IMG/VR virus record: IMGVR_UViG_3300013426_000025
Coordinates: 41,702-105,701 of that record
Length of the DNA stretch: 64,000 bases
Source of the DNA: a virus
Lineage: Duplodnaviria; Caudoviricetes
Direction: 5' to 3' (one strand)
Position numbers and translations under genes: made by a program. The notes beneath the pieces were generated by a model. It did no database searches and was not told where the DNA came from. It worked only from the letters and a program-made list of their open reading frames with translations. Shown here piece by piece: positions 1 to 64,000 of the stretch. How positions within the stretch are numbered: position 1 is the stretch's first letter; each line of letters begins with the position of its first letter.

Positions 1-1494
1 AAATGCTAATACTCTACCAAGTAACTCATCATTATATTGCCTTGCTGCTTGTGCTGCTTGACCTTGATTTACTTGGTCTGTGTAAGCATCTGCCATTACA
101 GCATTAGTCATAGCACCAGGTGTAGCACCATTTTCAATTATTGCTCTTCTATTACCTAATGCTATATTGTTTGCTTGATTAATTACAGAGTAAGGGTCAA
201 TAGGATTATAAGTCATCTTCTGAGTAATATACTTAGGAGACACTTCTCTAATACTATCTACTTTATTTTGAAAACTATTTATATTACTATAATCAGGACT
301 ATCTATAGCAGACATTAAAGCAGCACTAGCATTACCAAATATAGGTGCGCTTCTTAAAATGTTATTCCAAGATTCTTGTCTTTTTATATCCCATGCTTCT
401 CTTGTCAAAATATCTTTCTTATTATCAGGATGTCTTTTATTATAATCCGTTTGTCTATCTACGTATTTATCATATAACCTATCTCCTAAACCGTATTTAT
501 GTCCTAACAAACCACCTTTTGCAAACTGTCTAAGCAGTCTTTGTTCTTCTTTTTTCTGCTTTAATGTTTCTTGTTCTTGTTGTAATCTTCCCATTAAAGC
601 CTTTAAACCATTATTACTAATCATATCATTAGGTCTTTCTTCAGATTCTTTTTGTATCTTCTTTGCAGCATCTGCAAATGTTAAATTCTTACCTGTAAGT
701 TTCATATCTTGTTTTACTTTCTCAGGAACTTTTAATCTGTTACTGAATACATAATCATCATATATTACTTCATCTTCTTCTACAAGATTAGGTAATCCAT
801 CACTTGCAATTCCTTGAGGTACACCTCCTAAAGGATTTTGCTCATGGGTACCTCCACCATCTATGGTTCTAACTCCATTAGTAAAGTTACTATCTATATT
901 ACCACCAAATGCTTTTAGGTTTCTCAAAGCATTAAAACTATCTTGATAATTAAGGTTTAGTGCTGCATTTTCAATCTTCCTATCCATTAACTCATTAGCA
1001 GCCTTTGCTTCTTGATTTAATTGGGCAGCAAGATTATTTGCTTTAACTCTTTGAGAAGCAGCAAGTAAACCTGCACCAGCAGTTCCTCCAACTCCCATGG
1101 CAGCAGAAGATATTAATTTACTAAATATACCTCCACCACCTGACATGCCTTGTATAATACCATTAGCACCTGCACCAGCAATACCTACTCCAAGTTCTGC
1201 ATCAGACATCATAAAGTCTTTGTAGGAATTATTTTGATTCAGTTTCTTTCTATCATTATACAATTTATCAAAGTCATCCCAGTTATTTACATCTACTGTC
1301 TGAGCATTTAAGGAATCTATTTGGTCCCACTGTTCAGAACCATCATTTTTCAATTGAGCAAGGCTTGGGTCTGCAAGACCGCCTGCTAAAGTAGTACCTA
1401 AAATAGCCAAAGCATCACTACCTGCTGTATTACCACCCCTATCAAACCTATGATTAGGGTATTGAATTAACATTTTATTTTTCTTCTTATTCAT
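1..1494 (-). CDS. Virion cargo/ejection protein (phiCrAss001 cargo protein 1-like), runs off the left edge of the window
   Basis: Missing from the ORF track because no stop falls inside the window. ATG at 1494 gives MNKKKNKMLIQYPNHRFDRGG..., with the crAss cargo-type segment GGGTHEQNPLGGVPQGIASDGLPNLVEEDEVIYDDYVFSNRL. Lies after the muzzle gene and has its own promoter at 1517-1547. Confidence 0.75.
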   Translation of the reverse strand, partial: MNKKKNKMLIQYPNHRFDRGGNTAGSDALAILGTTLAGGLADPSLAQLKNDGSEQWDQIDSLNAQTVDVNNWDDFDKLYNDRKKLNQNNSYKDFMMSDAELGVGIAGAGANGIIQGMSGGGGIFSKLISSAAMGVGGTAGAGLLAASQRVKANNLAAQLNQEAKAANELMDRKIENAALNLNYQDSFNALRNLKAFGGNIDSNFTNGVRTIDGGGTHEQNPLGGVPQGIASDGLPNLVEEDEVIYDDYVFSNRLKVPEKVKQDMKLTGKNLTFADAAKKIQKESEERPNDMISNNGLKALMGRLQQEQETLKQKKEEQRLLRQFAKGGLLGHKYGLGDRLYDKYVDRQTDYNKRHPDNKKDILTREAWDIKRQESWNNILRSAPIFGNASAALMSAIDSPDYSNINSFQNKVDSIREVSPKYITQKMTYNPIDPYSVINQANNIALGNRRAIIENGATPGAMTNAVMADAYTDQVNQGQAAQAARQYNDELLGRVLAF

Positions 1495-1516
1495 AGTACT
1501 ATGTATGTAATAAATA

Positions 1517-1547
1517 CAAAGGTATAAAAATTATTTCATTTATGCAA
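1517..1547 (-). promoter_or_regulatory. Bacteroidota sigma-A-type promoter (TTG..TACCTTTG)
   Basis: Minus strand reads ttgc-ataaatgaaataattttta-tacctttg, with the same 31-bp geometry as the other copies in the window. Confidence 0.75.
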
Positions 1548-1560
1548 TAGTATAATAAAA

Positions 1561-1601
1561 AAACTGACTAAGAGAATTAATTTATTATTCTTAGTCAGTT
1601 T
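1561..1601 (-). terminator. Intrinsic terminator hairpin after the muzzle C-terminal gene
   Basis: aaactgactaaga...tcttagtcagttt inverted repeat followed by a T-run on the minus strand. Confidence 0.65.
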
Positions 1602-1606
1602 AATTA

Positions 1607-3442
1607 TTATTCGTAGTAATTCATTACTATATTATGTAGTTCAAGTTTAGTGTTCGCTTTGGGATTACCTTCTAAATAAAGATGTACCCAAGGATTTCTA
1701 ATCCTATCTCTACTATTCTGATTTCTTGGTACGGTAGTTCTCCATATTCTAAACTTCTGTTGTAAATTATTAGTAACTTTACCTAAAACTCTATCTCTAT
1801 CATATATAAGAGGCTGAACCCCAGTATCTTGATACTCATCCCATACTCTTATTTTATCAAAAGGCTGTACATCAGATTTAGTACTATTATCTTTACTTAC
1901 ACCTAAGTCAGCAAGGAACTCCACATTAGTAAATACTTTATCTGTATATGTACCAGGATTTACTCTGTACTCTATAGAGTATGGAACATAATTGTTGTCA
2001 AATATCTTATTGTACTCACCATCAAACATTCTGTAACATTGTACTTGAGCAAGGTTGTTACTAGAAGTATCTAATGCACTGAAAGCATAAGATTCTCCGC
2101 CATAAGAAAACATCATACTGATGTAAGGAGCATCTATAAAGGAAGTAAACGCTTGTAATATCTCATTATACACAATACACTCAGAAGCATTCTCATAAGG
2201 ATTATTTATAATAATGTATACATCTTTATGTATATTGTCATAATAGAACCTTGAAGAATCTAACTTATTACTTTCACTGGATATTGTGATAGCATTTTTA
2301 AAGTATGATTCCATTGTAGTATAAGGAAGTTCTTTACAATTACCATCATGTCCTATACATACAATTGTATTCTTATTATCATCTACAAAGTAAACACCTA
2401 CATCTGTAATGAGAACATTAGAACAATGAGTACCATAATTAGGATTAGCAAGTAGTGTATTGACTTTGTCATTAAAGTCTACATTAATCTGCATGCCTGA
2501 AGTAGTATTAATAAGGTTTCTCTCCTTGAAGTTAATTGTTTCTATACAATTAGTTTCAAGAGCATATAATGTTTCTCTGCCTGCATTAATTATCTTGGTA
2601 ATTTCATTCCTTGTTCTCTCACTTGAGTTAGTAGAAAGATTGGTCCACGTATCAACTCTTCCTGCATAATTTTTATTCAATGACCAAACATAAGTACTCT
2701 TGAAAGCAGATTGATTAACTAACTCAGGTAGTACACTTCCTGTAAAGATATTATTCTTCTGATTGTAAGCATCATTATATAAACCAAAGTTATCAGGTCT
2801 TGCCATAATGTTAAAATTCTTTCTATTTACATCAGTTCTTGCGTCAAGATTATGATGGGTTTCAATCATTACTGAAGCAAGTTCTGTAACTTGATTTATA
2901 TTGGTACTATCATCATCGGGATAAGTCTTTAAGCAATCATATCTTTGAAAATAAGTATCGCCTGTAGTTTGAAATACAACCTTATTTATAGGAGTATAAT
3001 TACTTGCAGGAAGCCATGTTAGATTTTCTATAGCACTGTCAGAGTAGCCACCATATAAAACATTATGTGGTAGATTTCTTCTCAACTCTCCTATATAAAG
3101 CATTGTTGCTTTACTATCAAGAGAAGAATCACACACATCATTCTTATATATAGGCTTTGCTTCTTTACTAAGTATTGTTACTTCTGACATACTTTTAACC
3201 AAAGTTCTTATAGAATAATAAGTTTGATTTCTTAACAAAATCAATAAAGCTTCTGCTGCCTTTTTCTTTTCATCGTCATCTTCTGTGGGTTTATTTGGAT
3301 TTGGACCTGGTTCATCTCCATCCCAATCTATAGGGTCATCAAAACCCCAAACCCATGGTTTATCAGGGTCTTGATACTTAGTAGGGTCTCTCCATATTTC
3401 AAGAGAGTCTGCAAATGAATTGTCTGTATTTATATTACTCAT
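1607..3442 (-). CDS. Muzzle/tail stabilisation protein, C-terminal part
   Basis: 611 aa; FQRYDCLKTYP, ETHHNLDARTD and KFRIWRTTVPR..RDRIRNPW segments typical of the crAss muzzle C-terminus; synteny. Confidence 0.7.
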   Translation of the reverse strand: MSNINTDNSFADSLEIWRDPTKYQDPDKPWVWGFDDPIDWDGDEPGPNPNKPTEDDDEKKKAAEALLILLRNQTYYSIRTLVKSMSEVTILSKEAKPIYKNDVCDSSLDSKATMLYIGELRRNLPHNVLYGGYSDSAIENLTWLPASNYTPINKVVFQTTGDTYFQRYDCLKTYPDDDSTNINQVTELASVMIETHHNLDARTDVNRKNFNIMARPDNFGLYNDAYNQKNNIFTGSVLPELVNQSAFKSTYVWSLNKNYAGRVDTWTNLSTNSSERTRNEITKIINAGRETLYALETNCIETINFKERNLINTTSGMQINVDFNDKVNTLLANPNYGTHCSNVLITDVGVYFVDDNKNTIVCIGHDGNCKELPYTTMESYFKNAITISSESNKLDSSRFYYDNIHKDVYIIINNPYENASECIVYNEILQAFTSFIDAPYISMMFSYGGESYAFSALDTSSNNLAQVQCYRMFDGEYNKIFDNNYVPYSIEYRVNPGTYTDKVFTNVEFLADLGVSKDNSTKSDVQPFDKIRVWDEYQDTGVQPLIYDRDRVLGKVTNNLQQKFRIWRTTVPRNQNSRDRIRNPWVHLYLEGNPKANTKLELHNIVMNYYE

Positions 3443-3452
3443 AATTTATCAT

Positions 3453-6400
3453 TTAAGTATGAATTGTAAAAGTTATAGTTTTACCACTTTTATTTTTAAA
3501 AGTTAACGTTCCTTCTTCATTACCTTGTGAAATGTTTTTATATGCTACTATAGCATGTCCTGTATCATCAATATGAATAGTACCATAGTTTTCGTCCTGG
3601 TCTATCTGGATGCTTACTCCTTTTACTTCCCACTCAACATCGCTTGTACTTTCTATATACCAATCATCATTTTCTTGGTCTTGCATTTGTATATATGTAC
3701 CATCAACCAGTTCTCTACCGTTTGAATCACGTTCTTGTATTTTTAAGAAAGGTACATCCTCAAATTTACCAAAACTTGGTAGAACATCTTCCGCAGTATT
3801 ATATAAATTTTCAAAAGTGGCTTTAGCCCATTTTTGGGTTCTTGATACTTCTTTTAATTCACTACCATAATACCAAGTAAACAAGTCTTGTCCATTTCTA
3901 TAATATTGTTTTGATGTTATCAAAGAATATTCTATGTTATAACCTTTAATACCATAAGAACAATGTTTTAGCCTTATTGGAAATTTAACACCTTTTACTT
4001 TAAAATCATAAGTGTTGTCTTTATTATCTACTACTTTATATTTGTATAAGATTGTAATTAATAAATCAATTGCTGGAGATTCTGTTATATTGCCGTCTTC
4101 ATCTTCATTGTATATTTTTACAACCCTGTCTTTTGCTATTAGTTTAAAAATAGATGGAAATTCATTTACTAATTCTTTACGATATGTTTGTAAAAACATA
4201 CTTATTATAGAGCTAACACCATTTACCTCTAAAAAAGATTTAATAGAGGTCGTAGAATAGTCTGAAACAAACAGAGAGTCTGTAATCCAACCATTGTTTT
4301 CATTGGCTTTCAATGATGTGTGTACCTGATTATTTAGTTTATCCCAGTAATATTTCAAATTATTATATAATGACACTAGTTCACTATAATTACTTACCAT
4401 AGATAAATCTACAGGTGTGTTAAAATCAACACCACCACTTGATTCATAAATAGAATTAAAAGATGCAATATCACAAAGACATCCTTCAAATACATTAGTA
4501 TTTATTTTATCTCTAATTAAATCCCAATAATTAAACCCATTCACAGTAGCCCAAGGATAATTTAAATAAGTAGAATTGATAGAATCAGAGAAGAAAGTAT
4601 CATTACTATAACCACAAAAATAAGTATTATTACTAAATGAATCTGATGAAGTTGAAGCAGGTAAAGTTTGAAATTGGTCTCCAGATAACCCTAATGAGAA
4701 TACAAGATGAGGAGAAGAATTATAAGTAATCCTTACTGTATCTTGTTTATCTACATTGGATTGATAAGAACTTTCTACTTTTTTTGTTTCTGTTGTTACT
4801 GTGTCTCCCTCCTTCTTTGTTTCATCGTAAAAGAAATCATTAGCATATTCATTCTTTGCTAATAAAGCATTATCAATTTGCAATAAAGATGCTGAGGTAA
4901 GTCCAGTTGCCTTTATCTCATCCAACAATTTGTTGTCTATAATAAAATTTGAAAATGTTGCTTTGCCAGTAGTTTTAATATCTGATTCAGGATTTCTAAT
5001 ATCATCTCTTTCATCTCCTATTTGCTCCTCAATATATTTTTTATATATATTTATATCAGGATAAACATCTGGTGTGTTACTTGTAAGATACTTAAGATTT
5101 GACTTAGCATATAACAACTTTTCTATATGTTTAGGATAGGAGAATACATTAAAGTATTGAGTATCTAAGAAACTATCCTCAGCAGAATATGTTATAGGAC
5201 CAGTTAAATAAGAGTTTTCGCTATTACCTATAACATACTGTGTTTGTTCTGCTATCTTATAATTATAAGTTTTATTTGACTTTATCTTACCGTACCCTTC
5301 AGGTATAGGATGTTCCAAAGTATTGTATGGATAGTACAATCCGGTAATATCAAGTCTTCCTGTCACAGCAGTATTATTTGAAGATATACCTGTAATAGAA
5401 CCTGAAGACTCCCATGGGTGTATCATAAAGTAGGCAAGTTTTGTAGTATCTACAACTATTGAAGTTTTATTCTCGGCATTTTTTACAAAGTTTTCAGCAG
5501 ATAACCCTTCTTTAGTATCTTTATTTAAGAAAGAACCTTGTACTTCTGTAAGGAAATGGTCCAAGTAACTGTATTCTGCTGTCATTGACATTAGAGGTTT
5601 GTCTCCTTTATATTGTTTAGTAATGTACTTATTTGAGTTAACCTCAACAACACCTCCAGAATTACTCATTGATGTTCCAGCCTCCAAGAGATTTCTCTTA
5701 CCATAGTTAGAGTTAATGTATGCTGCACCAACAATATTCATTTTAAGGTTTGACCCATGTACTTGTTGAAAATTATTTTCTTCAGGAGAATTAAAGGTAA
5801 CAATTGAATCATCTACAAACAAGGCATCATTCTTCATATACATGCTAACTTGTTTTCTTTCTCCTAATTCTGCATTTATTTCTGAACTATTGTACTGGGT
5901 TTCCTTAATGTTAATAATTACTCCATTAGGAAGAGCCCAAGAAAACTTTATTCCTGCTGCATCAAAAAAACATTTTAGATTAGGTAATGTAGGAAGTCCT
6001 TTATCAAAATAATTGTACATGTTCCCACATTTAATCGCCTCATCTGAGTAAATAGGAGGATTAAATTCAGGTAAGAACAACCATCCTTTTTGTAATAATT
6101 CTCTCCATGCTCTAAATGGTTTTCTAGTACCACTACTTTCATTTATATCTGAAGTAAAGGCTTTCTCTTTATTTACACCAGAGTTTGTGCCCTTACCCAT
6201 CCAAGCATCTTTGAATTTATCATTAAATTCCTGTTCGGAATAAGCGTCTGCAAGGTCACTATAGGTACTACTATAAGTATGCTCAAAAATAGTTTTATAA
6301 TTAAATGCTTCTGATACTTTTGCTTTATCCTTGTCTCCTTTTAATTCTTCAAGCCAATATCTACAATAAGCCAAGAATAATAATTGAGCAAAACATCCTG

Positions 6401-8894
6401 CATCATCTACTGATTGTGCTGTACTATCATTAGGAAAACAATATTTTATGTGGTCTTTATATGTAATTTCAGGTCTTTCAAAATCAAAACTAAACTGGTC
6501 AAATTTAGTTTGCTGCATTTGTATATACAGGTCGCTCAACTCATTGGGTACTGCATTATATGCATCAGTGACTTTCTTACTTACTCCTTTACATTCTACA
6601 AAAGCTTTTTTCCGCTGCTCTTCATCTAATTTGCTCCAATCATACCCACTCTCATAAAATTCTTGAGACACTCTTGCAGCAATCATATATACCCAAGTTT
6701 CTTTATTTGTAGTATTTGATGGTATAATTACAGTAAGTAATACTTTCCTACCATTAATTAATTTTTCAGCCGAGTCTTGTGTTTTTGCTGTCTCTTCTTT
6801 TAATTGCTCAATAAGCTTCAACCCATTATTAGGTCTACTGTATATAGACTCATATCCTGCTATATTACTTACTTCTGCTGTTCTTTCCCAATAAGAAGCA
6901 AGTCTTTGAAAATGATGATAAGGCAAGTCACCATTAACAGGTCTAAATGACCAAGAAGGTAGGGCCCAACTTGTTTTCATATACCTATTAAGAGGAGAGA
7001 ATACAGTAGGGTTCAATATACCTTGTGCTATAATATTTCTGCCATTATGCAATTCAGGGTCAGCAAACACTAATCTGTAATTAACATAATCAAAGTCTTT
7101 GCATATACTGATTAACTTCTCTGGTAATTTAACTATAGCGTTAGTGTAGTATATGTTTTTATTTACTGTATCTACTGCTGGAGAACATCTACATTCACCG
7201 TCTCCTATATATACAACCTCAGTCCACTGGCCTGTTTTATCTTGAAACTGTAAGCCAAATCTATATATCTCACCAAACTTAAAACCTGTGTATCTTATAG
7301 AAGAATCATTAGTAGGAGTATAAGGATAAATACTGTCTCCATCTATTACATAATCTGTTTGTTTATACACTGTTTGATAATCATTATCATATAATGTACT
7401 TGATTTCAAGTCAGCACTCAAAATATCATCTTCTATATTATCCATCCATGTAGCACCTTTACCACAATATTCTGAAGTAAAGTAATTAATCATTGCACCA
7501 CCATTCTTTTTTACTTGCTCAATTTCATCCCACCACAACAAAGAGTGTAAATCTTGTTCTGTTTTATCAGGTTTTTTTGAATCAGTGATAATATCATTTT
7601 TGAGATATTGTTGTCCTCTTCTTACAAACTTTACAAGTTTAGTCCACTTATCTACTATCTCTCCTGGATTTTCTTTAGTACCTTCTCTAACTATAGTGAC
7701 ATAAGGATTTTCTACACCTGTTTCCTCATCTACATACCCTTCTTCAAACAGGTCTTTTATTACTTGAGGTAACGTAATGTGTGAAGTGTGTATATTACCT
7801 GCAAACAAAGTACCCATCTTCTGGTCTATTGTCTTAGCAGCAATAGGAGTACCACCAATAAAGTAAAGTTGGTTTGCTTCAATTTGTTCTTGGTTCCTGT
7901 AAGTGTCTATAAAGGTAAGAGGCTGCAATGCTTCTCCTTCTTTAGGTTTTGTTATATTCAAGTCTCCTACAATATGTACAGCCATAGCACCATCTAATGA
8001 ACTTCTTACAGCAGAATAAATCCTAATGTAATCAAAGTCTGTGCTGTAGTTATATATCTTTATAGATACAGAACAAGAAGCCTTTTCATCAACTTTACCA
8101 CCTCTGTCTTTCTTTGTAAGTGTAATAAGAGGAGAGTCTTGGCATATCTTAGTCTCAGCACCATTTATGTTATAATAAGTAAAGAAGTACTGAACAGTAC
8201 CAGAAGGAAAGTCTACATCTTGGTCATACTTCTTCTGCACTTTAATTCTTGGTGCTTTACCTATTGCAGGATAGAACTCAAATTCATTATTCATATAAGG
8301 TGTGAAAGTATTATTGCCAAATCTTTCTCCTTCAGTAATAATGTTAATGAATCTAAGATTATTATTATCTTCATTACCATTATTACCACCTTCTCTCCAA
8401 TCTTCGCACCAATATACTTTCTTTATATTTGCATTTTCTTCATAGTATAAAGTATCATAAGTCCTGTCAACATGGAAATTCAAATTTCCTCTATACAGAA
8501 CTCTTGCTTGATGTGTTCCATATTTAGTTAAGTCTTGCAAACTTATTCTATAAATAACATCAAGAGTATTGGCAGCAAATTTATTGTCTGCTGGTAATTT
8601 TGCAAAGACAACAAGATATTCTGGAGTAATACAATAAGTAAGTAAAGTGCCCCATAAGAAACCTGGCGTAGGAGACTCAAACCAAGTAGTCCCATTACTT
8701 ATTTTCTCTCTTACTTGAAAGTTGAGTGACTTACCTCCTTTATAGTTAGTGATAGATAACAATGTACCATCTTCTGATGCAGTAATTCTTATATTCTTAT
8801 TTTTATAAGCAAACTTATTACTCTCTTTACTTATAGACTTATCTTGAGACATTCCTGTATTCTCAAGAGGTGACTTTTTCAATTCCATAATCAA
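3453..8894 (-). CDS. Muzzle/tail stabilisation protein, N-terminal part with large insertions
   Basis: 1813 aa; N-terminus GMSQDKSISK..FAYKNKNIRIT..LLSITN, plus FPSGTVQYFFTYYN and FKFGEIYRFGLQFQDKTGQW; directly follows ring protein R1. Confidence 0.7.
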   Translation of the reverse strand: MIMELKKSPLENTGMSQDKSISKESNKFAYKNKNIRITASEDGTLLSITNYKGGKSLNFQVREKISNGTTWFESPTPGFLWGTLLTYCITPEYLVVFAKLPADNKFAANTLDVIYRISLQDLTKYGTHQARVLYRGNLNFHVDRTYDTLYYEENANIKKVYWCEDWREGGNNGNEDNNNLRFINIITEGERFGNNTFTPYMNNEFEFYPAIGKAPRIKVQKKYDQDVDFPSGTVQYFFTYYNINGAETKICQDSPLITLTKKDRGGKVDEKASCSVSIKIYNYSTDFDYIRIYSAVRSSLDGAMAVHIVGDLNITKPKEGEALQPLTFIDTYRNQEQIEANQLYFIGGTPIAAKTIDQKMGTLFAGNIHTSHITLPQVIKDLFEEGYVDEETGVENPYVTIVREGTKENPGEIVDKWTKLVKFVRRGQQYLKNDIITDSKKPDKTEQDLHSLLWWDEIEQVKKNGGAMINYFTSEYCGKGATWMDNIEDDILSADLKSSTLYDNDYQTVYKQTDYVIDGDSIYPYTPTNDSSIRYTGFKFGEIYRFGLQFQDKTGQWTEVVYIGDGECRCSPAVDTVNKNIYYTNAIVKLPEKLISICKDFDYVNYRLVFADPELHNGRNIIAQGILNPTVFSPLNRYMKTSWALPSWSFRPVNGDLPYHHFQRLASYWERTAEVSNIAGYESIYSRPNNGLKLIEQLKEETAKTQDSAEKLINGRKVLLTVIIPSNTTNKETWVYMIAARVSQEFYESGYDWSKLDEEQRKKAFVECKGVSKKVTDAYNAVPNELSDLYIQMQQTKFDQFSFDFERPEITYKDHIKYCFPNDSTAQSVDDAGCFAQLLFLAYCRYWLEELKGDKDKAKVSEAFNYKTIFEHTYSSTYSDLADAYSEQEFNDKFKDAWMGKGTNSGVNKEKAFTSDINESSGTRKPFRAWRELLQKGWLFLPEFNPPIYSDEAIKCGNMYNYFDKGLPTLPNLKCFFDAAGIKFSWALPNGVIINIKETQYNSSEINAELGERKQVSMYMKNDALFVDDSIVTFNSPEENNFQQVHGSNLKMNIVGAAYINSNYGKRNLLEAGTSMSNSGGVVEVNSNKYITKQYKGDKPLMSMTAEYSYLDHFLTEVQGSFLNKDTKEGLSAENFVKNAENKTSIVVDTTKLAYFMIHPWESSGSITGISSNNTAVTGRLDITGLYYPYNTLEHPIPEGYGKIKSNKTYNYKIAEQTQYVIGNSENSYLTGPITYSAEDSFLDTQYFNVFSYPKHIEKLLYAKSNLKYLTSNTPDVYPDINIYKKYIEEQIGDERDDIRNPESDIKTTGKATFSNFIIDNKLLDEIKATGLTSASLLQIDNALLAKNEYANDFFYDETKKEGDTVTTETKKVESSYQSNVDKQDTVRITYNSSPHLVFSLGLSGDQFQTLPASTSSDSFSNNTYFCGYSNDTFFSDSINSTYLNYPWATVNGFNYWDLIRDKINTNVFEGCLCDIASFNSIYESSGGVDFNTPVDLSMVSNYSELVSLYNNLKYYWDKLNNQVHTSLKANENNGWITDSLFVSDYSTTSIKSFLEVNGVSSIISMFLQTYRKELVNEFPSIFKLIAKDRVVKIYNEDEDGNITESPAIDLLITILYKYKVVDNKDNTYDFKVKGVKFPIRLKHCSYGIKGYNIEYSLITSKQYYRNGQDLFTWYYGSELKEVSRTQKWAKATFENLYNTAEDVLPSFGKFEDVPFLKIQERDSNGRELVDGTYIQMQDQENDDWYIESTSDVEWEVKGVSIQIDQDENYGTIHIDDTGHAIVAYKNISQGNEEGTLTFKNKSGKTITFTIHT

Positions 8895-9562
8895 TGTATG
8901 TTAAAATGTTGCTGACTCCCTAAACTATTAAATCCATCTTCAAACTGTCTATTATTCATCAACAGTGTATTATGAGCATTTGAGATACTTTGCATCTCTG
9001 ATAGAGAAGGAGTATTAAGTTCTTCCTGTAATTGTCCTACAGCCCAAGCATATTCTTGTTGTGAGTTCTGTAGTACATTACCATTAAGTTTACCTACTTC
9101 AAATAATGTAGTAAATGTTTTTACCTTGATATACTCATATAAAGCATTTATGTACCTTTCATTATCCAATATCATAGGATAACCTTCTTCATCAAGAGGT
9201 ATTGCCCTGTAAGCAATCTCTAAGTCACATTCAGGAACATTTGTATAGATAATTGAATTTTGTGTTTTGAATACAAGTTCTGTATCATCCATAAAATTGC
9301 TTGACATATATTTTATACACTTTCCTGTATCACAATCCTTAACTTGTATAATAGAAACCAAATCACAAGGTAATACTGCCCTGTATTCATGTATGTGCAT
9401 TATTTCATATTTGGTTGTATACAAATTAGGCATATTAAGAATACCATTAAAAGAAGAGACATATTGTAGTATCTGCTCCAATGTAATATCCTGCATTAAT
9501 GGGTGTTGTAAACATTTATCCCACACAGGTATTACACTTGTAAATTTAACTTCATTAACCAT
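8891..9562 (-). CDS. Tail ring/tubular protein R1-like
   Basis: 223 aa; HPLMQDITLEQ, RAVLPCDL and QQEYAWAVGQ motifs; position between the IHF-like gene and the muzzle. Confidence 0.7.
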   Translation of the reverse strand: MVNEVKFTSVIPVWDKCLQHPLMQDITLEQILQYVSSFNGILNMPNLYTTKYEIMHIHEYRAVLPCDLVSIIQVKDCDTGKCIKYMSSNFMDDTELVFKTQNSIIYTNVPECDLEIAYRAIPLDEEGYPMILDNERYINALYEYIKVKTFTTLFEVGKLNGNVLQNSQQEYAWAVGQLQEELNTPSLSEMQSISNAHNTLLMNNRQFEDGFNSLGSQQHFNIH

Positions 9563-9567
9563 ATTTA

Positions 9568-10089
9568 TTATATTTTATAAGTACTTATGTTGTTATTTTC
9601 TATAGAGTGTGCAACAATACTATGAAAACTCCTATTGGGTCTAAATCTCATAAAAGTGCAATTCTCATAGTTAGTATTACGTTTATTGTAAAATATAAAA
9701 TACCTTACATTTCTTTCCTTCCTTACAAGAGTTTTATTTTGTAGGGCTTCTTCATCCTCATGCCATAATTTTAGAGTTTCTCCCCAATCAATAGCCCTAT
9801 TAGTTTTAACTTTACCCTCTTCAAATTTTATGTAAGTATCTGCTTGTCTTACTTCAAGTTTACCCATTCTATAGGGAAATTTAAATTCTTTACCTTCCGA
9901 TAGATCTTTGATTGCTTCTTTATGTACAGTAGAAACTATTTTATAAAATTCAGACTCATTAGAAGTTATCATTTTATTTTTCTTTAACCATCTATATGCT
10001 TCTCTAACTCCAGCAGAATTTGTTATTTTATGAACTCTCTTTCCTGTTACTTTAAGTACTTTCTTTCTAAACTCTTTCAAATCTTCCAT
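9568..10089 (-). CDS. IHF/HU-like DNA-binding protein
   Basis: Basic 173 aa with EFKFPYRMGKLEVR and FRPNR HU/IHF-like arm motifs; conserved crAss position. Confidence 0.6.
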   Translation of the reverse strand: MEDLKEFRKKVLKVTGKRVHKITNSAGVREAYRWLKKNKMITSNESEFYKIVSTVHKEAIKDLSEGKEFKFPYRMGKLEVRQADTYIKFEEGKVKTNRAIDWGETLKLWHEDEEALQNKTLVRKERNVRYFIFYNKRNTNYENCTFMRFRPNRSFHSIVAHSIENNNISTYKI

Positions 10090-10811
10090 TACTCGTCTCC
10101 TTCTAATTGCTTTTGTAAAGGCTTCTTCATATTTTGTCTAATGAAATACATCAAATCAGATAAATCATCAGAAGCATTATTAGTATTATCCTTGGGTCTA
10201 TATGCAGTACCAAGTATTTCTTTTACAATGTAAGCAATTAATTCAGGTACCAATGCAGGTTCTATAGGAAATTCTGTGTCAAGAACATCACAAGTCTTCT
10301 CAGTACCATTACAATTTAATTCATAAGCCTTCTCATAATCTTCAAATATTGCTTTGAGTTTTATCTTCTTCAAGTAAGAAGACTCAAAATTATTTGATTT
10401 AAAATATAAATGCTTATCTTCCCCTAAAGCGCAATAAATAAAGTTCTTACTATATTTACCTGCTCCCACTGCTTTTAGCCTTTTGAATGAAGTGAAAATA
10501 ATATTCTCACTTTCCATACCATTATAAAGAAGAATTGTAGGTGTAACAATATCAAGCATTACAGGAATTTCCTGTGTACTTCTCATAATATTACCTGTAC
10601 TACAAATAGACCGAGAATACTTTTCAATATCTAAACATATAGTCTGATAATTACTCTCTGATAATCCTTTCTTACCTTCTCCATACTTCTTTAATAGTAA
10701 TGCTCTGTATTTACCTACAAGGTATAATACATGTTCCTCATTAATAGAGGAGTCATCACTAAATGCTTTTATAGCATCTAAACAATAATAAACGATATGT
10801 CTTACATCCAT
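10089..10811 (-). CDS. Tail ring protein R2-like
   Basis: Start moved to ATG 10811 (MDVRHIVY) because the longer ORF start overlaps the promoter; SESNYQTICLD, CDVLDTEFPIE and PKDNTNNASDD motifs. Confidence 0.7.
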   Translation of the reverse strand: MDVRHIVYYCLDAIKAFSDDSSINEEHVLYLVGKYRALLLKKYGEGKKGLSESNYQTICLDIEKYSRSICSTGNIMRSTQEIPVMLDIVTPTILLYNGMESENIIFTSFKRLKAVGAGKYSKNFIYCALGEDKHLYFKSNNFESSYLKKIKLKAIFEDYEKAYELNCNGTEKTCDVLDTEFPIEPALVPELIAYIVKEILGTAYRPKDNTNNASDDLSDLMYFIRQNMKKPLQKQLEGDE

Positions 10812-10839
10812 AATATGTACATATATAAAAATCCACTTG

Positions 10840-10870
10840 CAAAGATACGAAAAATATTTCATATTTGCAA
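10840..10870 (-). promoter_or_regulatory. Bacteroidota-type promoter embedded in an inverted repeat
   Basis: ttgc-aaatatgaaatatttttcg-tatctttg, flanked by the aatccacttgcaaa / tttgcaagtggatt inverted repeat. Confidence 0.75.
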
Positions 10871-10904
10871 GTGGATTAATTATTTTTTATAGGTAATAAA
10901 AAAA

Positions 10905-13900
10905 TTAATATAATATTATATTGGCTGTTGTTATATTATTTATGTTACTATTTATACTTCCTATAAAATCATCAGAAAAAGTATTATCTGATGTATTAGG
11001 TAAATATATTTTACAAGCAGCATCTGGCTCAAATAAATGACACCCTAATTCAGCACCTGTACAGTTAGTAACTTTAAATAATAATACTTTAGTGATAATA
11101 CTAAAGAATACATACGAATTATCATAAGGAGCAAATGTATCAACAATATTTCCAACACCAAGTGCTGTTTTTACTTTAGTGGCAAAAGCCCCTTCTTTTA
11201 ATATATAATTACTATCTGAAAATTGAACGTCTGTATACCAAATACCAGAACTTGATAATTTAGATGTTATAGTACAAGAACTATCGCTTATGTTATTTTT
11301 TTGTAAATTTAAATCGCTCTGGTTATTATTACCTACAAGTCTTATGCAGTTATCTGGAGTGTTTTTAAGTAAATCCACTAATTGTTGCTCTGTAATTTTA
11401 TTGACATCCTGCACTTGTGCAAGAATAGGAAGTTCTTTTATTGTTATTTGGTTTGTTAACACATCCATAGTAACAATTGTAGAAAACCCTTTCTTAAATG
11501 TATATAGAGAGTTATCCTTACTATATATTGAATTATTATAATAGACTACATTTGTAGCATCACTCCAAATATTCAGACTTATGACAGCAGTAGACGTATC
11601 TGCTAAGTTCACTATTAAAGTGAATGTACCAGCAGTTTTATAGGCTGCATTAGGATTTATGTAAATAAAACTACTTGTATCACTTAATTTTGTGCCGTTT
11701 ATAGTATATACAACACTGTTATTTGGTTTTGGTACAATTGTAATATCTGGTGAAGAAATAGAAACAACATTGTCAGGGTCACTATTATTTTTTACAACCA
11801 TATAATTATTTGACGTAACAGCTTCTACAGAAAGATTTATAACAGACGCAGTTGTGACATTAGCAATTTTTGAATTAATGTTATCAATTTTAACTCCTAA
11901 ATCGGTAACTTTACTATCTACCTGTGTTGAAGTATAATAACTGTTTAAAGTAGTAGTAGTAACCAAATTCTTACTTGTAACAATATCATTTATTTTAGTA
12001 TTTAAAGTAGTTTCATCTATTGTTGCTTCAATAATTTGATTATCTACATAATCCTTACTAGCTAATGTATATTCATCCATGCTATTAAGTAGAGCATCTC
12101 CTGATATTTTACCATCTCCATCAACATAGCAAAATACTGTATCAGAAGTTATGAAATTATTATCACAATCAGTCTTTGTATAATAATTACTTAAATCTAC
12201 AGAGGTACTGCCAGTATTTAAGTTTTTAAGTTTATTATCAATATCTGTTTTGGTATAGAAGTTAGTACCAAAGTCTGTGAGACTACTGTTGGTAACATAA
12301 GTGTTTTGAGCCGCTGTTTTAGTTAAATAGTTAGTTAATGCACTATTAGTAACATATCCTTTGCTGTCTAAAATATTACTAAGTGCAGTTGTAGTAACAT
12401 ATCCTGAAAGATAACTGCTCATTGCTGTATTTGTTACGTAGCTTTTTAATGTATCAGTCAGTGAGGTTTTACTTGTATAATTATCAAGAGATGTTTTTGT
12501 AGCATAAGTATTAGCAGCATCAGTTTTCTTCAAATATAAGTTGATAGCACTTAATGTGTTCAAGGGTACAAGTTGTTTATCAGTATCATGTGCAATCATT
12601 TGAATACTACATGTTTGGAGGAAAGTATCAATTGTAATAACAGCTGTAACTTCCTCATCAACAGCAACGCCTCTAGAAACATTATAAGGAGCATTAACAA
12701 CGTTGTCTATTAAAGTACCAAGTTCAGAGTTCATTTTATTAGTAAATGAAAACGTATACCCCTCAGCCTTACGGGTACCTTTAATAACTAAAACACACTT
12801 AGTAGAACCTCTATATTGTTCTTCTTTTGGTGCATTAATATTTATATTAAATGGTCTTCCTGCTTCCGAATTTGCTTCTGTACCATCTATAATAAACATA
12901 AAGCCTGGTCTAGGTGTAAAATCAAATTCAGTACCTTCTTCTGAATCACCACTTAACCAATTAGGAATTTCTATAGCCACATCTCCTTTAATATCGAATG
13001 TAATAGTTTTCTTAATATATTCAGGAAAAGCAATTACATTATTTATTGCTTTATTATCACAAATTATAGTATTTTCATCAGTACTAATACTTAAAAAATT
13101 AACTAATTCGTTTGTTCCATTTGAATTTCCTTGATATATTTTTAATTTAAATTGTTCTGAAAAACTACTATTAACATAATTCTTACTTGCGTATGTACTT
13201 TCTGCCTCTGTTTTCTTCAAATACCCATCTAAATCAACACTGCCCCCAGTAGAAATATTTGCTAATTTAGTATCTATTTCTGATTTGTTGTAGAAGTTAC
13301 TTAAAGCTCTTATATCTACCAATACATAATCTGACAAACCGTTAAAATCACAGTCTTTATGGTCATCTGCAATACCAGTATCGTTTATAAGGAACTCCCA
13401 ATCAGTTGTAACATAATTAACTAATATATCACCAATATTATCTTCTGTTAGCCACCCCCCATCTGCATTAATGGGCATATACTTATTATCACTCTCTGTC
13501 TTATTATAGAAATTAGGAAGAGTAGTTACTGACTTTTCTACTAATACAACATCATGGTTACCTTGACCTATCGAGCCATCATTGGTAATCTTGTTAGTTA
13601 TTGTTGAAAATGGTATTTTAGCATCACCCTTACTACCAGCAATATAAAAAAAGTCCTGTTTTACTAGTGCCTGCTGCTGAACAAATGGTATCATTTGTTC
13701 TACTTGCCACCTTTGTATATCAGCCATTGCAGATTGATTATTTGTTACTGTAGAACTTAACTCACTAAATTGAGTATTAGTTACATAATTACTGAGGCTA
13801 TTGTCTATAAGGGTTTGTACATCTTGTTCTGTCATAGTTTCTCCTCCTGGATTTGGGTTAGGGTTATAATTTTTTAATAATTTATCAATTTCACTTTTAG

Positions 13901-14162
13901 TGTAATAATTTTTGAATAAGTCTTTTACCTCATCGTTTGTTGGGTAATTATTTAATTCTTCTTTTTTTACAAAAGTATCATCTGCCTCATCTTTAGTATA
14001 ATGGGTAGCATCCTTTGCATCTACTTCTTGTTTAGTGTAGTAATTATCTATAAGATAATCTCTTACACTTCTAAGTTCTTCCAGTGCTCCTTGCAGCATA
14101 CTGTTAATACTTCTATTAAATATAGAAGTAGCAGTACACCACATACCTTTTTTCTGTATCAT
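10905..14162 (-). CDS. Tail fibre-like protein with (N)YYTKxExD repeats
   Basis: 1085 aa; many NYYTK/NFYNKSEID/LSNYVT repeats typical of trimeric fibre shafts, with beta-rich domains between them. Confidence 0.65.
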   Translation of the reverse strand: MIQKKGMWCTATSIFNRSINSMLQGALEELRSVRDYLIDNYYTKQEVDAKDATHYTKDEADDTFVKKEELNNYPTNDEVKDLFKNYYTKSEIDKLLKNYNPNPNPGGETMTEQDVQTLIDNSLSNYVTNTQFSELSSTVTNNQSAMADIQRWQVEQMIPFVQQQALVKQDFFYIAGSKGDAKIPFSTITNKITNDGSIGQGNHDVVLVEKSVTTLPNFYNKTESDNKYMPINADGGWLTEDNIGDILVNYVTTDWEFLINDTGIADDHKDCDFNGLSDYVLVDIRALSNFYNKSEIDTKLANISTGGSVDLDGYLKKTEAESTYASKNYVNSSFSEQFKLKIYQGNSNGTNELVNFLSISTDENTIICDNKAINNVIAFPEYIKKTITFDIKGDVAIEIPNWLSGDSEEGTEFDFTPRPGFMFIIDGTEANSEAGRPFNININAPKEEQYRGSTKCVLVIKGTRKAEGYTFSFTNKMNSELGTLIDNVVNAPYNVSRGVAVDEEVTAVITIDTFLQTCSIQMIAHDTDKQLVPLNTLSAINLYLKKTDAANTYATKTSLDNYTSKTSLTDTLKSYVTNTAMSSYLSGYVTTTALSNILDSKGYVTNSALTNYLTKTAAQNTYVTNSSLTDFGTNFYTKTDIDNKLKNLNTGSTSVDLSNYYTKTDCDNNFITSDTVFCYVDGDGKISGDALLNSMDEYTLASKDYVDNQIIEATIDETTLNTKINDIVTSKNLVTTTTLNSYYTSTQVDSKVTDLGVKIDNINSKIANVTTASVINLSVEAVTSNNYMVVKNNSDPDNVVSISSPDITIVPKPNNSVVYTINGTKLSDTSSFIYINPNAAYKTAGTFTLIVNLADTSTAVISLNIWSDATNVVYYNNSIYSKDNSLYTFKKGFSTIVTMDVLTNQITIKELPILAQVQDVNKITEQQLVDLLKNTPDNCIRLVGNNNQSDLNLQKNNISDSSCTITSKLSSSGIWYTDVQFSDSNYILKEGAFATKVKTALGVGNIVDTFAPYDNSYVFFSIITKVLLFKVTNCTGAELGCHLFEPDAACKIYLPNTSDNTFSDDFIGSINSNINNITTANIILY

Positions 14163-14165
14163 ATA

Positions 14166-14387
14166 TTATATATTTTGAGTATTTAAACAGTTATTAAAGC
14201 ATTTAATATATTTATCCAAATAAATAAGGTCATCATCTTCCAAATAAGCAAGCACATCTTCATTATTAGATACTTCATTTATAAAATCAAGTACAATAAG
14301 AAGATTAAGTAAGCCTTTATTTATATGACCTCCTTCTTCTAATGCTTTAAAATAGTTCTCATACATAGTTAAAATAACATCATCCAT
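14166..14387 (-). CDS. Tail hub protein B-like
   Basis: 73 aa, YFKALEEGG..LLIVLDFINE; synteny after hub A. Confidence 0.55.
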   Translation of the reverse strand: MDDVILTMYENYFKALEEGGHINKGLLNLLIVLDFINEVSNNEDVLAYLEDDDLIYLDKYIKCFNNCLNTQNI

Positions 14388-15060
14388 TGCAATTACATTT
14401 ACCTGTTAGTGTGTAAGAAACACTTGTACCTGGCTGACTATCTTGGTAGAACTTATTAAACAAATTCTTTGCTAATGTCCAATCTTGTACAGTAAGTGCA
14501 GCATTAAACATTCTATATTCTATTACTTTTTGTAATAATGCGTCAGGTACTTTATTACAAGATACACAATCATCACCTAAATATCTACCATACCTTACAA
14601 TATCAGCCATCATTTTCTCTTTATCATATACTGCAAAAGTAAGAGTAGAATCAGAACAATCCGCTTGATATTTTGCTTCTGTCAGTGGGTCTAACTTAAG
14701 AGTAATGAAAATAATATCATTGCTGTCAAGTTCTATACCATTCAAATAAGAACTGTCAAAACCATTCGTCCAACTAAAATTTGTTTTAAGTTGGTAAGTA
14801 ATCATTTTATCATTTTCATACAATTTATTAAAGGCAATGTCAATCCAGTCTGCATAATCACTTTCTCCAATAGCAACAGAATAATCTATTATATCATATA
14901 AAGAATCTGTTATTTGAGGATTGGTGCTTAAATTTTTTCCATGCGCAATACATATACTTTGAAAATACGAATTTTTTGGTATAGTCACTGTAAAAGTTAC
15001 AATTGGTTTATTATTTTCATTAGGTACAAATGATATATTATTAAGTGTTATTAAATTCAT
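14380..15060 (-). CDS. Tail hub protein A-like
   Basis: 226 aa ending in CNCNG; synteny after the auxiliary capsid gene. Confidence 0.55.
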   Translation of the reverse strand: MNLITLNNISFVPNENNKPIVTFTVTIPKNSYFQSICIAHGKNLSTNPQITDSLYDIIDYSVAIGESDYADWIDIAFNKLYENDKMITYQLKTNFSWTNGFDSSYLNGIELDSNDIIFITLKLDPLTEAKYQADCSDSTLTFAVYDKEKMMADIVRYGRYLGDDCVSCNKVPDALLQKVIEYRMFNAALTVQDWTLAKNLFNKFYQDSQPGTSVSYTLTGKCNCNG

Positions 15061-15077
15061 AACATTTAAAAAATAAA

Positions 15078-15109
15078 AGGGAGAACACTATAAAAGTAAT
15101 GCTCTCCCT
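15078..15109 (-). terminator. Intrinsic terminator after the capsid/auxiliary capsid operon
   Basis: gggagaaca...tgctctccc hairpin followed on the minus strand by ttttatttttt. Confidence 0.65.
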
Positions 15110-15125
15110 ATAATTAGTAATCTAA

Positions 15126-16109
15126 TTAAACTGTAGGTTTATCAACAGTAAGGCCAGCACCCTCAAGTGCAGTGACAATACTTGCAGTTACACCTGTTGC
15201 AGTAGTAGGAATTGCAATCAAGATGTCTTTCTCAGACTGCTTGTAATCTACACCTCTACCAAGATAGTTATGATGAATTTCAATAACATCATAAGATGCT
15301 TCCTCATCAATCATATACTTAGTAGGAATTACATTAGGATAACCCATCATTCTCAGTCTGTCACCTCTTTCACCCATGCAGAAGTACTCAGTATCAGCAA
15401 GGTCATAGCCATTACCTACTACAGTAGCAGTATCTTGAAGAACTACTTCCTCAATAGCAGGAACCTCATCATTATTATACATGATGTCATCTGCATAAAC
15501 TTTAAAGTAAACAGGTTTCATAGGAGTAAGACCTCTTACCCAATCTTGCTTCAATTCAGTAAGTTTAACACCAGTATAAGTACCAGTAAAGTCATCTACC
15601 TTCTTGTCAGCAGTAACCTCAGTATTAGCAGAAGCACCTACCAACTCAATCTTGAAGAACTTATTAATCTCTCTAGAGAAATTCTTAGCAAGACTTACTG
15701 CAAGAGTAGCATAGAACTTACTCTCAGTCATACCAATAGTAGCAGCAACTACACCATACTTAGTGTAAATACTCTCATCCGAAATGTCAATATACTGACT
15801 AATTGCTACTCTGATAATATAGTTCTGACCAGGTACAGGAACTACTTTACCACCCTCTTTAATGTTCTGATTCAACTTAATAGTTGCAGACTTCAAAGGT
15901 CTGTTCATCATTGCTGCTGTATATTTTGCAGCCTTTACACCATTAGCAGGGATGATATAATCACTTGTAATAGGACCAGCAGGACCTTGATACAAAAGCC
16001 ATACTCTATCACCATTACTTTTTACTTCAATGTTACCAAGAGTGGTAGCATCTGCTGTGTTTGTTTTAGCCACATACATGTGTCTAACTTGGTTTGTTTG
16101 TACACCCAT
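15126..16109 (-). CDS. Auxiliary capsid protein
   Basis: 327 aa; N-terminus NQVRHMYVAK and ADTEYFCMGERGD motif of the crAss auxiliary capsid protein; strongly biased codon usage. Confidence 0.8.
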   Translation of the reverse strand: MGVQTNQVRHMYVAKTNTADATTLGNIEVKSNGDRVWLLYQGPAGPITSDYIIPANGVKAAKYTAAMMNRPLKSATIKLNQNIKEGGKVVPVPGQNYIIRVAISQYIDISDESIYTKYGVVAATIGMTESKFYATLAVSLAKNFSREINKFFKIELVGASANTEVTADKKVDDFTGTYTGVKLTELKQDWVRGLTPMKPVYFKVYADDIMYNNDEVPAIEEVVLQDTATVVGNGYDLADTEYFCMGERGDRLRMMGYPNVIPTKYMIDEEASYDVIEIHHNYLGRGVDYKQSEKDILIAIPTTATGVTASIVTALEGAGLTVDKPTV

Positions 16110-16126
16110 TTTTCAAAAAAATTAAA

Positions 16127-16849
16127 TTAAACATTAGATTGTCCTGCTTTCTTAGGCATCTTACTTTGTATAGCAAGATTTACTGCTCTTTCTAATATTG
16201 TTCTATGCAGTATAGGACTAACTTTACATTCTGTCTTTTTATTTATATTATCTATAGATAAACCAGTTGGTAAATCTGTTAGAATAATTGGAGTTGGTTT
16301 AGATAGGTATCTTACTAAGTATCTACCTATATTGTATTTAGAAATTAACTCTACTGCATCAGTACCTACATCAAGTCTGAGTACTCTCCTATTACTTGCT
16401 CCTTGAAAAGGATTTTTAGCAATTCTATAATATTCATCTTGTGTTACAGGAACAACAGGAATATCTTCCCCATTAAAACACATATCTTTATCATCTATAG
16501 TAACAGATTCATAAGTAATGAAAAGTAAGTCAGATGGAAGTTTATAGAAACTTGAGTTCTTAGATAATCCTATATAAGAACTTGAATTAAGTTTAGTATT
16601 TACAGTATATGTTTTAACAAGACCGCTTAAATATCTTCTCAGTTCTTCTGACTTTTCAAAGGATTCTCCAGAAAGTCTTCCTGTATACAAACTTATTAAG
16701 ATTGCTTCTTGAGCATTAGAGAGGAATACTGATTTTTCGTATTCATCCAATTCTATAGTAGTAGTGGTGGTAGTAGTACCAAAATCAAATTGTTTTGAAT
16801 AACTATCTAATAGAGAATCAAACTCATTGGAAAATTCTTCTGTTGTCAT
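16127..16849 (-). CDS. Tail ring protein R3-like
   Basis: MTTEEFSNEFD..LDEYEKSVFL; paralog of the adjacent gene. Confidence 0.75.
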   Translation of the reverse strand: MTTEEFSNEFDSLLDSYSKQFDFGTTTTTTTIELDEYEKSVFLSNAQEAILISLYTGRLSGESFEKSEELRRYLSGLVKTYTVNTKLNSSSYIGLSKNSSFYKLPSDLLFITYESVTIDDKDMCFNGEDIPVVPVTQDEYYRIAKNPFQGASNRRVLRLDVGTDAVELISKYNIGRYLVRYLSKPTPIILTDLPTGLSIDNINKKTECKVSPILHRTILERAVNLAIQSKMPKKAGQSNV

Positions 16850-16860
16850 AATAAATTATC

Positions 16861-17631
16861 TTATTCTGCTCTGGTTCCTAATTGTGTAACAGATGCTACA
16901 TCTCCTTGATATGCAATTTTAGCAAGTTCTACTGCTCTTTGAAGAATATCAGCGTGAACTTCTTCTGTAAGTTCACATCCTGTTTCTATACTTGTATTAT
17001 GAATCGATAATCCTGTAGGCAAATCAGTAAGAACAATAGGCCGAGGATATTTTACATATCTGATTTCATAGCCTCTCGCTCCTTCAGCAAACGTATTTGG
17101 TCCAGTTTGAGCCTTAATAAAGTTATCATTGTTACCAACAATGATTTGCGCAATTCCAGGAGAAGAAATTAATCTCCACGCTTGGTTCTTAAGAGGAAAC
17201 TTATAAGGTTTTGAAATAAGTCTGTTATATTCAGTATAAGTAATAGGAACTACACTAAGTCTTATTGTGTTTCCTCCCCTATTAACAATCATGTATTCGT
17301 TTAAAATTGCTATAGTATCTTTAGGAAATTCATAAAATTTAGAATCACCTTCTGTAATATTATTACCTAATCTAGTATTTTGATTACTTGCTAGATTAGG
17401 AATACTTGTAACAATCAAATTTGAAAAATCAATTTGTCTTTTTGCAGTATCATCAAAACCTTTCTTAATAGTATTACCTGTACTCTCAGCAGTAAAATAG
17501 TTCTTTACAATTTCATTCTGTGCTTTTGTAAGAAATACTGATTTCTCATATTCATCTAAACCAGGAGCCTGATTACTACTGATGTTATTATAGAGAACAT
17601 CAAACTCATTAGAGAACTCACTAGTTGTCAT
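16861..17631 (-). CDS. Tail ring protein R4/R5-like
   Basis: MTTSEFSNEFDVLYNNISSNQAPGLDEYEKSVFLTKAQ..ILQRAVELAK. Confidence 0.75.
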   Translation of the reverse strand: MTTSEFSNEFDVLYNNISSNQAPGLDEYEKSVFLTKAQNEIVKNYFTAESTGNTIKKGFDDTAKRQIDFSNLIVTSIPNLASNQNTRLGNNITEGDSKFYEFPKDTIAILNEYMIVNRGGNTIRLSVVPITYTEYNRLISKPYKFPLKNQAWRLISSPGIAQIIVGNNDNFIKAQTGPNTFAEGARGYEIRYVKYPRPIVLTDLPTGLSIHNTSIETGCELTEEVHADILQRAVELAKIAYQGDVASVTQLGTRAE

Positions 17632-17637
17632 AGTATT

Positions 17638-18513
17638 TTATTTTTTCAGTTGAGCCTCAAGAGCAAATTTCATCTCTTGATTTTTAGGATTAAGCAAGAA
17701 CTTGATTGCATTATCCATTGTTGGGTCTTCACCTTCTCTACACATTGGTACTTTAGTCTTATCATTCTTATAATAATAGAAATCACCATTCTTAACAACA
17801 AGACCATTACCAACAGATTTTTGCAACAAAATCATAATAGGCAATTTATCATTATTGATAATATCATATACCTTTTGTGCATCTTCCTCAATCTTCTTAT
17901 CAATCTCATTCTGAATAAACTCAATACTTGCATCATCAGATACTGCCCTACCATCAAGCATCTCCAATACTGTCTTAAGCATTGCAAAATCATCAGAGTT
18001 CTTACCTGCCCATTTAATACACTCAACTTTAATGTTTCTTTTCTTAGTCGCTCTTTTAAGTTCTGCTTGGTCTGATGTGATTACATAAAGATACGTAGCC
18101 AAAGGTCTCTCATCATAATCCTCTTGTGAAGGACAAATAAGGTTCTTATTAGCAAGCAAAACTTTATATTTAATATAATCATCAGGGTCAGTGAGGTGCA
18201 ATACATTGTCTCCTTTGGACAGTTCTACCTTATAGTTATCCCAAAAGTTTACACCATTCTTTCTATAAGCACCCATATCTACATCATAGATACTTTCAAA
18301 ATATGCTTTTTCTTCATTTGTAAGCACATTAACATAAGTACCTGTAGATTCCAAAATAGGTACAGTAAAAGTCTTTTTAGCACCCTCAGCCATACCACCA
18401 TACAATACATGATGGGGTTCCATAATAGAGCCTGGCTTTACTATAAATCTGATGATTAAAGTTTCATTTCTCAAGGGATTTACAATCCCATTTTCTTGTT
18501 CTCTTTCTTTCAT
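17638..18513 (-). CDS. Conserved crAss protein downstream of the major capsid gene
   Basis: 291 aa; HVLYGGMAEGA and DPDDYIKYKVLLAN; synteny. Confidence 0.6.
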   Translation of the reverse strand: MKEREQENGIVNPLRNETLIIRFIVKPGSIMEPHHVLYGGMAEGAKKTFTVPILESTGTYVNVLTNEEKAYFESIYDVDMGAYRKNGVNFWDNYKVELSKGDNVLHLTDPDDYIKYKVLLANKNLICPSQEDYDERPLATYLYVITSDQAELKRATKKRNIKVECIKWAGKNSDDFAMLKTVLEMLDGRAVSDDASIEFIQNEIDKKIEEDAQKVYDIINNDKLPIMILLQKSVGNGLVVKNGDFYYYKNDKTKVPMCREGEDPTMDNAIKFLLNPKNQEMKFALEAQLKK

Positions 18514-18530
18514 TTTATCTTCTCCTAAAA

Positions 18531-18570
18531 AGTGAGCATAAGGAGAGCCATTTATACTCTCCTTATACCC
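18531..18570 (-). terminator. Hairpin/terminator after the major capsid gene
   Basis: ataaggagag...ctctccttat inverted repeat with a T-run on the minus strand. Confidence 0.55.
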
Positions 18571-18586
18571 TATGTTATTAAATTAA

Positions 18587-20104
18587 TTAACCTTGCAATA
18601 CAGCAGGAATCAATGATACAGTTCTAGTTGGGTCAAGAACACAAGCACCCAAACTTGTCATAATATGTACTGTAGCACTATCCTCAGCATGGCTCATATT
18701 AGGATTACCATACTCACCTGTATAAGGATTGTAAAGACCCCACTCATAACCTCTTGCCTCGGGTTTATTCTTTACAGTACACTTGAAGATATTAGCCTCT
18801 CTAGAGGTACCCATATCAAAGATGTCAAATCTGCTAGACATTGCAGGCTTACCTTGCAACATAATCTTATTTCTAACATTGTCATCATAAGATGGGTCAA
18901 CATCCAACTTAACATTAATTCCATTAGGAGCAATCCACTCTGTAAACTGATAACCAGCCTTCAAAGCATTAGGATGCAACTTAGATGTAGTCTTAGAAAC
19001 TGCACCAAGAGCAGCAGCATCCAACTCCATATTAAACCAACCACTTGTCTCTTCTTTTACTGCCTTATGGAACTTAATAGCACCAACTTGGCCAGTCTTC
19101 AAAACAAAGGTTCTCTGCTCCATACCAATAACATTTGTAGTCAAATCATACAAAATGTCATCCAACAAGTCCAGAGTAAACTTATTGTAATACTGAGTAT
19201 TTGCTACTTCAATCTGTCTGTAAATACCATCACCCATTCTGATGACTTCACCACCCTTATCGTAGTTAGTGTACTCACCATTCATATTTCTGTTACTTAC
19301 ACCATAAGCCAATACATTAGACTTATACTCAGACCAAGTTTTCTCAAACTCCCAGTTCTCAATATGCATCCACATAGTCTCAGTGGTCTCTTGCATCCTA
19401 CCAGATTCCATTTGTCTTACCATAGGAATACCAAATGCAATCTTCTCATTGAACATATCACCAGAGAGTTTATCTTTCAATCTGATAGTAGTAAACTCAT
19501 TTCTCATAGAAGCAGGTGCTACATGTCTCACCCCGCCCACCTCTCTTGAGAGGCCACGTGCAACAGGTGCATAGTCATAAGAAAATTTCTTACCAGGAAG
19601 CAATTGTTTGGGGTCCATACCTCCCATTACATTACCCATCAATTCTACAGTATAAGAAACTGTAGTTCCTCTATACTTAGCAGGACCCAAAATTCTCAAA
19701 GGATAAACCTCATTAAGTTCACCCATGATTACCTCACCATCAAAGAACCAATCCTCACCAAATACAACCTCAAAAGGTGCTTTACCTTTACCTACCATAG
19801 TTGTAGTAGAGGTTGTTACTTTATTACCATTCTCATCAATAGCATAGAGCAATGGAATGTTTCTTCTAGACGAGCCAATAATATCCCATGTATAATCATG
19901 GTCATTTTCAAACTCTTTAACAGAGAATTGAGAGAGGAAAGCATCCAAAGTCTTACCTCTATTTACAGCCAAAAGTTGTACCATTATATTGGTAGCCTTT
20001 TGGGGGTGGAGTTGCATAAAATACCCCAAGTGGTTTTGTTTAGTAACCTCTGAAGCCCAGCCTTGAAAAGCTGCTGCTTGAAATTTACCTAATTTTCCAG
20101 CCAT
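18587..20104 (-). CDS. Major capsid protein
   Basis: 505 aa, starts MAGKLGKFQ and ends LDPTRTVSLIPAVLQG, matching my recollection of the phiCrAss001-type MCP; strongly biased codons. Confidence 0.9.
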   Translation of the reverse strand: MAGKLGKFQAAAFQGWASEVTKQNHLGYFMQLHPQKATNIMVQLLAVNRGKTLDAFLSQFSVKEFENDHDYTWDIIGSSRRNIPLLYAIDENGNKVTTSTTTMVGKGKAPFEVVFGEDWFFDGEVIMGELNEVYPLRILGPAKYRGTTVSYTVELMGNVMGGMDPKQLLPGKKFSYDYAPVARGLSREVGGVRHVAPASMRNEFTTIRLKDKLSGDMFNEKIAFGIPMVRQMESGRMQETTETMWMHIENWEFEKTWSEYKSNVLAYGVSNRNMNGEYTNYDKGGEVIRMGDGIYRQIEVANTQYYNKFTLDLLDDILYDLTTNVIGMEQRTFVLKTGQVGAIKFHKAVKEETSGWFNMELDAAALGAVSKTTSKLHPNALKAGYQFTEWIAPNGINVKLDVDPSYDDNVRNKIMLQGKPAMSSRFDIFDMGTSREANIFKCTVKNKPEARGYEWGLYNPYTGEYGNPNMSHAEDSATVHIMTSLGACVLDPTRTVSLIPAVLQG

Positions 20105-20131
20105 TTTATTTCTAATTTAAAAGTTAAAGTC

Positions 20132-21259
20132 TTAAACATCTGCAAAGTCCCATCCCTTAAAATTAGCATTTGAATCTTTTGAGAATCCCAAATCAAGTAC
20201 ACCTGCACTATTTCTTTGAGTGTTTTGAATAGCAGTTTCTAATTCAGAGATAGCCTTTTTCTTTTCTTTCTTTACAGCACCCTTAAACAGACTTCCAACT
20301 TCTTTAAATCCATTTGTCATTTGGTAAATCAGACCTATAGTTTCTTGGAACTCCAAAGGATGCTCATTAATGTATTTATTCACAGCAGTAAGGTAATTAC
20401 CATCCTTACCTCTATAAGTAGGTTTAGTTAAAGCGTCAAAAGCCTTTTGTCTTGTAACATTATCAATCTCTAATTCACCAAACAGTTTTCTTTTACTATC
20501 AAGCATATTAGTTTTCAATGTTTCAACATTCTTTTTAGTTTCAGCCTCTGCTTCTTCTTGTGCCTTCTTCTGTGTGTCAATTTCTTTTTGATACGAGTCC
20601 TTATAATAATTCTTCAGATTCTCAAGATACTCTTTTGCATCTTCTATATCAGTACCAGCACTAAAAGATTTGGTTGCTTCTTTCTCTGCCCTTTCCCTAC
20701 TGAATCCTTTATTAGTGAACTCTAACATAATAAGATTCTTTCTTAATGCTTCTCCATTATCATCTTCAGCAATAAGTTGTTCCTCAGTAATGGAACTTAA
20801 AGAATCTATTGCGTTTTGATATTGTTGTATTACAGAAGGTTCTACACCCGCATTAAGTGCTTCATCTGCTTTTCTAATTCTATCTTCCATACTAGCAGTA
20901 ATTTGTTTATTTACTGCTGCATAAAGAGTTTCAGCATCTGTAATACCATCAATTTCTTCATCAGTAAGGTCAGGAAGAGTACCATCCTCTCTCATAAGGC
21001 TGGCAATGGAAGAGTATATTTTTGGAGAAGAACCACCCTTAATATCCTTAGGTTGGTCTTCTTCCTTTCCTTCTGTATCTTGCTCTTCATTACCTACGCT
21101 CTCTGGATGTTGTTCATCCTCAGTAATTACTTCATTTTCATCTGGTTCTTGTTCCTGTGTTTCTTCAACATCAGGATTTTCAATATCAGGAGAGCCCTTA
21201 AACAAATCTGCAATGGCTTCTTGTCCTGATAATATTCCTTCAACTTGATAACTTGCCAT
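20132..21259 (-). CDS. Acidic capsid-assembly (scaffold-like) protein
   Basis: 375 aa, acidic N-terminus, coiled coil, directly upstream of the MCP gene. Confidence 0.6.
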   Translation of the reverse strand: MASYQVEGILSGQEAIADLFKGSPDIENPDVEETQEQEPDENEVITEDEQHPESVGNEEQDTEGKEEDQPKDIKGGSSPKIYSSIASLMREDGTLPDLTDEEIDGITDAETLYAAVNKQITASMEDRIRKADEALNAGVEPSVIQQYQNAIDSLSSITEEQLIAEDDNGEALRKNLIMLEFTNKGFSRERAEKEATKSFSAGTDIEDAKEYLENLKNYYKDSYQKEIDTQKKAQEEAEAETKKNVETLKTNMLDSKRKLFGELEIDNVTRQKAFDALTKPTYRGKDGNYLTAVNKYINEHPLEFQETIGLIYQMTNGFKEVGSLFKGAVKKEKKKAISELETAIQNTQRNSAGVLDLGFSKDSNANFKGWDFADV

Positions 21260-21283
21260 ATTTACTTCTCCTTAAAATTTTCA

Positions 21284-21314
21284 CAAAGTTATATAAAAAG
21301 ATTGAATCCTACAA
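21284..21314 (-). promoter_or_regulatory. Bacteroidota-type promoter for the capsid operon
   Basis: ttgt-aggattcaatctttttata-taactttg. Confidence 0.75.
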
Positions 21315-21355
21315 GTTGATTATAATTTTTATTATAAACACATAATAAAATTGTA

Positions 21356-21781
21356 TTATTCAATTCCTAAATATCCTTGTCTACAATGTTTACACAGAAA
21401 CTGCTTTGATTTCTTAAACAATATTTTACTAACATTTCCTGATAAATACTGTATTTCTTCTCCATAAGGATTTAGTTCATAATATTTTCCTATATGTGTT
21501 ATAAGATGACCTTTTTCATGTTCTAATACATCTTGAAATTCATCAGGAGACGATGTAAGACCTATAACAATAAGCGTTCTCTTTAAAGAATAGTTTGTGT
21601 ATGTAAATCCTTCATTATATCTACATTCATCAAGTAATCTCTTTGCCTTAAAGTATTCACTTGCACTTGGGTCTAACTCAAGTAAATCTGAAAGAATATC
21701 ATCAGTATAGTAAGTATCTACAGCATAATAAATCTTAACTGACCAATCATATTCTTTCAGATAAAACTCTTGAGTAATCAT
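21356..21781 (-). CDS. Putative zinc metalloprotein (HEKGH)
   Basis: Start moved to MITQEFY, which overlaps the upstream stop (ATGA); HExxH motif plus a downstream Glu (GEEIQYL). Confidence 0.6.
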   Translation of the reverse strand: MITQEFYLKEYDWSVKIYYAVDTYYTDDILSDLLELDPSASEYFKAKRLLDECRYNEGFTYTNYSLKRTLIVIGLTSSPDEFQDVLEHEKGHLITHIGKYYELNPYGEEIQYLSGNVSKILFKKSKQFLCKHCRQGYLGIE

Positions 21782-22176
21782 AGCATATCTTCCCAATCTA
21801 TAACAACACCTTTACCTATAACATCAGCAAAGTATCTAGTCATAGGAAGTCCATCATAGCCATCTGGGTCATCTATGTAGTCTTTAATAAATCTTACAAG
21901 ATAATCTTCACTTGGTATTGAAGAGCCATAGTAATCTGCTTTAGCCATATTTGCTACAAATACAGCATCATAGCCTTTACACTTCTCTAATACAATACCA
22001 TATCTATCAAGCATTTGTTCTATACTTTCTTTAGTAATTGCTTCTACTTTAGCACCATCACTAATAGTCATGTGTTTCACAGCAAAGTCACAAAGTTTCT
22101 TATTAAAGTGCCAACCATAAAAGTTTAAATAATCTTTCATTCCTGAAGGCATTTTTTCATTACTATCCAGTCTCAT
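21778..22176 (-). CDS. Conserved hypothetical protein (YGWHFNKKLCDFAV family)
   Basis: Start moved to MRLDSNEK after a hairpin; VANMAKADYYGSSI and DDPDGYDG motifs. Confidence 0.65.
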   Translation of the reverse strand: MRLDSNEKMPSGMKDYLNFYGWHFNKKLCDFAVKHMTISDGAKVEAITKESIEQMLDRYGIVLEKCKGYDAVFVANMAKADYYGSSIPSEDYLVRFIKDYIDDPDGYDGLPMTRYFADVIGKGVVIDWEDML

Positions 22177-22231
22177 ATTATAATAAAATAAAAGGGGAAT
22201 AAAGTACAATACTTTACTCCCCAAGTTAAAC

Positions 22232-22456
22232 TTATCTACCCATTCTTCTTTCACCATAATCAGAAACTGACATTCTACCTTCTTTGTAGCCCTTTTCATA
22301 ACCACAAGCATAAGCATCTTCAATTTCATCTTTATAGTCTTCAGAGTATTTCATACCCATTCTATAATCCTCATTATAGTCTCTTCTACTGTTCCTATAG
22401 TCTCTGTCTCTATAGTCTCTGGGGCTTCTACCTTTTTCAATTATTTCCCACATCAT
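22232..22456 (-). CDS. Small R/D/Y-rich low-complexity protein
   Basis: 74 aa with RDYRDRDYR and AYACGYEKGYKEG; translationally coupled to the upstream gene. Confidence 0.6.
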   Translation of the reverse strand: MMWEIIEKGRSPRDYRDRDYRNSRRDYNEDYRMGMKYSEDYKDEIEDAYACGYEKGYKEGRMSVSDYGERRMGR

Positions 22457-22980
22457 ACTTTATTTTGTTTTAGTTGTTCAATCAACAGCCTGTTAGCCTC
22501 TACTAATTCTGACACATTACTTGATAAAGAGTTTACTTGTGTCTTTAATGCGGCAATTTCATCTCTTTGAGATTGCTTCTCAGCAATTTCAGGGTTGACT
22601 TGACATATTATCTTTTCATAATCACTCAGTAGTTTTTTATGAAAATTAACACTATTAATTATGTCCTCACTTTTCTTTTTAAGATTAAGTAATTCTGAGT
22701 TCATAGCATCTTTACTGTCAGATATAGTGATTGAATCACCTCCTACAAATGAATCTGCTATATCAAGATTTGCAGGTAATCCATTATAATTAATAACAGT
22801 ATCACTTACTTTAGCAGTAACATCTACTATCATCTCTTGTGGATTTGTAGCAAAAGGAGTTGTAACACCATATTTGTTTCTTGGTGCTGATACATTAGTA
22901 ATGTAACCTATTTCAAATTTAGGTGTTTCTCCTTTGTGTAGTATATAAATAGGGCTACTAGGTCGTAATGATTGAAACAT
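22453..22980 (-). CDS. Hypothetical protein, beta N-terminal domain plus C-terminal coiled coil
   Basis: 175 aa ORF in the operon. Confidence 0.65.
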   Translation of the reverse strand: MFQSLRPSSPIYILHKGETPKFEIGYITNVSAPRNKYGVTTPFATNPQEMIVDVTAKVSDTVINYNGLPANLDIADSFVGGDSITISDSKDAMNSELLNLKKKSEDIINSVNFHKKLLSDYEKIICQVNPEIAEKQSQRDEIAALKTQVNSLSSNVSELVEANRLLIEQLKQNKV

Positions 22981-22992
22981 AATGAATATTAA

Positions 22993-23319
22993 TTAAGCAT
23001 TTAACAATTGTAATTTGTTAGTATCTCTGTCATAAAAAGCAATATAAATACCATCAGCAATAGTTGCCGTGGTTATTGCTGTACCATTTTTATCTAATAC
23101 TTCTGTAGTGTTACTTCCTTGAGTAAGGAAATATACAGGTACTGCTGTTGTAGGAGCAGTAGGAGTGCCACTTATCTTAACAAACAAACCACCATAAAAG
23201 TAATTGTTCACATAAGGATGTCTGTTAAAAGTATAAGTCAATCCAGTAGTAGTTAATGTTGCAGCAGTGCTTTCTATGCAAGGAAAACCGTTTCTATTTG
23301 AATATCTTAATGGAGTCAT
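22993..23319 (-). CDS. Hypothetical small beta-rich protein
   Basis: 108 aa, Thr-rich; AAAGGAGGT precedes the ATG. Confidence 0.65.
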   Translation of the reverse strand: MTPLRYSNRNGFPCIESTAATLTTTGLTYTFNRHPYVNNYFYGGLFVKISGTPTAPTTAVPVYFLTQGSNTTEVLDKNGTAITTATIADGIYIAFYDRDTNKLQLLNA

Positions 23320-23334
23320 AATTACCTCCTTTCT

Positions 23335-24168
23335 TTAAGACCAAATAGAGCCTGTGTTAATACCATACCCATACAGATTTGCTGTAGGTACAGCAGTTAA
23401 TTGTGGATATTGAACAGGTACAGTCTGAGGTTGAGCAGCCTTAATAGATGCAACATCAGCAACCAAAGGATTGATAACACTTGCTATATAAGATTGAATC
23501 TGTGCAGTCTGATTAGCATTACTGATAGTAGATTCTAATGTAGAGTTTCTCTCAAGCAATGAATCAATCTTACTTTGCATTTCTCTTTCTCTAATAGCAC
23601 AGAACTCTTTGTTGAGTGCTGTAGTTTGAGCATCAATTTTAGCACCCAAAAGTGCTGTATTCTCACCTGCTGAAATTCTATTCTCATAACCTTGTGTGGT
23701 TATTAAGAGTTTATTATCACAGCAACACTGACTAAGTTGGCTTGCTAAAGCAGCATTACCACTCTGTATAGAGTTAACAACTGCTTGAGAACTCATACCA
23801 ACTTGATTACCCACAGCCTGTATATTAGACTGTACTTGACCAATAGCATTTTGGATAGCATTAACACTGCAATTAAGTGTGCTTGCTAACTGAGAAATAG
23901 CAGTACCATTACCATTGATAGCCTGCATAAGCAAACCTCTACCATAATCATTATTGATTTCATTAGCAAGACCACTACCATTACCTCTACCAAACATGCC
24001 ATTACCTCCCCAACCATAAAGGAAGAATAAGAAGATTACCCACAGCCAGTTACCATTACCACCAAAACCACCATTACCATTGTTCATCATTGCAAACAAC
24101 ATATTAGGGTCTAACTGATTGTTACCTCTGGGGGAATCAAAGACATAAGTTTTACTTTCCTCTGCCAT
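23335..24168 (-). CDS. Gly/Asn-rich membrane-anchored coiled-coil protein (CCCD motif)
   Basis: Start MAEESK; GNGGFGGNGNWLWVIFLFFLYGWGGNG hydrophobic segment, long Q/N heptads and QCCCDNK. Confidence 0.7.
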   Translation of the reverse strand: MAEESKTYVFDSPRGNNQLDPNMLFAMMNNGNGGFGGNGNWLWVIFLFFLYGWGGNGMFGRGNGSGLANEINNDYGRGLLMQAINGNGTAISQLASTLNCSVNAIQNAIGQVQSNIQAVGNQVGMSSQAVVNSIQSGNAALASQLSQCCCDNKLLITTQGYENRISAGENTALLGAKIDAQTTALNKEFCAIREREMQSKIDSLLERNSTLESTISNANQTAQIQSYIASVINPLVADVASIKAAQPQTVPVQYPQLTAVPTANLYGYGINTGSIWS

Positions 24169-24222
24169 AATTTTAAATTTTAAATAATTAAACATAAACA
24201 AGTTTAGGCCTTAAACTTGGTG

Positions 24223-24253
24223 CAAAGGTAAGTATAATATCTGATTTATAACT
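24223..24253 (-). promoter_or_regulatory. Bacteroidota-type promoter for the six-gene operon
   Basis: TACCTTTGCA -7 element on the minus strand; the -33 element is weak. Confidence 0.6.
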
Positions 24254-24277
24254 AACATTACTAATATACAAAAACAA

Positions 24278-24316
24278 AAATACCTAACTACTTAAGAATT
24301 AAGCAATTAGGTATTT
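24278..24316 (-). terminator. Intrinsic terminator
   Basis: aaatacctaa...ttaggtattt inverted repeat followed by a T-rich run on the minus strand. Confidence 0.6.
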
Positions 24317-24343
24317 GTATATTTAGTAATGTGTTACAAAAAA

Positions 24344-25480
24344 TTAAGACGCTTCCTCAATAATATCAGTATAACAACAAAAACCTGGTGCAGCATCATA
24401 TACTGCTTTGCAGCCTTTTGGTACTATAATTTTAGTAACACCATTAAAATAAGAACTTATGGGCGGGGTTGCTGATAAAAAGTTAAGGGTAGCGTTGTCC
24501 CCAAATTCTTGTGTTCCTATATAAGTGACACTTTTTGGAATTGTAATGTTTACATTAGAGACTGAAGGCATACTAATTGCATTACCATACAACTCCAAAG
24601 CATTATGCGAAAGCTGTATGCTTGTCACACTATTATTTGTATTACTAAAACTATATAAACTAAATAAGCTATAATATTTTGCATTTGTGATTACTGGCAA
24701 TGAAGTTACACCATCACCAACAGTTCCTGTAACTGTTACAAAACAATCTCCCAACTCAAAAACGTTTAGCCCCTGTTCTTCCTTAGTAATTACTCCAGGT
24801 AAAACTGTACCAAGGTTGAGAGCACAACATTTAATATTTTTACAATCACTAACATCAAACCTCCCATATTCAGTCGTAGCGATACAAGAGTTTTCATCTA
24901 TACATCTCACAGTACTTGGTAAAGTAATAAGTTTGGTTCTCGTACAATTTATTGTTGGATTTATTACGTCCTGGCAGATAAATCTAGTACCTTCTTTTAC
25001 ACTAAATGTATCATCTAAAGTGTCGCCAATGAATCCCATTAAAATGTCTTTATAATACATAAATCCATTTTCTTTTTTATTTATTCTTTGAAGAAAGGAT
25101 TTCATAACACCATTAAATGACATCGTTAAATCAAAACCAATAAATTCTTTCAAATTGCTTGTATTTAAATTAAGATAATTAATTTGATTATTACTGTTAA
25201 AATAACAACATTGAATCGAATCAGGAAATGAAATCTGAGATATTTTGCCATCAACATTAAAGAATATCATATCATAAAACGATACTATCGTAGAACTACA
25301 CACAATCTCAAAGCATTTTAATTCCTGATTGTAAGAATGATTTATTATATTGGCTCCTAAATATTTGCTTGGGTTTGTTTCGTACTCATCAAAAGGCATG
25401 ATTTCATTATCGATTGTCCTATAATAAATTTTATTTAGGGGGGGAGTTGGTAACGGTGTATTAAATAATACTTTAACCAT
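24344..25480 (-). CDS. BspA/LRR_5-like leucine-rich repeat protein
   Basis: ITLPSTVRCID, ITIPKSVTYIG and a C-terminal cap FLSATPP..KIIVPKGCKAVY. Confidence 0.6.
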   Translation of the reverse strand: MVKVLFNTPLPTPPLNKIYYRTIDNEIMPFDEYETNPSKYLGANIINHSYNQELKCFEIVCSSTIVSFYDMIFFNVDGKISQISFPDSIQCCYFNSNNQINYLNLNTSNLKEFIGFDLTMSFNGVMKSFLQRINKKENGFMYYKDILMGFIGDTLDDTFSVKEGTRFICQDVINPTINCTRTKLITLPSTVRCIDENSCIATTEYGRFDVSDCKNIKCCALNLGTVLPGVITKEEQGLNVFELGDCFVTVTGTVGDGVTSLPVITNAKYYSLFSLYSFSNTNNSVTSIQLSHNALELYGNAISMPSVSNVNITIPKSVTYIGTQEFGDNATLNFLSATPPISSYFNGVTKIIVPKGCKAVYDAAPGFCCYTDIIEEAS

Positions 25481-25487
25481 TTGTATA

Positions 25488-25808
25488 TTAAATATTAATT
25501 TTATTCTTTTCTATTTTATGTGAAAGAAAACTATCTAAATCTTTCTTCAACCAAGACAATTCTTTAAATCCTTGTTGCTTAATTCCTTTAGGTAGTTTTC
25601 CTTCTTTAACTAAATTATCAAATGTTGCTCTGCTAATGTGTAGATAACCACAAGCCTGATATTTACTTAAATGTGTATCTTTATCAGTATACTTTTTCAA
25701 TATACTAAGTACATCAGTCATCTCATCATCTGATAGATTTGAATTTCCAGTATCTATATTGTCAATTATTTTTACTAATTCGTTTCTTATTATTTGTAGT
25801 AACGACAT
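25488..25808 (-). CDS. Excisionase-like helix-turn-helix DNA-binding protein
   Basis: LSKYQACGYLHISRATFDNLVKEGKLPKG..WLKKDLD (HTH_17/AlpA-like). Confidence 0.7.
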   Translation of the reverse strand: MSLLQIIRNELVKIIDNIDTGNSNLSDDEMTDVLSILKKYTDKDTHLSKYQACGYLHISRATFDNLVKEGKLPKGIKQQGFKELSWLKKDLDSFLSHKIEKNKINI

Positions 25809-26181
25809 GTTTCTTCTTATTGTTTAAATATAATATTGTTGTTATTATGCAAAATACAGCAGTAATAACCATAAACCAAGAGAAATACATACAAATTGAC
25901 ATATTAAAATCATAAGCGTAGACTAACCAATTCACAAAATTATTCAACATTACATAATATACAGGCATCCTATGATATACACAATACCTGAATATATAAG
26001 ATAATAGTAAAATAAAAATTGCTGGTACAAATCCTATTCCTGCAAAGACACTTAACCACATTGTATCTATACCATGTATTTCAAGTATTGTGGTTAGAAA
26101 ATAACTAACTGACAATATGAATGGTATGTATTTCAATAGGATTAAGAATATCTTATACTCACTTTTTAAGACGTCCACCAC
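25762..26181 (-). CDS. Multi-pass membrane protein
   Basis: About four hydrophobic helices; start probably GTG at 26181, because the longer frame overlaps the upstream gene. Confidence 0.55.
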   Translation of the reverse strand: MVDVLKSEYKIFLILLKYIPFILSVSYFLTTILEIHGIDTMWLSVFAGIGFVPAIFILLLSYIFRYCVYHRMPVYYVMLNNFVNWLVYAYDFNMSICMYFSWFMVITAVFCIITTILYLNNKKKHVVTTNNKKRISKNN

Positions 26182-26344
26182 ATTTGTATCTTTGTGTAGG
26201 TGATTGAATGACTCCTGCTGGAGGTACATTAGGACCTGGTAATCTTTTGGCAAACTTATTAACTGCTTCCTTGTACTTTTTTGCAGCATTGCTGTTCTTT
26301 ACTTTATTTACTGCTTTCTTTACAACAGTCTTAACCTTTCCCAT
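26159..26344 (-). CDS. Small basic protein ending YKCGGRLKK
   Basis: 61 aa, Lys-rich, correctly packed in the operon. Confidence 0.6.
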   Translation of the reverse strand: MGKVKTVVKKAVNKVKNSNAAKKYKEAVNKFAKRLPGPNVPPAGVIQSPTQRYKCGGRLKK

Positions 26345-26351
26345 AATCTTA

Positions 26352-26774
26352 TTATTTAATAGTTATACTGCAATCATTTCCTTTTAACTTACTCATTAGA
26401 GAGTCTATGTGTACTCTTGAGTATGTTATATAGTTATCTTTTAACTTCATACCTACAAGAATACACCCTTCAGTGTTTTCTACTGTATTGCCTGCATGTA
26501 TTCTTACTCCTGTAAATCCCTTTACTCCTATAAGTAAAGGTAACACTTTCTTAAACCTTGCAGAATAGTTAAGTATCACTTTATACTTACCTGAAGGAAT
26601 ACTTATCTTATGTAATTTCTTTTCTTCTTCAATTATATTGACAGCATCGTTTTGAGTAAGCCCACTATCAAAAGGCTCTAAAGTATCACAGAAGTAAACC
26701 CCATTGAGGTAGAGTTTACCTTCTGTGTACTTATCTGTTTTAGCCAATCTCTTCAATGTTAAATTAATCTTCAT
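26352..26774 (-). CDS. DUF5675-family protein (putative cell-wall enzyme/endolysin)
   Basis: Start MKINLTLKR after the promoter; TEGKLYLNGVYFCDTLE, IPSGKY and GVRIHAGNT..TEGCILVG motifs. Confidence 0.75.
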   Translation of the reverse strand: MKINLTLKRLAKTDKYTEGKLYLNGVYFCDTLEPFDSGLTQNDAVNIIEEEKKLHKISIPSGKYKVILNYSARFKKVLPLLIGVKGFTGVRIHAGNTVENTEGCILVGMKLKDNYITYSRVHIDSLMSKLKGNDCSITIK

Positions 26775-26799
26775 ATCTTTTAATTCATTTAATGATATA

Positions 26800-26830
26800 C
26801 AAAGGTATGAAAAATAATTGATACATACAA
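26800..26830 (-). promoter_or_regulatory. Bacteroidota-type promoter
   Basis: ttgt-atgtatcaattatttttca-tacctttg. Confidence 0.75.
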
Positions 26831-26871
26831 GAGGTTTGTATAAATTTAACAACAATTAACACACATGTTGA

Positions 26872-28257
26872 TTAATACATAGTATGGTGTATATTACTTC
26901 CTTCATAAAAAAACCAAGTATTTCCATCATCACCATCCGCCTCTTGATTTTTTGTTCCTTCTATTGTAGTTACAGTGTTTAATTCAGTAGGAGATTCAGT
27001 ACTGTCTACATCAATAATGTAGACATTAATATCATTACTTTGTGTTACTATCGTATACAACTCTTGAGATTGATATTCTGACAATCTTACAGTAACTGCA
27101 TAAGGCAATTCTGGAAAGAGACTCATAAAAAAGTTGCCAGCTTCACCTGATATAATTTCAGATTCTATTCCTTGACCTTGTAATTCATTCGTAGTAGGAC
27201 TGAACCAATACACTTTACCTTCCTCTGCGCTTGTAATTACAATACGTACTCTGCTTAAAAGACTATTAGGATCTAAATTAGGCTGTAAATCTGATAATAT
27301 TGCTATTCCTGCTTTTTTGTTGTCATTGTCAATATAAATGCCTACTGTTGCATTAGAACTAACCTGAAGATAAGATGGTGTGTAATATGCAAAGTAGCCA
27401 TCAGATAATTCTGCCCTTTCACCAGTTTGTGTACTATATAAAATTGGAGCTGTCTGCTCTTTAAATAAATCTTTTAGAGTATTATTAGAATCAAATTGTA
27501 TATTTAAATCAAAAGGCATTGGACATTCGTTACCACCTTGATTTACAAGACAAAAAGCATCATTTATCGCTATTATTTTTTGAAAGGCTTCATCAAATCC
27601 ATCAGTATTTTCAACAAATATTGGCATAACACTATCATCCCCTTCATTAAGATAGTACTTTGTGTTACTATAATATGGGCTTATACATGTACTAATAGTA
27701 CTAAAACTCTCACCATCTGGTATTAAGAGGGGGCATTTTGAGAAAACATAATCACCATTAACTATAATGTCAGTAAAAGCATCTTGAGTAAATATGATGC
27801 TAATAACACTCTCTAAGTCGTTATACGAAATGTTTACACCTGCTGGAATATAAAACTCTGGATTATTATATAAATATACTGCGTTCAAGATCGGAAGAGC
27901 GACTGATGTGATTTTAATTTTACCGTTCTGGAAAAAATCGTCTCCTAATGAGGAACCCTCCAGGCCAACATCTACAGTATTTGGTATAGTAAATAAATCA
28001 GTAAAACCATCTGGAGCAATAGTAGTGGTATTTTTAATTATATTTCCTTTATTATCTCTTAATCCGAATTGGAGTTTTTTACAAGGCATCCCATCAAATG
28101 TTGCAGCTTGAGGGGTAGTACTTACAAAAAAGTAATTATTAGCGATATTTGTATCTTTTATTAAATTACTTTCATAAAAATTATTTATTATATACAACTC
28201 ACCGTAATTATTACTTGCACTTCCACCTGCAATTTTCAATAAAAATCTTCTATTCAT
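26872..28257 (-). CDS. Acidic fibre-associated/receptor-binding candidate
   Basis: 461 aa; MNRRFLLK N-terminus; follows a tail fibre gene. Confidence 0.5.
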   Translation of the reverse strand: MNRRFLLKIAGGSASNNYGELYIINNFYESNLIKDTNIANNYFFVSTTPQAATFDGMPCKKLQFGLRDNKGNIIKNTTTIAPDGFTDLFTIPNTVDVGLEGSSLGDDFFQNGKIKITSVALPILNAVYLYNNPEFYIPAGVNISYNDLESVISIIFTQDAFTDIIVNGDYVFSKCPLLIPDGESFSTISTCISPYYSNTKYYLNEGDDSVMPIFVENTDGFDEAFQKIIAINDAFCLVNQGGNECPMPFDLNIQFDSNNTLKDLFKEQTAPILYSTQTGERAELSDGYFAYYTPSYLQVSSNATVGIYIDNDNKKAGIAILSDLQPNLDPNSLLSRVRIVITSAEEGKVYWFSPTTNELQGQGIESEIISGEAGNFFMSLFPELPYAVTVRLSEYQSQELYTIVTQSNDINVYIIDVDSTESPTELNTVTTIEGTKNQEADGDDGNTWFFYEGSNIHHTMY

Positions 28258-28293
28258 ATTTATAAAAACTTACCTATTTGTATTTAAAAAAGT

Positions 28294-30459
28294 TTACGCT
28301 GTGTAAAATTCAGCACATACACCACAACCATTCAATATAGAAATCTCATAAGTTCTACCAGAAGTAAAAGTAGGAACCTCACCATCAAGCCATTTAATTG
28401 TACCAAAACCATCATATTCAACTGTACAAGATGTTCCTGCTGTAAACTGAAATTTATATTCATTCGCAATACCAGGAATGTCTGTACCCTTAGTAATTGT
28501 AAGTGTTTCTACCGTATCAGATACAATACACAATTTATTAGAAGTAAGTGTAACAGCAGTAGATGATGTAGCTGTTTCTATTGTGCCTGTAATCTCATTT
28601 ATACCATAAGAAGGTTTAGTAGAAGCCTTAGCCCAAGCACTAACTGCTGTAGATGCTAGAGCACCTACATTTGCTGCTGTAATATTTATAGTCTTTGCAG
28701 CACTACCATCATAAGTAAACTTATTTGTTCCTTCTGTTGTGCCTCCATTAAGAGTCAAAATGATACTTGAAGGGTTCTTGAGTGATGCAGGAAAATCAGT
28801 AATCTGACTCTTTGTATGTGTGTGTGTGTCAGGAGTGTACGTACTAGGTTTATTACTAATATTATTCCAAGTGAGAGAATTACTATCTACAAGAACTGTA
28901 GTACCATTACTGATAGCATCAAGAGTAACATCAGCAGTAGTACTTGCACCTTTTACTTTAAGAGTGTAAGAGTCACTTTTTGCGTATTCACCATCTATAA
29001 AGTCATATACTGCTTTTACAGAAGGATATTTTGTAGCACTTGTTTTATCTGTAGTAACAGAAGTAGACAAGTTTGAAGTGGCTTGTTTACCATCAAGTGT
29101 TGTTTGTAGATTTGTTATATTAGATATAGCATGTGTATGAGAACTTGCTGCTGCACCAATACCTACTGCTGTAATATTTAATTGTTTCTCTACACTGCCA
29201 TCATAAGTTACCAAATTAGTCCCTTCAGTAGTACCACCGCTAAGACTAATTTTAATGGTATGAGGATTCTTTAATGAACTTGGTACAGTAGGTATAGTAG
29301 GAAAGTCTGTGATTTGACTTATAGTATGACTATGTGTACTAGGAGTAAAAGTAGTGGGTTTATTCCCAATGTTTGCCCATGTTAAGCCACTCTTTAAAAC
29401 AAGAGCTGATGACCCATCACTAACAGCATCTTGCCATTCCAAGTCACCAAAAGTAAGTTGATTTACACCACCACTGCTAAGAACACCAATAACATCAGTA
29501 TCATCCATTTTAGTACCTATTGTACTAGCCATTTGATTAACCTCTTGTGTAGATGCGGCTCCTATACTATCGGGGGTTATATTAAGTATCACTTCACTAC
29601 TACCATCATATACAAACCTATTAGTGCCAACAGTATCACCGTTATTAAATCTAACAGTTAAAGTAGTAGGATTCTTAAGTGTTGTAGGAATAGTCAAATC
29701 AGTAATCTGACTCTTTGTGTGAGTATGAGTAGCAGGAGAAAATGTTGAAGGTTTACCTGTTATATTACCCCAAGTAAGAGCATCACTGCCTACAAGTATA
29801 GTAGTACCAGCATTAATATCATCAAGTGATACACTACTATTACCACTTGCTCCTTTTACTGTAAGAGTATATGTATCTGATTTTGCATATCCTGTATCTA
29901 CAAAATCGTATACTGCTTTTACAGTAGGTACTGATTGTGTATTTGTATTATTGTCGGGTACACTTGATTTTACTAAACTTTGATAAAAGTTCTTCAAACA
30001 ATGCCCACTAACAAGTATACGGGTACTATTGCCAAAACTTCCCTCAAAATCATCAAAACCAAAATCAGCTTTTGTTAGTTCATCAAGACCTATATCTGTA
30101 ACAAAATCATACTTTCCATCAGTATCATTAAGTACAGCAGAAAGACTTTTTGTGAATCTTTTTGCACCAGTGCCCTCACCATACAAAAGATTAATGTTAG
30201 CAGTATCTTTTACTAATCCTGTAGTGTCTACTGTAGTAGTCTCCTCTTTCCAACTAAGGTCTGCTTGACATCTGTATGTTTTCTTTGTAGCAACAACATA
30301 ACAGAGCATCCCTTCTTTTCTCTTTGTTGTTGCAAATTTACTGGCATCTTTATCTGCTTCTGTAGCAAATACTACGTAACCACCTTTACCATTTGTATCA
30401 AGATGAGAGGGGTATTTGCTATTTGCGTTTTCAATATAATCTGCTAAAAGCGTTGCCAT
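28294..30459 (-). CDS. Tail fibre protein with HTH(T)xSQITD repeats
   Basis: 721 aa; three LTWxNIxxKP..HxH..QITD..LKNP..YDGS modules plus SHTHAISNITNLQ. Confidence 0.75.
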   Translation of the reverse strand: MATLLADYIENANSKYPSHLDTNGKGGYVVFATEADKDASKFATTKRKEGMLCYVVATKKTYRCQADLSWKEETTTVDTTGLVKDTANINLLYGEGTGAKRFTKSLSAVLNDTDGKYDFVTDIGLDELTKADFGFDDFEGSFGNSTRILVSGHCLKNFYQSLVKSSVPDNNTNTQSVPTVKAVYDFVDTGYAKSDTYTLTVKGASGNSSVSLDDINAGTTILVGSDALTWGNITGKPSTFSPATHTHTKSQITDLTIPTTLKNPTTLTVRFNNGDTVGTNRFVYDGSSEVILNITPDSIGAASTQEVNQMASTIGTKMDDTDVIGVLSSGGVNQLTFGDLEWQDAVSDGSSALVLKSGLTWANIGNKPTTFTPSTHSHTISQITDFPTIPTVPSSLKNPHTIKISLSGGTTEGTNLVTYDGSVEKQLNITAVGIGAAASSHTHAISNITNLQTTLDGKQATSNLSTSVTTDKTSATKYPSVKAVYDFIDGEYAKSDSYTLKVKGASTTADVTLDAISNGTTVLVDSNSLTWNNISNKPSTYTPDTHTHTKSQITDFPASLKNPSSIILTLNGGTTEGTNKFTYDGSAAKTINITAANVGALASTAVSAWAKASTKPSYGINEITGTIETATSSTAVTLTSNKLCIVSDTVETLTITKGTDIPGIANEYKFQFTAGTSCTVEYDGFGTIKWLDGEVPTFTSGRTYEISILNGCGVCAEFYTA

Positions 30460-30462
30460 ATA

Positions 30463-31572
30463 TTAACTAAAATTAAAGGTTATTTTACTCTCATAAGGTT
30501 GTTTACTTACCAATACTTTATAAGTAACTGTACTACCAGATGAATTAACTACATCAACTGTTCCTTTATTATCCCAAGTTACAGAGTTTACACCAAACTT
30601 AATAGTAGGAGTAGCATAAGTATTGGGAACTACAAGATAAGTATAATGGTTTGTACAAGCAAAATCTTTATTTCCTATTGCAGCAGAACCAGCAAATCCC
30701 TTACTCATTGCCATAACTTCAGCAGCAGTGAGTAATTTACTTGTAGGTTGAATACCCCAATAAACTTTATTTGTAAAAGTGATTGACACACTATTAGATT
30801 TTGAATCAGAACCTGAAGCAGGAACTACCGCGCCACCACTTACAAGCAACCCAGATTTAGGTTTATAGAATGTTACAGTTTTTGTAGTATTACTTGTAAC
30901 ATTTGTCATAATAGTTTTCTCAGCAGAAGTGCCACCAACAGCAGGAAGGATTGTACCAAAATCACCACTACAACTTGTAGGAGATGCTTGAGAAGAGTTA
31001 GGAGTAGGATTAGTGAATTTAGCCTTACAACTTGTAACAGTAATGCCAGGCTCAACTTGTACACTAGCACCCCAACCTGTAGTTGTTACTGCTGTACCAC
31101 TTGCGTTAGTAGCAGCCCAAGTAACTCCTGTAATACCTGGAGTAACCAAAGTCTTTTGCACAGCAGAATAATTACTACCATCTGCTTTCATAAAATTACT
31201 TGTATCTACATCAGCAAGACCTATCTTCTCCCATTTCTTTTCATTGTTTACTGTAACTATTACATACTCTTCGTGTGTATTATTACCAGAAGCACCAGCA
31301 ATAGTCTTGAAATAGATAGTACTTTCATCTGCTGCACTTACTGCTGGCAGTTCACTCACTATACTAAACGAAAGACTCTTTTTACTTTCAAGAGTATCAA
31401 GTCTTGCCTTAACGTCTTCTATTTCAGTTTCTGATGTAGCACTTGGACCATCTTGCCATCTTCCACCTTCAAAAACTTTTAGTGTTTTCGCCTCAGGATT
31501 GTACCAAAAAATACCATCTCTATAAACAGTAGGTGCTGTAACAGAGAATAAAATTTCAGCAACTGTTATCAT
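30463..31572 (-). CDS. Head/tail fibre-like structural protein
   Basis: 369 aa, Ser/Thr-rich beta protein with IVSELP..EEYV..KWEKIG; located near the portal gene. Confidence 0.55.
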   Translation of the reverse strand: MITVAEILFSVTAPTVYRDGIFWYNPEAKTLKVFEGGRWQDGPSATSETEIEDVKARLDTLESKKSLSFSIVSELPAVSAADESTIYFKTIAGASGNNTHEEYVIVTVNNEKKWEKIGLADVDTSNFMKADGSNYSAVQKTLVTPGITGVTWAATNASGTAVTTTGWGASVQVEPGITVTSCKAKFTNPTPNSSQASPTSCSGDFGTILPAVGGTSAEKTIMTNVTSNTTKTVTFYKPKSGLLVSGGAVVPASGSDSKSNSVSITFTNKVYWGIQPTSKLLTAAEVMAMSKGFAGSAAIGNKDFACTNHYTYLVVPNTYATPTIKFGVNSVTWDNKGTVDVVNSSGSTVTYKVLVSKQPYESKITFNFS

Positions 31573-31607
31573 ATTACTTATTTATATTTTTAATTTTATT
31601 AACTTCT

Positions 31608-31976
31608 TTATTTTTTTACAGAGACTTCTTTTGCTTTATTTTTGTCTTTATCATCATAAGGTATTCTTTCCATACACTTAAAATTTAAGCACACCTGACC
31701 ATATACAGCAAGCATTTGATTTTTCATAGATGTGATTTCTTGCTGTTGGTCAGACAATTGTTTTTCTAAAAACGCTATCTTGGCTAGTTCTTCATCTATT
31801 CTTTTTTTGTTGTCATCTAAAATACTTTTGTAAAATTCAAACGATTCTTTCATGTTTTTAATGTTTGAATTTTCAACTTCACTGTTATATTTCCTCTTGC
31901 TAAGGAACCAAGATACCAAAGCAGAAATACCAGCAGCAGCAGTACTAATCAGAGTTGTAATTATAACTGTTTCCAT
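31608..31976 (-). CDS. Holin-like/membrane-anchored coiled-coil protein
   Basis: N-terminal TM (ALVSWFLSKRKY) followed by a coiled coil; adjacent to the spanin candidate. Confidence 0.5.
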   Translation of the reverse strand: METVIITTLISTAAAGISALVSWFLSKRKYNSEVENSNIKNMKESFEFYKSILDDNKKRIDEELAKIAFLEKQLSDQQQEITSMKNQMLAVYGQVCLNFKCMERIPYDDKDKNKAKEVSVKK

Positions 31977-32006
31977 ACATAAATAAACACTCTCCCATAC
32001 TTAGCA

Positions 32007-32402
32007 TCATTTAATGTAAATTTTAATTATTATTTTTAATACTGTTAATCCTATCACACAAAGTAACAGAATAAAAAATCCCCAAGTACAAACACTATAA
32101 AATTTAGGTACATACCTAACGATTTGAGTATTTTCAATCTTCCTGTCTTGATAGATTGTATCATGCTTCAATATAAGTTTGTCTTTATATCTGTACTTAA
32201 AAACTTCTTTATAAATTGTATCTTTTGTTCTATCTAAATAAACGGAGTCTCTTTCATAAAAGTACACTGAATCAAGTTTATATTCAGTTCTTATACTGTC
32301 TCTAACTACTTCTATAGGAATACAAGGTTCTTGTACCTTGCATCCTACAAAAGATAGAATATATATTGACAATATGAAAAGGAAATTACTTAATTTTTTC
32401 AT
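32007..32402 (-). CDS. Lipoprotein with C-terminal TM (unimolecular spanin-like)
   Basis: Signal peptide with lipobox FVGC, beta-rich DS/DT repeats and a C-terminal hydrophobic helix. Confidence 0.6.
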   Translation of the reverse strand: MKKLSNFLFILSIYILSFVGCKVQEPCIPIEVVRDSIRTEYKLDSVYFYERDSVYLDRTKDTIYKEVFKYRYKDKLILKHDTIYQDRKIENTQIVRYVPKFYSVCTWGFFILLLCVIGLTVLKIIIKIYIK

Positions 32403-34840
32403 TTGCTTGCAGGTTTTTTATTAGCCTGTTTCCTTTTTATTTCAAAATCTTTAGCAGCCTTATCCTTATCAAAAGCAAGTCTTGCTTTATCCATTTGTTC
32501 AAGATGGTCTTGTTTTCTTGTATCAAGCCTGAGTCTTTCATCCATCTCTTTCATCTTAGCCATCAACTCTTGAGACTTCATTTCAGTATCAACTTGGGAT
32601 AAATCATATCCTTCATTTTGATTATTTGACTGTGCTTGTATTAAAGCAATTTCAATCTTAGTCTCATTATCTCTTTGGTTGATAACATCTTTTGCTTGAA
32701 TTTCAGCCATCTGTGTTTGTTGTTGCATTTGTGCTGCTTCTTGTTGTGCTTGAAGTTGAGCCTGTTGCTGTTGTTGTACTCTTTGTTGTACCTCTTTCTC
32801 ACTGTTTTCAATCATTCTTTGTTTTTCAGCAAGTGAGCAAGAATTATACAATTTCATTAAAGCAGAGAAATCAATTGTTTGATTTTGCATTGCTGCTTGA
32901 GCCAACCCATCAAGTCTTTGTTTCAATTCTTGAGACTGACTACTACTATCTACTACAAGACCATAATCACTTTCAGCAAACTCATCACCATCAATATTCA
33001 TCAAGTACTTAGAATTATCAGGAAGAATGTAATTAAACTTTTTATTTCTTCCTTTCATTGCTATTTTAGCAGTTTCAAGAAAACACTCAAGTACTCTCTT
33101 CTTTACATCATCGTGTGTAAGGAATAGATATTCAGTAATATGAGAGGATTGAAGTGTTGCTCTTTCTACACCACCAACAGTCTCTCTATTAGAGATTTGA
33201 CCTTCTCTCTGCTTACTAATACCTACAAGTTCACCCATCTTAAGATTAATAAACTCAAGTAGGTTAATATATTGTTGTATTATATTACCTTGGTCAGCAT
33301 CAATAACACCTCTTGAAGCATTATTCATACCACCTACAACTTTACCTGTAGCAGCCCCTTTCTTACCTTCATTGAAACTGTTGGTAATATACAAGCCATC
33401 TCTTCTCGCAAAGTATAGCCATTTATCCATTTCCCAAGAATCAGGCTTCTTTGCTAAATCAAGTTCAAGCAATCTACCATAGTTATGTGCTAATGCCTTA
33501 AGAAGTCTGTCTTGTACAGCATCATACAAATAACTATAAGGTTTCATCATATCTACCAAAGAGTAAGGCTTACCATCACAAGTATTGTAAATAGAACCTA
33601 CAATACCAAAATGGCATCTTGAAGGATTACTAAGTCTATTATATTGTATAGGTCTTGGTCTAATATTTACATAAACATCATTACCAATTTTAGTACCTTC
33701 CCATGCTTCATTAATCCACATGGTTTCTTCAGTTTCACCCATTGCTTTATTGCAAATGTAGGTTTCAGGATAAAAGTCATATTGCTCTTCTCCTGTTTCA
33801 GGGTCATAAGATTTTACCTTTTTAACCTTTCTTCTTGATTTCCAAAATACCCTCATAACTCTGATATTACCATTAAAGTCATAAGGAGAAGAAGCCTCCA
33901 TTTCTGATACTTGACCAAAAATTTCTCTTATCTTATCCTTATCTTTGATAACATCAAACTTCATTCCTAAATTAATAAAGCCATTTCTTTCATCAAGATT
34001 ACCATTTTCATCTACATCTCCACCAGATGTACTTTGTACTAATTCTTCTATATATTTTCTATCCTTTTCAGTAAGTACATCATAGTAAGTATCTATAATT
34101 CTCCCAGGGCTCCAATAATCTTCCATCACAATCATATCAGCATCTTCAATATTACTGGAGTAACCTGACCTCATTACTCTTACTTTCATAGGATTGAGTT
34201 TTTCTATAACAGGTTCTCCACCTACTATATCACACATATAGAGTTCTTCACCTGTAATAAGAGCATCCTCAAATCCTTTATTAAACAAGAGTTTAAAATT
34301 GTTTTCCTTACTATAATGATTAAGTAGAGCATTTGCTCTTAACTCCCTGAAATCCTGATATTCATAAGAATAGTATTTACTAAGGTCTGCTATTCTTTGC
34401 TGATACTCATCATCACTTTGAGAAGTATTTTCTACCTCTTGCTGTAATTGCTGTAGTATCAATGCTTTTTTCTGATTCTCTATCTCTGATATTGAATTAG
34501 GATTAGTAACTACAACTCTATAATCAAATACTCTGTCAGACTCTTCTCCTGTAAGAACTCTCAACCTTGGGTTCATTATAGGATAATGTTGTATTTTATC
34601 TGGTACAAATTTTGAATCAAGGTTAGTAGGATTGATGACACTTGCAACATCGCTCATATCCAACTGACCATTATAGAGTTTATAATTTATCTTCTTATGA
34701 ATGACAGAATTTCTAACTGCACTATCAGTCCAAAAAGAATGGTTAGCAGCATAGTCTACACACTCTTTTCTCCATTTCTTACCTTTTTGTGAAAAAGGTA
34801 ATTGTTGGGCAGGAAATTTGTTAGTTAGAATACTATTCAT
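32399..34840 (-). CDS. Portal protein
   Basis: 813 aa; FPAQQLPFSQKGKKWRKECVD, IQHYPIMNP, WINEAWEGTKIG and QREGQISNRETVGGVERA; Q-rich C-terminus; follows TerL. Confidence 0.9.
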   Translation of the reverse strand: MNSILTNKFPAQQLPFSQKGKKWRKECVDYAANHSFWTDSAVRNSVIHKKINYKLYNGQLDMSDVASVINPTNLDSKFVPDKIQHYPIMNPRLRVLTGEESDRVFDYRVVVTNPNSISEIENQKKALILQQLQQEVENTSQSDDEYQQRIADLSKYYSYEYQDFRELRANALLNHYSKENNFKLLFNKGFEDALITGEELYMCDIVGGEPVIEKLNPMKVRVMRSGYSSNIEDADMIVMEDYWSPGRIIDTYYDVLTEKDRKYIEELVQSTSGGDVDENGNLDERNGFINLGMKFDVIKDKDKIREIFGQVSEMEASSPYDFNGNIRVMRVFWKSRRKVKKVKSYDPETGEEQYDFYPETYICNKAMGETEETMWINEAWEGTKIGNDVYVNIRPRPIQYNRLSNPSRCHFGIVGSIYNTCDGKPYSLVDMMKPYSYLYDAVQDRLLKALAHNYGRLLELDLAKKPDSWEMDKWLYFARRDGLYITNSFNEGKKGAATGKVVGGMNNASRGVIDADQGNIIQQYINLLEFINLKMGELVGISKQREGQISNRETVGGVERATLQSSHITEYLFLTHDDVKKRVLECFLETAKIAMKGRNKKFNYILPDNSKYLMNIDGDEFAESDYGLVVDSSSQSQELKQRLDGLAQAAMQNQTIDFSALMKLYNSCSLAEKQRMIENSEKEVQQRVQQQQQAQLQAQQEAAQMQQQTQMAEIQAKDVINQRDNETKIEIALIQAQSNNQNEGYDLSQVDTEMKSQELMAKMKEMDERLRLDTRKQDHLEQMDKARLAFDKDKAAKDFEIKRKQANKKPASK

Positions 34841-34860
34841 ATTTACATATTAATTTTACA

Positions 34861-34891
34861 CAAAATTACATAAAATTTTTCATTTACACAA
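34861..34891 (-). promoter_or_regulatory. Bacteroidota-type promoter upstream of the portal gene
   Basis: ttgt-gtaaatgaaaaattttatg-taattttg. Confidence 0.7.
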
Positions 34892-34929
34892 GTCCCATAA
34901 TAAAATTATATTTATTGCATAATAAAAAA

Positions 34930-37158
34930 TTATATGCTGTCATAAGCCTTAAAGTAGTCATCATCCCATGCTGGGTCTTCAACATCTTCTATTGCTCTAC
35001 TCATATCACCCTCGTACATATCTATGAATTGGCCCCTGTAAAGCATTACTGCACCTAGAGCTCTGATTCTATCAAAGTTCCCAGCAGGATTGTAATCAAT
35101 CAACTCTCTAAGTAATGCTCTATTCTTTAATAGAGCGACATTAGGAACCACTTTCTGTTCAAATTCTCCATCTTCTTGTACTTCTATTGTAATTGGTTTT
35201 AACAACCAGTCTCTTATTAAAGTATCTGCGTAGTTATTGACGGGTTTTGTAGCATTAAAACCTTTTGCTGTATTGCCAAAACCTCTTGTTTTTATTATCT
35301 GCTTGTCAAACAAGTACTCTGGAGTATCTGCTAACAAATGGAGACACCTCCTTGTGCTAAAATAAGCATAAGGTCCTTTAATATTATTCTCATACAAACA
35401 GGTAGCATTATAGAATATACACAACTTTCTAGTCAATTCATAAGCATCATCTGCATAGTCAGTTCTTCCTGTGTATTCTGCTACAATTCTATCAGTGAAT
35501 AAATCAAAGACAAACATTGATGATAATGAAGCAGTATCTGCTTGGTCATTGTTAACAGGGTCTAAACCTACAATATATCTATTGTAAGGTATCTTACCAG
35601 AAGCATCTTTTTGAGGCATATTATATATTTCTAACGCTCCTTTATCCTTATTGTCTTGTAAGGGATAATTTCTAATTGGCATGTCTGTTGTAGGAGTAAA
35701 TTCTATAGTACCGTCACTTTTTTGAATCAAATTTCCTATATAAATGTCATCAAAAATAGAAGGGGTAGAATCTAATTCACACAATCTTTCTGTCAATTGA
35801 GCAGTTGGGAATATATTTCCTGTAGTCCTTAATATAGCCTCTTGAGGTACAATTGGTACTTCAGCAGTTCTCTTTGTTACTGCATTTAAATCTGTAGAAT
35901 TATACTTTAACTGATTTCTATCTATAATAATTTCGAGTAATGCTTTTGTTACATCAGAATTACCATTATTATCATAACACCCAGACCTGTTTAAATAACC
36001 AGGGAAGAAGAAAGCAAAGTCTTGAGGTGCTTTACCTTCAAAATCATATACATTTTTAACACCATAAACATGGTAACCAGTAGGATGATACATCATCTCA
36101 GACATAGCATAGAAGTCAGATAAATCATCACCAGATGTGCCATAACCAAACAGAAGGCCATATACATCATCTCCATCCTCTACAGAAGGAAGCATATTGC
36201 CCCAGAGTTGTAATAACCTTGGAAAACTGCCTGCTTCCTCTATAATATATAATACACCTCTTGTGCCTCTCAACTTAGATTCATCGTCTTTAGATGTTAC
36301 ACCAACAACAGCATTAAGAGTTCCAGTTCTTGCTCCTGTTATAAGGTCTTGAGAACCCATAATCCATTGCATATTCTGTAATGTACTTATGAGTCTTTTT
36401 CTTGGGAATTGTGTTGTTTTTGCCAAAAAGTCTATATCATATAAGAATTTATCCAAAGTTTGGTCGCCACCTGTCAAATATCCTTTTGACGCTGCTGTGG
36501 CATAACAAGTAACTTTTTGATTAACCTCCCAGGATTCTCCTGCCACAAATCTTTTAGAAAGCATTGCAGCAGCACAAAACGATTTTCCCTTATGTCTTGA
36601 TGCTAATTCTAGTGCGTGCTTGCCACTATTTCTTGCTTGTTCTAAATAGTGAAATTTTAAATAGTGTCCATCCCATACCGAAGGAAAACTTAACACACGA
36701 TTTGCTCTTTTCTTATTTTTGTCTTGTTTTTGTGCTACAAGCATAGGACAATAGTTGAGAAAGAAATAGTAATCACCTGGAATCCACTCTCCATCACTTT
36801 CTCTTACATACCCATTATAGCACCTATTTAATTCTTCTTTAAACCATTTACCAAACTCGCTATTAGGATTATTGTTGGGTCTAAGTTTAGTATAACAACC
36901 ATTTTGTTCATAATACCTTGCAGCAGGTCTAAAATAATCCATATCCTCTAATATATGAGGTTGAGTTATATCTACAATAATTTTACCTGTTTTGTCTCTT
37001 TGTAAATCCTTTGCTCTTTTTCTGTCTGCGCTTGTAAGAGTTCTTATGAAAGGTACATTATAAATGAAGTCAAAGAAGGAATCCTGAATCTCTTTTGAAT
37101 ATCTTTCTAGATTCAAGTCTTTAATAGGTGTTTGAAATTCATTACACAATAACTCCAT
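34930..37158 (-). CDS. terL: Terminase large subunit
   Basis: Walker A-like LASRHKGKS, Walker B YIIEEAG, FGYGTSG, nuclease motifs YIVGLDP and GNFDRIRALG. Confidence 0.9.
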   Translation of the reverse strand: MELLCNEFQTPIKDLNLERYSKEIQDSFFDFIYNVPFIRTLTSADRKRAKDLQRDKTGKIIVDITQPHILEDMDYFRPAARYYEQNGCYTKLRPNNNPNSEFGKWFKEELNRCYNGYVRESDGEWIPGDYYFFLNYCPMLVAQKQDKNKKRANRVLSFPSVWDGHYLKFHYLEQARNSGKHALELASRHKGKSFCAAAMLSKRFVAGESWEVNQKVTCYATAASKGYLTGGDQTLDKFLYDIDFLAKTTQFPRKRLISTLQNMQWIMGSQDLITGARTGTLNAVVGVTSKDDESKLRGTRGVLYIIEEAGSFPRLLQLWGNMLPSVEDGDDVYGLLFGYGTSGDDLSDFYAMSEMMYHPTGYHVYGVKNVYDFEGKAPQDFAFFFPGYLNRSGCYDNNGNSDVTKALLEIIIDRNQLKYNSTDLNAVTKRTAEVPIVPQEAILRTTGNIFPTAQLTERLCELDSTPSIFDDIYIGNLIQKSDGTIEFTPTTDMPIRNYPLQDNKDKGALEIYNMPQKDASGKIPYNRYIVGLDPVNNDQADTASLSSMFVFDLFTDRIVAEYTGRTDYADDAYELTRKLCIFYNATCLYENNIKGPYAYFSTRRCLHLLADTPEYLFDKQIIKTRGFGNTAKGFNATKPVNNYADTLIRDWLLKPITIEVQEDGEFEQKVVPNVALLKNRALLRELIDYNPAGNFDRIRALGAVMLYRGQFIDMYEGDMSRAIEDVEDPAWDDDYFKAYDSI

Positions 37159-37164
37159 ATTCTA

Positions 37165-37728
37165 TCACTTAAAGACATTAAAACCATCTTCAAAAACAGA
37201 TTTTCCAGTATCTCCACCACGTGTTCTTCCTGTTTCTTCAATCTCTTTTGTTACCATCTTCTCTGTCTCTTGAAGGTCTTTAACAATGCTTGGTATCTGT
37301 TTAATAGCACTTGCTACAGTATTGATAGGAAACAATAATTTACCTTTATCATCAGTAGCAGTAAAATCAACATCTTCAAGGAACTTACCTAACTTATCTG
37401 CACTCTTTTGTGCCCTCCTTAAAAGTAACAAAGAAGAAGTCATAGTATGTGCCTTATAAGCATCTATCGCTTTCTGTAATTTCTCATCTATCTTAAAATT
37501 CTTAGGCAATCCCTCTTGCTCTATAATAGCCTGTAGTCTCTCATCTTCATCCAATATAAAGTTATAAGATGTTCTAGGGTCTGCCATATTATACAATACT
37601 GAAGCCTGCTGCATAAACCTTTCTTTTGTTTTGCTTCTATCAGAGTTCCATAATTCTCTGATAGGTCTAATCATCATAGCCTCTTCAGTCAACTGTATAT
37701 TATAATCAACTATTTCAATAATGTGCAT
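37165..37728 (-). CDS. Conserved crAss protein upstream of TerL (possible terminase small subunit)
   Basis: Start MHIIEIV; DRSKTKERF and ADPRTSY motifs; synteny. Confidence 0.55.
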   Translation of the reverse strand: MHIIEIVDYNIQLTEEAMMIRPIRELWNSDRSKTKERFMQQASVLYNMADPRTSYNFILDEDERLQAIIEQEGLPKNFKIDEKLQKAIDAYKAHTMTSSLLLLRRAQKSADKLGKFLEDVDFTATDDKGKLLFPINTVASAIKQIPSIVKDLQETEKMVTKEIEETGRTRGGDTGKSVFEDGFNVFK

Positions 37729-37778
37729 ATATAAATAAAATAAGTCCCCACTCATAAAAGCAGGGACTGTTAAACCTA

Positions 37779-38183
37779 TTACTCTGTGATAATTACTTCT
37801 GAACTATCATCAATATCTTCCTCATCAAACTTCTCTACAATGAAGTCTATATCTCTTTCAGTAAGTTTATTATATCTCTTACCGTCAATCATTACTTTTG
37901 GTACTCTATAAGTAACTACATTTTCCTGGCCCATCATGTCATTCTTAATAGAGTTATCTTTATACATAGGTACCATGTAACTCTGTAAATCTATTTTAAC
38001 AAGGTCTCCCTTTTTAACCTCATTACAGGTGTGCCCTACAGCAATTACTTTCTGATAGTCTTTCATGTCACCTTTACGTGCCATTACAATACCATCTTCA
38101 ATCCAATCATCTTCCCAACAATCTTCAGTAACAATTACTGTAGTAAACAAAGGTCTAATCTCTTTTACTACTATTTTTTTCAT
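37779..38183 (-). CDS. GroES/Cpn10-like co-chaperonin
   Basis: IRPLFTTVIVT..KVIAVG..EVKKGDLV..LTERDI pattern of the GroES fold. Confidence 0.6.
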   Translation of the reverse strand: MKKIVVKEIRPLFTTVIVTEDCWEDDWIEDGIVMARKGDMKDYQKVIAVGHTCNEVKKGDLVKIDLQSYMVPMYKDNSIKNDMMGQENVVTYRVPKVMIDGKRYNKLTERDIDFIVEKFDEEDIDDSSEVIITE

Positions 38184-38418
38184 AACTTTCTTGCATATTC
38201 TTTAGTCTGTCAAAAGTACAGTAAAGTTTACCTAAATAAGGTAAACTTACACTGTGCTTATAACTATCATACTCTTCCTCTGTTATCTTTTCTTTAAGTG
38301 GTAAAGATGCAATATGCTGTTTATTAAATTTCCAATATGCCCTATACACTCTAAGAACATAATCATAAGGAAGTCCCAATTTAAGAGATGCCCTCAGTAT
38401 TGTCTGGTTCTTTGTCAT
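38155..38418 (-). CDS. Small HU/IHF-like protein
   Basis: SLKLGLPYDYV..SVSLPYLGKLY. Confidence 0.45.
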   Translation of the reverse strand: MTKNQTILRASLKLGLPYDYVLRVYRAYWKFNKQHIASLPLKEKITEEEYDSYKHSVSLPYLGKLYCTFDRLKNMQESYEKNSSKRD

Positions 38419-38797
38419 ATTTGTAAACAATCAACAACCTAAGTTCCCCTCTTTCAACAGCCTCTCTATCAGGAATTAATTTTGGGGCTATTTTACCACC
38501 AACCATCAAGCCTTTCTTTTTAAACTGAGCAATAGCAACTTGTAATTGTCCTTTACTGATATTGCACTCTTCTATTACTTGAAGTTTGGTAGTTTCATCC
38601 AAAAGTACTCTACTTAAAATAGCCTCATCATTAATCTTTTGACTTAACTCATAATGTTTTCTCAAGAAAACAGCCATAATAGACCTTTCTTTAGCAGTGA
38701 GTTTATGCAACAAAAGATAAGTAGAGTCAAGCCATGCCTCAAAGAATCCTGTAAAAGAAGTCTTTATAGGGATTACACTATCGGCTATTCTATTCAT
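38381..38797 (-). CDS. Conserved hypothetical, probable winged-helix DNA-binding protein
   Basis: 138 aa; LTAKERSIMA and VIEECNISKGQLQVAIAQFKKKGLM helix-turn-helix-like segment. Confidence 0.5.
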   Translation of the reverse strand: MNRIADSVIPIKTSFTGFFEAWLDSTYLLLHKLTAKERSIMAVFLRKHYELSQKINDEAILSRVLLDETTKLQVIEECNISKGQLQVAIAQFKKKGLMVGGKIAPKLIPDREAVERGELRLLIVYKYDKEPDNTEGIS

Positions 38798-38802
38798 ACT
38801 GT

Positions 38803-39108
38803 TTACTTACTTTCCTCCTCAGTATTCTCCTCAGTATTCTCTTCAGGTGCTTTAGGAGTCAATGCTTGAGTAATAACAGAAGTTGCATATTTAACAAACT
38901 CAGGGTCAAATACATCACTGTGCTCAATAACCTTAAAGAAGTAATCAAGTGTTCTATCAGCAAGCAACTGATTCAGTCTTTGAATCTCTTGAGCAGCCTT
39001 TTGAATATTGGTATTATACTGCTCTACCATTGCTTGTACTTTCTCTACTTCAATTGCTTTAGGAGCCTCTTGCTTCTTTTCAACAGTTTTCTTTTTGTTC
39101 TCTTCCAT
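38803..39108 (-). CDS. Hypothetical coiled-coil protein
   Basis: 101 aa, RTLDYFFKVIE motif, acidic tail. Confidence 0.6.
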   Translation of the reverse strand: MEENKKKTVEKKQEAPKAIEVEKVQAMVEQYNTNIQKAAQEIQRLNQLLADRTLDYFFKVIEHSDVFDPEFVKYATSVITQALTPKAPEENTEENTEEESK

Positions 39109-39127
39109 ATTATTTAAAATTTAAAAA

Positions 39128-39349
39128 TTATTCTTCTGGATATTTATGATATTTATTAAAATATAATTCTCTATAACTAAATATATCAGTAATACCTATA
39201 TCAGTTTTACTACAATTCTCACAATAGCAACCTTCATCAGGATTAAAAGCATCAAGACTCACAATGTAAAGTGATAAACAATTCTTGCAGTAATATACAG
39301 GTTCATCATTATACTGACTCTCTATTGAATCTTTGCTTAATTCCCTCAT
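39128..39349 (-). CDS. Small zinc-ribbon protein
   Basis: YNDEPVYYCKNCLSL..YCENCS. Confidence 0.65.
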   Translation of the reverse strand: MRELSKDSIESQYNDEPVYYCKNCLSLYIVSLDAFNPDEGCYCENCSKTDIGITDIFSYRELYFNKYHKYPEE

Positions 39350-39557
39350 AACATTTCTTTTTATAAGTGTTTGTTTCTCTGCTATCTTTACCTCTTGTAC
39401 AGGTATTACCTCTATTATTAAAAGGTCTCTTAGGCACTGTCATATCATTGGGTGCTATATGACCTCTTTTAATTGCTCTCATTATTGATTTGTAAGGACA
39501 ATATCTTATCAATCTCATCAAATTACTGAGTGCAGTAACATCAATATTCTCTTCCAT
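39309..39557 (-). CDS. Small basic hypothetical protein
   Basis: 82 aa, KSIMRAIKRGH and PKRPFNNR. Confidence 0.55.
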   Translation of the reverse strand: MEENIDVTALSNLMRLIRYCPYKSIMRAIKRGHIAPNDMTVPKRPFNNRGNTCTRGKDSRETNTYKKKCYEGIKQRFNRESV

Positions 39558-39578
39558 ACATTCTTCAAGTTTAATTTG

Positions 39579-39649
39579 AGGCTAATGTAGGAATCGAACC
39601 CACAAATGTTGTTTACAATACAACTGTTTTACCATTAAACTAATCAGCC
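39579..39649 (-). tRNA. tRNA-Thr(TGT), slightly atypical
   Basis: GGCTGAT/ATTAGCC acceptor stem, GTTGT-ATTGTAA-ACAAC anticodon arm, GGTTCGATTCC T arm; no encoded CCA. Confidence 0.7.
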
Positions 39650-39660
39650 TGTAGGAGGAT

Positions 39661-40029
39661 TTAATCCTCCTTTTTAGTATTTTTCACTACTTCTTTTTTC
39701 TTATCAGGTGTCTTGGTTTTTTTACCCGCCTTAAAAACCACAACCTTACCATCATCTGTCACAGACATATCTAAGGTTTTACCTTTGAGGATGTCACCAA
39801 AGTTTTTCATAAGATAATCAGACATTTGCTTTAGAATTGAAGCAACTCTGCAAAACCATCCTCTACAAAATCCTGCGAAGTATAGAACAGGATAACCAAT
39901 CAAACAAAATAAACCAGTAGACCATGAAACAAAAAATGCTCCAATAATTGCACCAACAACAATCAAAATGCCTACTACACCAATTACAATGTGTTTAACC
40001 AACTCTTTATTACTTTTCTTCTCTTCCAT
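39661..40029 (-). CDS. Membrane protein inside the tRNA cluster
   Basis: 122 aa, two N-terminal TM helices, basic tail. Confidence 0.65.
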   Translation of the reverse strand: MEEKKSNKELVKHIVIGVVGILIVVGAIIGAFFVSWSTGLFCLIGYPVLYFAGFCRGWFCRVASILKQMSDYLMKNFGDILKGKTLDMSVTDDGKVVVFKAGKKTKTPDKKKEVVKNTKKED

Positions 40030-40054
40030 ATTCTTTATATATTATATAAGTAAG

Positions 40055-40128
40055 CGGGTCAAAGTGGACTTGAACCAATAACCTTCTGATTAACAGTCAG
40101 ATGCTCTAACCAATTGAGCTATTAACCC
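40055..40128 (-). tRNA. tRNA-Asn(GTT)
   Basis: GGGTTAATAGCTCAATTGGTTAGAGCA-TCTGA-CTGTTAA-TCAGA...GGTTCAAGTCC. Confidence 0.85.
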
Positions 40129-40131
40129 TAC

Positions 40132-40244
40132 AATAAACTTCTTAGTCATACTCTCCTAACTTACACTCAGGTCAACTTAATGTACCCAACTGAGACTTGC
40201 ACTCATTCACTCTATGGCTACAACTCTATTGCAAGAAGTTTATT
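40132..40244 (-). ncRNA. Candidate rod-shaped ncRNA (6S-like architecture) between tRNAs
   Basis: 12-bp closing stem aataaacttctt/aagaagtttatt, inner tagccata/tatgacta and ctcag/ctgag stems around a central bubble. Confidence 0.4.
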
Positions 40245-40248
40245 TTAG

Positions 40249-40322
40249 TGACTCCTAAAGGACTCGAACCTTTGACCCACAGCTTAGAAGGCTGTTGCTC
40301 TATCCAACTGAGCTAAGGAGCC
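40249..40322 (-). tRNA. tRNA-Arg(TCT)
   Basis: GGCTCCTTAGCTCAGTTGGATAGAGCA-ACAGC-CTTCTAA-GCTGT...GGTTCGAGTCC. Confidence 0.9.
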
Positions 40323-40396
40323 ATTAAAAAACAGTTAAGATGAACTGAGAAAAGGTATTAAATACTTCACCTTAACCGTTTTTCTTAAAACCAATG

Positions 40397-40427
40397 CAAA
40401 GGTAATACAAATATTTGATATATGCAA
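40397..40427 (-). promoter_or_regulatory. Bacteroidota-type promoter for the tRNA cluster/terminase operon
   Basis: ttgc-atatatcaaatatttgtat-tacctttg. Confidence 0.8.
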
Positions 40428-40459
40428 ATCTTTTGAAAGATTTTTTGCATTTTTAACAT

Positions 40460-42814
40460 TTACTTACTCTTCTTTGATATTGTTTTAACTTTATCTTTAT
40501 TCTTTCCTTTTGATAATTCATACAGAACATTATTTCTATGCAAACTATTGTTTTGATTTCTCAAGATAAAATTAACATAATCTTGAGTTTCTTTAGGAAA
40601 AGCATTTAGCCAATCCCAACCATTATATATATCAACACCTTTACCTTTTGCTTTATTTAGAGTACTCAATGTATTACCTGGACCATAATTATAAGCAGCC
40701 AATGCTTTAGCAACTCTTATACTATCATTCTGTCCTTCTTTATTAACCCAAGGTCTATTCATCAAATTCTCTTGTAAATACCAGTTTCTTACATCAGTAT
40801 TAATAGCATCATCATAAAGTTGTGAAGCATCATAAGTAGTACCATTAACCCTATTAAAATCATCAAGTACTGCTGGAACTATTTGAAACATGCCTCTTGC
40901 ATCAGCCCTACTTGTTTTATCAGAAATAAATCCACTTTCAGCATAGGCTTGTCTATTAGCAAGTTCACCCATGTCTATAAGGTCAGTCTTATTATTTATT
41001 TCATCATTAAGACCAAACAGATTTCTAATAAAACCCCCCAAATCATACCTTACAGATGGTATAGGTTTATAACTAAAAGGTTTTGATGTTAGGTTTTGAA
41101 GATAGCCTCCATTGGCATACCCTTGCTCTAATGTTTTACGTGCTAAATCTACTACATTATCTGTCACGCCTAATTTTTCTAAAGATTTAAATCTGAAGCT
41201 CAAAAATTCTCTCAGTAGGTCTTCTTGGTGTTTATTCCATAATGTTGGGTATTCTGGAATATCATATTCATATAATATATTACGTATTTCAGAATTTAAT
41301 TCAGCGGGACTCCCTTCCCAAAAAGACATGGCGGCCCTATTGTACTCAGGAAACAATTTGCCAAATTCTGATGTTGGATTTACAACATTATAATAATAAG
41401 GCTCTCCTTTTGAAAAATCTATATATTTGTGTGGAATTTCCCAACCAAAATATCTTGGAAGCGCGAATTGTACAGCATGTTGTGTTTCATGTTTCATTGT
41501 TCCTGCTACACTTTGCATTTGTCCTACCGGACTTTGATTTTTATTTAGATGTAAAGGGCGAACTATATTGGGTTGACCATAATCTCTTAGTCTTAATTCT
41601 ATAAGAGGTTTATCAGAATCAAACGCCCCAATTTCACCTTCCTTGGCTTTAGTTTTTATATTTACAGGTAAATAATTAATATACCAATCAGTATTCCGAA
41701 TGTCATTAGCATTAGAATAATTTAGTACTAATCCATTTCCTTTCTTCCAATCAAGTTTTGCTTGTTCTGCTATTTTTCTACTTTCTTGAATATAATCCCT
41801 CATATTTTTTCTACTCATAAAAGGAACATATCTTCCCTCAATTATGGCATCTATAACCTGCATTGGATTATCAGCATTTATAAAATCTTTTCCCAATGTC
41901 TTAATGGTTTTAGCATATTGAGATACAGGTTTTATTAGATTATAAGTGCCTAACATATCAAATATGTCTCCAACCCCAGATATAACACTTCTACCATATT
42001 TACCCTCTTGTGCCAATTTGTATGTTTTTTGTACTCCATTATCAGATAATAAATTTCTTGCACCGTCTATAGTAAATAAAGCATCCAATGTTTTTGAAAC
42101 TTTTGGATATGCAAGCCTAACCATGTTATCAAGACTTGCTATTTCAGATAAAGATTGTAGTGCAATGGGCACTCCTAAAGTAGTCATCATTGGTAATGCT
42201 ATTGCTCCACCAACAACATTACCTAATTTGTCATATCCTGTACCTGTGCTTTGTCTGGCCTGATAATCATTATAAGTAACCCTATTACCAGTATTACTAT
42301 CCTTAATGTAACGTATATTCTTAGGTTTTGCAGCAGTAACGGTCACTTCTGGTAATGATGTTTCGTACTGCATATTATTAGAGATCTTGTTCAATGCGTA
42401 ATTTGCAGCATTACTACCCTTAAATCCTAATACTTCTGCTTCTTGCAGTGCTTTATTATATTGAGAAGTTGTATATTCCGTATCAACCTTTAAGGTATGT
42501 AACTTTGAGTCACTTTCGGTACCCTCATGTTTATGTGCCCATTTCTTTGCATTAAGAGCAAAAGTAGCCATCTTCTTTTGAGCAGGTGTACCATGTTCTT
42601 TATACCAAGTTGATGACTTACCTGTTCTTTCTTTAAGTTCTGTAAACTTACCTCTATTCTCAGGCTTTATATTTATACTACCTCCACCGGCATAAACATT
42701 AAAGGAGTCCCTGACCATACTCAGGTCTGAGACTCCATTATCCAATGCCAGTTTTATGTATTTTGCTTTTTCATGCATTGAGAGTTCATCCCAATGTGTT
42801 TTTTGTCTATCCAT
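40460..42814 (-). CDS. Modular virion cargo protein with C-terminal lytic transglycosylase (SLT) domain
   Basis: YAESG, ARGMFQIVP, ALAAYNYGPG and ETQDYV SLT motifs; central HETQH; N-terminal IKPENRGKFT..KKMATFALNAKKW segment. Confidence 0.75.
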   Translation of the reverse strand: MDRQKTHWDELSMHEKAKYIKLALDNGVSDLSMVRDSFNVYAGGGSINIKPENRGKFTELKERTGKSSTWYKEHGTPAQKKMATFALNAKKWAHKHEGTESDSKLHTLKVDTEYTTSQYNKALQEAEVLGFKGSNAANYALNKISNNMQYETSLPEVTVTAAKPKNIRYIKDSNTGNRVTYNDYQARQSTGTGYDKLGNVVGGAIALPMMTTLGVPIALQSLSEIASLDNMVRLAYPKVSKTLDALFTIDGARNLLSDNGVQKTYKLAQEGKYGRSVISGVGDIFDMLGTYNLIKPVSQYAKTIKTLGKDFINADNPMQVIDAIIEGRYVPFMSRKNMRDYIQESRKIAEQAKLDWKKGNGLVLNYSNANDIRNTDWYINYLPVNIKTKAKEGEIGAFDSDKPLIELRLRDYGQPNIVRPLHLNKNQSPVGQMQSVAGTMKHETQHAVQFALPRYFGWEIPHKYIDFSKGEPYYYNVVNPTSEFGKLFPEYNRAAMSFWEGSPAELNSEIRNILYEYDIPEYPTLWNKHQEDLLREFLSFRFKSLEKLGVTDNVVDLARKTLEQGYANGGYLQNLTSKPFSYKPIPSVRYDLGGFIRNLFGLNDEINNKTDLIDMGELANRQAYAESGFISDKTSRADARGMFQIVPAVLDDFNRVNGTTYDASQLYDDAINTDVRNWYLQENLMNRPWVNKEGQNDSIRVAKALAAYNYGPGNTLSTLNKAKGKGVDIYNGWDWLNAFPKETQDYVNFILRNQNNSLHRNNVLYELSKGKNKDKVKTISKKSK

Positions 42815-43026
42815 AATCCTAACTTTCTTAATATTCTATTTCTCTTTTCTTTATCCTTAAAGTACCCCACATACTTACCTTTAGGTTCCTCTAAATTATT
42901 TGCTGCATGATACTTATTACTTACAGGTAATGGTTTTATTCTTGTATACTCATACTTCCTATCATACTCTATAGAAGTACAACAATAACCATCTCCTTCA
43001 ATCAATTTAATCCTGTATCTTATCAT
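42754..43026 (-). CDS. Hypothetical protein
   Basis: 90 aa ORF packed in the operon. Confidence 0.45.
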   Translation of the reverse strand: MIRYRIKLIEGDGYCCTSIEYDRKYEYTRIKPLPVSNKYHAANNLEEPKGKYVGYFKDKEKRNRILRKLGLWIDKKHIGMNSQCMKKQNT

Positions 43027-43348
43027 ATAATCCTTGTTTTAAAAGTAATGCAAATCCTCTACCTAATGTTTCTACTAATGGTTCGTTACCATTCTCTTCA
43101 ATAAACTGAAATGTACATAAAATAGCATGTACAAATTCATGTAGTACTATAGTTTGAATTTCAAAATCTGGCATATCTTCACCCTTCTCATTCACTAAAG
43201 AAACAATAATATCTTTAGTACTACCATTATGCCAACCATCACAAAATTCATTAGGGTCATTATCTATCTTATCTCTTGTAAAGTGTACCTTATATACACT
43301 ACCAAAGACTTCAATTTCAAAATCTTTCCATTCTCTTTTCTTCTCCAT
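43007..43348 (-). CDS. Zincin-like metalloprotease
   Basis: IVLHEFVHAIL (HExxH) with a downstream NEPLVE Glu. Confidence 0.7.
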   Translation of the reverse strand: MEKKREWKDFEIEVFGSVYKVHFTRDKIDNDPNEFCDGWHNGSTKDIIVSLVNEKGEDMPDFEIQTIVLHEFVHAILCTFQFIEENGNEPLVETLGRGFALLLKQGLYDKIQD

Positions 43349-43369
43349 ATCTTATATTTTTACTTACTT

Positions 43370-43800
43370 CACATTTTGACACAGTAATGTGCTATGATGA
43401 GAGTATATCTAAAAGATTAAAACTAAGTTATCAAGTATTACTTTACAACTTAAATCATCAAATAACTTTATTCAATATCCTTTATTGAAGTTTTGATATA
43501 GTAATCCCTTAGAGTGGAACCCTAACTTATTGCAAATCAATGAGTTGTGTTTCACTCTCACCTTGCCATCACTGGTAGGTCTATCTATAAATCTTGAATA
43601 GTGGCGGTTAATACTTCCCTAAAGACTCTTTACCCTCAACCCTTTCTCAGACTAATTGGTGAGTCACACTATTCTTGTATCTATAGACTGTTTTGACAGA
43701 GGGTTGATAACTAAAGTGCCCTCTTAAGGCCTCATTCTTTTACCTATTAAGTAGTGATAAGGCGATATACTGACTTAGTCATATCAGTAGTCTATTCATT
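43370..43800 (-). ncRNA. Candidate large structured ncRNA A
   Basis: No ORF of 60 aa or more; starts just after promoter 43811-43841; many stems (ATAGACT/AGTCTAT, GCCTTAT/ATGAGGC, GAATAGTG/CACTATTC, TCAACCCT/AGGGTTGA, AGAGTG/CACTCT). Confidence 0.5.
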
Positions 43801-43810
43801 AAAAACTATG

Positions 43811-43841
43811 CAAAGATAGTAAAAATATTTGATATATGCAA
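43811..43841 (-). promoter_or_regulatory. Bacteroidota-type promoter
   Basis: ttgc-atatatcaaatatttttac-tatctttg. Confidence 0.8.
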
Positions 43842-43879
43842 GTACTAATGTAAAATACTTAACAATTTTAATATAGTAA

Positions 43880-44170
43880 AGGTAAGACTAAATTTAAATC
43901 AGGGCTCTAGTATGTAGGGATTGCTCCCTACATACTTAAACAATTTGATGGTTAAAGCATCAATAAGACACCGCTTCCATTACCCCTTAGCCTTTCACCC
44001 TTAGCTGGGAGGTGTTTTACATGTCCTCACATACACTTTTTACATGGTCCAACATGGGTCTGTCCTCTTTTCCTTGATAATTGTTCTCAGGGTTCTTATT
44101 CCCACTTTCCCCTTTAATGCAGGTAAATGTTTAGCCCACAGGTTGCTCTCTTTTCCTTGATATAATCTCA
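43880..44170 (-). ncRNA. Candidate structured ncRNA B with internal direct repeat
   Basis: Follows promoter 44174-44204; TATCAAGGAAAAGAG occurs twice; ends in a perfect hairpin agtatgtaggga-gcaa-tccctacatact; no ORF. Confidence 0.45.
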
Positions 44171-44173
44171 GTG

Positions 44174-44204
44174 CAAAGGTAATATATTTATCTGATATAT
44201 ACAA
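44174..44204 (-). promoter_or_regulatory. Bacteroidota-type promoter (outermost late promoter)
   Basis: ttgt-atatatcagataaatatat-tacctttg. Confidence 0.75.
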
Positions 44205-44330
44205 TAGAAATAATAAAATTGTAATAGGTACAAAAAATTTTTTTTATTTTATTTTTTTTGAAATTTTTTTATATTTATGAAAGTTGGAGAATTTTTTCTA
44301 TATTTATAAAAGCGAGGGATAATCCCCCTA

Positions 44331-44655
44331 CACACCACCCCTTCCATATTTTGATGGGTCTATTCCCCCCATTTGTACTATTATGAAATGTGATGCTGGT
44401 GACCATTGTGTTATCTGTGCATTTCAAGATAGTTGTCCATTGTATGATGAGTATATAGACTACCGTCTTGAAATGTACAATGAAAGTGTGTCAGATGCTT
44501 ATTAGTGTCTGACATACTTTAATCAATAAATCTCCACACCACTTCTCCTATATTTTGATGTGGTTATATTGTGTAGTATAAATAATGTAGCACTTACATT
44601 GTGTGTTACATTATCTAATCAATAAATCTCCACACCACTTTGGTTATATTTTGAT
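44331..44655 (+). repeat. Three direct repeats CACACCAC-N7-ATATTTTGAT
   Basis: Copies at about 44331-44355, 44521-44559 and 44617-44655; the last two share AATCAATAAATCTCCACACCACTT. Confidence 0.8.
44383..44505 (+). CDS. 40-aa Cys-rich microprotein
   Basis: MKCDAGDHCVICAFQDSCPLYDEYIDYRLEMYNESVSDAY*; lies after repeat 1 and ends in a hairpin; below the ORF-track cutoff. Confidence 0.45.
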   Translation: MKCDAGDHCVICAFQDSCPLYDEYIDYRLEMYNESVSDAY

Positions 44656-44741
44656 ATTAGGATTTTGTGGAATTTACCCAGTCACAAAGTCTATTATAAC
44701 AATTGGGTACATGCTACTATAATAGAGAGTAGTGAATTACT

Positions 44742-45056
44742 ATGGCTGCAACAAACATTAAAGAGCAGTGGTCATTGCGAGAGTGGTGCAGAATGTACGG
44801 TACCACATTTACCAGAGCACCATTCACTAACAAAGAAACAGGAGAGAAATTCAACTCACTTGTCTGGAGCCACAATGGTGGTCTTATCTTTGTTAATTTC
44901 TCTCAAAATCTTGGTGAGTTGAATAACAAGGAAATGAGAGAATTGAAGGAGCAACTGTCTGTCTACCAAGTAGTTAAGGAGTCTGGTGAAATGGGATTTT
45001 CACTTGGCAAAACAGGCTCCATTAACGGCACAGAAGAGTCTCTGGACTTTGACTAA
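44742..45056 (+). CDS. Early hypothetical protein
   Basis: 104 aa, FTNKETGEKFNSL..VNFSQNLGEL; first long ORF after the repeats; followed by a terminator. Confidence 0.7.
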   Translation: MAATNIKEQWSLREWCRMYGTTFTRAPFTNKETGEKFNSLVWSHNGGLIFVNFSQNLGELNNKEMRELKEQLSVYQVVKESGEMGFSLGKTGSINGTEESLDFD

Positions 45057-45072
45057 TCTCTCCAAGAATCAA

Positions 45073-45115
45073 ACTATCTATCCATACAATTTGTGTGGGT
45101 AGATAGTACTTTTAT
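45073..45115 (+). terminator. Intrinsic terminator
   Basis: actatctatccatac-aattt-gtgtgggtagatagt followed by actttt. Confidence 0.6.
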
Positions 45116-45736
45116 TCAGTAAACCATTGTATTTATCCTTGTGGTGCAGGCTAACCATTACAATGATTTACTGATTTTAACAATAAGTGTTCATAGGGCA
45201 AGCACTTTCAAAACAACCTATGCTGGATTCCGCTAGTGTGCTAGGACCTTTAACAGTGGGGAACCTGTGGTTAAACTGTTACTTAAACCAAGTCTCATAA
45301 AGTTAGTGGAGAGACTCTTTTGCTAGTTATGCTGTATAAACTAGTGAGGTCATTAGACCAAATGTCATATAGCAGTGACATCATGCAGTGAAGAGACTAG
45401 GCTGCATTTTAACACTCCTTGCAACGAGTCTTGTGGAGTATAAATCAGGAAAGACACGTATCTATTATTAATTTCTTTTAATAGTTTTCTTTGTAGATAG
45501 ACCAAACTGAGTCATTCTCAGCATGAATATTTAAAGTAAAACTATTACTTATATAGAATAAGTTAAAACACGATAGGGTCATTGTAAGTTCGACTCTTAC
45601 AACCTCTTAGAGATATATAATAGTTCTAGACACCATTATATATTGCTCAGATGAGTAAAGTGGATGACGGTTCGTCACTTATTCTATTCTTTACTTATAA
45701 GGGATTGGTTTCCCTTATAGGTTCTAAGTAAATAAT

Positions 45737-45997
45737 ATGATGTTTAACTTACAAGGTGATACTTTGGAAATAATACTTCCACAAGGTCACACTATGTCAG
45801 AATTGAACACCATGGCTAAAGCAGAGTTATCTGCATTGATTAAAGAAGGTCAATTCTTCGGAAAAGACATCAAAATCAATGGTAAATGTACTACTGCAAT
45901 GGCTATTCTTTTAGGGCATGAACTTGCACATGTATGTAAGAGTGTAAGTATCTTTGACCCTAAAGAGAATACCTATGTCATGTGTGTACAACATTGA
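45737..45997 (+). CDS. csx3: Csx3/Crn3 ring nuclease-like protein (candidate anti-CRISPR)
   Basis: GKDIKINGK..LLGHELAHVCKSVSIFDPK..YVMCVQH matches the Csx3 pattern (G-x-v-isG...aHxxxH...vavyDP[RK]...vvvxsH) as I recall it. Confidence 0.6.
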   Translation: MMFNLQGDTLEIILPQGHTMSELNTMAKAELSALIKEGQFFGKDIKINGKCTTAMAILLGHELAHVCKSVSIFDPKENTYVMCVQH

Positions 45998-46082
45998 TAT
46001 AGCACTGAGCAAGACTCGGAGTAACTATACTTGGCAACAGAAAATAGTTTTTTATTATTAACAACTAAACAACAATACAATT

Positions 46083-46433
46083 ATGAAAACAACAATATTC
46101 GTAGTAAATGAGTATTTTAATGATGTAAATACTCAGATTGCCTTCACTGATAAGGAGGAAGCAAAAAAATATATCAAAGAAAGACAAAAATTCTTTGATG
46201 AAATAGATATGCTGTACAGAGAACATGACAGTCTGTCTTTTGTACTTCCTGTATTATCTATTATCGAAATGCCACTACATGGTATTGAGATTATCAGAAA
46301 GGCTGCTATAGAAGATTATCTTAATTGCAGAAAAATGTGGGAGGATTATTTAGCAAGTAACATTGAAGATGATGAATTTGTTGATAATCTCAACAACGAT
46401 TTAGATGAACTTCTAAATAATAAGAACTCCTAA
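46083..46433 (+). CDS. Early hypothetical protein
   Basis: 116 aa, A-rich leader. Confidence 0.65.
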   Translation: MKTTIFVVNEYFNDVNTQIAFTDKEEAKKYIKERQKFFDEIDMLYREHDSLSFVLPVLSIIEMPLHGIEIIRKAAIEDYLNCRKMWEDYLASNIEDDEFVDNLNNDLDELLNNKNS

Positions 46434-46486
46434 GCAAGAGTATAAACTGCTTATTTTTAATTATTAACTAATAAAACAATACAACA

Positions 46487-46708
46487 ATGAAACAGGGAAA
46501 AACAGTGCTCGGAGACACTATAATCCTCCGTAAAGAACAAGTACTGATAGTAGGTGAAAATCATTTTCAAACCTATTCGTTTCCTAACAATGAACTCGCT
46601 AAAGAGTTCTATAATAGAAAATGTATGCACCCTAAAAGAGGTAGAAAACCTAATAGGGTAAGAGAATGTGCTGTTGTTTATTATAATCAATTAATCATAC
46701 AATTATGA
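46487..46708 (+). CDS. Early hypothetical protein
   Basis: 73 aa, A-rich leader. Confidence 0.55.
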   Translation: MKQGKTVLGDTIILRKEQVLIVGENHFQTYSFPNNELAKEFYNRKCMHPKRGRKPNRVRECAVVYYNQLIIQL

Positions 46709-46896
46709 TAATCAACAATTATCTCAATAAAAGAACAAATTGTCTTCGCACTCTTTCAATAGAGTGTGAGGACAATAATATTGATATTGACCTTATAATA
46801 AAACATAAGGGATTTGAGAAATTGAATACATTAAACTTGAATAAAATAGAAGCAAAGAGTTTGATGTATTCTTTAATGGAGATTTTTGACCAATGA
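46705..46896 (+). CDS. Early hypothetical protein
   Basis: 63 aa, ATGA-coupled. Confidence 0.55.
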   Translation: MIINNYLNKRTNCLRTLSIECEDNNIDIDLIIKHKGFEKLNTLNLNKIEAKSLMYSLMEIFDQ

Positions 46897-47123
46897 ATAA
46901 ACCAATGAATAAACTTAAATTAGTATATAGTGCCATAGCATTTTATGGCACTATATTATTATTTTTTATGTGGCTATTATGTGTAGCACCTATTTTAGAT
47001 GTGGGTGATACATATTTAGCACTCATACTGACAATATCATTACTTATATGTGTCTTCATTAATATAAAAATATATGATGAAGATACATACAATAAAATAC
47101 TACCAAAATGGTTCAATAAATAA
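46893..47123 (+). CDS. Small two-TM membrane protein
   Basis: 76 aa, two hydrophobic helices, ATGA-coupled. Confidence 0.6.
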   Translation: MNKPMNKLKLVYSAIAFYGTILLFFMWLLCVAPILDVGDTYLALILTISLLICVFINIKIYDEDTYNKILPKWFNK

Positions 47124-47211
47124 GCGATTGAATTTTTGTTAGTTTGTTAGACATAATTTTTATTTTAGTGGTTATTCAACTATAAGAATCTGTGACAGAC
47201 CTTATAGTTAT

Positions 47212-47283
47212 GCTCCTATAGTTCAATGGACAGAACAACATCCTTCTAAGATGAAAATCTTGGTTCGATTCCAAGTAGGGGTA
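47212..47283 (+). tRNA. tRNA-Arg(TCT), second copy
   Basis: GCTCCTATAGTTCAATGGACAGAACA-ACATC-CTTCTAA-GATGA..GGTTCGATTCC..TAGGGGTA. Confidence 0.8.
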
Positions 47284-47472
47284 CAATGTATTTTTCATGT
47301 TTTTTGTTGTTTTATTTGTTAATTATTTACTTGTAATCTAATCTATACCTACAATCTTAACTCAAAAGCACAAGGTTGCTAAATAGTCTCTGTTTATATA
47401 TTAGTTTTTTGATTAGCGTTCCTATTATATATTCAAACTATTTAGCATTATCCTTAATAGATTAGATGAACA

Positions 47473-47521
47473 GACAGTACTATGGTTAGTATAATAAAGG
47501 TTCGATTCCTTTATACTGTCC
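47473..47521 (+). ncRNA. tRNA-like minihelix (acceptor stem and T arm only)
   Basis: GACAGTA/TACTGTC 7-bp stem stacked on TAAAGG-TTCGATT-CCTTTA; only 15 nt replace the D and anticodon arms. Confidence 0.5.
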
Positions 47522-47778
47522 TTTTAGTGGTTTATGTTGGTTAATATGAAAAACATTATTTAGACTTATGTGGGAATAACATTAACACACCCGATTGATA
47601 GAGAGTTGTATAAGAATTTATATGTATTGTCTATAAAAGTGTAATGTAGGTCATTAATGATTCACCTTTAATAATAAAAATATAAGGTAAAGAGAAAACT
47701 TAATCAACTTTCATTACTTTATAAAGTATATTATGCTATGAATCATAATAGTACAAGAGTGATTACTTGTACTATTCT

Positions 47779-47864
47779 ACCTCTGTGTTGGAATCAGAAG
47801 ACAAGCAAGTCTTAAAAACTTGTGGTCAGAATTGACCGTGTGGGTGCAAGTCCCATCAGAGGTA
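47779..47864 (+). tRNA. tRNA-Leu(TAA), class II, non-canonical D/T loops
   Basis: ACCTCTG/CAGAGGT acceptor stem, CAAGT-CTTAAAA-ACTTG anticodon arm, long variable arm, T loop TGCAAGT. Confidence 0.7.
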
Positions 47865-47894
47865 CAAATTATTAACTTATTAAATAATAAAAGT

Positions 47895-48152
47895 ATGAAA
47901 GAAAAGAAAAAGATTTACAAATTGTATTCTCAATCTCATAGTATTGGGAATCTGTCAATGGAAAAAGAGGCTTATTATTCTAATAAAGAAACTGCAATAC
48001 AAGAATATAAGGCTCTTAAGAAAGCAATTCTTGATGAGTTTGATAAAGAACATCCAACTATTATTGAAAAGAATAATAATTTCAAACTCTTTAATGGTGC
48101 TATTAATAGTTGGATAGAAATAGATTTAAGTGAAATTGAATTATCAAATTAA
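47895..48152 (+). CDS. Hypothetical protein
   Basis: Start moved to MKEKKK because the longer start overlaps tRNA-Leu. Confidence 0.6.
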   Translation: MKEKKKIYKLYSQSHSIGNLSMEKEAYYSNKETAIQEYKALKKAILDEFDKEHPTIIEKNNNFKLFNGAINSWIEIDLSEIELSN

Positions 48153-48159
48153 TTATTTT

Positions 48160-49062
48160 ATGGGAGTAGAAATAAATAAAAAAGAATTAATAAAATTACC
48201 ATTTGTTAATTGTTTTTGTAACTATTTTGTTGATGAAAGCAATGTTTATGATGCAAATGGTCGTGTATTAGTCAAAACAATTAGAAAAGAGAATAATAGG
48301 AATAGACTTTATATTAATCTCAAAAAGGCTAACGGTGAATATAAACAAATTAAATTGAAATCCTTAATTGTTTTAGGACATCTTTTTTCTAAATACAATA
48401 AAATAGATTTGGATTTTTACAGTAACAAACTTTTTGAAGGGGAACGTAGTGGTAGATTTGAAATATATCATAAAGATTCTGACCCAACAAATTGTGCATT
48501 TTCTAATCTTAGAATAATAGATAAAGTAAAGAACATTACTGTAACTCAAGATACACAATATGATATTGGTATTTTACATAATTTTGAGTACAAGAAACGT
48601 AAAGAAAGGAAGAAAAAGATAGAAGAAGAGGAACAAATTACACCAATGGTTGAAGATAATAAACTAGAGAGTGTTGATGTAAACAAACCTTGTAAAGAAG
48701 AAGAACATGACAAACTGTTGCCTCTGTATTATATCAATGCCAATCATGAGATTAAGCAAGTCAGTACAAAAGAAATCACTGATGCTTTTCCATTTATCTT
48801 TGCAGATGAACAAGACGCTAAAATGTTTACATCAATGATTGTTCTTAGGTTACTTTATAAGAATTGGAAAGAAGGAAAAGATTTAATTGGGGGAAATATT
48901 CAATATAACCCAAAATATAAGCGTAATCATTGGATTATAGGGTCAGCAACAAATAGTCCTCTTAGTAATCTATTTGCAGGCACATTAGCCTTTTCTGATA
49001 AAGAATCTTGTAAGAAATTCATTCAAGAAAATAAAGAATGGTTAAACGGACTACTTGGATAA
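48160..49062 (+). CDS. HNH-endonuclease-like N-terminal domain fused to a phage accessory domain
   Basis: IYHKDSDPTNCAFSNLRII; C-terminal LAFSDKESCKKF resembles the protein at 51344-51778. Confidence 0.55.
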   Translation: MGVEINKKELIKLPFVNCFCNYFVDESNVYDANGRVLVKTIRKENNRNRLYINLKKANGEYKQIKLKSLIVLGHLFSKYNKIDLDFYSNKLFEGERSGRFEIYHKDSDPTNCAFSNLRIIDKVKNITVTQDTQYDIGILHNFEYKKRKERKKKIEEEEQITPMVEDNKLESVDVNKPCKEEEHDKLLPLYYINANHEIKQVSTKEITDAFPFIFADEQDAKMFTSMIVLRLLYKNWKEGKDLIGGNIQYNPKYKRNHWIIGSATNSPLSNLFAGTLAFSDKESCKKFIQENKEWLNGLLG

Positions 49063-49107
49063 AATATAAAGTTAATTCAATTCAATTCATAAATCAAATA
49101 AACATTA

Positions 49108-49893
49108 ATGAAAACTATTAATGTAGCATTAAATCGTATACCTCTCATAGCAGATTTTGCATATTATGCAGATATAGAGGGCAATGTATACAGAGCATTA
49201 AGGATGGATGAAAAAGTTAATGAGGAAACTGTTTATATTATAAAAAACAGCTTGTATCAAAAATTAACTACAAGAACGGATAAAGAACATCCTACACCAA
49301 GTGTAATCCTTAAATGTAATAATAAGAGTATTCGTATATTAGTACCTACACTAATAATACTAGCATGGAGATTTGCTGAGCAAAATCCCATACTCTTGGA
49401 AAACTTCGATTACCAAAATTTTGGTAAAAAGGGTACTTTTGTAATTAAACAGAAGAATCCTAAAAGAAAAGATGATACAAGTGTATCAAATTTGATGTTA
49501 ATTAATACCAAATTTGCAGATAAGTGTCATAATGGAGAAATAATAAGAATGTTGCCTAAGGGCATTTATCTTAAAGAATATATGCGTAATACCCCTTCTA
49601 TTCCTATTATAGAAGAGGAAGAGGAAGAGCCTGAGGTTAGACGAGTTGTGTTAAAAAAAGACAAAGAATTTAAGTCTGACTCTTGGACAACAGAAGATAA
49701 CAGGTTTATACAATTAAAAGGGGAACGTGATGAAACTGTTTATATCAATGTAAATACGATAGCTTTTGTTGAAGAGAGCACCAGAACTCCTAATTTGACT
49801 CTTATTTATGTTTTAGGCTCGTTTAAAAATTGTATTACTGTAAAAGGTAAAATCGAAAATATAATCGATAAAATTAAATATAGTAAGATTTAA
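49108..49893 (+). CDS. Degenerate NUMOD4/HNH-like protein with C-terminal FlbD-like domain
   Basis: YYADIEGNVY and DDTSVSNLMLI; C-terminal FIQL..VYINVNTIAFVEE..ITVKGKIENIIDKI. Confidence 0.45.
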   Translation: MKTINVALNRIPLIADFAYYADIEGNVYRALRMDEKVNEETVYIIKNSLYQKLTTRTDKEHPTPSVILKCNNKSIRILVPTLIILAWRFAEQNPILLENFDYQNFGKKGTFVIKQKNPKRKDDTSVSNLMLINTKFADKCHNGEIIRMLPKGIYLKEYMRNTPSIPIIEEEEEEPEVRRVVLKKDKEFKSDSWTTEDNRFIQLKGERDETVYINVNTIAFVEESTRTPNLTLIYVLGSFKNCITVKGKIENIIDKIKYSKI

Positions 49894-49900
49894 TTAATAA

Positions 49901-50012
49901 GAACCCAACACCCTAAACAACAAAAGTTGAGTATAGCCTTCTGGGGGATGACTGCTTTTTTAGCCTTTTGTTGTGCTGTAGGTCATTGTTAGTGTTGGGT
50001 TCTATTTTTTTC
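49901..50012 (+). terminator. Long hairpin with U-tract
   Basis: agaacccaacac...gtgttgggttct followed by atttttttc. Confidence 0.5.
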
Positions 50013-50020
50013 TTTTTTAT

Positions 50021-50207
50021 TATGAAATTATTTAAAATTCAAGAAAAAGATAGTCATAGAGATTATTATATTAATCCTGATAAGATAGTATTGATTACTA
50101 CTTCTTATATGAATAATACAGCAACAAGAGTGATATTGGATAAATATTGTTCTGTTATTGTTGATGAACCTATAGATTCATTTATCAATAGAGTAAATAA
50201 ATTGTAA
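50021..50207 (+). CDS. Small FlbD-like protein
   Basis: Likely start MKLFKIQ (about 50022); YYINPDKIVLI..TRVIL..VIVDEPIDSFINRV. Confidence 0.5.
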
Positions 50208-50217
50208 GATTGTAAGA

Positions 50218-50598
50218 ATGAAAGAAGTAACTTATGAAGTTTTCCAACAAGAGCTGGAGAAATTCAGAAATCATTCAGATTTTATTTTTGACTTAAAAAT
50301 CTGGGTTAATAAGCATTTAAAACCTATCTGGTTAAACTCTATAGGTCATTGGCTTATAGAGCATATTTTTCCTAGAACTTGGTGGGATATGTATTCTTTC
50401 CCGTACTATTACGAAGCTAATAAAGATAATTATCCTTATACTAAAGAACTATCTATGATTGGTAAAAAGATTACTGATGGCTGTAAAGAAGGAGTAGTTC
50501 AAAGGATTATAGTATTCTTAGACGACTCTTATTATGAAGTAATGGATGATGGTTGGACTTCTCTTCTATTGTGTAATTCACAAATAGAAGTATTATGA
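50218..50598 (+). CDS. Hypothetical protein
   Basis: 126 aa in a tightly packed early operon. Confidence 0.6.
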   Translation: MKEVTYEVFQQELEKFRNHSDFIFDLKIWVNKHLKPIWLNSIGHWLIEHIFPRTWWDMYSFPYYYEANKDNYPYTKELSMIGKKITDGCKEGVVQRIIVFLDDSYYEVMDDGWTSLLLCNSQIEVL

Positions 50599-50669
50599 GT
50601 AATTACGAAGGAAAACTAGATTTAATTATAAGTTTTGGAATCATTATTTTAATTTATTTATAAAAATTT

Positions 50670-50942
50670 ATGAAAAGTAAGTTTTTTATTACTCCTATTA
50701 TTTCAAACATACTAGAAAAGAAAGGATGTCCTTTTCCTCATACCTATTGTGTAATTATAGATTGGCTAGATTCAAAAGGCTACGTAATAACTATAGAAGT
50801 TGCTTATTATGATATAAATAATTATTCTTTTAGAAGTAACTTATATTATAAAGCTGAAAAGATATATACTTCTAAATGGATGCAATCTAGAGAAAAAGCA
50901 TTAGATGCTAGTATTCTTAAAACGTTGGAAGATTATTTATGA
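50670..50942 (+). CDS. Hypothetical protein (paralog of 53973-54341)
   Basis: IIDWLDSKG..SREKALDASI. Confidence 0.6.
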   Translation: MKSKFFITPIISNILEKKGCPFPHTYCVIIDWLDSKGYVITIEVAYYDINNYSFRSNLYYKAEKIYTSKWMQSREKALDASILKTLEDYL

Positions 50943-51337
50943 CAAAAGAAGAACAAGAAAGAATTGATTGCCAAATATCGGTAATGCAAGCATACAGAGA
51001 TGGTGCTGAAATTGAATTTATTGATAAACATGTGAGTGATGATACTTGGGAGATTTGTGATAATCCTGGTTGGGATTGGACAAAATATGATTATCGAGTA
51101 AAACCGTCCCCAAAATATCGCCCTTATAACAATACAACAGAATTTTTAATTACGCAGAAAGAACATGGGCCATACCTTTGTATGAATAAAGAGAAACATA
51201 CTTTTATTATACCAACAAGTGTTGTTATTGGGGGAGTTGAATTTACTCAGTTAGGGGAAAGTATTACTTATGGTTGGGAGTTACTTTTTGAAAACTTCAC
51301 ATGGCAAGATGGAATACCTTGTGGAATAAAAGAATAA
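50939..51337 (+). CDS. Hypothetical phage protein
   Basis: VMQAYRDGAEIE..WDW..YDYRVKP..YRPY..DGIPCGIKE. Confidence 0.65.
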   Translation: MTKEEQERIDCQISVMQAYRDGAEIEFIDKHVSDDTWEICDNPGWDWTKYDYRVKPSPKYRPYNNTTEFLITQKEHGPYLCMNKEKHTFIIPTSVVIGGVEFTQLGESITYGWELLFENFTWQDGIPCGIKE

Positions 51338-51343
51338 ATTAAT

Positions 51344-51778
51344 ATGGAAACAATAAAAATAAATGGTGAAGAGTATTTGCTTGATATAGAGCAAGCAAAA
51401 TCTCAAGGTCTACTTAAAGAAAAAAATAATAAGCCAAGAAGTTGGGGTGAGTATCTCAATACTCAACCGTGTGGTGTTAATTCTACAAATGATGTATATC
51501 ATATTGGAGAATATGATTCTTTCAATTCTTTAGAAGAAGCCAAAGCCTTTTGTGTATTAGGTAAGTTAATCCAACTCCGAGACTCTTGGTGGGGTGATTG
51601 GAGACCTAATTGGGAAGATAATGAATATAAATACAGTATTGTATCGTTGTGTAACAAGATTGATACTACATATAGTAGCAATCTGCTGTATATTCTCGCT
51701 TTTCCAACAGCAGAAATGCGAGATGATTTTTCTGATACTTTCCGAGATTTAATCGAACAAGCCAAAATGTTTTTGTAA
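51344..51778 (+). CDS. Hypothetical phage protein
   Basis: LGKLIQLRD.W..DWRPNW..LAFPTAEMRDDF. Confidence 0.65.
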   Translation: METIKINGEEYLLDIEQAKSQGLLKEKNNKPRSWGEYLNTQPCGVNSTNDVYHIGEYDSFNSLEEAKAFCVLGKLIQLRDSWWGDWRPNWEDNEYKYSIVSLCNKIDTTYSSNLLYILAFPTAEMRDDFSDTFRDLIEQAKMFL

Positions 51779-51981
51779 TGACTTATCAAGAATATTCAAC
51801 TCTTAAATTAGGAGATTATGTCAAAGACAAAAGAACTGGTGAAGTAGGTCAAATTAGAGTATTTTCTAGAGATGAAATCTATGTTGCTTTTACAAAAGAT
51901 TGTCTAACTTCTTATTGTCTGGATGATTATAATAACCTTAAAGAATTTAAAGAAGAAATTAAATATTTAGAAAAAGTATGA
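51778..51981 (+). CDS. Hypothetical protein (SH3-like start)
   Basis: LKLGDYVKDKRTGEVGQI. Confidence 0.55.
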   Translation: MTYQEYSTLKLGDYVKDKRTGEVGQIRVFSRDEIYVAFTKDCLTSYCLDDYNNLKEFKEEIKYLEKV

Positions 51982-52298
51982 ATATTGTATTGGTAATTTT
52001 ACTAATTCTTTGCTGGTTGTGTAGTTTTATGTTATTAGTATGCACAGTCTTATCTAATAGATATTTATGGGCTGCTAAACTAATGTATAAACTATTATTT
52101 CCACAAGATTATAAGGACTATAAAGAAGCACTTTCTTTACCAAATATTCCTATTTGTAATAAAGATAGTGAAAAACCAAATGGTTATTATATCTATTGGT
52201 TTGACGATAGACATCAGGCATTATTTTATGATACTGAGTGTGTATTAAGTGACAATCCTTTGTTAGACAATCTTATTAAGAAACATGGCAGGAATTGA
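51978..52298 (+). CDS. Hypothetical protein with N-terminal TM
   Basis: 106 aa. Confidence 0.55.
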   Translation: MNIVLVILLILCWLCSFMLLVCTVLSNRYLWAAKLMYKLLFPQDYKDYKEALSLPNIPICNKDSEKPNGYYIYWFDDRHQALFYDTECVLSDNPLLDNLIKKHGRN

Positions 52299-52959
52299 TA
52301 AAACATATATTTCTTCTAAGGAACAATATTATGAAGTAAAGGAGTGGGCTAAAGGCAAACTCCTTACTTCATTTTATGAATTTGTAGACCCTTATTATCC
52401 TAAATGGGGGCAAAAACTTACTAAATTTTATTTATCTGATTGGATTAGAAAATATTCAGAAGAAGAGATGGATGAAGTATTTAGTAAGGGTGGAGAATTA
52501 GTACTTTGGAATACTCCTGAATTTGTAGATGCTTATTTAATACAGCATTGTGAGTTACCATTTATTATAGAAAGATTGAAAGAGCAATATCCTAAGTCTT
52601 TTGCTAAAATCAAAAAGCAAGGTCTTGCATATAATGATACCTTTATACATACTTATAATCCTCATATTAAATTAAAGGGGAAATTCAAAAAGAAAGGAGT
52701 ATTATTTACTTCAATCTATATAACAGTTGATGAAGAATATCTTTGGTATCTTAGTAATATAGATAAATGGGTGGCAAGGAATTATCCTTGGAGTATGTTA
52801 TTTGATAATATGCCTTGTTATTGGGTTAGAGGTTCAATTCCTAAGAAAACTCTAATGAGATGGTTAAGAAAATGGCAATTACCTAAGGGTGCTGAGGTAT
52901 GTATTCAAAGTGAATGGAAGGGTCATATATTTAAAAATAAAATAGTAAAAATAAAATGA
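52285..52959 (+). CDS. Hypothetical protein
   Basis: 224 aa, MAGIDKTY..LWNTP..D.YLIQHC.LPFI..RLKEQY. Confidence 0.65.
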   Translation: MAGIDKTYISSKEQYYEVKEWAKGKLLTSFYEFVDPYYPKWGQKLTKFYLSDWIRKYSEEEMDEVFSKGGELVLWNTPEFVDAYLIQHCELPFIIERLKEQYPKSFAKIKKQGLAYNDTFIHTYNPHIKLKGKFKKKGVLFTSIYITVDEEYLWYLSNIDKWVARNYPWSMLFDNMPCYWVRGSIPKKTLMRWLRKWQLPKGAEVCIQSEWKGHIFKNKIVKIK

Positions 52960-53294
52960 AATTGTGGATTATAATACTTGTTCTTGTAATAATTTTTTTA
53001 ATTCCATTGTGTGTTGTTTTATTTATTGAAACAAGATTATACAAAAGTCTTTATAATACTCTTATTGGAAAAATTAATACTATTGTTAAGTATATAAGTG
53101 TAAGTACAATAAATTATGAAAAATTAGACAAAATAGGTTATACTGATTTGCTTGAGTGTGTCTTGGAAGATGAAATAGTATTAAAAGATAAAAACGAGGA
53201 AATAAAAAGATTAAAAAAGATGATTGAATTTATAAATGCTCCAGGAACTGTACTTCTAAATAAAATAGAAAAAAATAGTGAAATAAAATTATGA
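52956..53294 (+). CDS. Hypothetical protein with N-terminal TM
   Basis: 112 aa, ATGA-coupled. Confidence 0.55.
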   Translation: MKLWIIILVLVIIFLIPLCVVLFIETRLYKSLYNTLIGKINTIVKYISVSTINYEKLDKIGYTDLLECVLEDEIVLKDKNEEIKRLKKMIEFINAPGTVLLNKIEKNSEIKL

Positions 53295-53626
53295 TTTATG
53301 ATGAAATAATAGAGTTATCTCAAAATAAAAGTATTAATGAAATTAGTGATATTGCTTTACTGTTAGAACAATCTATTCTACATTATTTTTCAAGACTTCT
53401 CATAGACACATCTATAGAAAAGCCTATAAAATGTAATATACGATTAGAGTATTTCTTAGATGGTAATGATATTAATTGTACAATTACATCAATATATCAA
53501 GAACCATCTGAAGGATTAGTTTGTCTATATATAAAAGAAATAGAAGATTGGGCTAACCTTGATGATTTCTCTTATGATATGCAATTGAATATATTAAAGA
53601 AATTATGTTACGAGATTAAATTATGA
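53291..53626 (+). CDS. Hypothetical protein
   Basis: 111 aa, ATGA-coupled. Confidence 0.55.
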   Translation: MIYDEIIELSQNKSINEISDIALLLEQSILHYFSRLLIDTSIEKPIKCNIRLEYFLDGNDINCTITSIYQEPSEGLVCLYIKEIEDWANLDDFSYDMQLNILKKLCYEIKL

Positions 53627-53976
53627 TAAGTGAAATTTATTTTATAGATGATGATGTAATGTTAGGTCAATACTTTCCTCCAGTTCCTTCTTATAATTTG
53701 GTAGTATTGTACGGCAATTATTCTAAAAAGTTGAATCTACTTTATGATTTATTTAAAAGTGACGCTAAGCATTCTTTAATAGTAAATCATCCTATAGACA
53801 TAGATATGGCAAGAAATTATGGTAAATTATCTTGGAATCACATCTATGGGTATGATTGGGGTAAACAAAAGTTTGTATTATTTAAAGATGTTAAATCTTG
53901 TTTTAGGCTTACTCCTAATACTAAAATATGGGATAGAATTACTAAATTTGGAGATTATAATTGTTTTTTAAGATGA
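53623..53976 (+). CDS. Hypothetical protein
   Basis: 117 aa, ATGA-coupled. Confidence 0.55.
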   Translation: MISEIYFIDDDVMLGQYFPPVPSYNLVVLYGNYSKKLNLLYDLFKSDAKHSLIVNHPIDIDMARNYGKLSWNHIYGYDWGKQKFVLFKDVKSCFRLTPNTKIWDRITKFGDYNCFLR

Positions 53977-54341
53977 AAGAGAATATGTATATCCCTCATA
54001 AATTAGCAGTTAAATTATCAAGATATTGGGATAAAGACCACCCTGATGATGCAGATGAAAATGCTGTGTGGGGTACTATTACAGCACTTACTTATAGTGA
54101 GGTTATAAATTGGTTAGAATCTAAGAATATTTACTTAGAGATATGTCCTACAGCAATACCTCAAGATGCATTTAATGAAGAATCTTCATTATGGAAAGTT
54201 GGATATTATATATGTGTTTATGAGAATATAATGGCTGTACGATTCTATGATTATGCTTATAGTACTCCGTATTTATCCAGTAGGAAAGAAGCATTAGATT
54301 GTGCTATAGAATATGTAATAGATAATATATTAATGAAATAG
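53973..54341 (+). CDS. Hypothetical protein (paralog of 50670-50942)
   Basis: Start MKENMY; VINWLESKN..SRKEALDCAI. Confidence 0.6.
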   Translation: MKENMYIPHKLAVKLSRYWDKDHPDDADENAVWGTITALTYSEVINWLESKNIYLEICPTAIPQDAFNEESSLWKVGYYICVYENIMAVRFYDYAYSTPYLSSRKEALDCAIEYVIDNILMK

Positions 54342-54365
54342 TAGAAGTAGAGGAGAAAAAGAAAA

Positions 54366-55274
54366 ATGAATAATATTAAAATCGGAGATTTGATTTATAT
54401 TAGGCCTTTCTGTAATAAAGTAGATACAGGCATTAACTATGATGTACCAGTAATGGTAATTAGTAGAAGAGGAATAGTGAATGATAAACTAACAAAAAGT
54501 AAATATGTATACAGTATTGTTGGTTTCAATAGGGATAATTCGTCTAAATTATCATTTGGTTTCTGTATAGATGAAGAATATGTAAAGCATTATTCACTTG
54601 ATGGATTAACAAAGGTTTATAAAACTAAATACCAAAAAGCCTGGTTTAGTGCTCCTTATCTGATTGGTGATTGTGTCTTGTTCGAAGTAAGCGATGCTAA
54701 ATACAATGTTCAAGATGTTACTATAGGTTTTATTCTTCAAGGAGAAGAGGATTCATACATTATAGAATATGTAGATGACAATAATGAATATAGAAAATTT
54801 CTGATTCCAAAGACAGCAGTTATATGTAGAAACTGGGATTACGACTCTATTATAACAAATGATAAATTAATCAGTTCCTGTAAAAATCAAAAAATAAAAG
54901 AACAAGAAAAATTAAAGAATAAAAATTACTTGGAAACAGAATTTTTCTCATCTTTATATAGATTCAATTATGGTCCTGTAGATGCAGATTACTATATGGA
55001 TAACCCTGTTTTAGGATATGCTGAGTTTTATAATAAATGGAAAGAATATCCTTCATTGTGTATAGCAGATGTATATGATGCTACAAATAATGGTCTTATA
55101 GAAAAAGATGCTATCATTATTATTGATGATGATAAAGAGAATAGAACTAATAATGCTTCACAAGTAAAGGATGAAGATATTATCTATACTTGTGAAGATG
55201 AAATTAGTCTGTTTAATCTTTGTAAGAGACATAATGGGGAAGATTTCTTTATTAAGATAACTCGGTATGAATAA
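54366..55274 (+). CDS. Hypothetical protein
   Basis: 302 aa, with IKIGDL and YLIGDCV SH3-like starts. Confidence 0.6.
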   Translation: MNNIKIGDLIYIRPFCNKVDTGINYDVPVMVISRRGIVNDKLTKSKYVYSIVGFNRDNSSKLSFGFCIDEEYVKHYSLDGLTKVYKTKYQKAWFSAPYLIGDCVLFEVSDAKYNVQDVTIGFILQGEEDSYIIEYVDDNNEYRKFLIPKTAVICRNWDYDSIITNDKLISSCKNQKIKEQEKLKNKNYLETEFFSSLYRFNYGPVDADYYMDNPVLGYAEFYNKWKEYPSLCIADVYDATNNGLIEKDAIIIIDDDKENRTNNASQVKDEDIIYTCEDEISLFNLCKRHNGEDFFIKITRYE

Positions 55275-55584
55275 TAAACAAATAAAGACTATTATTGTAG
55301 TATTGATTACTATAATAGTAGTCTTTATTTCTCTTATTAGTATCTGGTGTGGTGTTTCAGCATGTAATTTTGTTTATGGCTTTAAGATATTTATAAAATT
55401 TTTTGCTGTAATAATATTTACAATTGCTGCTATTCAAGCATTATTGATTCCTATTTACATTTATAAATTAGGTGAAGAGATTGATGATGTAAAAGATAAA
55501 ATAGATTGTGTTATTGTAATGTTACATAATTTAAAATTACAAAATGAAAAGAATTATGGGTCTTTTGTTAATACTGCTAATTAG
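55267..55584 (+). CDS. Two-TM membrane protein
   Basis: 105 aa. Confidence 0.55.
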   Translation: MNNKQIKTIIVVLITIIVVFISLISIWCGVSACNFVYGFKIFIKFFAVIIFTIAAIQALLIPIYIYKLGEEIDDVKDKIDCVIVMLHNLKLQNEKNYGSFVNTAN

Positions 55585-55933
55585 TATTAATGGATATTGT
55601 GATTGTTTTAAAGCCAAGGCATTTACATATAAAGACCAAGACAAAAATTGGCAAGAATGGAAAAAATGTAATATACCGTTTTGTATTGAAAATGGTACAA
55701 TAACTATGTATTATGATTCAAGTACAAGACATTATACTGTATATGATGCTAATGTACTACCCAGAACAGATAAAGGTGAGTTAACTACATATTTGTATTA
55801 TTGTGTAGATTCAGAGGGAATTAAATGCACTGTAAAATTAAGATTCTACAATGACCCTGATGATGGTTCTTGGCAAGCACAGATGTATATTATATATAAC
55901 AATCTTATAATATTATATGATATAACTCCCTAA
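55544..55933 (+). CDS. Secreted/periplasmic protein
   Basis: Signal-peptide-like MKRIMGLLLILLISINGYC followed by a beta-rich domain. Confidence 0.6.
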   Translation: MKRIMGLLLILLISINGYCDCFKAKAFTYKDQDKNWQEWKKCNIPFCIENGTITMYYDSSTRHYTVYDANVLPRTDKGELTTYLYYCVDSEGIKCTVKLRFYNDPDDGSWQAQMYIIYNNLIILYDITP

Positions 55934-55934
55934 T

Positions 55935-56120
55935 ATGAAAAAGTATGCTGTAAAGATGTATTTTGAGTCTTTTGTTTACCTTGAAATAGATGCAGAGAAT
56001 GAACAAGACGCTCATAATAAGGCTAGTGATGAGATAGATACTTGGTCTGATAAGAAATTTAGTGAAGAAATTTTAGATAATATCAGTTGTTGTAATGATA
56101 CAAAGGTGTATGAAATATAA
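55935..56120 (+). CDS. Small acidic protein (DpnD/PcfM-like), tandem copy 1
   Basis: KYAVKMY..LEIDAENEQDAHNKA. Confidence 0.55.
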   Translation: MKKYAVKMYFESFVYLEIDAENEQDAHNKASDEIDTWSDKKFSEEILDNISCCNDTKVYEI

Positions 56121-56292
56121 TGTAAGAATCTATTATGATACTTTTATTGATATAGAAGTAGAGGCTAAAGATGAAGAAACAGCAAGAGAATTGGCTGAAA
56201 TGCAGGTAGATGTTATGGATTATAAAGACTTCACAGAAGCAATAAGAGATAATTTTGTAAATAAGGATGAATCTGATGTATTTGATATTTGA
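56110..56292 (+). CDS. Small acidic protein (DpnD/PcfM-like), tandem copy 2
   Basis: MKYNVRIY..IEVEAKDEETARELA. Confidence 0.55.
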   Translation: MKYNVRIYYDTFIDIEVEAKDEETARELAEMQVDVMDYKDFTEAIRDNFVNKDESDVFDI

Positions 56293-56297
56293 TTAAT

Positions 56298-56840
56298 ATG
56301 ACAACGAGTTTAATTTTAGTTTTGTGTGCAATTACTATATTTATTGTTTACAATAGTGTAGCGATTGCAAAGTTTGGTATTCCTAAATCGTTATCTGATA
56401 CCTTTTACTATTATCAAGGTATTAAGAAAGGTTTAGGTTATATTTTTACTGCTATGATGTTTTCTATGGCAGGATTGCTTATGCCAGGTTGGTTAACTAT
56501 CAGTGATAGTATGCCTGGTTGGGAACATAACTTTACTTTCCTTGCTTTCTTTGCAGCAGGTGCTATTGCATTTGTAGGTGCTGCTCCTGCTTTTAGAAAT
56601 GTGGGTATAGAAAGAAAAGTACACATGATTGCTGCTAAATCTGCTGCTGTATTTGCTATTGCTTGGTGTGCAGTAGTATGTTGGAGGATTATGTATATCA
56701 TTCCACTGAGTATTGGTATTATATGGCTTACTGCTTGGCTTACTAAAACTCATAAGACTTGTAGTGATTATTGGTGGGAAATGGCTGCTTTCCTTGCAAC
56801 ATTTACTACTATATTAGTACAATGCTTAATTCTATTATAA
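56298..56840 (+). CDS. Multi-pass membrane protein
   Basis: About six TMs; GIPKSLSDTFY, FVGAAPAF and WWEMAAF. Confidence 0.7.
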   Translation: MTTSLILVLCAITIFIVYNSVAIAKFGIPKSLSDTFYYYQGIKKGLGYIFTAMMFSMAGLLMPGWLTISDSMPGWEHNFTFLAFFAAGAIAFVGAAPAFRNVGIERKVHMIAAKSAAVFAIAWCAVVCWRIMYIIPLSIGIIWLTAWLTKTHKTCSDYWWEMAAFLATFTTILVQCLILL

Positions 56841-57004
56841 TGAGTACAAAATATATTTTGGTAGAATGGCCTAAATCACAGGATTTCTTAGATGGAGAGC
56901 ACGCTAAAGAATGTATTCCTGTTTATAATGATGACCCTCAGTATAAATTGGTACAATCTTCTTCTGTGATGGTTCCTTATGAATTATATTTACATACATT
57001 TTAG
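56840..57004 (+). CDS. Small hypothetical protein
   Basis: MSTKYILVEWPKSQDFL..SSVMVP, TAATG-coupled. Confidence 0.55.
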   Translation: MSTKYILVEWPKSQDFLDGEHAKECIPVYNDDPQYKLVQSSSVMVPYELYLHTF

Positions 57005-57007
57005 TAT

Positions 57008-57220
57008 ATGTTGAAAATAATATTTATTATTATTTATTTTATAATAGGTATAATAATAGGAATACATTTATCAGTAGATACTTATACAAAAAGAATAATG
57101 TGGTTATCAGGAATGATAGTCACATTATTCTGGTTGCCTATATTAATAGTATCAGCATTAATTTATTTCTATACAGTTGTAAAAAATGGACATAAAAGAA
57201 ATAAAATGCAGCAATTGTAA
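57008..57220 (+). CDS. Small two-TM membrane protein
   Basis: 70 aa, LFWLPILI. Confidence 0.55.
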   Translation: MLKIIFIIIYFIIGIIIGIHLSVDTYTKRIMWLSGMIVTLFWLPILIVSALIYFYTVVKNGHKRNKMQQL

Positions 57221-57317
57221 GTTTTATAATGATTTGATGTTACTTAATGAATGTGAACAATGTGCATTAAGAAGAAGTAAATTAAATGAAATAATTAAAT
57301 TTGAAAAGAATGGATGA
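57186..57317 (+). CDS. 43-aa zinc-finger microprotein
   Basis: MDIKEIKCSNCKFY..ECEQCALRR..; fills the gap between its neighbours; below the ORF-track cutoff. Confidence 0.45.
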   Translation: MDIKEIKCSNCKFYNDLMLLNECEQCALRRSKLNEIIKFEKNG

Positions 57318-58185
57318 AATAAGTAGACCTTCTCATGTTAATACAGGTAATACAATAGATTCTTCTGCTGTATCAAAGATTAATAAGGTTCTTAGTTCTG
57401 GAAGTAATAGATGTATTACTTATATAAAGGACGGTATCTCTTGGCCTAAAAATGGTTATTGGATAGATTTTGGCAGTATTACACTGCCAGGTAATACAGA
57501 TTTAACAGAGGGAATCCCTATTAATAATGATGTACTTATCCAAAAACTTAATACTAAACTTACTTTTACAGAAAGAGAGTATGTGAAAAAATCTTTCAGT
57601 GCAGGCAGTAAAGTAGTTAGTGATAATACTGTAACTTATCAAAAACCAAGAGTATATCTGCTGATAAACTTCATTGTTGGCAATAAAAATTATTTGAAAG
57701 TTTTATGGCTTAAGAATTGTGATATTAAGTACAAAAAAGCAAAAGATAATACAGATATTGAACCTAAATTTATAGTATCTGACAATCTTAGTTTTTCCTT
57801 AGTAAATGCAATATTTCCTAAGAAATACACAAAATTCTATATTAAAGGTAATAAAAAAGAATCTTATGTATTTAAAGGAAGACCTGTAAAAATAAAAACC
57901 GATAATGACACAGAGACTTGGTATGAAGTAGTTAGTGTTTCACAATTAAAAAATACAACTCTAAATGATTCAAATGTGAGTCGTAGTATTGCATTAAAAA
58001 ACTCTTTGAAAAAAGGAGGAGTAAATGTTGCTGCTGCAAATGCTATTACAAGGGCAGCAAAAAGTGGTTTGTTTAATGTAACTACAAAAGCAAATGTTTT
58101 AAATGTCATTGAAAAGAATTATTTAACTTCTATTGGCTATAAAGTAGAAGAAACAGAAAATTCAACTAAAATCAGTTGGGTATAA
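57310..58185 (+). CDS. Basic hypothetical protein
   Basis: About 291 aa from ATG 57310. Confidence 0.6.
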   Translation: MDEISRPSHVNTGNTIDSSAVSKINKVLSSGSNRCITYIKDGISWPKNGYWIDFGSITLPGNTDLTEGIPINNDVLIQKLNTKLTFTEREYVKKSFSAGSKVVSDNTVTYQKPRVYLLINFIVGNKNYLKVLWLKNCDIKYKKAKDNTDIEPKFIVSDNLSFSLVNAIFPKKYTKFYIKGNKKESYVFKGRPVKIKTDNDTETWYEVVSVSQLKNTTLNDSNVSRSIALKNSLKKGGVNVAAANAITRAAKSGLFNVTTKANVLNVIEKNYLTSIGYKVEETENSTKISWV

Positions 58186-58545
58186 ATGGATAATGTAAAA
58201 GTTTGTGCAAGTTTTATACTTCCAGGAAGTAAAATACCTGCCGAGTACTCATACTCAAAAAATGGGAAAAAGAAAGTAAATAAAAATATTGAATATGTAC
58301 AACAAACAGTAAGATTGAAGAGTGGTAAAAACCAAGTTATCAATCTTATTAAACCTATACCAGCAAAACAATCCATTAAAATAACTAAGGAGGCTTATGA
58401 TTTTTGGATTGAAACTCCAGTATCAGGAATGAATACCAAGTTTTGGAATAATATGTCCAAAACATTTAGGGTTAAACATCATCTGATGGAGATTGCTAAG
58501 AGTATTGGTGGAGAATTAGATGATTTTGAAATTATGAAGGATTAA
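58186..58545 (+). CDS. Conserved crAss hypothetical protein
   Basis: PAKQSIKITKEAYDFW..W..MSK..R..HL motif; near the SF2 helicase gene. Confidence 0.6.
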   Translation: MDNVKVCASFILPGSKIPAEYSYSKNGKKKVNKNIEYVQQTVRLKSGKNQVINLIKPIPAKQSIKITKEAYDFWIETPVSGMNTKFWNNMSKTFRVKHHLMEIAKSIGGELDDFEIMKD

Positions 58546-58546
58546 T

Positions 58547-58735
58547 ATGAGTGATGATTTAAAGGTTTCTTTCATCATTATTATTTGTATGTGTATTTAT
58601 GCAGGTGTTGCTGTATTGTACACATACAAACCTCATCTTGTGAGAATACAGAATAATGGTAGAAAGTATTTAGGAATTGAATATTTTGATTTAGGAGGTA
58701 ATTTAATATATCATAAAATTTTAAGATATTTGTAA
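58547..58735 (+). CDS. Small membrane protein
   Basis: 62 aa, N-terminal TM. Confidence 0.5.
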   Translation: MSDDLKVSFIIIICMCIYAGVAVLYTYKPHLVRIQNNGRKYLGIEYFDLGGNLIYHKILRYL

Positions 58736-58739
58736 TAAC

Positions 58740-59951
58740 ATGAACAGTCATAAATTATCCAGGGAGTCTATTTTTGAAGACATAAAAAGTGTACAGTCAA
58801 ATCACATATTGTGTGAACTTCCTACAGGAACAGGTAAATCAAAAATTGCCCTGGATTTTCTTCATTTCAAGAACATACAGGGTAAGATATTGATTGTAGT
58901 ACCAAGATTGGTATTGATTAATAACTGGATTGATGAGTTTAAGAAATGGGGTTATGACTCATATCTTAATAATGTAGAATTTACCACTTATATCAGTGTA
59001 GTAAAATTTGCTAATAAACACTTTGATATTGTAATCTTTGATGAGGCACATCACCTCACAGAGAGAGCAATATCAGGTGTTGAAACTATAATATCTACTT
59101 ATACTATTCTTCTCTCAGCAACTGTAACAAAGGAACATAAAATAACTTTGAAATCTATATGGCCTGATTTATATGTATATACAGTAAGAATGAGGCAAGC
59201 CATAGAAGATAATATACTACCTGACCCAAAAGTAGTATTAATACAATTAAAGTTGAATAATACTGATATTACAGAGAGTTATGTGTTAAATCCAAAGAGC
59301 AGTAATCTCCCTATTCCTATATCTTATAATGATAGGTTTAAGTACCTAAAATCTAAGACAAGATGTATTGTAAAATGTACTCAACAACAATATTATGATA
59401 TGTTGTCTTATGAGGTAGATAAATGTAAATCTTTATATCATAGAACAGGTAATAAGGGATTTTATTTTATGTGGCAAAAAGCAGCAGGTGACAGACTGAA
59501 ATATTTATCAAGTATTAAGAATGAAACTGCCCTTAGAATACTTAGAGGGTTAGATAATTACAGAACTCTTACTTTCTGTAATAGTATAGAACAAACTAAG
59601 CAATTAGGTAAGTACTGTATTAATAGTGCTAATGACAAATCTATTGAATATTTGGATAAATTTAACAGGCATAAAATTAATCACATCACTGCTTGTAATA
59701 TGGTTAATGAAGGTGTTAACTTGGTAGATTGTCAAGTAGGTATATTTGTTGCTATAAATAGTTCAGACATTATGATTAAACAGAAGAATGGACGTATTTT
59801 AAGACATCAAAAACCTATTATCATTATTCCTTATTACACAGGCACAAGAGAAGAAGAAATAGTAGATAAAATGTTGCTCAATTATAATCCTTCCTTAGTA
59901 GTTAAAGCAAAAACATTAAGGGAGTTAAAAAATGAAGTTAGTAATAGATAG
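58740..59951 (+). CDS. Superfamily 2 (DEAH) helicase
   Basis: LPTGTGKS, IFDEAHH, LSAT, NEGVNL and QKNGRILR. Confidence 0.85.
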   Translation: MNSHKLSRESIFEDIKSVQSNHILCELPTGTGKSKIALDFLHFKNIQGKILIVVPRLVLINNWIDEFKKWGYDSYLNNVEFTTYISVVKFANKHFDIVIFDEAHHLTERAISGVETIISTYTILLSATVTKEHKITLKSIWPDLYVYTVRMRQAIEDNILPDPKVVLIQLKLNNTDITESYVLNPKSSNLPIPISYNDRFKYLKSKTRCIVKCTQQQYYDMLSYEVDKCKSLYHRTGNKGFYFMWQKAAGDRLKYLSSIKNETALRILRGLDNYRTLTFCNSIEQTKQLGKYCINSANDKSIEYLDKFNRHKINHITACNMVNEGVNLVDCQVGIFVAINSSDIMIKQKNGRILRHQKPIIIIPYYTGTREEEIVDKMLLNYNPSLVVKAKTLRELKNEVSNR

Positions 59952-60519
59952 TGAAGTTTGTAAGAAATATAATCTTACTTTAGAAGAAGTTTTGGTACTT
60001 TATCTTTCTTATAAGGAAGTGGATGTCTGCGATGTTGTAGAATCAATTCTCAGTAAGAACGTTGGTTATAAGAATCTATATAATGACAAACTGATTGTTC
60101 TTGGTAGTAATGCAAGAGAATTATTACAGAGTATTATAGTAGATTCTAATAACACAGTAAAAGGTCAAGGAGATAAAAGATTTGAGATTTTGGCTAATAA
60201 ACTCAGAGACATTTATATTCCTGGTAAGAAAGAAGGTACTCAAGATTACTTCAAGGGTTCTTCTAAGGAGATTATAAGCAAGTTAAAAAAGTTTTTTATT
60301 GAATATGGTGACTTCACTGATGAGCAAATAATTAATGCCACAAAGAAATATATTGATTCTTTTAATGGCGATTATAAATATGCACAACTTTTAAAGTATT
60401 TTATATCAAAGAAAGTTGATGGAGAAAAAGGTTCTAGGTTGTTTGCATATATTGAAAATGCAGACCAAGAAGATTTAGGTAATGAAAATAATGTAGATTG
60501 GACTAATACTCTGAGATAA
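59932..60519 (+). CDS. Conserved replication-associated protein (possible initiator/helicase loader)
   Basis: 195 aa, LRDIYIPGKKEGT..LLKYFISK; coupled to the helicase gene. Confidence 0.5.
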   Translation: MKLVIDSEVCKKYNLTLEEVLVLYLSYKEVDVCDVVESILSKNVGYKNLYNDKLIVLGSNARELLQSIIVDSNNTVKGQGDKRFEILANKLRDIYIPGKKEGTQDYFKGSSKEIISKLKKFFIEYGDFTDEQIINATKKYIDSFNGDYKYAQLLKYFISKKVDGEKGSRLFAYIENADQEDLGNENNVDWTNTLR

Positions 60520-61152
60520 TGGAATTATTTGATAGAACACAAAAGCATCTTAAAGAGAATAGAGAAAATGTACTTAATGGTAATATAAATTCTATCCCTT
60601 CTCCTTTTGAAAGTTTTAGAGAAGATTTTATTGGCTTAGAGCGTAGTACATATTATACTATAACATCTTTCAGTAAGGGAGGCAAGACTCAATTTACTCT
60701 GTATTGGTTATTTGAGACTTTGTTATACTCTATAAATAATGGAAATGTAAGTCTCAAGGTGTTTTATTTCCCATTAGAGGAAGATGATGAGAAAATCTTA
60801 CTTAGATTTGAATCTTATTTACTTTATAAACTCAATAAGATAAGAGTATCTCCAAGAGATTTAAAGAGTACTGTTGTAGGTAAACCTGTATCTCAAGATA
60901 TTTTGAATTTGCTTGAAAGTGATGAGTATCAATTTTATATTAAAGCATTTGAGAAGCATTTTGAGTTTAATAAAATGTATAATCCCACAGGCATTTACAA
61001 GACAGTAAAACAATATGTGCAGAATCATGGTAAAGTCTTTTATAAGACAATACCACAAAAAGATGATTTTGGAGAAAATAAAAAAATCTTTGATTATTAC
61101 GTTCCTGATAATCCAAATGAATTTGTTGTTGTTGTTGTTGACCATATTAGCT
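60519..61152 (+). CDS. dnaB: DnaB-like replicative helicase, exon 1
   Basis: Walker A-like SKGGKT, YFPLEE and VVVVDHIS; interrupted after ATTAGCT. Confidence 0.8.
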
Positions 61153-61258
61153 TGAAAACCAGGCGTTTTATATAGTAATATATAAAATTATGAACGAGCA
61201 AAATCGGTGAAGACTAAAAATAAAAAATTAACATAATCAAAAATTTTTAATTATTCTA

Positions 61259-61289
61259 TTGCAATTCTGGATAAATTAATATAACTTTG
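61259..61289 (+). promoter_or_regulatory. Bacteroidota-type promoter inside the intron, driving the endonuclease
   Basis: ttgc-aattctggataaattaata-taactttg, 33 nt before the ATG. Confidence 0.7.
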
Positions 61290-61322
61290 TACTACTTTTA
61301 AATACAAAAAATTATTTTAATT

Positions 61323-62192
61323 ATGCAGAGAACAATAGAATTTGTTAATCAACTTGTAAGGGAATATCAAGAAGGAGTATCTTTAGTAGACTTAAGTTTA
61401 AAATATCATACTGATGCTCATTATCAATTTAAAAAACACGGTATAAAAGCAAGAAAACTAGGAGAGCAAAAGATAATAAATAGGAAAAATTGTATAAGTT
61501 TAAATTGGTATTGTGAATGTATAGCCAATGAAGAAGAAGCGTACATAATGGGAATGTTATATGCAGATGGTTATATAACACGACAACAATTAGGATTGAA
61601 ATTAAAAGAAAATGATAAGAACTTAGTAGAAAAAATAAAAAATTATTTTTCAAAGGATATAAAATTGCAATACGATAAAAAACGTAAGGTTTATTCATTT
61701 GTTGTATCTTCAACCACTGTCATTAAAAATTTGGAAAAACTTGGATTTCTTAGACAGAAATCTAAGAAAGAACTTCAAATTCCAGATATGCCTGATAATC
61801 TAAAAAGACATTTTATTAGAGGGTATTTTGATGGTGATGGTAGTATATATATATGTAAGAAAAATAATAAATCGGCTTATCTAAAAAGTTATATTTACTC
61901 TCCTACTATAAGTATTCTTCAGGATATGCAAAAAACATTTGAGTTTAATTCTATCAGTAGTTCTATAAATAAAGAGCAAAGAAAAGGAAAAGTACTTAAA
62001 TGTTTTGACCGTGAAGTTGTTGCCTCTATGGATATGTACAGATTATTCATAAGGAAGAAAAAAGATTTGAAAAAATTATATAATTTCTTCTATAAGAATT
62101 GTACAATTTTTATGGAAAGAAAGAAAAAAGTTTTTGATGAAAATTTTGGTATGTTAGATTATATTCATGTTAATACCGAGGTAAACTCTTGA
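61323..62192 (+). CDS. LAGLIDADG homing endonuclease (two motifs)
   Basis: AYIMGMLYADGYI and HFIRGYFDGDGSI, with C-terminal MERKK. Confidence 0.9.
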   Translation: MQRTIEFVNQLVREYQEGVSLVDLSLKYHTDAHYQFKKHGIKARKLGEQKIINRKNCISLNWYCECIANEEEAYIMGMLYADGYITRQQLGLKLKENDKNLVEKIKNYFSKDIKLQYDKKRKVYSFVVSSTTVIKNLEKLGFLRQKSKKELQIPDMPDNLKRHFIRGYFDGDGSIYICKKNNKSAYLKSYIYSPTISILQDMQKTFEFNSISSSINKEQRKGKVLKCFDREVVASMDMYRLFIRKKKDLKKLYNFFYKNCTIFMERKKKVFDENFGMLDYIHVNTEVNS

Positions 62193-62345
62193 ATAACGAA
62201 AGGTCAAGAGTCACCGTAACGCATAGGTCTTGAATAAATATAATAGACCCAAGAGTGTTCGTTATCCCATGTGGATAAAAATTTATGCTGAGCTTATAAG
62301 AAATTATAAGAACTATAAGATAAAAAACTTATAGGATAACATTTG

Positions 62346-62821
62346 TGGTAACTGAAGAGAGTGGACTGAGCCTTAAAGCATCTCTTGACAGATTGTCAAA
62401 ATATATGATAGAATTAAGAAATAATTACGGTGTATCTCCTGTAATTATCCAACAGCAAAGTACTGTAAATGAGTCTAACGACAGTCAGAAATTAAAGAAT
62501 ATCAGACCAAGTAGTAGAGGTTTATCAGATTCCACATATATCGCAAGAGATACCAATATCCTATTAGGATTATTCAGTCCTTTTAAATTTGGTCTTCATG
62601 AATACTTTGGATATAATATTGAGAAGTTTAAAGATAAAATAAGGTTCCTTGAAGTATGTGTAAACAGAGATGGTGAGTGTGGAGGTATTAAAGCACTATA
62701 TTTTGATGGTGCTACTAATACTTTTGTAGAATTACCACCACCATTGACTGAAGATAAAAAACCTAATCCAGAACTTGATAAATGGTATAAATACTTAGAT
62801 AAAATAAACAAAGAAAAGTAA
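62346..62821 (+). CDS. dnaB: DnaB-like replicative helicase, exon 2
   Basis: PVIIQQQS, GLSDSTYIARD, NRDG and LYFDGA; the spliced CDS is 369 aa. Confidence 0.8.
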
Positions 62822-62822
62822 T

Positions 62823-63503
62823 ATGGCAAATATTGCAATTATTTTAGGTAAAAGTGGTACTGGTAAGTCAACCAGTATTAAAACGCTTGACCCTAAATCA
62901 ACTGTAGTACTTAATGTACTAGGTAAAAGATTGCCTTTTAAAGGCAGTCAGAGTCTGTATAATGCAGAAAATAAGAATTTGTTTCAGGTAGAGGATAGTC
63001 CTTCTGTAATTTCAATTCTTAAAAATATTGGAGATAAAGCCCCTCATGTACATAATGTAGTTATAGATGACTCAATATATATCATGCGTAAGGAGTACTT
63101 TGCTAGAGCAAAGGAGGCAGGATATAACAAATATACAGAATTAGCACAACATTTCCAACAAATTGTTACAACTTGTGAGAAATTAAGAACAGACTTGAAC
63201 ATTTTTCTTATCTTACATAGTGAGGATATTCAATCTGATAAAGTGACAGTAGGTTATAAAGTTTCTACTATTGGAAATTTGCTTGACCAACAATATAATC
63301 CAGTAGAAGTTGTACCAATGGTATTATTTTCTGCCATAAAATATGATGATAAAGGAAATCCTCAATATGGTTTTTATACACATAGATGTATGCAAGGAAG
63401 CGTAGAAATACCAGCAAAGACTCCAGATGGTATGTTTGAAGAGGATTTCATTCCTAATGATTTGGGTTATGTTGTAAAGAAGATGGAAGAGTATTATAAT
63501 TAA
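62823..63503 (+). CDS. AAA-family ATPase (Sak4/AAA_24-like)
   Basis: GKSGTGKST, VVIDD and AKTPDGMF..IPNDL. Confidence 0.8.
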   Translation: MANIAIILGKSGTGKSTSIKTLDPKSTVVLNVLGKRLPFKGSQSLYNAENKNLFQVEDSPSVISILKNIGDKAPHVHNVVIDDSIYIMRKEYFARAKEAGYNKYTELAQHFQQIVTTCEKLRTDLNIFLILHSEDIQSDKVTVGYKVSTIGNLLDQQYNPVEVVPMVLFSAIKYDDKGNPQYGFYTHRCMQGSVEIPAKTPDGMFEEDFIPNDLGYVVKKMEEYYN

Positions 63504-63526
63504 TATAATTTAATCAATTAAACAAA

Positions 63527-63955
63527 ATGAATTTAAATTCTTATGACCGAATGGCTATTAAAAATGCTGCAAAAGCATGTAGTCATTTTAACACAAAAAA
63601 GCAAGTCCTTGTAAAGAAACAAGAAGAACTTCAACAACAAATTAATGAACTTGATAATACTATTGCTGAATATAGTAAGGCAGTAATAGAGAAAACAGGT
63701 TTTGCACCTCTTGACCTTGTAGAGAAGGTTGGTACTACTTGGGTATTTAAATATCCTGATACAATCATTCCTACAGAAAACGAAACAGAAAAGAAAGAGG
63801 AAGAAGAGGTAAATTCTCCTGTAGGGCTTGGAGATAAACTCCTTCAAGCACAAGAGCAACCAGAGGAACTTCCTCAAGTACCTGAAGAGGTTATTGTAGA
63901 TAATATTGAAAAAACAGAAAAAGATTTTGTAGACCCATTTAACAATTTGTATTAA
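63527..63955 (+). CDS. Hypothetical coiled-coil/acidic protein
   Basis: 142 aa. Confidence 0.6.
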   Translation: MNLNSYDRMAIKNAAKACSHFNTKKQVLVKKQEELQQQINELDNTIAEYSKAVIEKTGFAPLDLVEKVGTTWVFKYPDTIIPTENETEKKEEEEVNSPVGLGDKLLQAQEQPEELPQVPEEVIVDNIEKTEKDFVDPFNNLY

Positions 63956-63957
63956 TT

Positions 63958-64000
63958 ATGGCATTTTCAACAGGTAAACAATCAACAGAAGCATCTTCTA
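63958..64000 (+). CDS. Start of probable crAss single-stranded DNA-binding protein (truncated by the window edge)
   Basis: MAFSTGKQSTEASS; N-terminus and position typical of the crAss SSB. Confidence 0.4.
   Translation, partial: MAFSTGKQSTEASS

Follow-up and report, generated by a model that had tools for sequence, protein, structure and literature searches.

A conserved structured RNA upstream of the tRNA array and terminase gene in crAss-like phages

The region at positions 43370-43841 of the window, which here denotes the whole 64,000-nucleotide stretch of DNA that was analysed, contains on its minus strand a genuine folded-RNA gene without an ORF, extending from approximately 43803 to 43495. 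The covariance model (CM) R1 matches this structured RNA (43495-43803, minus strand; about 309 nt) over 43554-43732 of the same strand (170.8 bits, E = 1e-42), and the RNA represents a previously uncatalogued family of about 310 nt. We are nearly certain that the region corresponds to a real and selected RNA structure. The fold is kept by compensatory changes in relatives, thereby indicating selection at the RNA level and arguing against a role at the DNA level. A first-pass annotation had proposed a large, promoter-driven, structured non-coding RNA or else a complex leader, and this proposal is supported by the promoter, by most of the helices it listed, and by covariation.

The window comes from an IMG/VR virus record of 105.7 kb, and the phage was identified as crAss-like from its terminase, tail, and SLT-domain genes and from protein matches to Kahnovirus and Kehishuvirus. 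Genes lie on the minus strand to the left of 43348 and on the plus strand to the right of about 47800. Between these two modules is an ORF-poor stretch of about 4.4 kb with tRNA genes at its flanks; the RNA occupies its left edge, close to the switch in orientation and GC skew at about 44500. ARAGORN places the nearest tRNAs at 40248-40322 and 47212-47284. Whether translated with table 11, TAG=Q, or table 4, the interval 43349-43841 contains no ORF above 33 aa, and hidden coding under alternative genetic codes (TAG=Q, TGA=W) was rejected, as neither opened an ORF. GC content is 0.38-0.39 across 43500-43800 versus 0.245-0.30 in the flanks, confirming the earlier description of an ORF-free, GC-richer stretch just past a host-type promoter. 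The 5' end at 43803 is inferred, lying about 7 nt past the -7 element, and the 3' limit is that of a conserved 3' motif. With this, the length of about 430 nt originally suggested holds only in part: the conserved RNA covers about 310 nt, whereas the remaining 145-nt tail, which reaches the next ORF, is conserved only in the nearest lineage, L004. This AU-rich tail (43349-43494, minus strand) contains weak hairpins at 43489-43471 and 43451-43425 followed by a U-rich run, although a terminator scan called no terminator in it, and it is possibly a leaky terminator or a spacer ahead of the next gene. The first downstream ORF (43007-43348, minus strand) encodes a small HExxH protein of 113 aa (phrog_1233) and is followed by a 90-aa ORF and then by a 784-aa SLT-domain protein. 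A homologue of the small zincin-like HExxH protein is found downstream of the RNA in L023 and upstream of it in crAss001-type phages.

A host-type promoter of the Bacteroidetes sigma-A kind is located at 43811-43841 on the minus strand, where TTG is separated by 20 nt from TATCTTTG. Its sequence, TTGCATATATCAAATATTTTTACTATCTTTG (43841-43811), matches the Bacteroidetes -33 TTG / -7 TAnnTTTG consensus, and the -33 TTTG / -7 TAnnTTTG arrangement in 43841-43811 is the consensus of the primary sigma factor in that phylum. Two near-identical 31-mers were found, one at 40427-40397, which precedes tRNA-Arg by about 75 nt, and the other at 44204-44174. When only the 16-nt 5' part of the motif was counted, with up to two mismatches, the window contained seven occurrences versus 0.98 expected. 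All 14 family members that were examined have a TTG-N18-22-TAnnTTTG promoter ending 55-127 nt ahead of the core, and it was found in every member with enough upstream sequence; the background frequency of this pattern is 0.16 per kb on each strand, which corresponds to 0.019 per 120 nt. Host-type promoters belonging to one sequence family (TTGCAnAnATnAAATAnTTTT..TAyCTTTG) also precede tRNAs and several genes of the structural module on the minus strand (40397-40427, 34861-34891, 26800-26830, 21284-21314, 10840-10870, and 1517-1547).

The fold comprises approximately ten helices, with three 5' hairpins followed by a long-range helix around a four-helix core, and it also includes nearly invariant purine-rich core strands, a GNRA-capped hairpin, a variable hairpin, and a single-stranded 3' motif. 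The minimum free energy (MFE) structure of 43803-43495, computed from the minus strand as a single sequence, already holds the helices listed by the first-pass annotation together with every helix later confirmed. At the 5' end, the MFE structure includes hairpin Pa (ACUGA/UCAGU; 43769-43788) and hairpin P0 (GCCUUAU/AUGAGGC; 43729-43763), both on the minus strand, as are all elements described below. Relatives carry a hairpin of other sequence in the place of Pa, and the equivalents of P0 include UUCCAAG/CCUGGAA in L021, UCCCAG/CUGGGA in L025, and CUCCAGAG/CUUUGGAG in L054. Conservation of both hairpins was judged by eye, in the case of Pa without a formal count. Thus, the pairings ACTGA/TCAGT and GCCTTAT/ATGAGGC noted earlier have positional equivalents in relatives, but their sequence is not kept.

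Hairpin P1 (AGAGGG/CCCUCU; 43698-43724) exhibits compensatory changes in all seven of its pairs, with 91.5% of cells paired. It is followed by P2 (43583-43688), the long-range helix around the central domain, in which GUCUAUAGA (43688-43680) pairs with UUUAUAGAU (43591-43583); all ten pairs are compensatory and 90% are paired. Within it, P3 (43596-43674) joins GAAUAGUG (43674-43667) to CACUAUUC (43603-43596) and is supported by covariation, its 4-bp core being paired in all 26 sequences (100%), where as many as five pair types occur at a single position. P4 (GACUC/GAGUC) and P5 (ACC/GGU) occupy 43624-43665. P4 is 100% paired with all five pairs covarying, and a nearly invariant strand, GGUUGAGGGUAAA (43641-43629), is seen in the alignment of the P4/P5 region. 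The P6 region (UUUAGGG...UUAACCGCC; 43603-43623) contains a conserved purine-rich strand and a GG/CC mini-helix, with a loop that varies in length among relatives. The stem of P7 (ACCU-A-CCA [GUGA] UGG-CA-AGGU; 43560-43580) covaries and is capped by a GNRA tetraloop, which is GUGA, GUAA, GAAA, GCAA, or GGAA in 21 of 26 members. P8 (43511-43558), in which AGAGUG (43558-43553) pairs with CACUCU (43516-43511) around a 36-nt inner hairpin, was 100% paired in the six nearest sequences with compensatory changes in three of six pairs, according to a separate small model that also confirmed P7; a family-wide shuffle test of P8 was uninformative. Finally, the 3' motif CUAAGGGAUUACUAUAUC (43495-43512) follows the family consensus YUARGGGAWWAYUAUA, which almost every member shares, among them Kehishuvirus tikkala, whose RNA differs otherwise. 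A repeated TARGGGDWWA motif was not enriched across the window.

Four of the helices listed in the first-pass annotation were therefore confirmed by covariation, namely GAGGG/CCCTC (P1), TCTATAGAT/ATTTATAGA (P2), GAATAGTG/CACTATTC (P3), and AGAGTG/CACTCT (P8), while P4, P5, and the GNRA-capped P7 had not been listed. Two other pairings did not survive comparison. The helix ATAGACT/AGTCTAT competes with the covarying P2, lacks a counterpart in relatives, and is specific to the window. The 8-bp pairing TCAACCCT/AGGGTTGA, suggested as a switch, overlaps P5 and requires AAGGGUUGA, with a G, where most relatives have AAAGGUUGA; it is at best window-specific. The assignment to the minus strand fared better. 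Frequent G-U pairs (one P2 pair, for instance, is GU in 19 of 26 sequences), together with a loop that is GNRA only on the minus strand (UCAC on the plus), establish this orientation for the RNA.

The structure was derived by applying RNAalifold to the window and two distant homologues, which yielded 40 pairs, six of them already compensatory. CM R1 was built from these three sequences and describes the central domain, P1 to P7. Across 26 distinct sequences, 92.7% of base-pair cells were paired, versus 63.8% in shuffled and 33%-43% in slid controls, and the covariation score was 0.675 versus 0.197 (shuffled) and 0.04-0.11 (slid). Changes on both sides of a pair were found in 36 of the 40 pairs. 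Because 23 of the 26 sequences stood outside the derivation of the structure, these values amount to an out-of-sample confirmation. The first-pass annotation had named a lack of conservation and covariation in relatives among the observations that would refute it; both are strongly present. The window is itself one of the three seeds, so that its own match is partly by construction, and independent support comes from the covarying 23 non-seed matches. The alignments used for pair counts were fitted to the model and are biased toward the structure, a bias that is limited by the slid controls and the out-of-sample design. A 14-sequence version of this pair analysis preceded the 26-sequence one. 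A full-length MAFFT alignment of 14 diverse sequences is not structural, and RNAalifold gave no usable result on it. The window also meets the hallmarks of the family, which are the invariant GGYUGAGGGUAAA and ACCGCC strands, a promoter 55-130 nt upstream, and the 3' motif.

Folding energy, by comparison, is weak evidence. Its z-score ranged from -1.9 to -2.4 for the minus strand and from -2.4 to -2.8 for the plus strand, only modestly better than shuffled sequences and not strand-specific, so that thermodynamics alone could not decide the matter.

Relatives of the RNA were recovered by several routes. Ten contigs with an identical 113-aa neighbour protein (L005-L014) are 99.6%-100% identical in DNA and carry no information on selection, and L004, a single lineage at 85% identity, extends upstream for no more than 223 nt. 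A scan of JGI metagenomes with a 20-mer from the block that is conserved in both the window and L004 led to contig L021; here a promoter of the same type precedes a 78%-identical core, which is itself immediately followed by a GH108 lysozyme gene. A gapped pattern then led to the IMG/VR contig L022, which is arranged in the same way: it carries lysozyme, exonuclease-like, and SLT genes as well as 21 tRNAs, and its terminase shares 59% identity with that of the window. CM R1 matched 17 of 80 loci fetched by terminase (25-213 bits), each on the terminase strand and 2.9-8.7 kb upstream of the terminase. A 20-nt degenerate pattern of an invariant strand found 52 more IMG/VR stretches, 48 of which are CM matches. 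Taken together, matches come from about 53 IMG/VR crAss-like contigs, and E-values are 1e-12 to 1e-54 in phages with terminases only 45%-60% identical. In every case, the RNA precedes both the array of phage tRNAs and the terminase gene and shares their strand, and its length from promoter to 3' motif is 241-320 nt in most members with both ends located. A model of the 3' domain, R2, reached the nearest clade only.

The carriers belong to a crAss-like clade (Steigviridae, Asinivirinae) that includes crAss001. The L047 copy is 97.5%-98.8% identical to Bacteroides phage crAss001 (MH675552.1:659-984), 25 PhiCrAssBcn isolates, and cr112_1, and the L054 copy is 98.4% identical to cr128_1, a Mahlunavirus. 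In crAss001 (MH675552.1), the CM core at 788-950 falls within the 318 nt that separate gp2 from gp3, an unannotated gap located ahead of the tRNA array. One copy was found in each of the two complete genomes checked, this genome and crAss001. A blastn search of the region against INPHARED phages returned nothing, and it was the copies of relatives that later matched crAss001 and others. Scans with single neighbouring proteins likewise revealed no relatives, the protein database yielding only one 81%-identical cluster. No CM match was found in cr85_1 (Kahnovirus). Kehishuvirus tikkala (OQ198717.1; L016:5340-5690) has the crAss001 locus and promoter with a different RNA body that R1 does not match; at its end, this RNA has comparable AGGG...UUAUUAUAU / AGGGAUAACUAU motifs. 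Different RNA variants may be interchangeable at this locus.

A widespread bacterial RNA was considered and rejected, as 16 of 18 pattern matches in bacterial genomes are due to chance. The two true members in bacterial assemblies comprise a phage fragment and a copy in a Prevotella MAG from goat caecum, and no further true match was found in about 190 other Bacteroidaceae genomes. As bacterial matches are almost all chance or phage, the RNA is essentially phage-borne. The copy in the Prevotella sp. MAG (JAFQGS010000075.1; L165:1257-1451) is a diverged member (40 bits) without a good promoter match, situated between ribE (riboflavin synthase) and purU about 700 nt from a 6S (Bacteroidales-1) RNA gene.

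With regard to function, we lean, by no great measure, toward a stable RNA that acts in trans over a leader acting in cis. The discrete size, ends, and stability of the RNA are all inferred, as no expression data are available. We infer that host RNA polymerase produces the RNA, as it does the phage tRNAs, which use the same promoter type, and that the RNA accumulates stably after being cut, in most phages, from the 5' end of a longer transcript, much like the tRNAs embedded in the module. The folded RNA would then work in trans, its GNRA loop and invariant G-rich strands being presented to a partner that might be a protein or a pyrimidine-rich RNA, and would not regulate one particular downstream gene. 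In this phage, transcription would probably read through the AU-rich tail into the peptidase-like and SLT genes. Alternatively, the RNA may be a ribozyme; such catalytic activity is conjectural, and the sole observation bearing on it is the presence of many invariant junction nucleotides and the GNRA loop in the alignment. We suggest, no more than tentatively, that the RNA represents a new functional class, either a ribozyme or the RNA core of a phage or host RNP, and that crAss-like phages need it for productive infection of Bacteroidales. In one variant, the RNA could serve as a decoy whose repeated G-rich strands of the AGGG(U/A)AA type bind a host protein or a pyrimidine-rich RNA.

The main competing explanation is that the RNA is the 5' leader of the operon that follows, acting in cis as a riboswitch-like element or attenuator, in control of translation, or as a processive antitermination RNA. 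In the last form it could modify RNA polymerase as it leaves the promoter, as with HK022 put or the UpxY/NusG-like leaders of Bacteroides. The RNA begins right at the promoter and contains many invariant unpaired nucleotides, as an aptamer would, and in approximately 16 of 24 members an ORF starts 13-57 nt past the 3' motif with no terminator between, which is the expected appearance of a 5' leader too. However, tRNAs in these phages are routinely interleaved with ORFs, and such tight spacing is therefore compatible with a processed stable RNA. The ORFs that follow are functionally unrelated between lineages (an HExxH protein, a GH108 lysozyme, and proteins of 49, 126, 150, and 197 aa), so that the criterion of related downstream genes for a gene-specific riboswitch is unmet. 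Past the RNA, L034 and L092 have an intrinsic terminator and, beyond it, a conserved convergent ORF that is 63% identical between the two; these lineages have no co-directional downstream gene, and thus nothing downstream to regulate. A put-like element would be promoter-proximal, as the RNA is, but would not be expected in L034 and L092 without a co-directional operon. The terminator placed just past the RNA and ahead of co-directional genes in L127 and L105 is typical of regulated termination, although in L127, L105, and L032 the terminator or A-run after the RNA is followed by a fresh promoter. No conserved alternative pairing that might serve as an expression platform was found, some members having terminators and others a nearby start codon. 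The structural module of the window has its own promoters of the same type at 34891, 26830, 24306, 21314, 10870, and 1547; the module thus has promoters besides that of the RNA, and the case for antitermination is weaker as a result. At 250-320 nt and ten helices, the RNA also exceeds almost all riboswitch aptamers. We therefore regard a cis-acting leader as possible but rather unlikely.

Two further explanations were considered. The region might act as DNA or as a replication primer at an origin between divergent modules, where a transcript primes or opens the duplex (as with ColE1 RNA II or T4 oriF/oriG). The nearby switch in orientation and GC skew and, in this window, a strong promoter followed by a stretch of about 25% GC are in keeping with such a role, but the compensatory changes, including G-U pairs, and the GNRA loop reflect selection on RNA. 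In addition, an ORF about 20 nt past the RNA in most relatives leaves no room for an unwinding element, and in crAss001-type phages a co-directional gene lies upstream, so that the RNA is not at the switch point. We consider an origin or primer very improbable. It is scarcely conceivable that the region is a non-functional spacer with helices formed by chance, or an unrecognised short coding sequence. The modest folding z-score, of equal size on both strands, would suit a spacer, but both ideas are already refuted by the conservation of the RNA across distant terminases and by compensatory change in nearly every pair, and coding is further contradicted by the absence of any ORF above 33 aa under three genetic codes and by alignment indels that are not multiples of three.

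The surroundings of the RNA contain other elements of note. On the minus strand at 43917-44204, a second copy of the promoter (44204-44174) precedes an ORF-free stretch of about 250 nt with 42% GC, which ends at hairpin GUAUGUAGGGAGCAAUCCCUACAUAC (43944-43919), holds a 15-nt direct repeat (AUCAAGGAAAAGAG, twice), and includes several CUAAGGG(G)UAA-like motifs that resemble the 3' motif of the RNA. BLAST identified no homologue of this candidate in any fetched locus. An element at 44305-44375, G-rich on the minus strand and C-rich on the plus, is located upstream of the promoters. G-rich blocks that appear similar by eye lie upstream of the RNA promoter in L021, L022, L023, L054, and L032, and no BLAST link joined the element to blocks in the collected loci. 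The interval 44341-45069 is a hypervariable cassette, in that strains 99.6%-99.9% identical elsewhere carry unalignable alternatives with differing small ORFs of 104, 115/116, or 126 aa.

Crassvirales are the most abundant viruses of the human gut, and their non-coding RNAs beyond tRNAs are essentially undescribed. The covariation support obtained here is comparable to that of curated Rfam families. The function of the RNA is open to bench tests, as it occurs in the cultured crAss001 and in 25 further phage isolates on Bacteroides intestinalis, a culturable host, and a strand-specific RNA-seq time course of crAss001 already exists (PMC8375218).

The statement in the first-pass annotation that the RNA fits no known family was borne out. 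At gathering thresholds, cmscan of the whole window against Rfam 15 returned tRNAs only, and with E up to 10 over 43000-48200 it returned nothing inside 43370-43841. The families left unmatched include ROOL, GOLLD, OLE, raiA, 6S/Bacteroidales-1, RNase P, tmRNA, SRP, Y RNA, riboswitches, and small ribozymes. ARAGORN found no tRNA or tmRNA in the RNA region, and the RNA is unannotated in GenBank records. No published description of a crAss non-coding RNA was found, although the 3161 unnamed motifs of PMC8040213 were not compared.

The genome of phage crAss001 includes a gene for a TROVE (Ro60-like) protein, for which no RNA partner is known (PMC8375218). The bacterial Y RNAs (YrlA), which are bound by Ro60/Rsr, differ from the crAss RNA, which matches no Y RNA or YrlA family in Rfam and lacks a family-wide terminal stem formed from its 5' and 3' ends. 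TROVE/Ro60 was rejected as an obligate partner, given that PF05731 was found only in crAss001 and is absent from this genome, cr128_1, cr85_1, and tikkala, the first two of which carry the RNA. The leaders of HK022 put and of the NusG-paralogue systems UpxY/LoaP resemble the crAss RNA in lying just past a promoter at the head of a one-directional module, and in that the identity of the downstream gene is irrelevant. However, put is only about 70 nt with two stem-loops, and the crAss RNA also stands alone with a terminator and a convergent gene, which is unexpected for a cis-acting antiterminator such as put.

The role of large structured phage RNAs near tRNAs (GOLLD, ROOL, and T4 rnaC/rnaD) remains unsolved, and the crAss RNA adds a mid-sized case. 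The T4 rnaC and rnaD (species 1 and 2) are stable phage RNAs of unknown function encoded alongside tRNA genes, and the polymerase and processing enzymes that produce them are those of the host. They are smaller than the crAss RNA and unrelated in sequence, and processing of the latter is only inferred. ROOL (RF03087; about 580 nt) and GOLLD (RF01998; about 800 nt) are both longer than the crAss RNA (about 310 nt), show no sequence or structure match to it with cmscan at E up to 10, and occur in phages of Firmicutes and also in bacteria, whereas the crAss RNA occurs in Crassvirales of Bacteroidales. The comparison with these two RNAs drawn in the first-pass annotation thus does not extend to homology, but does apply to context near tRNA genes. 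Like the crAss RNA, ROOL and GOLLD are structured phage non-coding RNAs of unknown function, often encoded beside tRNA genes, with many covarying helices and conserved junction nucleotides.

Follow-up and report, generated by a model that had tools for sequence, protein, structure and literature searches.

An open reading frame (ORF) of 86 aa with an ATG start is present on the plus strand, at 45737..45997, of the window, the whole 64-kb stretch of DNA that was analyzed, which is the right-hand part of a 105,701-bp virus record. The features of the locus are listed below in the order of their coordinates.

44332..44655, plus strand: three copies (at 44332, 44536, and 44632) of ACACCAC-N7-ATATTTTGAT where the strand switches, ahead of the rightward block of genes (3 matches compared to 0.01 expected)
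45685..45737, plus strand: imperfect extended hairpin in the 5' leader, with the 3' arm reaching into the start codon (inverted repeats I2 and I3)
45737..45997, plus strand: gene of a minimal Csx3/Crn3 homolog, 86 aa, stop codon included (ORF, homologs, structural model with pLDDT 92.6, PADLOC, and hhalign)

The last minus-strand ORF, one of the leftward structural genes, ends at 43348, while the first plus-strand ORF starts at 44383. The 86-aa ORF is the third one in the rightward block, behind ORFs of 40 and 104 aa. The first-pass annotation had placed it about 1.5 kb from the strand switch, which is slightly off; as measured, about 1.35 kb of the rightward block precede the gene, and the distance to the last leftward gene is 2.4 kb. 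The 86-aa length and the motif spacing given there were both as we read them off the translation: G42-K-D-I-K-I-N-G49 is followed after 11 residues by H61-E-L-A-H65, after eight more by D74-P75-K76, and after nine more by H86, the last residue. Since most relatives begin with MF, translation may actually begin at the second ATG, at 45740.

To judge by its position, the csx3-like gene may be expressed immediate-early. The ACACCAC-N7-ATATTTTGAT repeats are candidate early promoters or regulatory repeats. The leader (45600-45750) had a folding z-score of -3.05, and its hairpin may control translation or transcription. A scan for sigma-70 promoters, a type ill-suited to Bacteroidota, stayed at background, with 27 found compared to 25 expected, and a search of Rfam in the ORF-free leader and switch region produced nothing beyond chance.

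Matches to PHROGs identified the major head protein, the large terminase, and the portal of the phage. The major head protein is 56-57% identical to those of crAss-like phages (the uncultured phages cr112_1 and cr106_1, the IAS virus, and the PhiCrAssBcn phages), and the phage is therefore a divergent crAss-like one. Its host is presumably a member of Bacteroidota.

We found no matches to Cas10 or to Pfam Cas_csx3 in the 105,701-bp phage record and no array-like tandem repeat or CRISPR-like array in the 64-kb window. Among the ORFs that neighbor the 86-aa gene, no Pfam families were detected except for a sub-threshold HNH_3 match in a 310-aa ORF. Thus, no type III CRISPR-Cas locus was seen in or beside the phage gene, and its earlier description as a stand-alone gene with neither cas neighbors nor an array holds for this record.

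Close relatives and homology to Csx3/Crn3

A word-indexed search among 5.8 billion proteins returned 37 homologs of 83-105 aa, with 51-100% identity to the phage protein; none of them had a Pfam domain or a name. Alignment A1 was made of 34 of these close relatives. Residues G42, G49, T52, T53, G60, H61, H65, S69-S71, F73, D74, P75, and K76 were invariant in A1, and H86 was kept in at least 90% of the sequences. The 86-aa ORF is a real, conserved gene. By tblastn, nothing similar to the protein came up at E ≤ 0.01 among 50,697 reference phage records, a set that may lack records close to this genome, and the Foldseek search of its model against viral predicted structures (BFVD) gave no match at E ≤ 0.001.

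Scans of Pfam, NCBIfam, and PHROGs with the single sequence found no family for the protein. The PF09620 (Cas_csx3) model, with a gathering threshold of 21 bits, did not match it even at E ≤ 10 and touched one of the 34 close relatives (E 0.075). Since this model misses the protein, the latter falls outside Cas_csx3 as Pfam now draws the family. The PADLOC models of Csx3, on the other hand, matched the protein directly, with E 4.5e-8 for PDLC01045 ("Csx3-AAA") and 3.5e-6 for PDLC01040 ("Csx3 (CARF)"). The best single-sequence HMM match was to the N-terminal Csx3 domain of the Csx3-AAA/Csx3' fusions (PDLC01045; the cyanobacterial long Csx3) and covered residues 3-79. These fusions carry a C-terminal ATPase/kinase-like domain or a tandem Csx3, whereas the phage protein is a bare, shortened single domain.

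An exhaustive HMMER search of 1.84 billion representative proteins with the A1 profile produced 143 matches at E ≤ 1e-3. PF09620 was present in 54 of the 92 matches that were sampled (best E 3e-17). The matches passing the Pfam gathering cut-off for Cas_csx3 included P0074 (E 8e-13), P0071 (3e-13; this protein carries two Csx3 domains), P0084 (1e-10), and P0096 (1e-8). Two more distant relatives, P0074 and P0063, sit on contigs that are too short to show a meaningful gene context. A comparison by hhalign of A1 with 58 canonical long Csx3 sequences, 52 of them PF09620-positive, had a probability of 99.8% and E 2.8e-28 over 87 columns. Sequence searches of the PDB with the single sequence and with the close-family HMM gave chance matches only, e.g., to alcohol dehydrogenase and kelch. 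The widened profile did reach the PDB chains of AfCsx3 (E about 6e-7), which were not reached before the widening.

The AlphaFold2 model built on A1 (pLDDT 92.6, pTM 0.77) consists of two strands, a helix, a strand, a helix, and two strands. In the Foldseek search against the PDB, the top 13 rows were all AfCsx3/Crn3 (6YUD, 3WZG, 3WZH, 3WZI, and 6VJG), with modest E-values of 7e-3 to 3e-2, probabilities of 0.98-1.0, and TM scores of 0.48-0.59; the SAVED and CARF sensors ranked below them as weaker fold matches. A search by VIA-align among 48,161 representative chains, which is independent of Foldseek, also had AfCsx3 first (3wzh_A, Z 8.8, rmsd 1.9 Å over 76 residues), with residues 1-86 of the model superposed on residues 1-80 of the AfCsx3 chain. 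The runner-up was the CARF domain of Cat1 (Z 7.5), and all the others were at or below 5.8. The Csx3 fold is an alpha/beta domain that distantly resembles CARF and STAS.

We observed that the protein was also predicted to form a homodimer, with ipSAE 0.89 compared to 0.00 for the best control, at least 97% of the contacts common to the runs, and a partner pLDDT of 94. The mark set for dimers was reached by 20 of the 30 proteins solved as pairs and by one of the 23 solved as single chains; for this protein, memory of the solved AfCsx3 dimers may be the source of the pass. The predicted interface is made by helix 53-64, with contacts in 56-61 and an H61-H61 contact. AfCsx3 likewise forms its dimer via helix 2, with H57 and H60 on the symmetry plane.

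The independent routes (the fold searches, PADLOC, the profile search, and hhalign) agree, and membership of the 86-aa protein in the Csx3/Crn3 superfamily is thereby established by homology. What the first-pass annotation had read from the motif alone as Csx3-like turned out to be a true relationship, evident from the profile matches, PADLOC, the top fold matches, and the conserved residues. That neither a profile nor a structure would match the Csx3 fold had been named beforehand as the outcome that would sink this reading; both kinds of match were found. The distinction drawn there from AcrIII-1 is also borne out: Pfam gave no DUF1874 match, and the fold matches Csx3 rather than DUF1874.

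Catalytic and ligand-binding residues

The roles of several residues of AfCsx3 (AF_1864 of Archaeoglobus fulgidus; PF09620) were described by Athukoralage et al. in 2020. Variants H60A and D69A are inactive, with the activity restored by mixing both, and the activity of R71A and H80A is greatly reduced (PMC7371418). Residues H57, H60, and H80 are conserved without exception; the first two are located on the dimer axis and are the likely Mn2+ ligands (PMC7371418). On the "D69 face", S44, G45, R46, I49, and R71 hold the cA4 molecule, which is also touched by H80 of the next dimer (PMC7371418).

The aligned equivalents of AfCsx3 H57, H60, D69, R71, and H80 are all present in the phage protein, as H61, H65, D74, K76, and H86, respectively. 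Most of the Pfam-positive Csx3 proteins have the pattern I-N-G-(R/P)...H-x3-H-x8-D-P-K...H, and the phage protein reads I-N-G49-K50...H61-x3-H65-x8-D74-P75-K76...H86. The corresponding codons are as follows.

45878..45886, plus strand: N48-G49-K50, putative cA4-binding loop, corresponding to AfCsx3 S44-G45-R46 (alignment; contacts from PMC7371418)
45917..45931, plus strand: H61-E-L-A-H65 in helix 2, corresponding to AfCsx3 H57 and H60, a pair proposed to coordinate Mn2+ on the dimer axis (invariant; HxxxH-x8-DPK)
45956..45964, plus strand: D74-P75-K76, corresponding to AfCsx3 D69-P70-R71, the putative catalytic Asp and phosphate-binding basic residue (invariant; roles from PMC7371418)
45992..45994, plus strand: H86, corresponding to AfCsx3 H80, which contacts the ribose 2'-OH of cA4 from the opposing dimer (alignments; fold superposition)

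HMMER sets H65 opposite AfCsx3 H61, with a gap adjacent. We paired H65 with H60, AfCsx3 being one residue shorter between the histidines, because the spacing of eight residues to the Asp is conserved. The spacing of the histidines is HxxxH in the phage protein and HxxH in AfCsx3, the former being more common among Csx3 proteins. Similarly, AfCsx3 R71 is a lysine in the phage protein, as in most of Csx3. Residue G49 was invariant in all 92 sequences compared. At position 50, most close relatives have R, and R or K was seen in 21 of the 28 representatives of the short clade described below.

The two proteins have the same fold, a helix-2 dimer (predicted for the phage protein), equivalent residues, and the loop of AfCsx3 G45-R46 in common. 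On the other hand, the phage protein is only about 18% identical to AfCsx3, ends at the H80 equivalent and so is short of the final 20-30 residues, comes from a phage without cas genes, and is known here from sequence and model.

The string H61-E-L-A-H65 can be read as HExxH, and it had a weak match to eCIS_core (E 0.14) as well as a spurious counterpart at a Peptidase_M48 locus. A small HExxH metallopeptidase is one form that a role outside defense signaling could take. The other is an RNA 3'-end (deadenylating) exonuclease, given that AfCsx3, according to the report as cited in PMC7371418, was first described as a Mn-dependent RNA deadenylase. We consider such a role highly improbable. The affinity of AfCsx3 for RNA is far below that for cA4 (PMC7371418). 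As for the peptidase, position 62 varies among relatives, with T, I, L, R, K, or A in place of E, the HxxxH of canonical Csx3 has no Glu, and the fold is that of Csx3 and not of a zincin; the variable E62 together with the Csx3 fold speaks against a zincin HExxH metallopeptidase.

The short clade and the loci of its members

Canonical Csx3 proteins (about 100-115 aa) run 15-30 residues further than the phage protein, which stops at the equivalent of H80 and is not full-length in this sense. The same end, at the His equivalent to H80, was seen in 18 of the 92 sampled sequences. In a maximum-likelihood tree of these 92 sequences (a quick search with few columns and a midpoint root), all 18 fell into one group of 28 rows, parted by a branch with SH-aLRT 98 from the other 64 rows, of which 63 are long. 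All five catalytic positions were kept in 13 of the 28 rows of the short clade compared to 46 of the 64 canonical rows. The remaining 15 representatives of the short clade lack at least one catalytic position, yet they keep G49 and mostly D-P; catalysis is therefore not required across the whole clade. The subgroup of the 86-aa protein keeps the catalytic positions strictly.

These 15 representatives bear on whether the phage protein is an enzyme or a cA4 sponge, i.e., a dimer that binds and sequesters cA4, perhaps with ligand-driven stacking, while turning over hardly any of it; Csx15 and sponge proteins of phages act in this way. AfCsx3 binds cA4 tightly, with an apparent KD below 100 nM (PMC7371418), Csx15 offers a precedent (PMC13148439), and the missing C-terminal segment could impair the catalytic assembly. 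Still, when the protein is aligned with its 33 close relatives, H61, H65, D74, and K76 are invariant, and H86 is nearly so. A protein that only binds cA4 should have little need to keep both faces of the dimer, so this strict conservation counts against a sponge. The authors of PMC13148439 also argue that sponging may be no match for the quantities of cOA that type III systems produce. We regard a sponge as unlikely for the phage protein.

Genes of the short form were found in several kinds of phages. Another crAss-like phage is L021, a contig of 95.8 kb whose TerL and portal share 50% and 54% identity, respectively, with those of the phage studied here; the divergent switch recurs in it, and the gene comes second among the ORFs that follow, upstream of a helicase. 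In L004 and L006 it adjoins, at a strand switch, a gene for a 3,900-aa LPD38/RadC protein. In three phage contigs from gut metagenomes (L007-L009, 48-66 kb), the gene follows the DnaB, DUF1064, and HTH_17 genes, and two of them, L007 and L008, have DNA methylases downstream of it. The temperate phages L013 and L014, which encode an integrase and an HTH_3 repressor, have the gene in their early rightward operon; this operon recurs in L015, where the locus includes neither an integrase nor a repressor. A tape-measure gene is included in locus L016, and three further loci are viral contigs of IMG/VR. The gene was also present in 39 further metagenome loci, in one of them at 92% identity. The short Csx3 family is thus not crAss-specific and occurs also in temperate and other tailed phages.

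A scan of cellular genomes (one genome per species, 185,579 species) showed close relatives next to cas genes. One of them, in a contig from a deltaproteobacterium (L018), is 88 aa long, ends at the His (52% identical, E 2e-27), and is located directly upstream of genes for a RAMP protein, Cas10/Cmr2, Cmr3, two RAMP proteins, and Cas6. AfCsx3 likewise adjoins type III-B cmr genes. In a Cytophagia MAG of Bacteroidota (L019), the contig end truncates a copy that is 73% identical over residues 46-86; next to it come Cas6, Card1 (CARF and endonuclease), an RT-primase fusion, Cas1, and Cas2. Locus L020 was a false lead, a Peptidase_M48 with a HExxH string of the GHELAH type. When the cas proteins of L018 and L019 were compared by tblastn with 61 loci, cas genes were seen only in these two; the shortness of most loci and the divergence of cas proteins make this a weak test.

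Since the relatives occur in phages as well as in type III loci, the short form is not a broken phage gene but a subfamily of Csx3 that exists naturally and is linked to type III CRISPR signaling. The proposal of the first-pass annotation that the phage had captured a host off-switch stands in part: the close cellular relatives in type III CRISPR loci fit such an origin, with a transfer from host to phage presumed.

Proposed function and its significance

We consider that the gene product is probably a Mn2+-dependent dimeric ring nuclease acting on cA4, with which this crAss-like phage would counter type III CRISPR. By analogy with AfCsx3, the protein would form a homodimer, with the G49/K50 loop and D74-P75-K76 binding cA4 on one face and H61, H65, and the C-terminal H86 placed on the opposite face. 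Two dimers would stack head to tail around one cA4 molecule, and a Mn2+-dependent reaction would cut it to linear di-adenylates; such filament-type catalysis would proceed without the C-terminal segment. In Csx3/Crn3 the product of this cleavage is A2-P. Made early, from the start of the rightward block, the enzyme would remove the cA4 produced by host Cas10 upon detection of phage RNA. The cA4-activated effectors (Card1, Can2, Csx1, and similar) would then stay off, and the phage would be protected.

Some observations weigh against this proposal. The 86-aa protein has no segment after the H80 equivalent, which may be needed in the head-to-tail assembly. The Pfam Cas_csx3 model misses the protein, and more than half of the short-clade members (15 of 28) are without a catalytic position. 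Also, the best-studied type III-B system of Bacteroides signals by SAM-AMP and not by cA4 (PMC10600005).

The last point raises the question of the substrate. A ring nuclease or phosphodiesterase acting on another signal (cA3 or cA6, CBASS oligonucleotides, or the SAM-AMP of the Bacteroides type III-B system) would fit the presumed Bacteroidota host, given that SAM-AMP type III-B systems are common in B. fragilis (PMC10600005). The clade is divergent, position 48 (AfCsx3 S44) varies, and CBASS SAVED as well as CARF sensors were among the weaker fold matches. Conversely, AfCsx3 is specific for cA4, and cA6 was not degraded in pilot experiments of the authors (PMC7371418). The G-R/K loop and the D-P-K residues that contact cA4 are conserved in the family of the phage protein. 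Card1 and Can2 are effectors activated by cA4. The close cellular relative in L019 adjoins Card1, and Bacteroidales also encode Can2-type effectors (title of PDB 8bao). We find another signal quite unlikely, and cA4 appears to be a far more likely substrate than the CBASS signals or SAM-AMP.

With cA4 as the probable substrate, the proposed role is that of AcrIII-1/Crn2 (DUF1874), the first viral ring nuclease anti-CRISPR, a small viral dimeric protein that destroys cA4 to disarm type III CRISPR; its family is likewise common to viruses and CRISPR loci. AcrIII-1, though, has an unrelated fold, is metal-independent, binds one cA4 per dimer and not between two dimers, and is experimentally proven. 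Other cOA-degrading enzymes of phages and plasmids, namely AcrIII-2, Crn4b, Csx16, and Csx20, have been proposed or shown to be anti-CRISPRs (PMC12751052, PMC12830947, PMC12409355); all four belong to families other than that of the phage Csx3 homolog. For example, AcrIII-2 is a viral SAVED ring nuclease (PMC12751052), and Crn4b was found in 11 phage genomes (PMC12830947). Both AcrIII-2 and Csx15 stack head to tail on cA4 (PMC13148439).

Crn3 was described from type III systems of euryarchaea and cyanobacteria (PMC7371418). In 2025, HMMs of Crn1-3, Csx15, Csx16, and Csx20 were run on 28,114 phage genomes; this survey reported AcrIII-1 in 36 genomes, Csx20 in four, and Csx16 in two, with no Crn3 listed (PMC12409355). 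A full-text literature search, with most subscription papers outside its scope, found no report of a viral Csx3/Crn3. The phage protein is a viral ring-nuclease candidate of the known Csx3 family, in a shortened form. The anti-type III CRISPR interpretation offered in the first-pass annotation is supported at the level of homology and of a plausible role, the activity being predicted from sequence.

The short Csx3 ending at the catalytic His may well be a distinct, Pfam-invisible clade that was transferred among unrelated phages and a few type III loci. Its members could then make up a new viral family of anti-type III ring nucleases, the smallest known (about 85 residues), with the His-less sisters serving as cA4 sponges.

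Viral ring nucleases are a proven means of defeating type III CRISPR, and only few phage families of them are known (AcrIII-1, AcrIII-2, Crn4b, Csx16, and Csx20). A shortened Csx3 missed by the standard models would be one more such family, and it would mean that viral ring nucleases are more numerous than surveys suggest. At 86 residues, the protein is a minimal test case of how much of Csx3 its two-dimer active site needs, and it could be a compact tool for switching off cA4 signaling. If the proposed function is true, crAss-like phages gain a direct counter to cOA signaling in Bacteroidota, which would tie these phages, among the most abundant viruses of the human gut, to the cOA-based immunity of their hosts.

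Repeats, leader and tRNA genes around the strand switch

The region of the divergent strand switch and of the genes that follow it, among them the 86-aa Csx3-like gene (45737-45997, +), holds several non-coding elements along with a small ORF.

Features on both sides of the strand switch
40248-40322 (-): tRNA-Arg(TCT)
44332-44355, 44536-44559 and 44632-44655 (+): ACACCAC-N7-ATATTTTGAT repeat, three copies
44383-44505 (+): 40-aa Cys-rich ORF with C-x6-C-x2-C-x7-C, opening the rightward block
45073-45107: terminator-like hairpin with a 16-bp stem, 3' of the 104-aa ORF
45685-45737: extended hairpin, reaching the start codon of the Csx3-like gene
47212-47284 (+): second tRNA-Arg(TCT)

The three copies of ACACCAC-N7-ATATTTTGAT were found only at the strand switch, with a chance expectation of 0.01, and the second and third of them are enclosed by 76-nt repeats. 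We consider these copies likely to serve the rightward block as early promoters or as regulatory sites. The 40-aa ORF starts just downstream of the first promoter-like repeat and, judging from its cysteine pattern, may code for a small zinc-binding early protein.

The 104-aa ORF is separated from the Csx3-like gene by 680 bp (45057-45736) that contain no ORF longer than 46 aa and had no match to an Rfam family. The final 150 nt of this stretch had a predicted folding z of -3.05.

Each side of the strand switch has one tRNA-Arg(TCT) gene, and the two are encoded on opposite strands. Further tRNA genes in the window are tRNA-Thr (-), tRNA-Asn (-) and tRNA-Leu(TAA) (+), the last overlapping the beginning of the annotated 110-aa ORF at 47820.

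Gene content of loci with relatives

In L004 and L006 (NCBI assemblies GCA_965313895.1 and GCA_002633315.1), a Csx3-like homolog with 67% identity has, ~2.4 kb away across a strand switch, a 3,900-aa neighbour in which LPD38 and weak RadC domains were recognised. In the related crAss-like contig L021 (ERZ16268229 scaffold_128), the large terminase homolog (829-5232) has Hint, intein-splicing and LAGLIDADG domains; therefore, it bears an intein. It is 1,467 aa long, compared to 742 aa for TerL of the window.

The type III CRISPR locus L019 (Cytophagia MAG CAZSMC010000114.1) carries, between Card1 upstream and Cas1-Cas2 directly downstream, a 964-aa fusion (2999-5893) in which a reverse transcriptase is joined to TPR repeats, a TOTE-type AEP primase and a Mu Gam-like domain. 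This fusion is an unusual RT-primase adaptation module.

Catalytic positions and the HExxH look-alike

Of the 28 proteins that represent the short Csx3 clade in alignment A2, 15 (P0048, P0049, P0050, P0064-P0068, P0072, P0075, P0076, P0081, P0107, P0158 and P0161) lacked at least one of the five catalytic positions (H61, H65, D74, K76, H86). For example, D-P-K was changed to V-P-Q or V-P-M, or both histidines were gone, while G49 was retained. These 15 proteins may be non-catalytic binders (sponges) or may have altered specificity.

The histidine pair of the Csx3-like protein (45917-45931) lies in G-H-E-L-A-H, the same string as the zincin HExxH motif. Because of this mimicry, the searches produced weak eCIS_core hits and a spurious Peptidase_M48 locus (L020:4994-5818), which matched through the common string and was rejected as a Csx3 relative. 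The G-H-E-L-A-H string in this protein is a trap for motif-based annotation.
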